Source: a virus (lineage: Duplodnaviria > Caudoviricetes). Taken from it: a stretch of 25,733 bases of DNA. The stretch is from positions 1 through 25,733 of IMG/VR virus record IMGVR_UViG_3300037608_000028; one strand, given 5' to 3'. The notes under the pieces are model-generated. The model worked only from the letters and a program-made list of their open reading frames with translations, was not told the DNA's origin and made no database searches. Numbering within the stretch: position 1 is the stretch's first letter; each line of letters starts with the position of its first letter. Made by a program: the position numbers and the translations under genes. Positions 1 to 25,733 of this stretch are shown here, piece after piece.

Positions 1-202
1 GGGCCTTCTCCATCAGGGTCCATCCTGCCTCAGCAACCTTCTCACTGAGAGGAAGATCCCCGAGGAGAGCCTTTCGGATCTTGTCGTCCTTATCTCTCGC
101 GAGGCCCCCTATGAGCATCCCGAGGCCCTCACCGATTCCGTCGAGCGGCGACCTCCCACGAAGGTCGATGACATTACCGGGACCTAGAGTCGAGACGGCC
201 AT
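1..202 (-). CDS. Partial CDS running off the left edge; probable internal virion/ejection protein (MAVSTLGPGNVIDLRGRSPLDGIGEGLGMLIGGL...)
   Basis: Manual translation: ATG at 202 with GGAG 5 nt upstream, frame open to base 1. Position after the GNAT and a Gly/Met-rich ORF fits podovirus ejection genes. Confidence 0.6.
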   Translation of the reverse strand, partial: MAVSTLGPGNVIDLRGRSPLDGIGEGLGMLIGGLARDKDDKIRKALLGDLPLSEKVAEAGWTLMEKA

Positions 203-215
203 GTGTTCTCCAGTT

Positions 216-236
216 GAAATTTACCCGGTAAAGATC
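216..236. promoter_or_regulatory. 21-bp palindromic operator-like site, copy 1 (GAAATTTAC-CCG-GTAAAGATC)
   Basis: One of four related AT-rich palindromes at gene boundaries; overlaps the stop codon of ORF 235-804. Confidence 0.6.
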
Positions 237-804
237 ACGCGCCGCCACCCGCAGCCATCCCACCAGCCTTGATGAGTTCGCTGATGAGTGTCATCCAAGG
301 ATTGTCTGTCACAAACTGATTCTCCGGCAAGATCCCGAGCCCAGCGAAGTCGTAGAAGGGCTGAAGGTTCTGAGCTGCCATGTCTCCTTGCATCCCAATG
401 CCCTTGAGCAGATTCGCCTGCTCACCAAGGAAGAGCCTTGAGATTTGGTCGTTCAATCCAATATTCGCTTCGTTCCGAACCCGGCCTTCTTCTCGAAGCA
501 TGGGCGTCCCGAACCGGTTCCCCATCGCACTCATGCCCTCTCGGGTCTTCGCGACGTCCTTCTCTGTCTGAAGTCCGAAGGCCTCTCTCAAGGGTCCCAT
601 CAACTCGTTGAACATCTCAGGGCTCTGCCGATCCTTGATGAATCCACTCAAGCTCGACTCTGCTTCTTTGCCGGACGCTGACATCGGTGAGCCCATGTTC
701 CCGCCGGCAATGGCTTGCCTCAACAGATTGAGCACATCCTGGCTGAGGGGGGTTGCCTGCGACTTGGGCTGCTGAGTGTTGATGTCTGGCTTCAAGAACC
801 CCAT
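235..804 (-). CDS. Probable internal virion (DNA ejection/pilot) protein, 189 aa
   Basis: Gly/Met/Gln-rich, helical-looking, C-terminal GGMAAGGGA. Lies downstream of nozzle and GNAT as in podovirus gene order. GGAGG upstream. Confidence 0.55.
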   Translation of the reverse strand: MGFLKPDINTQQPKSQATPLSQDVLNLLRQAIAGGNMGSPMSASGKEAESSLSGFIKDRQSPEMFNELMGPLREAFGLQTEKDVAKTREGMSAMGNRFGTPMLREEGRVRNEANIGLNDQISRLFLGEQANLLKGIGMQGDMAAQNLQPFYDFAGLGILPENQFVTDNPWMTLISELIKAGGMAAGGGA

Positions 805-1343
805 GACCCTACCTCCTCCTCAAGGATGCTATAGACGTTGCAATCCCACCACTCCCCATTATACCATGCTGCTTTCCTCATCCGGCCTTCTTTGATGAGT
901 CCTATCCCTTCCATTGCGTGTATGGTCGGCATCGCGTAGAGTGGGACCTCAGCAATGATACGGTGGAAACCGAACTCCTTGAACGTATGGGCAATCATCG
1001 CCCGGATCAAATCTCGACGGCCCCGGAACCGGCGGTCCCAGAACGTAAAGTGGCCGGTCGCTTGATATGCCGGGTAGATGTCCGTCAGGAAGAAGATCCC
1101 GATGTCGTCGACCTCCCACACGATGCCGTTGGGCCTCAAGCTCCCGTCGGGATTCTGTGAGATGAACGTGTTGATGAAGTCGTCGATCCCCTGGATATGG
1201 CGATTGAAGAGGATGGGGAACTGAGATAGCTTCTCCCAGAGGAACCTCATGTTCTCGACGGAGAGGGGCATGAGCCTCACGCTTCGGATGATCTCACCTT
1301 CCGGTTCTTGGCACTCCACTTGCAGGATTGCTTCCATGATCAT
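792..1343 (-). CDS. GNAT (RimJ/RimL-like) acetyltransferase-fold protein
   Basis: C-terminal FKEFGFHRIIAEV...MEGIGLIKEGRMRKAAWYNGEWWDCNVYSIL is a typical RimJ/RimL signature. Start moved to the ATG at 1343, which overlaps the upstream TGA. Confidence 0.8.
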   Translation of the reverse strand: MIMEAILQVECQEPEGEIIRSVRLMPLSVENMRFLWEKLSQFPILFNRHIQGIDDFINTFISQNPDGSLRPNGIVWEVDDIGIFFLTDIYPAYQATGHFTFWDRRFRGRRDLIRAMIAHTFKEFGFHRIIAEVPLYAMPTIHAMEGIGLIKEGRMRKAAWYNGEWWDCNVYSILEEEVGSWGS

Positions 1344-2641
1344 CCTTTCCTTCGGCTCTCGCGCTCGACTAATTGCGCTTGCCACTCGAATAGGTGAACC
1401 GGGATGGCCCCGGAGAACTCGACCTTGAAGCGAACGTCTGAACCCGTGACGTTGAAGTGGGTCCTGATCCAGCGGATTGATTGGTCAGCCCCAAAGAGGG
1501 GGGTGAAGGTCATGATTGCATCCTTCCAGGTCTGACCTCCATTCCCAGATCCATAGACCTTGATGATCGTGGTGTCGTCAGCCTTGTAGCGGAACAGGAC
1601 CTCCACGAGTGTATAGTCACACTGGCGCTTGGTCCGGTTGAGGGTTGGTGATACCCAATAGGCTCCGCTCGACACCACGGTTGCACGGTCGAGCCGGTAT
1701 ACGATCTTGGCTGGGGTTGCATAGAGGACGTGCTTGCCCTCAACGATCACAGGTCGGGAGATGGTGCGTGAGTGCCTATGCCATGCAAGGGTCCTCAACG
1801 ACACCAGCTTCTCCATGTCAATCGACCATGTCGCTGCTCCGAGCCCCGTGCCATAGACCGTGATCTGACACGTCCAGACCTGAGTTGCAAAGGTGTTGTT
1901 GGTCGCTTGGATGGAGAAGATATAAGTTCCATCTGCCGCCGTGATCTCTCCTTCAGCTGCACTCAGCTCGCCGGTTGCGGAGTCAAGGACGATCCCCGTC
2001 GGGAGGGCCCCAGCGACCACAGACCAGACATAGGGAGTCTCAGGTGGAGCAGCCGTTGCAACCCAAAGCTCAACAGCGTGAGCAATGATCCGGTATGATC
2101 CTCCAGAAGGGTAATAGGTCGTATCCGTATACGAGGTTGGGTTCGCCATATCCCATGCCCCAATATAACTCCCGGCCCCATTTCCTGAGCTTCGATTCGT
2201 ATGTCCTGCAAGCGCCCCTGCGTACATCGAGGTATCCCCTGCTATTCCAGCAAAGGTCACAACCCAAGAGGTCCCATCGGTATGGGAGAGACTCAAGTTT
2301 GGAGTATCAAGCGTCCCTGCTGTTGCTGCCCCTGTCGCCTTCACTCCAATCACGGTTGTCCAGTCCATCCCTCGATAGACACAGACTTGAATCGAAGTTG
2401 CACCAGTCCAGATCCCAACGGTAGTCTCGGCTCCGGTTAGAACCTTGTAACCGACACGTTGAGCACAATATGAGGTTGCAGCAATCGTTCCAACGTCCGT
2501 CCATCCACTCGGAAGTGTTGGGGCTGTTCCTGAGCCAAGAACAAAGGCATGAACAATCGCAACATCATATGCTGCAATCCCTGCCGGCATATCACAAGTT
2601 GCGGCAGCAGCAAACTCATGCCCAACGAATGAGATGTTCAT
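1340..2641 (-). CDS. Chimeric virion protein: beta-rich N-terminal domain, partial putative Ig domain, then C-terminal part of a nozzle/stabilisation (gp10-like) protein
   Basis: PYVWSVVAGALPTGIVLDSATGELS resembles a He_PIG Ig repeat. The C-terminus (YWVSPTLN, VYGSGNGGQTW, DVRFKVEFSG) resembles gp10-like C-termini. Confidence 0.6.
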   Translation of the reverse strand: MNISFVGHEFAAAATCDMPAGIAAYDVAIVHAFVLGSGTAPTLPSGWTDVGTIAATSYCAQRVGYKVLTGAETTVGIWTGATSIQVCVYRGMDWTTVIGVKATGAATAGTLDTPNLSLSHTDGTSWVVTFAGIAGDTSMYAGALAGHTNRSSGNGAGSYIGAWDMANPTSYTDTTYYPSGGSYRIIAHAVELWVATAAPPETPYVWSVVAGALPTGIVLDSATGELSAAEGEITAADGTYIFSIQATNNTFATQVWTCQITVYGTGLGAATWSIDMEKLVSLRTLAWHRHSRTISRPVIVEGKHVLYATPAKIVYRLDRATVVSSGAYWVSPTLNRTKRQCDYTLVEVLFRYKADDTTIIKVYGSGNGGQTWKDAIMTFTPLFGADQSIRWIRTHFNVTGSDVRFKVEFSGAIPVHLFEWQAQLVERESRRKG

Positions 2642-3651
2642 CAGATGCTCGGGACGGTGGATTCGATCTGGTAGCTATATGCCTCACCACGCTTGGCGTT
2701 TGGGAGAGGACAGAGCGAAGTGATGTTGACGGCGTCGGGGATGTATGCGGGGTTCCCTACCGGGTCGAGAGAAACTGAGATCATGTCAACGTAGGTCTTT
2801 ATTGGTTGATTATCTTGTCCGTCGTAACAAGGATCATACCAAGCTGACCTATCATTGTTTGTAGAAACAAACCCAACAGCACCAGCAACTTGAGGCCAAT
2901 ACATATTGATGACATCGACATTCTTGACGTGCCAGATTGCAGACTCAGGATCACCAGATACCCATGTCCTAAAACTAACCCTACCGTTGACTACCCTAAA
3001 GCGAGCCATCGTATACCTATCTACGACAAAACCCCTTTGGTAGTTAGAGTAACAAGTACCCCCTCCTGGTTGGGGAACACTTATATTAGAAGGACTATCT
3101 TTAGCGTAGGTTCCCGTATAACCTACAGTATAAGGAGAATAGACTTGAGGAAAACCAATTTCAGACGACTCTCCATTTCCACTCAATAGAGCGACCCTAG
3201 ACCCATCACCCCTTGTATGAAGCTGGGCTGCCCAATCAGGATATTCAGTCGTTTTGTATCCAAGTGAGCAGAAGAACTCACAAGTTTGAACATAAGCTGA
3301 GCATTGAACTCCAAGACCTACACCACTAATTCCGTTAGCACCCCCCTCTACAATCCGTCCCCCTGGACCACCAAAGATGGCAAATGGATTGTACTGTTCA
3401 CTCTCCCCCGAGGCTCTAAACCTCATTACAACCTCAAACTCCTCAGGACTACCTGCAATGTCTAGACCTAAACCCGTATTGTAGAGGTTGATGAATGAAA
3501 GTGCTCTTCCACCATATGCTTTTTCATCAGAGATGACAGTCACTGTGCCATCTCCATACTTCGTCCAACCCTCCGGCACAATTGCCCCAAGCGCCGCATC
3601 ATAGAAGGTGTCATACCACGACACCCCAGCAACAACCTCAATGACTGCCAT
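2641..3651 (-). CDS. ConA/lectin-like beta-sandwich virion protein ending in the start of an Ig domain; possible receptor-binding module
   Basis: Motifs FEVVMRFR, MARFRVVNGRVSFRTWVSGDPE..W and YVDMISV. Ends ITSLCPLPNAKRGEAYSYQIEST. GGAGG 7 nt upstream of the ATG. Visibly AT-richer than its neighbours. Confidence 0.55.
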   Translation of the reverse strand: MAVIEVVAGVSWYDTFYDAALGAIVPEGWTKYGDGTVTVISDEKAYGGRALSFINLYNTGLGLDIAGSPEEFEVVMRFRASGESEQYNPFAIFGGPGGRIVEGGANGISGVGLGVQCSAYVQTCEFFCSLGYKTTEYPDWAAQLHTRGDGSRVALLSGNGESSEIGFPQVYSPYTVGYTGTYAKDSPSNISVPQPGGGTCYSNYQRGFVVDRYTMARFRVVNGRVSFRTWVSGDPESAIWHVKNVDVINMYWPQVAGAVGFVSTNNDRSAWYDPCYDGQDNQPIKTYVDMISVSLDPVGNPAYIPDAVNITSLCPLPNAKRGEAYSYQIESTVPSI

Positions 3652-5486
3652 CAGTGATCCTCCGGGATTGAGAGGATATATTCCTGGGTCACCGGATCGT
3701 AGACCGCCTCGACATCCGCTGGTGTGTCGATGGCGAACTTCTCGTTGATAGGAGAGCCGATGGCCTGATGTCCTGACTCTGTGAGCAGATAGATTTGACG
3801 GTCATGCCCAAGGAAGATGATGCCATAGGGCGTTGTAACGACAGAGAACGGACTCTCGGTTCCAAGCTTCTCGATCCAGGGATAGAAGGCAAGGGCCGGA
3901 TTCACGAGGCCTGTTGGCACAACTCTCATGATCGACCGCTGACGGAAGAGGACTCCGACATCTGAGGCCAACGACTTGAGGGCCATGACCGGGTCGATGG
4001 GGTCACTTCGAGAGATGATGGGAGAAAGGGCTGTGTCTCCAGACCCATTCCCAATCCAGTCAAGTGGATCCCCATTCACAGACCACCGGACCCGTTGGGG
4101 GTCGCCGTCGGACTGAAGCACAACTAGTCGGTCTGCGATGACCCCAAGATATCTACCCCGAACCACTGGATCCGTTGGCTCAATCGTGTCTCTCACAAAG
4201 AGGAGATCGTTCTGCTCAACCCCTACGAGCGAGTACTCGATCCCATAGTTCGCATCGGAGTCCGTAACCTTATTGAATCCATGAACCGCGACCTCGAACT
4301 TCTCCTCCCACTCCACATAGCTCCAAGCAAAGGTGTGAGAGGATGGAGTCTCATCAATCACGATCTTGAACCCCACAACATCCGCAACATCCTCATCTGC
4401 AATGAGGTCCTCGACATACGCCACTCCACAGTTATATGTCGAGGCCGTATGTGCGAGAAGATAGCCTACGCCATCATAGTCAAAATAGATGTCGATTTTG
4501 AGTCCCGTCCCCGTACCTCCAATGTGGAACTTGAAGGTATAGGTCTTGAGATAGGCTTCCCTAAGTGGAGTCTTTGGGGTTGCTTCCCAGACGTTCGTCG
4601 TGCTCACGCGCGTGAGCGTCTGAAGGCGTGTGACACTTGGAGCATAGATGGTCTTGATCTTGAGAGAAACGGGATCACCGTCTGCAATGTTTCGAACAAC
4701 GGTGATTGGGATGTTCGCGAACGTAGAAACACGATCTGTATCCGAGCTTTGAGCGATCCACTTCATGACACTGAAAAGCTCAAGTCCCATGTGCTCAACT
4801 GAGATGGTGACGTAGCCGCCCTCCTCAGAGGGTCCCGTGACTACGAGTGAGCAATGGACCACATACGTATACAACAGCGCACCGGCTGGAGTGACAGTGA
4901 CATCTACAGACTCACCCTCAGCAACAAGCAGGTTCGTGGTCGGGAAGTCATTCCCCTCGTCTGGGATGAGTGTTGAGCGGTCCCAACGGAAGATGCCCTG
5001 AGCTGTCCCATCTGCAAAGAACACCTGGTTGAAGAAGGACTCCCAGGAAAGCAGGGTGTCACTGATGACAACGCTATCTGTCCCCCCACCTGAAACCTCG
5101 TTCACCCACTCCCAATTCGCCGGGTCCGGGTCCGAGTCATCCAGAGAGTCAATGACTGCAAGGTCTGGATCTGCGTTGTCATGGTACAGCCTGAAGATTT
5201 TCTCATAGAGAGTCGTCTGTGCAACAACGAACCTGTGCTCTCCAAGAGCATATATCTTCTGTCCAGCGACTGCCGTTGCGTCCCCAAGCTGGAGCACACT
5301 ATAGTCCGCCCGTAGCGCCCCAAACTCGACGCGAACCTTATCATGCTTTGGAGACTGGTTCAACTCGATCTGTTGAGCACCTTTTGCGAGGATCATCCCA
5401 CCTTCGAAGGTCCCGCTCACGATCTCGGGATCCCTTGAGGGTGGAGCCACAAACTCGACGTTTGCTCCCCGGTATTTGTTGTTCAT
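3651..5486 (-). CDS. Tail nozzle/packaged-DNA stabilisation protein (P22 gp10-like beta-propeller), N-terminal part
   Basis: Motifs NQVFFADG..IFRWD, RYLGVIADRLV, RVRWSVNGDPLDW..GSG, GTESPFSVV...GIIFLG..IYLL..AIG.PI and AVYDP. Located after the adaptor genes. Confidence 0.7.
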   Translation of the reverse strand: MNNKYRGANVEFVAPPSRDPEIVSGTFEGGMILAKGAQQIELNQSPKHDKVRVEFGALRADYSVLQLGDATAVAGQKIYALGEHRFVVAQTTLYEKIFRLYHDNADPDLAVIDSLDDSDPDPANWEWVNEVSGGGTDSVVISDTLLSWESFFNQVFFADGTAQGIFRWDRSTLIPDEGNDFPTTNLLVAEGESVDVTVTPAGALLYTYVVHCSLVVTGPSEEGGYVTISVEHMGLELFSVMKWIAQSSDTDRVSTFANIPITVVRNIADGDPVSLKIKTIYAPSVTRLQTLTRVSTTNVWEATPKTPLREAYLKTYTFKFHIGGTGTGLKIDIYFDYDGVGYLLAHTASTYNCGVAYVEDLIADEDVADVVGFKIVIDETPSSHTFAWSYVEWEEKFEVAVHGFNKVTDSDANYGIEYSLVGVEQNDLLFVRDTIEPTDPVVRGRYLGVIADRLVVLQSDGDPQRVRWSVNGDPLDWIGNGSGDTALSPIISRSDPIDPVMALKSLASDVGVLFRQRSIMRVVPTGLVNPALAFYPWIEKLGTESPFSVVTTPYGIIFLGHDRQIYLLTESGHQAIGSPINEKFAIDTPADVEAVYDPVTQEYILSIPEDH

Positions 5487-5689
5487 GGAGTCTCCAGCGC
5501 CGTCACACGAGCATCGAGAGCATCGATCTGGGCCTGGAAATCCTCGATGACGTCAGCAAGAGTCGATCCATCGACGAGAGGGACTCCGTACTTCCAGCCC
5601 TCTTCACCAAAGACGATGGTATCTCCAATCGACGGGGATTGTCCACCTGTGAGGGCCCTGAGCAGTTGCTCAACCTCAACCTTATTCAT
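5483..5689 (-). CDS. Small virion protein with a C-terminal coiled coil (68 aa), possibly needle/plug-like
   Basis: ATG at 5689 overlaps the previous gene's end. Heptad FQAQIDALDARVTALE. The longer 146-aa track ORF overlaps the adaptor gene. Confidence 0.55.
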   Translation of the reverse strand: MNKVEVEQLLRALTGGQSPSIGDTIVFGEEGWKYGVPLVDGSTLADVIEDFQAQIDALDARVTALETP

Positions 5690-6326
5690 CTGAGATCCTT
5701 GCGGGATCAGCGTTGACATCCGCCCATTCCCACGCGACCTCAAGACCACCATGAGGAACGTCAGCGGAAATATCCTCTTCCTTCTTCCGAGAGGAGGCAT
5801 AGCCGAGGAAGCGACCAAGCCACCGATCCGCGACGTCGTTGTCACCAAGGGAGAGGAACCCGTGGTGAGTCGCCAACATGATGATGCCGTTGTCCCAATT
5901 CGCAGGGAGGGGGCTCTTGTCACCAGGAGCTACGAGCCTTGCGGGGGTCTTGATGTACTCAAGATCCAAGGTATAGGCCGTGTCAGGCTCAGGCCACAGG
6001 ACGAGGCTGTCCCCTCGCTTGAGATAGAAGGTTGGCTGTGAGGGGTCGAGATCTTCGTAGCTTGGGAGCCGGCGAGCCTTGAGGAGCCTCTTTCCGTCGA
6101 TCTCAAGAGTCACGACTCCAAGCATATCCTCAGGATAGGAGTAGGAGGTCACGCCATCGAGAATCGCGATGCTCGTGGAGACTCGGAACTCGTCGAAGAG
6201 GATATAGGACGCCAGGTTCAAGAGCCCGAAGTTCACCCACAACTTGAGCCTATCCGGGGCTGGTGCCTTTCCTCCAAGGTTCAGTGACAACTCAACTGTC
6301 ATCTCTTCAAGCGTCATGTATCCCAT
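5682..6326 (-). CDS. Head-tail adaptor/tail tubular protein A-like, paralog 2
   Basis: MTL.E, WVN.G, SYSYP, P.FY...LVLWPEPD..YTL.LEY...P.L and P.W...I..A pattern typical of phage adaptor proteins. Confidence 0.7.
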   Translation of the reverse strand: MGYMTLEEMTVELSLNLGGKAPAPDRLKLWVNFGLLNLASYILFDEFRVSTSIAILDGVTSYSYPEDMLGVVTLEIDGKRLLKARRLPSYEDLDPSQPTFYLKRGDSLVLWPEPDTAYTLDLEYIKTPARLVAPGDKSPLPANWDNGIIMLATHHGFLSLGDNDVADRWLGRFLGYASSRKKEEDISADVPHGGLEVAWEWADVNADPARISDE

Positions 6327-6329
6327 GAT

Positions 6330-6992
6330 TTAACCTCCCTGACCCTGCATTGATGCGAGCCTCTTTTGGAGGTTTGCACCCGAGGGCGGAAGCGAGGCCC
6401 CGAGTCCACTTGCCTCGGCGTGGAGGTCGGCCTCGGTGATCCGGGTCTGGATGTAGGTGATGGCACGAGAGAGCCATGCAACACTTCGCTGCTCATCACC
6501 GAGAGCGAGAAGCGCATGATGCACAGAGAGCTGGAAGATTGCCGGGTCCCAAATGTCAGGGAACACCGACACGTCCACCGCCGTTGTGAATCGAGCAGGT
6601 GGAGTCTTGAACACAACAAACAAGCTATAGACCCCATCAGGAACCGGTGAGAGATAGATCAGGTCCTTGTGTCGGGTCCAGTTCTTCGGCTCGCTTGTGA
6701 TGGTCACACTCCTTCGCATCAGCTCGGCCTTCGGAACCCAACCAAGGAGGTTGTCACTCGTGTTGTTTCGGATGAGCTTGACCACCATCGAGTTTGCAGG
6801 TGAAGCGATCGTCTGCGTTGCATCGACGGTTGCAGTCGTCTCATCGTCATCAAGGACCTCGAAGTCCACACTACCTGCGAGGTCATGATATCCATAGTTG
6901 ATCCAACGATCCAGCCTCGGGTTGTCGAAGCCCCGGTCGCCTAGCGCACTCTGAACGTCCGTGCGGAAGTCATCCAAAGTCATGTATCCCAT
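6330..6992 (-). CDS. Head-tail adaptor/tail tubular protein A-like, paralog 1
   Basis: Same motif series (WINYG, IYLSPVPDGVYSL, FPDIWD.AI) and collinear with 5682-6326. Confidence 0.7.
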   Translation of the reverse strand: MGYMTLDDFRTDVQSALGDRGFDNPRLDRWINYGYHDLAGSVDFEVLDDDETTATVDATQTIASPANSMVVKLIRNNTSDNLLGWVPKAELMRRSVTITSEPKNWTRHKDLIYLSPVPDGVYSLFVVFKTPPARFTTAVDVSVFPDIWDPAIFQLSVHHALLALGDEQRSVAWLSRAITYIQTRITEADLHAEASGLGASLPPSGANLQKRLASMQGQGG

Positions 6993-6993
6993 C

Positions 6994-7269
6994 TCACGAC
7001 CCTCCCTGAGCTTCGACGAGAATGGTGATGAAACTGAGACCCTCTATCTCACCCACGTGAGCCCTGACACTCCACCCGGTCAGGACCTCACCCAACCCAA
7101 CGAACCTCGTCCCCCGAGGAGACTCGACCTCGAGCCTGATCTGGCCGTTTAGCTTCACAGAAACAGGCCGAGCCTCCACGGAGGACTCCCAAGCACTCGC
7201 ATCCGAGATGCGAACCCACGGTCCAACAACTGGAGGAGTGGCACCGAGTACAAGAGCCTTTGCCCGCAT
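6994..7269 (-). CDS. Hypothetical small virion protein, 91 aa
   Basis: GGAGG upstream; fills the operon without overlap; beta-rich. Confidence 0.6.
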   Translation of the reverse strand: MRAKALVLGATPPVVGPWVRISDASAWESSVEARPVSVKLNGQIRLEVESPRGTRFVGLGEVLTGWSVRAHVGEIEGLSFITILVEAQGGS

Positions 7270-7294
7270 ATATCCTCCCTGAGAGTCAGGCGAA

Positions 7295-8263
7295 CTACGT
7301 CGTTGCCGTCAGCACAGCCTCGCCACCCGTGGTAGCAGGGGAGCCGGCTGTCGTGTAGATCCCCCGCGCCGTAGCACAGGTGTCGGTCACGTTGATCGAC
7401 CAGCTGTCCCTGAGCAGGATCATGCCGTCGGTCAGGGCAGCACCGCTCCCAAACACGAGAGCCTGCGTAGCCGAGGAGAGCTTGTCGTTCCAGAACAAGC
7501 ACCGGTCGAACAGCATCATCCGCTCGACATCGGTCGCCGTCGTGATCTTGACATGGACACCCGTCGTTGCGCTGGTCTTGTGCTGAAGGATGCACTTCTC
7601 GAACGTGACATCCCTTGCCACCTTCCCTGCGATGGTCTCACGAGTGAGCAACACGCACCCACGGGCAACGGACTTCGTGTAGATGTTGTTCCCGATGCCG
7701 CACCTGTAGTAGAAACTCGTGTCGCCATTGCAGAGAAGCTCTGCCGCCGTGACCTGGTTGAGGTCCTCGTCCTTTTCCAGGTTGACGTGATCGAGAACCG
7801 TGTACTCACCCCCATCCGCGAGCGCGAAGAGGCTCGTTGCAAGGGAGTCAGTGGAACGGATCTTGAGGTTGTGGAGCGAGACCCCAACTCCGGTGATCGT
7901 GACGGCTGCGATAGCCGTCCCGGTTGTGAGGCCCATCTCCAGCCGAGTCCGATGCCCGAAGATCCGACCATCACCTCCAGCACCGGCCCCAGGGTCGGCT
8001 CCGAAGATGTGGACTCGGTTCTTTGCGATGAGCAACTCGTCCGACAGAGGATGAGCCGAGTTCGCTGACAGGATCAGGCAATCGTGCCGGTTTGTCCGAA
8101 GTGCGTCGTACCCCTGCTCCACGGTCTTGAAGGGCTTGTCCATGTTGGACCCATCATACCCATCACTCCCGTGGTTGTAGTCCACGAAGAACGTGCGGCC
8201 GAAGGTCGAGGGAAGCCTACCTCCCATCGTCCCGAAGCCGAAAGGCCCGTGCTCGCGACTCAT
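7295..8263 (-). CDS. Pectin-lyase-like beta-helix virion protein (possible capsid fibre)
   Basis: FFVD..GSDG.DG...KPFKTV..G motif typical of beta-helix N-termini, then F..C repeats. AGGAGG upstream. Directly follows the major capsid gene. Confidence 0.6.
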   Translation of the reverse strand: MSREHGPFGFGTMGGRLPSTFGRTFFVDYNHGSDGYDGSNMDKPFKTVEQGYDALRTNRHDCLILSANSAHPLSDELLIAKNRVHIFGADPGAGAGGDGRIFGHRTRLEMGLTTGTAIAAVTITGVGVSLHNLKIRSTDSLATSLFALADGGEYTVLDHVNLEKDEDLNQVTAAELLCNGDTSFYYRCGIGNNIYTKSVARGCVLLTRETIAGKVARDVTFEKCILQHKTSATTGVHVKITTATDVERMMLFDRCLFWNDKLSSATQALVFGSGAALTDGMILLRDSWSINVTDTCATARGIYTTAGSPATTGGEAVLTATT

Positions 8264-8275
8264 GATGACTCCTCC

Positions 8276-9190
8276 TTACGAGCCGGTACCATCGGACCCG
8301 ATGATACCCCTCTGGTCGAAGAAGTAGACGAGCAAACGCTGACGGCCCCAGAACTTCGCTGCCAGGGTGCCACCCGCGTCCTGCGAGTCACCGAACTGAG
8401 GACGGATACGGAACTTGAACTTCATGTCGATGAGGGAGGGGTCCTGGATGAACCAGGCGCCGTTGTCCTCCTTGTAGTGCAGAACCCGGTAGTCCCGGAT
8501 CCCGGACATCAGCAACGCGGCGTTGACGTTCCGGTCGATGGTATCCGGTTCGTTGGGGTTCTTGGTCAGCTGGATGGCCCAGTACTCGTCCGAGGGACTG
8601 ATGATCAGACGCCGCAGTTGCAGCGGCATCGGGTCACCCTGGTGGTCGACCTGGGTTCCACCCATCTCCAGAGCCGCCTGGTAGCCGGTCACGGAGAGAG
8701 CCGGGTTCCCGCTGACCTCGTTCGACCACGTCCCGACGCCATTCAGCAGCGCGTGATCGTCATCGATGAGCTTCTCTCCCAGCAGACCCGTGTAGACCGA
8801 CCCCGTGAAGGCGTCGTCCAGCAGGGACGCTGCGAGGTACTCCTGGGTGAGACGAGCAGAGCGCCCGAGCCACTTGGCGTTCTGGTTCGCCCGCCCATAC
8901 TGGTCGTCCTCGATCATCCTTCGCGAGATCATGAACCCAAGGGCCCATTCGTCATCGACGAACGTGTACTTGTTGGACATGACCGGATCAACGAAGGAGA
9001 TCGTTCCGACCTCAGTCTTCCGCACCATGCGACCGAGGCCCGAGATCGCCACCCTTTCCTCCTCTGCCCTGTCGAGGTTCTCGACGGTGAGGAACATACC
9101 ATATTCCTCAGGGAAGGAGTTGTAGCTGTCTCGGAAGTCCTTCCTCAGTCCTGGGCGCAGCAGATGGTTCCATGCGCCACGAACGATCAT
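8276..9190 (-). CDS. Major capsid protein (HK97 fold, Mu gpT-like family)
   Basis: LLRPGL, ALGFMISR.MIEDDQY, LGRSAR.TQE..AA.LL..AFT and terminal RGIIGS.G motifs. 304 aa, strong GC3 bias, AGGAG upstream. Confidence 0.85.
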   Translation of the reverse strand: MIVRGAWNHLLRPGLRKDFRDSYNSFPEEYGMFLTVENLDRAEEERVAISGLGRMVRKTEVGTISFVDPVMSNKYTFVDDEWALGFMISRRMIEDDQYGRANQNAKWLGRSARLTQEYLAASLLDDAFTGSVYTGLLGEKLIDDDHALLNGVGTWSNEVSGNPALSVTGYQAALEMGGTQVDHQGDPMPLQLRRLIISPSDEYWAIQLTKNPNEPDTIDRNVNAALLMSGIRDYRVLHYKEDNGAWFIQDPSLIDMKFKFRIRPQFGDSQDAGGTLAAKFWGRQRLLVYFFDQRGIIGSDGTGS

Positions 9191-9226
9191 GATCCTTCTC
9201 CTTCTGTGTCAGGGTTGTGCATCCCT

Positions 9227-9247
9227 GATCTTTACTGGGTAAATTTC
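9227..9247. promoter_or_regulatory. 21-bp palindromic operator-like site, copy 2 (GATCTTTAC-TGG-GTAAATTTC)
   Basis: Intergenic, upstream of the major capsid gene; near-identical to copy 1 in inverted orientation. Confidence 0.6.
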
Positions 9248-9259
9248 ACCCAGTTAGGA

Positions 9260-9739
9260 TCACGGCTGCTGAATGGCACTCTCGATGAACTTGAAGAACA
9301 CGATGTTCCGATCCGTGTCGATGCCGATGACCTCGACCACAACGTTCGTAGTGTCTGCCTCATCGACAGCGGTCCACTCGTCCAAGCCGGATCCAATGTC
9401 GAGAAGCCCGTACTCCACGTTGATGTTCGCCTCGTCTACGGTCTGGACGACGCCAGATCCGTTCACGAGTGCGGCCATGAACACGTTCGAACGAGATGCC
9501 AGCGCAACCGCGACCATTCCACTCGGGTTGTGCGCGACCCCAGCGGTAACACCCTCCATCGAAACTCCGAGGATGTTGGTTACCGTCGTGCTGAGTGCGT
9601 GCTCATCGAGTTCCTGACTCGCCGTATCCCAAGTGACCGGAGTCCCTCGGGGATAGGTCTGATCGGAACCCGGAGCACGGTCAACACACTCCGGCCACCC
9701 ACCGTTGGGGAACTGAGCCGGCTGCATCCTGAAAGGCAT
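9260..9739 (-). CDS. Capsid decoration/cement-like protein
   Basis: G.PV, ILGV..EG and N.IV.FKF pattern; lies just upstream of the major capsid gene. Start moved to ATG 9739, which follows GGAGG. Confidence 0.55.
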   Translation of the reverse strand: MPFRMQPAQFPNGGWPECVDRAPGSDQTYPRGTPVTWDTASQELDEHALSTTVTNILGVSMEGVTAGVAHNPSGMVAVALASRSNVFMAALVNGSGVVQTVDEANINVEYGLLDIGSGLDEWTAVDEADTTNVVVEVIGIDTDRNIVFFKFIESAIQQP

Positions 9740-9751
9740 GAGTTCCTCCAT

Positions 9752-10306
9752 CTAGCGTGAGATTGTGGTACTGCTTTCGTCGAAGGGAACCGGTCCCTTC
9801 CCACCTTCGGCAGCACGTTCGGCCTCACGCGTATACTCTTGCCGACCCTGCTCCCCCACCTTGTACTTGATCCGATCACTCTGGATCTCGCGGAGTATCT
9901 CGATATCCTCGCGAGTGATGGTCATGAGTACAACGTCACCTACGCGGACACGTCCGTCCGGCGAGGCGTTGAGCCCCTTGGCTCCTTCTCGATAGGTGAA
10001 GCCGTATCCGAGGTTCGAGTAGCGGATGACGTCACCTTCGGTGTCACGAACAAACTTCCCTGCGTATCCCTCGGGCACACTCAGATTGTAGGCGAGAGCG
10101 AGCTTTTCGTTCAGGATTCCTCGGGTGAGAACTTGGGCATAGCGAGCCTTCTTTGTTGCACGCTCACTTGCCCTGATCTCAGCTTCCTCGGGGGTGAGGT
10201 CCTTTCTTGGCTCAGTGGATGTGACCTCGGCGTTCGCCTTCGCATCCTCACGGAGCTTCTTGAGGGCGTCCTCTCCAGCCTTGCGGAGATCAGCTTGATC
10301 GCTCAT
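9752..10306 (-). CDS. Hypothetical head-module protein
   Basis: VPEGY.GKFVR, LGY and VRVGDVVLM resemble proteins often found between scaffold and capsid genes. Likely start is ATG 10306. Confidence 0.55.
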   Translation of the reverse strand: MSDQADLRKAGEDALKKLREDAKANAEVTSTEPRKDLTPEEAEIRASERATKKARYAQVLTRGILNEKLALAYNLSVPEGYAGKFVRDTEGDVIRYSNLGYGFTYREGAKGLNASPDGRVRVGDVVLMTITREDIEILREIQSDRIKYKVGEQGRQEYTREAERAAEGGKGPVPFDESSTTISR

Positions 10307-10308
10307 GG

Positions 10309-11214
10309 CTACCACCGATCCTTTGAGAACCCAGGCTGGACGACGGCGTCCTCAGGGGCGTCCTGAAGGGCGATGTAGTCGGCCTCGGGATCCTTGGAGG
10401 CAGGGAAGTAGACCTTCGCGAGCATCCGCTCTTCCTCACTCAGGACCCGTCTTGCGGGGCCAGGACGAGCGGGGAGAGGGGCGGCACTGGGGCGATGCTG
10501 AGGAATCATGATCGGGGGAGCCTCACGCGTAGGGGGAGCCTCGGGAGCCGGTGCCGGTGCAGACGCCGCAGTCGAGAGGTTGATCCCCTGCTCGGTTGCG
10601 ATTCCGACGGCGGTGTGGTAGATGGTTCGGAGCTGAGATTCCTTCACCGTTGCCGGGTCGAGCTTCTGCTCACGGAGCAGGGCGTCGATATGGGGCTCCA
10701 ACACGGTGAAGTGCTTCAACTCTCCCCGAAGCTTCCCTCTCGTGCCCTCACCCTCCGACCTTGCCGCTCCACGCATGAGGGGCTCGATCATCTTGCCGAG
10801 GTGATCCGTTACCCTCTCTTCGAGAACCTTGAACCGGGGGGCGAGGAAGTCATCCCCGTAGGGTGAGGCATCGTCGGAACGCGCAGGAGTGGGCGCTGCC
10901 GGCTGCGGAGTGGCCTCGGCATGACGCCGATTCAACTCCGTGTTCTGTGCCACGAGTGCCGCTTGCTGCGCTGCGACCAAAGCCTCAACCTCCTCCGGTG
11001 TCTTTCCCTTCAGCAGCGGGTGCTTGAAGTCCACCGCCCCCGGTGCTGCGACGACCTCCAGGCTCTCGTCCGGTGGAGAATCCGCTCCATCCGGGGTCAA
11101 GCTCGATCTCTGGCTCTCTGAGGATTCCTCCCCTGGAGGGGCTTCGACCTCTGAGATACTCTCCAAATCTTCCGAGCCCTGGGGCTTCGGTGGGACCTGC
11201 ACTCTGGCTACCAT
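10309..11214 (-). CDS. Capsid scaffolding protein (putative)
   Basis: Acidic Pro-rich N-terminus, KGKT.EE motif, coiled coil and LSEEER near the C-terminus. Between portal and capsid genes; GAGGAG upstream. Confidence 0.65.
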   Translation of the reverse strand: MVARVQVPPKPQGSEDLESISEVEAPPGEESSESQRSSLTPDGADSPPDESLEVVAAPGAVDFKHPLLKGKTPEEVEALVAAQQAALVAQNTELNRRHAEATPQPAAPTPARSDDASPYGDDFLAPRFKVLEERVTDHLGKMIEPLMRGAARSEGEGTRGKLRGELKHFTVLEPHIDALLREQKLDPATVKESQLRTIYHTAVGIATEQGINLSTAASAPAPAPEAPPTREAPPIMIPQHRPSAAPLPARPGPARRVLSEEERMLAKVYFPASKDPEADYIALQDAPEDAVVQPGFSKDRW

Positions 11215-11458
11215 GTGACTCTCCTCGCGTAGTGGACACGTCCTGGATCAAGCCGAGTATTGACCTAATCCCTTCCAACACATTCCTCTTATCCCAGCAT
11301 CCCTGGGGATCCGCCCCCGACACCATTTCCAGCACCATCGCCTCCGCCTGAAGCTCCAAAAGCCTCAACAAGCTGCTCGACTCCGGTTGGGAGAGCAGCT
11401 TCTTCAGATCCGGCAGGAGTTCCGGGTGAGCTTTCTGCACCGCCTGTAGGTCCAGCAT
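10985..11458 (-). CDS. Small helical post-portal protein overlapping both portal and scaffold genes
   Basis: First ~75 aa are amphipathic-helical and GAGGG lies upstream of the ATG. It is the listed minus-strand ORF covering the 11215-11288 gap. Confidence 0.5.
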   Translation of the reverse strand: MLDLQAVQKAHPELLPDLKKLLSQPESSSLLRLLELQAEAMVLEMVSGADPQGCWDKRNVLEGIRSILGLIQDVSTTRGESHGSQSAGPTEAPGLGRFGEYLRGRSPSRGGILREPEIELDPGWSGFSTGREPGGRRSTGGGGLQAPAAEGKDTGGG

Positions 11459-13325
11459 TTTGAGCCCTCATCTTTTCCAGATCGAGTAGGAAGGAATCGA
11501 CGTCGGGAACCTGGAAGGCATCGAGGAGTCTCCGCATCGCTGCGTTGGCGGATCTCAATGCCATGTCTGCGAACATGATGAATACCTGCGGATCCTGCAT
11601 GAGTCCAGCGACCTGACCTGCACGCTCAAGAACCTTGTCATAGTGCGCGGAGAGGGCGCTGAAGAGCTGGATCCACTTCTGCTGCTCGACGTCCTTGTTC
11701 GTGATGGAGTCGGTGACCGTGAGTTCAACGTAGACCCCACGCCGGACATCTTCCTGAGGCATGGCGAGATAGTGCTCGACATACTTGCCACCCTCACCTC
11801 GGACCAACCAGGAGCGGCCTCGCGAGCCAAACTGCTGATAGTTCGCGAGAACATCCTGACCCAAGAGAGAGAACATCCGCCTCACGTTCTTGAGCACCAT
11901 GTCGAACTTCTTGTTCCCTTCCGCAAGCTTCGACAGGTCGCTCGTTGCAGGAGGAGGAGTTCCAATCTGAGGGCTCCCCAGGATCAGCTCGTTTGCGCCT
12001 GAGCGCTTGTCCGCATAACCTCGGGCGGAGTCCTCGTTCGAGAGCTGAGCAAAGTGCTGGAGGTTCGAGAGATGGAACTCCTTGACATCTGTTTGGGGAT
12101 TGTTGAAGAACCAAATCTTCCCTGGCCAGATTGGCTCATCCTGTGAGTACCCGGACGTCCGAGAGAGCGCAAGCTGACCCATGTTTGCGAGGGTCCCTGC
12201 GTCGAGCCTCTGCCGGTGGATGGCCGTGATGAGGGCCTGGAACTGTTCAAGCTGCTTCCCAATTCCAATCCCTGCCCACCGACCCTCGACCGGGATGTAT
12301 ACTCCAATGCGGTAGGGCCGGTGTGCATCTGCGTACCAGTTGTACCGAGCTGAGAGAACCGTCCGAGACTCCTTGTGGAAGTCTATGACGATTTCCTCGT
12401 CCACTCCATCCTTGTCGACATCGAACGAGAGCCAAAGCTCTTGGAAGTCAAATGTCTCCTTCCATCCGGGTTCGGCGTTTTCCTGCGTTCTCCGGCTCGC
12501 CTCATACTGCACACCCGAAGACTCCGTGCTCGGGGTGTTGCTCCACCACATCCTGATGGATTCGATGGCCTCGGGATACATCCGGCCCGAGAGAGCATGA
12601 CGCTTGAGCTGCGACCAAGTGACGTTGTGATGTTCCTCCCCAACGAGCATCGCGGTTTGAGGATTGTTCTCATGGAGGCGCATGAGGAAGTTGGCGAGCG
12701 GAACATAGTCGAGGGTTGCCCCGTTCCTGACCTCGATCCACTTCCCAACGCTCCCACCCTCCGGGAGGTCGATGTTGACTTTGCGAATGTCCCTCTCGTA
12801 GCCTGACTTCCCGACTGCCGTGCCGAGCTTGATGAGTTCAAGAAGGCTCTCTTGTGCAAAGCGGGGCATATCCAGCGAATTCGGATCATCAACCTCGGTT
12901 TGGAGCCAACTCTCGACGTTTGGGGCTTCGTTGATCCAAGCTGCGATGCGTGGCCGAAGGGAGTAGAAAGGCTTGACTGAGAAGAGGGTCGTGATCAGCC
13001 GGGCAAGCACAGCCTCCACCGCGATTGCCGTCATGGGGATGACGACGTTTGCAGCTTTGCGGAAGGGGAAGTTCTTGACTGTGCTCGCCGGCTTGGCCCA
13101 ATAGTCCTTCTGCCACTGGATCCAATCCTGGACGAGGATGTTCCTCTCGGACCAAACGAGTGAGATCTCGCTGTCGAGGTACTCAGTCAGCCGGCTCTCC
13201 GTCTCCTCGTCCAACGACAACATCCTGGGCCACCGACCCGAGAGTTCATTCTCAAGCCCAGGCGGAGGTCCTGGGATCTTGACATCCCCCTCCCATGCCG
13301 GGTCGCGTAGCAAGGATAGTGTCAT
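11289..13325 (-). CDS. Portal protein (podovirus-type)
   Basis: 678 aa, downstream of terL. Motifs LGTAVGK.GY, FQELW..D.D.DG..E, G.GIG..L...Q..I....RQR.D and IWPGKIW. Low-complexity C-terminal tail. Confidence 0.85.
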   Translation of the reverse strand: MTLSLLRDPAWEGDVKIPGPPPGLENELSGRWPRMLSLDEETESRLTEYLDSEISLVWSERNILVQDWIQWQKDYWAKPASTVKNFPFRKAANVVIPMTAIAVEAVLARLITTLFSVKPFYSLRPRIAAWINEAPNVESWLQTEVDDPNSLDMPRFAQESLLELIKLGTAVGKSGYERDIRKVNIDLPEGGSVGKWIEVRNGATLDYVPLANFLMRLHENNPQTAMLVGEEHHNVTWSQLKRHALSGRMYPEAIESIRMWWSNTPSTESSGVQYEASRRTQENAEPGWKETFDFQELWLSFDVDKDGVDEEIVIDFHKESRTVLSARYNWYADAHRPYRIGVYIPVEGRWAGIGIGKQLEQFQALITAIHRQRLDAGTLANMGQLALSRTSGYSQDEPIWPGKIWFFNNPQTDVKEFHLSNLQHFAQLSNEDSARGYADKRSGANELILGSPQIGTPPPATSDLSKLAEGNKKFDMVLKNVRRMFSLLGQDVLANYQQFGSRGRSWLVRGEGGKYVEHYLAMPQEDVRRGVYVELTVTDSITNKDVEQQKWIQLFSALSAHYDKVLERAGQVAGLMQDPQVFIMFADMALRSANAAMRRLLDAFQVPDVDSFLLDLEKMRAQNAGPTGGAESSPGTPAGSEEAALPTGVEQLVEAFGASGGGDGAGNGVGGGSPGMLG

Positions 13326-13327
13326 GG

Positions 13328-13543
13328 TTAGCTCCTAAGGGGCTCCCCGAACAAGATCACGAACAGGACACGGATGTCATGGACGTGGATCTTCACATTG
13401 ATGAACCACACCTTGACCGTCGTGATGGTGTCGTTCTCGTGATCTCGATACCATGCCCACATCTCGTTTGCGAGGTTCTGCTTCACGAGGGCTGCAACTG
13501 CGCTGAGTGCTCCAGGGATCTTGATGTCATCGACGACGGCCAT
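13328..13543 (-). CDS. Hypothetical protein, 71 aa (MAVVDDIKIPG...)
   Basis: ATG at 13543 follows AGGAGGAG; avoids overlap with the upstream ORF. Confidence 0.55.
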   Translation of the reverse strand: MAVVDDIKIPGALSAVAALVKQNLANEMWAWYRDHENDTITTVKVWFINVKIHVHDIRVLFVILFGEPLRS

Positions 13544-13547
13544 GTGG

Positions 13548-13775
13548 TTACTCCTCCTTTTTCTTCTTTGAAGTGAGCAGGGGGAAGAGCTGAGTTGGCT
13601 CAATCAAACCGGCTCCGATGAGCGCGGCACCTACTCCGAGATATGCATACTCTGGACGAGTGATGGCGAGGACACAACCCCCGATTGCAACGACGAGGCC
13701 CGAGAGGGTTCGGATGAGGCGCTCTCTCTCATACCAGACGTTTTCCTCTTGCTTGCGTTCGGGTTGTTCCTTCAT
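13548..13775 (-). CDS. Small two-TM membrane protein, holin-like
   Basis: Two hydrophobic segments and a highly charged C-terminus (KKKKEE). Confidence 0.5.
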   Translation of the reverse strand: MKEQPERKQEENVWYERERLIRTLSGLVVAIGGCVLAITRPEYAYLGVGAALIGAGLIEPTQLFPLLTSKKKKEE

Positions 13776-14026
13776 GGTCTTGTCCTCTTCTCAACCTCAA
13801 GAATACGAACCCTTTCCTCGATCCCTGCTACCTTTGCCTGAAACCAAGCCGGAGGAAGAACATCAACCCGGCTTGAGATAACTGCAACTTCGGTCTTGAG
13901 TCCCACGATAGAGACACTCACCCAAATCATCCAAGGAAGCATGAGAAGGGTTACAAGTCGACCGAGGAGAATCCAGATGAGATTGAAGCTACCTTGCTCC
14001 ATGTGAAGATCCCCCATCGGCCACAC
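13772..14026 (-). CDS. Small membrane protein with C-terminal coiled coil
   Basis: One TM segment followed by VAGIEERVRILE; GGAGG upstream; start may be ATG 14017. Confidence 0.55.
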   Translation of the reverse strand: MWPMGDLHMEQGSFNLIWILLGRLVTLLMLPWMIWVSVSIVGLKTEVAVISSRVDVLPPAWFQAKVAGIEERVRILEVEKRTRP

Positions 14027-14031
14027 CCTCC

Positions 14032-15702
14032 TTACATCGAGGAATACCCCGTGAGATCATCCCGATCCTCTAGGATCATCCGGGTTGCCTTCTCCATCTC
14101 CTTCGCCTGCTCAATAACCACGGGGGACCAGACCTCAGGACCCTGTGCAAGAGCATCGAGGATATGGTCGGTTTCACCTAGGGGGAACCACTCCCACTCA
14201 TCCCTCAGCTGATGCATCCCCTCAAGGACATAGAGCTGACCACCTGCACCATAGTTCGCGAGCCCCTCGATCCTTGCGGTTTTCGAGCGCTGCGAGCCGG
14301 GTTTGTAGTCATAGATGTTGGGGTAGATGCCGAGTTCACGACACTTCTGGTCGAACCAATACTTGAGCATCGCGGAGAAGGCAACGGACTCAATCGAGAT
14401 CAACCGGGGATTCCACTTCGTATACAGCCGGAACATCTCCTCGATCAGCTCGGGTGGCTTGAGCCTCTTACGATAGGCTTCGAGGACATAGACATTCATC
14501 TTCTTGTCTGTCCCCGTGACAACGATGCCACTCTCGTCGGAGTGTTTGCTCTCACCAACGGAGGGGTCTATGAGGATCACCCGATCCATCTCTGAGGTCC
14601 GAGCCGTCCGGCTCCCCTCACCCTCGAACACGATCAGGCGATCCCCGGTCCCGATGTTATAGTACTTGAGCCACGCCGGGTCGAGCCGTGTCAGTTCCCC
14701 GGAACGTGGGTTGTTCGCATACTGCGCAGCCCAGACCCTCGGATTCCGACGTATCCGGTTGAGGTCACTGAGCGAGAACTCCTCTGGGAAGATGGGGAGG
14801 CCGTCCTCGATTGCACCCCGAGCGTAGACCACCAGCTGCCCTTCGGGGATACGCTCAATCTCAGCCTCACTGTAAACCCGAAGGATCGACTTAGACTTGT
14901 CGATTCCATACATCGAGATTGCATGAGCATATACATCTGTCGCGCTCCATCGAGTTCCCGTGAGGTCCCAGCCATCGACCTTGAGGCGAGTGAGGAGAGA
15001 ATTCACGTTGTCAAACCACATGAGGGTGGTTCGCATGACGGTTTCAGAGTCTCTCGCAGCCTCACCAACTAGGTCATCGAGCTTCAGCCAGTTATAGTGG
15101 CGACCCTGAGCTGCACCACCAACACCGATGGTATCAAACGTTGGTTCGTTGTGGTGCTCGTCCCGAGGAAGCTCCAATTCCCACTTGTTCATCCGCTGAG
15201 TGCGCGGAGATGGGATCATATCCGGGAAGAGGGCCAACATCCAGGGCTTCGAGCGGAAGGCTTGCGTGATGCCGTAGAGGAACCGGCTTGCACTCTCTCG
15301 ATTCTCATGTGCAAGCAGCATTTTCAGGTTCGGCCCAAGGCAATATGGACGCTCAACCACCCCAGCTTCGTTTGGTAAGACCATCTGGATGGAGTCGATG
15401 GTCGTATTCTCGGTGGACTTATAGTGATCTCGGGGGAGGAGGGTCATACGGTAGCGTTGACCCCACATTTTCTTGAGCCAAGCTGCGTAGTGACCGTGGA
15501 GTCCAACGGTGAGGAGGTCGTATTCGAGGATTCCAGCAAGTGCAAGGAGATCTGTCTTGACTCGACGCCTCAAAAGGGAGATTTGGACCCCTGAGAGATC
15601 CCGAAAACGCTGCTCTGCTGCCTTTCGCTTCTCATTGAGAATCTCATCATCGAGAAGAGCACCCCAAGCCTCGTCAGTCGGGCTGAATTGGTTATGCGAC
15701 AT
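14032..15702 (-). CDS. terL: Terminase large subunit
   Basis: Walker A variant PRDHYKST, G.G....GRH, Walker B LKLDDLV, GTRW, nuclease IDPS..D and DHILDAL. Start moved to ATG 15702. Confidence 0.92.
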   Translation of the reverse strand: MSHNQFSPTDEAWGALLDDEILNEKRKAAEQRFRDLSGVQISLLRRRVKTDLLALAGILEYDLLTVGLHGHYAAWLKKMWGQRYRMTLLPRDHYKSTENTTIDSIQMVLPNEAGVVERPYCLGPNLKMLLAHENRESASRFLYGITQAFRSKPWMLALFPDMIPSPRTQRMNKWELELPRDEHHNEPTFDTIGVGGAAQGRHYNWLKLDDLVGEAARDSETVMRTTLMWFDNVNSLLTRLKVDGWDLTGTRWSATDVYAHAISMYGIDKSKSILRVYSEAEIERIPEGQLVVYARGAIEDGLPIFPEEFSLSDLNRIRRNPRVWAAQYANNPRSGELTRLDPAWLKYYNIGTGDRLIVFEGEGSRTARTSEMDRVILIDPSVGESKHSDESGIVVTGTDKKMNVYVLEAYRKRLKPPELIEEMFRLYTKWNPRLISIESVAFSAMLKYWFDQKCRELGIYPNIYDYKPGSQRSKTARIEGLANYGAGGQLYVLEGMHQLRDEWEWFPLGETDHILDALAQGPEVWSPVVIEQAKEMEKATRMILEDRDDLTGYSSM

Positions 15703-16219
15703 CTTCCTCTCCCTCCTCATCCTCGTCCGACTCAACAATCTCCGCCGGCATTAGCTGAGGAACCTCAAAGGGATCGATGTCCTTGGCCTCATCTGCCTTC
15801 CCGAGGGCAGTCATGAGCTTGTTGAACTGGTCTGGAGTCACCTGATAGCCGATTCCAGAGCCTCTATCCTCCGAGCGCAGGAACCCACGGCCCTCCAAAG
15901 TCTTGATTGCGACCCGGTCTTGGTTGGACTTAGCCTTGTGAAAGGGTGAGATGTCCGCTGCGAGGGTCCTTTTGATGACCTTCAGCGCGAGTTTCGATGC
16001 AACGTCAAGTTCTTCCTCGATGGTTTCGATGAGTTTCTCTTGAAACCTGGCCTTCGCAATCTTCTTGATCTCGTTTGCACGAGGATCATTGAAGATCAGC
16101 TGCACATTCCTCTGGGACATCCCAAACTGAGCACCTATCTCAGTCGTGGGAACACCCGTCAGGGCCAGAAGAACGATCTGGTCGTTGCGAGGAGGCCAGG
16201 GAGAAAGGGTGTCGGCCAT
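15692..16219 (-). CDS. Terminase small subunit (putative, N-terminal HTH)
   Basis: G.PTTEIGAQFGMSQRNV..I HTH-like segment, helical middle, acidic tail; immediately upstream of and overlapping terL. Confidence 0.7.
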   Translation of the reverse strand: MADTLSPWPPRNDQIVLLALTGVPTTEIGAQFGMSQRNVQLIFNDPRANEIKKIAKARFQEKLIETIEEELDVASKLALKVIKRTLAADISPFHKAKSNQDRVAIKTLEGRGFLRSEDRGSGIGYQVTPDQFNKLMTALGKADEAKDIDPFEVPQLMPAEIVESDEDEEGEEDVA

Positions 16220-16223
16220 GAGT

Positions 16224-16541
16224 CTAGAGCTTGAACGCCCCGATTGTGAGGGCAGTCACGCCGTCGTAGGTGATTGAGAGGATGTGGGCGAACTCATCCC
16301 GAGGGAAGGGACCGATGAACTTGGTGGTTCCAGCGCTCACAGTCACGGCAACGCTGTGGGTGAAGCCTTGGTTACACGCGATGCTCCGAGCAATGGTGAC
16401 GATCCATGCACCGGAGTGGGCATTGTTCACTCGGAGGGCAGTGAGTCCATCATTTGGGACGGTGTCTCCACCGGCTGCTGCGGCAGCTGAGGTGATATCT
16501 GCGCCGGTTAGGGAGACTTGCTGGACAGTCAACACGGCCAT
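16224..16541 (-). CDS. Small beta-rich phage structural protein, 105 aa
   Basis: Ala/Thr/Val-rich with GD..PNDG...L.V.N and IGPFP; GGAG upstream. Confidence 0.6.
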   Translation of the reverse strand: MAVLTVQQVSLTGADITSAAAAAGGDTVPNDGLTALRVNNAHSGAWIVTIARSIACNQGFTHSVAVTVSAGTTKFIGPFPRDEFAHILSITYDGVTALTIGAFKL

Positions 16542-16544
16542 GAC

Positions 16545-16901
16545 TCACTCTCCTCTGCGTGAGTTGATACTAGCGCCAACCCCACCGACTTTATCGTGAT
16601 TGGTTCGAGCGAAGTAGAAGCCAAGGACCAGGAAGATCATTGAAGCGAGCGTCTGTGGCACATCTCGGTCCACACCTTCCCCTACCCACAATGCCTGCAC
16701 AATCATGATATAGACACCAGCACCGACTGACATCAGAGCAATTGCGCTCTGTGTCACTTCCCAAATCAGATTGATTCACCTTTGACCAGCAGTTTTCAAG
16801 GTTGTCTCATCCTGCTGAGCAACAGTATCAGGAACAGGATGATCCGTTTCCAACGACTGTGCTGGAATTTTAACCTGAGCTGGATCCTTAGGCTTTGTCA
16901 T
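16545..16901 (-). pseudogene. Holin-like two-TM membrane protein gene interrupted by one in-frame TGA at 16776-16778 (pseudogene, read-through or sequence error)
   Basis: ATG 16901 overlaps the upstream stop (ATGA). Reads MTKPKD...TAGQR*INLIWEVTQSAIAL...FLVLGFYFARTNH in one frame. Confidence 0.6.
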
Positions 16902-17302
16902 ACTGGCGTCCAGCCACTCGGAACGTTGTTGAACATCTTGAGTGCCGCTGGTGCAGAGTTGAACGTCAGCGTGTAGGCGAACTGGTCCTGTCCTTCAGGG
17001 ATCGTCGGAACCGCCCAAGTCAGCGCCTTCGCGAGCTTGGCCCGAAGTTCCGCCTTGGTCAGCGAGTCGTCGTCGGGGATCTTGTCGAGGTTGGTGGCGA
17101 TGAGTGCAAGGATCGCCGCGTCCTCCACCGTGAACAGTGGAGAGCACCAGACGAAGTGCTCCACGTTCGTCGGCGAGAGCATGATCGGTGGGGCCTGCCC
17201 ATCGGCCATCAGATCCAGCTTCTCGAACACGAACCGGATCACCCGCCGAACGTGGTCGGGCATCGCCAGCAGCGCGCTCTTGCGGATCGCCAGGAATGCC
17301 AT
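16898..17302 (-). CDS. Hypothetical protein, 134 aa (possible fibre-associated/chaperone)
   Basis: Starts 2 nt after the stop of the LamG gene; coding-like GC3 bias. Confidence 0.6.
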   Translation of the reverse strand: MAFLAIRKSALLAMPDHVRRVIRFVFEKLDLMADGQAPPIMLSPTNVEHFVWCSPLFTVEDAAILALIATNLDKIPDDDSLTKAELRAKLAKALTWAVPTIPEGQDQFAYTLTFNSAPAALKMFNNVPSGWTPV

Positions 17303-17304
17303 TC

Positions 17305-19374
17305 CTACATCTCCGAGTTGAGCCGGAGGATCTGTGCAGCGGAGAGGGCACGGCGGAAGAGGGCGGCGGAGTAGAACTGCATATCAGCATACGCCGTCCC
17401 TGAATCCGCGTAGCGCCCGATTCTGAGGGCGTAGGCGTTGGCGAGTGTCGCTGTAGTGCTGTCCGTCGATCCCGCCGACCCCGTACCGTCAACAAACGCC
17501 GCCACGAGCACACCGGCGTTGCGCCGCCCGACAATAACCGCCTCCGCTCCCGCCGTAGGATGGCTTTCGGCATCTTGACCACGATTGGTGCCGTCAGAGG
17601 CCGTGACGCCGACACCTGCGCCTGCGTTGAACGTGACCAGTGAGTATCCAGTAGATGCGGCGGCGGTGCTAACCTGTTTAGCAAACAAAGCCTGAGACAC
17701 GGACACATTCCATGTAGCCTTCCTTGTCCTTAGCACAGCCGTAAAGCTCTCCGTCGCAGCGAAATCCAACCTCGCATGGTCATCCACTTCAATGTAGTCA
17801 TCCACCCCATCGAACACAGCCACGTTCTCCGCGACCACCGTGCTCTTGAGCCCCGTGGCGCTGCGGTTGATCGTCACGGTCTGCCCCGTTACGGCAGTCA
17901 ACCCCGTGTGCGTGGCGTTGTAGGAGGCGTCGGCGGTGAAGTCCACAGTGCAGGCGGGCGTGCCAGCAATCGTCAGAATCCACTGAGCACCACGCGCTAC
18001 TCCAGAGTACGTCGCTAGTGAGGTAGTACGCCCACCGATGTCTAGGGTCTGCGTGCTTGCGTAGATCCCAGCAATGGCGATGGTCTGGTCCGTGCCCAAC
18101 TGCACCCACGTTCCTGCACCCGTAGACGGAGCGTAGTCCGTGCAGGTGAAGAACTGCACCCGCCCGTCCGACGCCCGCCATGTCGCCCTGAACCCATTAG
18201 CCCCGGCTGCGTACGCCGCCCCGGAGTCCACCCCGGCAATCGCGGTACCGTCCACAGACAGCAGCAACGCCAGATAGTTACTGGTATTCAACTCGAAGCG
18301 GACGGCACGATTTCCCGCTGCCCCGTACTTGGAAACGAGAGAGCGCGTCGTACCAGCACCCGCTGGCGTGCCCCCAAACCTGACATCCAGTTCGGTGGTC
18401 GGCCTCAGTCCAGCCACATCTGGCACGGTGCAGCAGTTCGTATCGGTACCGGGATACCACAGATACGAGGTGCCCCCGTGGTACAGCCTCGTGGGCATCG
18501 CAGCCGTGTCTGCGCTCTGGTTCACCGTGACCGTCTGGCCCGTGGAGCAGACGAAGGTGCGCGTGCCCTGGGCCTGGGTCGTGAAGTCCACGGAGAGGGT
18601 GGTGCCGGTGTCGAGAACGAGGCCGGTGCCCATGCGGGCGGCGTAGATGGTGCCGATCATAAACGCAGATGTCCCTACATTGAGCGAACCACACTCCCAC
18701 GCAGCCGTACCAGCGAAGACACTGGTGACGCCAGCGGTCGTTACCGTCGAACCCAACTGCGCCCACGATCCACCCGGCACCCGCCACCAGAACTTCACAT
18801 CATTCCCGACCGCGCCGTTATCTACATCGTGCGTCACCGCAACCTGAACACGAACGGTGTTGGCGACGACCGTTTCTAGTACGGCGGTTGATTCAACGGT
18901 TGCTACAGTGTCAGTGCCGTTGGCAGACCACCGATACTCAAGTTTCCCCTCAGCATCATTGATGCCAAAGCGTGCTGACCTACTTCCAGCTCCACCCCAT
19001 CGGGCCTGAATGATCCTTGGGTTCCCAGTAGCAGACGAGTAATCAGCACAACGAGTGTCACCGAGGTACCACTGATCCCCGATCGGCCTATTGCCTGCAG
19101 CATCCGGCACACTCGCATAGTTCCCGCTGACCCCACCAAGAATCAGCCCCCGGTCCCCATACGTCGTGTCACCGATCAGCGCACGCTTGACCCCACCGTA
19201 CCAGCCGTGGTGGCCGTTGCCGCTGTAGTCGATCAGCACGCCGTTGGTGCTGACCTGCTTTCGCATGGACCACTCACCCACAAGCCCATTACTCCCTGGG
19301 CCGACGACTCTCCCAACACCACCAGCAATCGCATCAATCCCTGTGATGTGGTCAATCGCCGTGATGTAGCCCAT
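17305..19374 (-). CDS. Multi-domain LamG/ConA-like virion fibre or adhesin, 689 aa
   Basis: GLVGEWSM..LIDYSGNGHHG, FDGVDDYIEV, LRIG and RALSAAQI are LamG_3-type motifs; two internal homologous units. Confidence 0.75.
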   Translation of the reverse strand: MGYITAIDHITGIDAIAGGVGRVVGPGSNGLVGEWSMRKQVSTNGVLIDYSGNGHHGWYGGVKRALIGDTTYGDRGLILGGVSGNYASVPDAAGNRPIGDQWYLGDTRCADYSSATGNPRIIQARWGGAGSRSARFGINDAEGKLEYRWSANGTDTVATVESTAVLETVVANTVRVQVAVTHDVDNGAVGNDVKFWWRVPGGSWAQLGSTVTTAGVTSVFAGTAAWECGSLNVGTSAFMIGTIYAARMGTGLVLDTGTTLSVDFTTQAQGTRTFVCSTGQTVTVNQSADTAAMPTRLYHGGTSYLWYPGTDTNCCTVPDVAGLRPTTELDVRFGGTPAGAGTTRSLVSKYGAAGNRAVRFELNTSNYLALLLSVDGTAIAGVDSGAAYAAGANGFRATWRASDGRVQFFTCTDYAPSTGAGTWVQLGTDQTIAIAGIYASTQTLDIGGRTTSLATYSGVARGAQWILTIAGTPACTVDFTADASYNATHTGLTAVTGQTVTINRSATGLKSTVVAENVAVFDGVDDYIEVDDHARLDFAATESFTAVLRTRKATWNVSVSQALFAKQVSTAAASTGYSLVTFNAGAGVGVTASDGTNRGQDAESHPTAGAEAVIVGRRNAGVLVAAFVDGTGSAGSTDSTTATLANAYALRIGRYADSGTAYADMQFYSAALFRRALSAAQILRLNSEM

Positions 19375-19377
19375 GGG

Positions 19378-19701
19378 TCAAAACTCCTCAACGACCTTGA
19401 GCACGAACGCCCGAGCCCCACCCTCTGCTGCACTTGAAAAGACCCGGACCTGATCATACCCCACGCAATCCACGACGACACACCGGGCCGCAGCGATCTG
19501 AATATCCGCCCCGCCGGATGTGAGATACTTCCACGTCACTCCTGCATCCAGGCTCACCTGAACACTCACGACCCCGGTAAGAGCTGCCGGAGCCGCGATA
19601 ACGAGCGATCTGATTGGCTTGTCCCCTACCTCGATAGCTCCTGACGCTGTCCCTCCACTCGCGATGGTCAGCGTTCCAAGCAAAATTGGTTGGTTTCTCA
19701 T
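19378..19701 (-). CDS. Small beta-sandwich virion protein; first gene of the leftward operon
   Basis: 107 aa with TIASG.T.S.AI and VQVS.D.G.TW; in operon register with the LamG gene. Confidence 0.65.
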   Translation of the reverse strand: MRNQPILLGTLTIASGGTASGAIEVGDKPIRSLVIAAPAALTGVVSVQVSLDAGVTWKYLTSGGADIQIAAARCVVVDCVGYDQVRVFSSAAEGGARAFVLKVVEEF

Positions 19702-19829
19702 GACCCCTGCCTAGCCTGATGAAATGGGGACTCGCCTGGGTAGACCGGCACAACCCTAAGCTAAGCCAAAAGGCCTGGGGGCGCAAGGGGCTTCCACATA
19801 TACCCCAGACCTTTAGTCTCGACTAAACT

Positions 19830-19850
19830 GAAATTTACCTAGTAAATTTC
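19830..19850. promoter_or_regulatory. 21-bp palindromic operator-like site, copy 3 (GAAATTTAC-CTA-GTAAATTTC)
   Basis: Perfect 9-bp arms, ~130 bp upstream of the structural operon. Confidence 0.65.
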
Positions 19851-20264
19851 GCTCCCTGTTGCATACCCCATATTGACCCTGGTGAGAAATTTCGGGTTGC
19901 ATTTTGACGAGACCTCATTTCGCCGCCGGGCGAGGCCCATTTTTGGGACCCCCCGGCTCGCCTCGCAGGGCGCGATGCTTGAAGCTTGGACTATCTAGAC
20001 TGCGAGCTATCAAGCTTCAAAGGTACGAGATTCACTGATTGAAGCTAGCAGGGTAGGGAGCCGGGCGAGCCGGATCCACCAGGCCATGTGGACGTTTAGG
20101 CTAGACTAAAGATCCTTTAAGCTCTAAGGGTTCGGGGCCGGTGGACCTTCGGGGTCCCTACGGGATAGGGGTCGCTATGGCAATCTGCGAGCCCGGTCTT
20201 GCACATTGCCATAGTCATGGGGATTAGGCTAGGCTAAACCCATTGTGGCACAACGAGGTCAACC

Positions 20265-20280
20265 TGGCACGGACCTTGCC
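20265..20280 (+). promoter_or_regulatory. Sigma54-type promoter (-24/-12) TGGCACG-GACC-TTGCC
   Basis: GG-N10-GC spacing and near-full consensus, ~150 bp upstream of ORF 20431. Confidence 0.6.
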
Positions 20281-20430
20281 ATAGTGTAGGGTGTTGCTTG
20301 AGAGGTTGCAGGTGGGGGCCGCCGGGGCAACCTGGCGCATGGCCCGATGGGATACCGAAGCTCAACCGGGGTGGCACGGGGCCGACCCCTATTCCGAACA
20401 GGCCCCGAACCTTTGCAAAGGTAGGACAAG

Positions 20431-20904
20431 ATGACCGACCGTTCCCTTCCCATTGGCTTCAGCTTGAAGCCGGTGGAAACCGCTGCCGGTGGCACCGCCT
20501 ACACGGTGGAAGTGCCCCAAGCGGAGAGCCTCGACGCGGTGCTCGCGTACTATGAGAGCATCGGGAAGAACGCAAACGAGGTGCTCCTGGCGATCTGGAA
20601 CAGCGGCAACGAGCAGGGTGCGAAGCAGGGGCAGAAGGAGCAGGTCAGGAAGGCCGGAACGGATGCGACCAAGATCGCGGAAGCCATCGCGGCGCATCAG
20701 GAGACGGCTCGCGGGTTCATTCAGGGGGCCCCGCGCGGTGGTGGTGGTGGCGTGAAGCACGAGTCAGGGTATTCGAAGAAGGATCGTGAGGCGCTCGGGA
20801 ACGCGGTCGCGATGCACATGGCGACGAGCGGCGCGCCTCCGACGACCGAGGAAATGGCGGAGATCTGCGAGTCTCTCGGGATCGATGTCAAGCACCTCGG
20901 CTAG
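20431..20904 (+). CDS. Hypothetical protein, 157 aa; stand-alone transcription unit
   Basis: AGGA upstream, strong GC3 bias, followed by a terminator. Confidence 0.75.
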   Translation: MTDRSLPIGFSLKPVETAAGGTAYTVEVPQAESLDAVLAYYESIGKNANEVLLAIWNSGNEQGAKQGQKEQVRKAGTDATKIAEAIAAHQETARGFIQGAPRGGGGGVKHESGYSKKDREALGNAVAMHMATSGAPPTTEEMAEICESLGIDVKHLG

Positions 20905-20921
20905 GCCAGCAAGGTGAGGGC

Positions 20922-20960
20922 AGGGGGGCCGGGCGCTTTGACAGGCTCGGCCCCCTTTTT
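20922..20960 (+). terminator. Rho-independent terminator
   Basis: GGGGGCCGGGC...GCTCGGCCCCC stem followed by TTTTT, just after the stop at 20904. Confidence 0.8.
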
Positions 20961-20981
20961 CACGTCCAGGGTTTCGGGTTT

Positions 20982-21047
20982 CAAGGTCAAGAGCATAGCA
21001 AGGTCAAGAGCATAGCAGGGTCGAGCAAGGCATAGCATAGTCAAGAG
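20982..21047 (+). repeat. 17-bp tandem repeat CAAGGTCAAGAGCATAG x2 plus degenerate copies
   Basis: Exact copies at 20982-20998 and 20999-21015, then partial copies. Confidence 0.8.
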
Positions 21048-21568
21048 GACTTGGGCGATATCAGGAGAAAAGCGGGTGAAAAACCCAAGTTTACGAGGGG
21101 CGACGAGGGGTTTGGAGGTGACGTCGAGGGGAAACGAGGGGCCAGGGAATCGGGGATTCTCTTACTCTCCCAAGGGTTCCCAGGATATGCATCCTCGCGG
21201 TTTTCGGCCACGAGGGGAGGGGGGTGGGGGGACCCCCTGTCCCAGGTCCTATCATGAAGAATATATATATAGATAATTATATATAATTTGACTCACGTAT
21301 GGGAACCTCAGTTTCGGCGGTCCCATGTAGAGTGACAATAGATAGATGCATATGGGGCAGGGGGACTAGGTGGGGTGCCGGGGGGTCCCCCTCGTGGCGA
21401 TTTTCGGCGCGGATGCATATGCTGGGAAGCGTTGTGCCACAACGGCTATCGGGTACTTTCGGCCTCCCTCGTTTCCCCTCGGGGACGCCACGAGACTCCA
21501 CGAGACCCCTCGTAAACAGGGGATTTTCACCCAAACAGCCCCATTTTCAGGGGAGTTCTCTTGACTAT
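21037..21568. repeat. Long imperfect inverted repeat around an AT-rich core; candidate replication origin
   Basis: Six nested arm pairs read directly from the sequence, flanking TA-repeat DNA at ~21259-21289. Confidence 0.7.
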
Positions 21569-21666
21569 CGGGTGTGGGATTGGATCTATGCAAGAGTTGT
21601 TGCATTTTGCAATAGTAGGCGCTCGGCTCCTCCCTAGATAGCCCTACTGGCGTATACCTATGCATT

Positions 21667-21682
21667 TGGCACGATTTTTGCA
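21667..21682 (+). promoter_or_regulatory. Sigma54-type promoter (-24/-12) TGGCACG-ATTT-TTGCA
   Basis: Full match to YTGGCACGRNNNTTGCW, ~80 bp upstream of the first gene of the rightward operon. Confidence 0.7.
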
Positions 21683-21759
21683 GTATGGGGCTGCGGCATA
21701 TGCGGCGCCGCCCCGCGCCTGTCCTCCCTTTGGCGGCAACCTCCTTGACAGGAGGGACC

Positions 21760-22059
21760 ATGATCAATCTCGATGCGATACTCTCGAAGGAGCAGAAGGA
21801 AGCGTTCGTGACCAAGCTCATTCAGGTCAAGAGCCCAGGGTCGGTGTTCACGCTCAAGGTGGACCGGACGTCGAAGTGGGATTTCATTGTGATGAGGCGG
21901 GGTCAGAGCGCAAGGGTTGTGCTCGGGGCGAGCATCGGGGACCCCAAGCTCCCTCAGCTGGTCAGCGAGATCGCGAGAGCGCTCGGGGACATCAAGGCCC
22001 TGACCTCGGCGGTCGCCATGGGGGAGCGGAAGCCGGTCACGTTGGAGCCGCTCTCATGA
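21760..22059 (+). CDS. Hypothetical protein, 99 aa (MINLDAIL...)
   Basis: AGGAGG upstream of ATG 21760. Confidence 0.7.
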   Translation: MINLDAILSKEQKEAFVTKLIQVKSPGSVFTLKVDRTSKWDFIVMRRGQSARVVLGASIGDPKLPQLVSEIARALGDIKALTSAVAMGERKPVTLEPLS

Positions 22060-22340
22060 CTCAGCTCAGCACGGATCTCAGAGTCCTTGCGGCGGACCTG
22101 GAAGGGATGGATCACTTCTATGGGGCGTCCAGGGACATCAGGACCGCAGTCGAGTTGATCGAGGCATACACTGGTCAGCTCAACTTGCAGGGAACGAAGC
22201 TTGCCGGGCTCCGGGTGATTGAGAACAGGGCCATCACCCTGCTCAACCTCGTCACCCCCATCCCGGACAGCGACAGCGTCTACGTGCCGAAGGTTGCGGT
22301 TCAGGCCCTTCGAGATGCGACGGAGGGGAGAGGGCGATAA
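22056..22340 (+). CDS. Hypothetical protein, 94 aa (MTQLSTDL...)
   Basis: ATGA overlap with the previous gene; C-terminal part of track ORF 21660-22340. Confidence 0.65.
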   Translation: MTQLSTDLRVLAADLEGMDHFYGASRDIRTAVELIEAYTGQLNLQGTKLAGLRVIENRAITLLNLVTPIPDSDSVYVPKVAVQALRDATEGRGR

Positions 22341-22483
22341 TGCTCACCCTCGACGACATCGTGACGTGGGCCATCGTGGTGTTCAATGGGGGATGGGCCA
22401 TCGGGATCGTTGCTTCGATGCTCATCCCTCGTCATCAGTCAAGCATACTCACCCCGCCTAAGCGGCGGAGGGGCGTTTCGTGA
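22340..22483 (+). CDS. Small membrane protein, 47 aa (MLTLDDIVTWAIVVFNGGWAIGIVASMLIP...)
   Basis: Manual translation. TAATG overlap upstream, GTGA overlap downstream, one hydrophobic segment. Confidence 0.55.
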   Translation: MLTLDDIVTWAIVVFNGGWAIGIVASMLIPRHQSSILTPPKRRRGVS

Positions 22484-22740
22484 ACCATCTCAAGGCACAG
22501 GCCATCAGGCTCAAGGCGTTCGTCCGGTCGGGGGAGAGGTTCGGGGTCATCTATCTCGACAAGGAGCCCCTCGTCATCAAGCGGCTCGTGCCGGGGATCG
22601 ACACCGGGGCGGCGGCGCACGGACCCGAGACCTTCAACGTCACGCTCAAAGGCGAGCCCTACGCGACGGAGGTCAACGCCTCGCTGCTCAACGAGCTGGT
22701 GCTCACGCTCGTGCAGCAGGAGCGCCGAGCGCTCTCATGA
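22480..22740 (+). CDS. Hypothetical protein, 86 aa
   Basis: GGAGG upstream of a GTG start; coupled at both ends. Confidence 0.65.
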   Translation: MNHLKAQAIRLKAFVRSGERFGVIYLDKEPLVIKRLVPGIDTGAAAHGPETFNVTLKGEPYATEVNASLLNELVLTLVQQERRALS

Positions 22741-22874
22741 TGTTCAACTTCATCCAGGGACCGGAGCACGAGGACAAGTGGCAGCGCCATCGTCGGACAC
22801 TCGACGACAGAGCGCTCGTGCTCATCATCATCTGCATCATCATCATCACCCTCATCGTGGACCATCTGTCATGA
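22737..22874 (+). CDS. Small membrane protein, 45 aa (MMFNFIQG...LVLIIICIIIITLIV)
   Basis: ATGA overlaps at both ends; C-terminal TM segment. Confidence 0.55.
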   Translation: MMFNFIQGPEHEDKWQRHRRTLDDRALVLIIICIIIITLIVDHLS

Positions 22875-23077
22875 GCCCCAACGCAAGCACAGGACCCAGG
22901 CTCGTCGCGGAGCGGTTCCGCCATCGCCGGTGGGTCAAGCTCACGAACGTCATCGCAGCGATCCGGGAGGGGGTGTTGGTGAGTCCAGAAGCCGCACCCC
23001 CTCGTCACTATGACGAGATCGTGTACGAGCAGGGGACCGGCCATGTGGTCAAGTCCACCCTCCGCCGGGGCGCGTGA
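22871..23077 (+). CDS. Hypothetical protein, 68 aa (MSPNASTG...)
   Basis: ATGA overlap; ends at the fourth palindrome. Confidence 0.55.
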   Translation: MSPNASTGPRLVAERFRHRRWVKLTNVIAAIREGVLVSPEAAPPRHYDEIVYEQGTGHVVKSTLRRGA

Positions 23078-23096
23078 AATTTACCAGGTAAATTTC
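23076..23096. promoter_or_regulatory. 21-bp palindromic operator-like site, copy 4 (GAAATTTAC-CAG-GTAAATTTC)
   Basis: Perfect arms; overlaps a stop codon and fills the only gap in the rightward operon. Confidence 0.65.
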
Positions 23097-23117
23097 GCAG
23101 CCAAAGGAATTGCCGCC

Positions 23118-23390
23118 ATGAAGATCAATCCAGAGAACAACGAGGTCACACTCACCGAGGAGGAGGTCATGGGGATCCTCTTCGCACTCTCGTTCCAGGA
23201 CACCATGATGAAGGTCAGGTTCAGGCTGTTCATGGGCAATGATGAGCTGTATCGGAAGTTCAAGGTCCCCGAGAAGTTCGCGGACTTGACCCACAACATC
23301 ACCCAAGCGCTCGGGAATCACTATCTCGGGGATCCCATGGGCTTCGCAGCCCTGATGAGGCTCGGATCAGAGAAGGCTACGGAGTCATGA
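23118..23390 (+). CDS. Hypothetical protein, 90 aa (MKINPENNE...)
   Basis: AAGGA upstream of ATG 23118; ATGA overlap with the helicase gene. Confidence 0.65.
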   Translation: MKINPENNEVTLTEEEVMGILFALSFQDTMMKVRFRLFMGNDELYRKFKVPEKFADLTHNITQALGNHYLGDPMGFAALMRLGSEKATES

Positions 23391-25561
23391 GCGAAGCTGA
23401 TCTCAGCGCGCTCCTCGCAAAGCAAGAGGAACTTCGGCTTCAGGCCGAGGCCCTCAACGCGGAGATCCGCAAGCTTCAAGAGGCAGCAGCGCTTGAAGCT
23501 AAGCGGCTCGCGGACGAGGAGGCCAAGCGCAAGGCAGAGGAGGAGGCGAAGAAGCCGATCAACGTCTTTGTCACGTCGCTGACCGGCGGATCGCTTATGG
23601 TCGAGAATGACTTCCGACCTGATCTCCTCAGTATCATGACCTCGACGCCAGGGAGGATGTTCAGGGGATATGCGGAGAACAAGCTCGGGAAGAACATCAT
23701 TCCGATCAGTGAGTGGGGCCGTTTCCTCGCAAGAGTGAAGGACCTCCCAAGCGTCAACGTCATCTATCTCAACAAGGTGAAGGAAGAATTCGATTGGTAT
23801 CTCAACGCCCCACCGTGGGAGATCGACGTCCACCCATCCCGGAGGCACTTCCTCGCTCGGATGGGACCCCGGCAGAGCGGGCATCACATCCTCAGTCACA
23901 TACCTGGGGCTGAGTGGGATTGGGACAGCAAGTCTTGGAAGCTCCCCCTGAGTGAGGGGTGGAGGGTCCCGAAGGCCCTAGAAAGCGTCGAAGGGGTGGT
24001 CTACACTGAGGACGCAAGCTCCATCATCTTTGAGCAGGTGCGAGTGAGGTCGGAGCTTGACATCATTGCAAAGAAGGAGGACAGTGATGTCATCACCGCG
24101 CTCAACGGGAACACGTTCAGGCCTTTTCAAAAGGTCGGGGTGGAGTTCGCACTCGCATCCGGGGGAAGGCTCCTCAACTCGGATGACACGGGGCTCGGAA
24201 AGACCTGGCAAGCACTCGGGTATGCGGAGATCCGGCGAGGCGCCATCCCTGGGTTCCAGACTGTCATCGTTGCGAAGGCAGCGAACATCCCAAACTGGAA
24301 GCGGGAGGTCAAGCGCCTCACGGGGGAGGATCTCGTCGCGTGCGTTGGAGGGAAGCCCGAGTTCTTCACCATCCAGAAGATCATGAAGGAACGGGTACCG
24401 TATGTGCTCATCTCATACGATACACTCGGGGCATACCAAACGATCACGACACCCGAGGGCGAGGAGAAGAAGGTCTATCCCTGGGTCGCGATCTTCAAGG
24501 CGGGCAAACCAAACCTGCTCATCCTCGACGAGGCCCATCAGATCAAGACCCCCGACACACACAGGTCGAAGGCGTGTCGGATGCTCGCAGGGATCCCCCA
24601 CATCATCGAGCTGACGGCCTCACCCGTGCTCAACCGGACCATCGAGCTTTGGCCGCTGCTCTATATGCTCGATCCGCAGATGTTCAAGGTCCATGATCAG
24701 TTTCTCAATACGTATACATATGGGGGACGGCAGCCTCGGAACGTGGACCAACTCCACGAGCTTCTCAGGCCCATGTTCCTCCGACGGAAGAAGAGCGACG
24801 TGCTCAAGGACCTTCCTGCCATCAACCGGATCACGAGGTTTCACGATCTGAGCGAGAAGGCAGCGAAGGATTACGAGAGCGTCCTCGCAGGTGTGTATCA
24901 AGAGCTGGACGTGTATGATCCAAGCGGACTCGGTGGCACGACGATGAACGTCATGTCCATCCTCGCACAGATCACCCGGCTCAAGCAGGTCTGCGCGGCG
25001 GACAAGGTGGACTACACGGCGGATCTCGCGACGGACTTGATCGACGAACACGAGAACGGGGGCAAGGTCCTCATCTTCTCTCAGTTCAAGGGGACAGCAC
25101 TCGCAATCGCGAACAGGCTGGGGTCCCAGGCGGTCTGCACAGTCAGGCGAACGGCGGATGACTTCGTGAGCCTCGACGCAACCCAACGGGACCAGCTCTT
25201 CGAGGACGCAAGGAACGATCCCAACGTCCGGTTCATCGTGACGACGGAAGCTGCAAAGGAAGGGCACAATCTGGAGTTCTGCAATTGGGTGATCTTCAAC
25301 GACCCACTCTGGACCCCGGCGGCGCACGACCAGTGTGAGGGACGAGCGTATGGCCGGCTCGCGAACCCCCATCCCATCGATAGCTTCTATGTCGTTGCGG
25401 ACGTGGATATCGAGAAGTGGATCATGGAGCTTCTCGACAAGAAACTCGCCATCATCAATGAGGCCGTGGAGAAGGTGGAGTCAACACGAGAACTCAACGA
25501 GAGCATTGGGATGGAACTCATCAAGAAGATGAAGGCGGAGATGTGGAGGAGGGGAAAGTGA
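23387..25561 (+). CDS. SNF2-family (SF2) helicase/ATPase with N-terminal coiled coil and HARP-like region
   Basis: FRPFQ..GV, DDTGLGKT, LILDEAH, LTASP, FLRRKK..VL.DLP, KVLIFSQF, EGHNL and WTPA..DQ.EGR motifs. Confidence 0.9.
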   Translation: MSEADLSALLAKQEELRLQAEALNAEIRKLQEAAALEAKRLADEEAKRKAEEEAKKPINVFVTSLTGGSLMVENDFRPDLLSIMTSTPGRMFRGYAENKLGKNIIPISEWGRFLARVKDLPSVNVIYLNKVKEEFDWYLNAPPWEIDVHPSRRHFLARMGPRQSGHHILSHIPGAEWDWDSKSWKLPLSEGWRVPKALESVEGVVYTEDASSIIFEQVRVRSELDIIAKKEDSDVITALNGNTFRPFQKVGVEFALASGGRLLNSDDTGLGKTWQALGYAEIRRGAIPGFQTVIVAKAANIPNWKREVKRLTGEDLVACVGGKPEFFTIQKIMKERVPYVLISYDTLGAYQTITTPEGEEKKVYPWVAIFKAGKPNLLILDEAHQIKTPDTHRSKACRMLAGIPHIIELTASPVLNRTIELWPLLYMLDPQMFKVHDQFLNTYTYGGRQPRNVDQLHELLRPMFLRRKKSDVLKDLPAINRITRFHDLSEKAAKDYESVLAGVYQELDVYDPSGLGGTTMNVMSILAQITRLKQVCAADKVDYTADLATDLIDEHENGGKVLIFSQFKGTALAIANRLGSQAVCTVRRTADDFVSLDATQRDQLFEDARNDPNVRFIVTTEAAKEGHNLEFCNWVIFNDPLWTPAAHDQCEGRAYGRLANPHPIDSFYVVADVDIEKWIMELLDKKLAIINEAVEKVESTRELNESIGMELIKKMKAEMWRRGK

Positions 25562-25733
25562 AGAAGCCAGTCACGGCATCAGAGGTGAGGGAGCAGCTCA
25601 AGAAACTCACACTAGGTACAGCCTTCCCCGACACACAAATGCGTCAGTATCTCGACGAGAAGGACATCTATATGAGATCATTCACGTCCTCGCTTCAGCT
25701 TCGGTGCCACGCAACGACCCATGAGCCTAGCCA
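25558..25733 (+). CDS. Partial hypothetical CDS running off the right edge (MKKPVTASEVREQLKKL...)
   Basis: GTG overlapping the helicase stop, GGAGG upstream, frame open to the window end. Confidence 0.5.
   Translation, partial: MKKPVTASEVREQLKKLTLGTAFPDTQMRQYLDEKDIYMRSFTSSLQLRCHATTHEPS

Follow-up and report, generated by a model that had tools for sequence, protein, structure and literature searches.

In the 25,733-nucleotide stretch of DNA from an uncultured phage of the Caudoviricetes analysed here (the window; IMG/VR record IMGVR_UViG_3300037608_000028), a podophage nozzle, or tail hub, is encoded in two pieces on two genes, A and C, with a third gene, B, lying between them, and an Ig domain of the He_PIG type is in turn divided between B and C. 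The split, its conservation, the family assignment and the complementarity of both pairs of halves are established at the level of sequence. It is fairly likely that the three genes are started separately and that each nozzle subunit is put together from three chains by fold completion.

Layout of the locus

The features discussed below are as follows, all on the minus strand.

6330-6992 and 5682-6326, minus: two tandem SU10-type adaptor genes upstream of the nozzle (PF24175, E 7.5e-17 and 3.9e-19, respectively)
3651-5486, minus: ORF A, 611 aa, C-terminal end ...QEYILSIPEDH; N-terminal part of the nozzle/tail hub (N-terminal platform strands and most of the beta-propeller), stopping directly after strand EYILSIP (break site 1)
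4212..4976, minus: internal insert that keeps the A frame, about aa 171-425; the homolog model is all-beta here
3659..3663, minus: GGAGG, Shine-Dalgarno-like, 7 nt upstream of the B ATG, within the last A codons (P-E-D)
3649..3653, minus: junction 1 (A/B), TGATG stop/start overlap
2641-3651, minus: ORF B, 336 aa
2743..3651, minus: B aa 1-303, predicted lectin-like (ConA/L-type beta-sandwich) domain, from a low-confidence model
2644..2742, minus: B aa 304-336, beginning of a He_PIG-type Ig domain, likely its first two strands (Ig-repeat profile)
2639..2643, minus: junction 2 (B/C), TGATG stop/start overlap
1340-2641, minus: ORF C, 433 aa
2063..2641, minus: C aa 1-193, beta domain (phrog_36177)
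1847..2062, minus: C aa 194-265, C-terminal portion (two thirds) of the He_PIG Ig domain (PF05345 match)
1682..1846, minus: C aa 266-320, final five strands of the nozzle propeller (alignment to P0012 587-641)
1340..1681, minus: C aa 321-433, C-terminal platform domain of the nozzle (alignment to P0012)
792..1343, minus: gene for a GNAT-like acetyltransferase, coupled to C through an overlapping ATGA

The ORF limits and the TGATG overlaps at 3651 and 2641 agree with the initial annotation. Nozzle sequence resumes at 1831 (T271 of C), 1820 bases past the stop of A. Terminase, SU10-type portal, capsid and the two SU10 adaptors all lie upstream of the nozzle by Pfam and PHROG, so that A follows portal, capsid and adaptor as a nozzle-type gene does. 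The genes downstream may, by synteny, encode ejection-type proteins. The acetyltransferase gene comes after the C-part of the nozzle in relatives too.

The break is genuine and not a sequencing error, since one contig of run X1, the possible source run of the window, matches it across both junctions without a difference or a gap, and a contig from a separate study (run X3) bridges the junction at 2641, also with 0 differences.

Two pieces of one nozzle

A and the tail of C are two pieces of one podophage nozzle/tail hub family, as the initial annotation had proposed in placing the N-terminal part on the 611-aa ORF and its continuation at the end of the 433-aa ORF. An uninterrupted homolog, P0012, is 751 aa long; A 3-608 aligns to its residues 2-580 (38% identity, E 9e-121) and the tail of C to residues 589-746 (BLASTP E 2e-37). 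Searched separately, the two parts give adjacent, non-overlapping cover of a family profile of 513 positions, A taking 3-335 and the second part 338-507. The P0012 model (pLDDT 95.1) matches the nozzles of Pa223, SU10 and P22 in fold, and the top 22 entries of its structure search (VIA) are all podophage tail entries. On this model, C 266-433 corresponds to five strands (P0012 587-641) followed by the platform (645-744), and A and C cover the model end to end, including the interrupted beta-propeller and the platform made from N- and C-terminal segments. Break site 1 lies at residues 581-586, a hairpin loop flanked by strands 574-580 and 587-594. In a model of C by itself, aa 273-296 have pLDDT below 50. 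The A3 profile matches solved nozzles (9nwi_Y, E 5e-17; 7eeq, E 0.005). A alone or C alone gave nothing useful against solved sequences, A has no match in Pfam or PHROG, and P0012 found a single weak match (E 0.3) among annotated phages. Looking up protein clusters yielded no name or accession other than one 'hypothetical protein'. From the alignments, it is very probable that C complements A. The inner insert of A is missing from minimal family members of about 480-550 aa and is likely equivalent to nozzle-tip domains; its equivalence to the nozzle domains of SU10 we infer from the SU10 report (PMC9509320).

The nozzle proteins Pa223 gp59 (PDB 9NWI; bioRxiv 10.1101/2025.06.11.659172), SU10 gp17 (PMC9509320), P22 gp10 and T7 gp12 are single chains, whereas here two genes are used, an arrangement conserved in two diverged loci, L001 and L005. 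The view that nozzles are always single chains had already been overturned by the structure of the Pseudomonas podophage A1002. The report of that structure (PMC13730344) describes a nozzle-base, gp42, a nozzle-rope, gp39, and, encoded between these two, gp41 and gp40, which attach to the second chain through beta-sheet contacts. As in the window, the N-part occupies one gene and the C-part ends a downstream gene with an Ig-like domain and other additions in front. The second chain of A1002 contributes the last five propeller strands (51 aa) and the C-terminal platform; in C the strands take up about 50 aa and the platform about 113 aa, the cut being matched by strand count and length, not by superposition. 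Accessory genes also lie between the nozzle genes in KPP25, of the same genus as A1002 (ORF007/006 between ORF008 and ORF005), as B does between A and C. However, A1002 has a 300 A rope with 11 fibre dimers, of which there is none here, C having only 265 aa before its nozzle part, all of it beta domain and C-terminal half of the Ig domain. Moreover, the Ig-like domain of A1002 is described as lying within gp39, whereas docking of B seems to work through completion of a split He_PIG domain. Since the same-sized genes of KPP25 have no significant match to five family profiles (best i-E 0.09-0.6, 7 sequences), the split in the window is probably a separate fission, although remote homology of the nozzle cores to those of A1002 and KPP25 is expected from the fold. 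The A1002 report presents the split of that phage as unique and accounts for it by the co-adaptation of two genes. No two-protein nozzle beyond A1002 was found in a literature search that covered little subscription content.

Break site 1 aligns to the gp59 loop at about 316-326, and the second break site of the family to the fibre attachment loop of gp59, residues 354-387 (bioRxiv 10.1101/2025.06.11.659172); one permissive break loop is a known site of fibre attachment.

The Ig domain divided between B and C

In the ~1.8 kb between the nozzle parts the initial annotation saw three domains, one lectin-like, another of beta type and one Ig. The nested order stands, but the Ig domain does not simply lie between the others; it is itself cut at the B/C junction. 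Residues 1-303 of B may form a lectin-like domain of a sugar-binding type, as predicted from an Atlas model of low confidence (pLDDT 0.47) with TM 0.54-0.59 to GH59 C-terminal lectin and 3-keto-disaccharide-hydrolase-like domains, which is below the bar for naming a family. B has no match in Pfam or PHROG, and its profile found nothing useful among solved sequences. The beta domain of C (aa 1-193) matches phrog_36177 (E 1e-15; Atlas features 0.95-0.96). Domains of this type are found both within phage proteins of the minor-tail or hypothetical kind and by themselves, as viral proteins of 175-192 aa; tblastn matches were found in 25 Rhizobium and Mycobacterium phage records, and in one Rhizobium phage protein the domain starts at residue 1. 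A structure search on the C model for the fold of this domain returned lists filled by the platform domain.

The He_PIG domain (PF05345) is normally a contiguous unit of about 90 aa, as in the 39 intact repeats from which we built our own Ig profile; here it is divided over two genes with a 193-aa domain between the halves. C aa 194-265 match PF05345 positions 36-95 of 96 with 30.1 bits, over the cut-off of 24 (matching residues, aa 201-262), while the whole of C scores 23.7 bits, just under it. On our own profile, positions 30 or 35 to 92 are matched in all five C-type proteins. The missing positions, 1 to 29 or 34, are located at the end of B, whose tail (aa 304-336) matches positions 5-30, and no chain holds a whole unit. 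The tail is kept in all five B-type proteins and is the best-scoring window of each, only 0-4 of 500 shuffles scoring as high; the five tails are also the five best windows among 11 proteins. In base composition both Ig halves are genome-like at third codon positions (GC3 0.73 for the B tail), and the cargo domains are not (0.38 for B aa 1-303, 0.44 for C aa 1-193). In the comparison with L001, a close relative, the two cargo domains are 53% (B) and 56% identical, versus 73% (B tail, pS 0.78) and 72% for the adjoining Ig halves. Judged from these profile matches, it is quite likely that the tail of B completes the Ig domain of C. No split phage Ig domain was found in the literature, little subscription content being covered.

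A different reading is that the nozzle is a two-chain heteromer of A and C to which B is not tethered. The Ig part of C would then fold with a strand of its own from upstream or stay partial, and B would be a loose or non-virion passenger with a vestigial tail. Taken one by one, the B tails do score weakly: they reach only 0.1-4.1 bits on the Ig profile, their local scores are 21.6-25.2 against a median of 34 for intact N-terminal halves, and a Pfam search of the tails alone gave no Ig match. The C model has a strand, 186-194, directly before the Ig half, which could complete it in cis, and in the distant L005 conservation of the B tail is no higher than that of the lectin part. However, the 30 residues preceding the Ig half in C score at background (17.5-18.8) in all five proteins, and the ranking of the tails, their retention and their identity to L001 speak against it too. 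We regard an untethered B as unlikely, though the most serious of the alternatives.

Completion of an Ig-like fold by a strand of another chain is known from chaperone-usher pili as donor-strand complementation, a non-covalent link. The likeness is one of fold: the Ig domain of B and C would be completed across chains in the same sense, but the donor would be a tag at the C-terminus that contributes the first strands, and there is no sign of a chaperone.

Translation, assembly and origin

The initial annotation had allowed separate chains or recoded fusions. The A1002 precedent (gp42 with gp39; PMC13730344) speaks for the former, which is likely and, by that analogy, the best reading. Under the latter, -1 frameshifting or bypassing at both junctions would yield, partly or wholly, a single chain of about 1380 aa, in which the nested domains would be ordinary insertions. 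The next gene is indeed in the -1 frame at all overlaps, the domain order is that of one nested chain, and the window has the B frame open over the 50 codons ahead of the B start. However, none of the six junctions in the loci with all three genes (the window, L001, L005) has a slippery heptamer in its shared open stretch, and only 3 codons are open at junction 1 of L005. Every junction retains a start codon even though the overlap varies among three types (junction 1, TGATG in L001 and ATGA in L005; junction 2, ATGA in L001 and TAGTG in L005). GGAGG precedes B, in L001 also by 7 nt; no Shine-Dalgarno match was found before C in the window or L001. Moreover, -1 overlaps are a common coupled type, and C is joined to the next gene likewise. 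A fusion by recoding is thus very improbable. Still less credible is removal of the insert by RNA or protein splicing to leave a short intact nozzle: taking out ~3654-1850 would restore a typical hairpin, but the insert codes for protein domains under selection, no intein or homing-endonuclease family is found in B or C by Pfam or PHROG, and its last part runs on in frame into the nozzle tail, under a start of its own. That assembly errors or gene decay divided one long ORF, which the low read depth (~7x) and the cover of junction 3651 by X1 only might suggest, is refuted for practical purposes by the conserved breaks. These fall at the same residues in L001 (64-73% amino-acid identity, synonymous sites saturated) and L005. 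Another 12 representatives at 50% identity, those of L001 and L005 counted in, stop no more than 8 residues from the same strand, and junction 2 is bridged by X3 besides.

With three separate chains, A would receive from C its final five propeller strands and the larger part of the platform. The Ig domain of C would in turn be completed by the last ~30 residues of B, which would so tether the predicted lectin-like domain. The overlaps may couple translation to give about 1:1:1 chains, which would assemble non-covalently, and six copies of each accessory domain would project from one surface hairpin of the hexamer. The accessory domains may grip the host surface, a function to which we give an even chance.

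Selection is evident from dN of 0.15-0.48 against dS of 1.06-2.2 in the segments for which dS is computable, 8 of 9. The uninterrupted gene that had been sought among relatives exists: both nozzle parts are in one chain in 40 of 150 representatives, seven close ones having only about 5-12 residues between them. In a tree of 581 columns the intact forms are basal and 16 site-1 forms lie on one side of a branch (support 45/41). Repeated origin of the site-1 split was suggested by a quick tree of 168 columns; the careful 581-column tree does not uphold it, and it is unproven. The claim that the propeller loop accepts exchangeable modules gained no support: cassette swapping within the lineage was not found, the cargo being the same in 5/5 B-type and 5/5 C-type proteins and diverging roughly in step with the nozzle part, and different cargo at the loop is seen only in four more distant proteins.

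Whole domains may have entered with their own start codons and taken over the downstream frame, the lectin and Ig domains first, into the nozzle hairpin, and the beta domain second, into an Ig loop. A broken chain would allow a domain to be added without both its ends returning to the loop. An intermediate with lectin, whole Ig domain and nozzle end in one chain was not found in three word-indexed searches. A search for longer fused forms gave only four C-type proteins and was insensitive, missing known intact nozzles such as P0012. No relatives were found in genome_contigs; among viral contigs, the nozzle tail alone and P0007 found none, and B found only the L001 contig.

We lean, by a small margin, towards a more general proposal, namely that podophage nozzles have two fission-tolerant surface loops and that this lineage uses chain breaks recursively as a grammar of assembly, a split nozzle holding a split Ig domain that acts as a plug-and-socket linker for a separately encoded receptor-binding head. 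If so, split nozzles would be common in this large uncultured family, at about half of its 150 nearest representatives. They would have had more than one origin, at equivalent loops, and would stem from gene insertion, not from the co-adaptation of two acquired genes that has been proposed for A1002. In the nested split Ig domain, tail accessories would have a natural docking link that is genetically separable, of a kind not found in print. Intact nozzles occur in the family next to ones split at site 1 and at site 2. The origin can therefore be tested, and this range of forms suggests fission at permissive loops. Annotation misses such genes, A having no family match and the second halves in relatives (138-156 aa) resembling unrelated hypothetical proteins.

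The three-gene nozzle

The nozzle of this phage is real, conserved and encoded by three genes. As the initial annotation had it, ORF A ends in ...QEYILSIPEDH, nozzle-like sequence starts again only at 1831, and the junctions at 3651 and 2641 are TGATG stop/start overlaps. These ORFs lie on a 25.7 kb phage contig with the following features:

upstream of ORF A, minus strand, large terminase
minus strand, SU10-type portal (PF23899)
before the adaptor genes, minus strand, major capsid protein
5682-6992, minus strand, two tandem SU10-type adaptor genes (PF24175)
3651-5486, minus strand, ORF A, 611 aa
2641-3651, minus strand, ORF B, 336 aa
1340-2641, minus strand, ORF C, 433 aa
792-1343, minus strand, GNAT-like gene, next after ORF C

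The Pa223 paper (bioRxiv 10.1101/2025.06.11.659172) reports that GP4 and crAss-like phages have tandem adaptor genes. In the window and in the related loci L001, L003, L006 and L009, a GNAT-like gene comes after the nozzle C-part, just ahead of likely ejection genes.

Window DNA occurs in three sequencing runs, two from groundwater and one from a coal metagenome; contigs of X2 and X3 align to it mostly at 99% identity or more. A contig from run X1 covers 1249-5149 with zero differences and zero gaps, X1 being possibly the source run of the window. Junction 2641 is bridged without difference by a contig from X3, which comes from a different study; the sole contig cover of junction 3651 is that of the possible source run, X1.

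The same three ORFs (700, 337 and 433 aa) are found in L001, broken at residues identical to those in the window. L005 has the three-ORF layout with the same break positions, its C being truncated by the contig end; L002, L004 and L018 are duplicates of the L001 contig. The split is old and under selection. When the window is compared with L001 in nine segments of the three ORFs, pS is 0.57-0.78 and dN 0.15-0.48. The overlaps at the first and second junctions are TGATG and TGATG in the window, TGATG and ATGA in L001, and ATGA and TAGTG in L005. A slippery heptamer is absent from the shared open stretch at all six junctions. GGAGG lies 7 nt upstream of the B start in the window and L001, and in neither was a Shine-Dalgarno-like motif found before C. 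These features indicate that A, B and C are separately started genes, probably translationally coupled. Their products probably assemble together into the nozzle.

The nested Ig domain and its cargo

A second split affects an Ig domain. C matches positions 34-95 of the 96 in He_PIG (Pfam). With an Ig profile built from 39 intact repeats in seven public records, all five C-type proteins match from position 30/35 to 92, and the last ~30 residues of all five B-type proteins match from 5/12 to 32. The B-tail scores on this profile are low (0.1-4.1 bits). In a window scan of 11 proteins, the C-terminal tail is the top window in each B-type protein, and the five tails are the five top windows overall. 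Their scores (21.6-25.2) lie below the median of intact Ig N-halves (34), and were equalled by 0, 0, 4, 0 and 0 of 500 shuffles. The 30 residues preceding the Ig part of C score at background level in the same scan.

Base composition tracks the domain nesting: the lectin-like part and the beta domain of C have GC3 values of 0.38 and 0.44, the Ig halves 0.73 and 0.61, and the nozzle parts 0.59-0.72. In comparison with L001, the two cargo parts are 53% and 56% identical and the Ig halves 73% and 72%; for the B tail, this advantage is absent when the comparison is made with the distant L005. From profile matches, GC3 and identity, the order is nozzle-N / lectin-like, Ig-N / beta domain, Ig-C, nozzle-C. 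Each break falls at the position immediately before a cargo domain starts.

The cargo is predicted to be host-binding from its fold and position. B 1-303 resembles a ConA-type lectin fold (TM 0.54-0.59, below the naming bar; Atlas model, low confidence). C 1-193 matches phrog_36177, stand-alone proteins of 175-192 aa, mostly viral, and phage minor-tail or hypothetical proteins, one of them from its residue 1. The proposal that these modules are exchangeable is not supported by the proteins recovered: every one of the five B-type and five C-type proteins has the same cargo, at identities near those of the nozzle tail. Searches of limited sensitivity found neither a single-chain form nor a two-gene intermediate with lectin-like/Ig/beta cargo.

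Elsewhere in the window, the last 179 aa of a 689 aa protein (17305-19374, minus strand) match Laminin_G_3 (E 7e-7). Its first ~60 aa look by eye like the start of Laminin_G_3, with two more lectin-like units between, and self-BLAST finds no internal repeat. It is possibly an in-frame nested insertion within the same genome.

Break sites in the nozzle family

A census of all 150 listed family representatives gives two break sites. At site 1, 12 chains end no more than 8 residues from the last strand of A; at site 2, 60 end 33-53 residues further on. The platform is on the same chain in 40 (intact), 34 are other forms and four are unplaceable. Among the 34, 23 with tails of 182-243 aa are probably intact but diverged, and P0006, P0007, P0009 and P0029 continue past site 1 into unrelated sequence. 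Flanking DNA was examined for a few loci: L001 and L005 for site 1, and L003, L006, L007 and L008 for site 2 (L009 has the same proteins as L007). In these four site-2 loci, a 138-156 aa gene with the remaining nozzle follows directly, overlapping by ATGA, TAATG or TGATG. Some of the other representatives could be truncated by contig ends, which is unlikely for most because the stop positions are shared.

In a quick tree (98 rows x 168 columns; 13 site-1, 4 fused, 25 of 40 intact and 56 of 60 site-2 forms), all site-1 forms and 10 intact ones make a 27-row group (99), separate from site-2 forms; three intact rows sit inside site-2 groups at 99. In a careful tree (26 rows x 581 columns), intact rows are basal and 16 site-1 forms lie on one side of a branch with support 45/41. 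This support neither establishes nor rejects a single origin of the site-1 split from an intact ancestor.

Other additions are seen in the family. The nozzle N-part has in-frame inserts in L001 (6001-8103; ~87 aa after residue ~104) and P0020 (~70 aa around residue 435). In L008 (4773-7094; also P0065), the site-2 nozzle extends ~80 aa beyond site 2 in D/E-spaced hydrophobic repeats, and an upstream protein in L009 (2133-3953) is rich in similar repeats; by eye, both are rope-like, as in A1002 gp39. Immediately after the small nozzle C gene, L008 encodes a 1511 aa collagen-like (Gly-X-Y) protein (7405-11940). The intact nozzles P0018 and P0019 have C-terminal extensions of ~250 aa, LamG-like by eye, and the long tails of P0124 and P0139 contain PKD or Big_2 repeats.

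Relation to known nozzles

The split-nozzle principle is already known, since the structure of the Pseudomonas podophage A1002 has been solved. There, gp39 469-620 contributes everything that gp42 is missing, namely two strands in one blade, three in a second and the greater part of the platform; the fibre genes gp41 and gp40 lie between the two by number (PMC13730344). By strand count, the cut in the window nozzle looks equivalent. KPP25, of the same genus as A1002, has genes matching the four sizes in the same order, and none of these counterparts match the profiles of the window's nozzle family. The cut in this family was probably reached independently. Our literature search found no two-protein nozzle besides that of A1002 and no phage Ig domain split between genes. 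The first split therefore has a solved precedent; what is new is the second split, nested in the Ig domain, together with the census of two break sites. Site 2 aligns to the fibre attachment loop of the single-chain Pa223 nozzle, placed at 354-387 (bioRxiv 10.1101/2025.06.11.659172).
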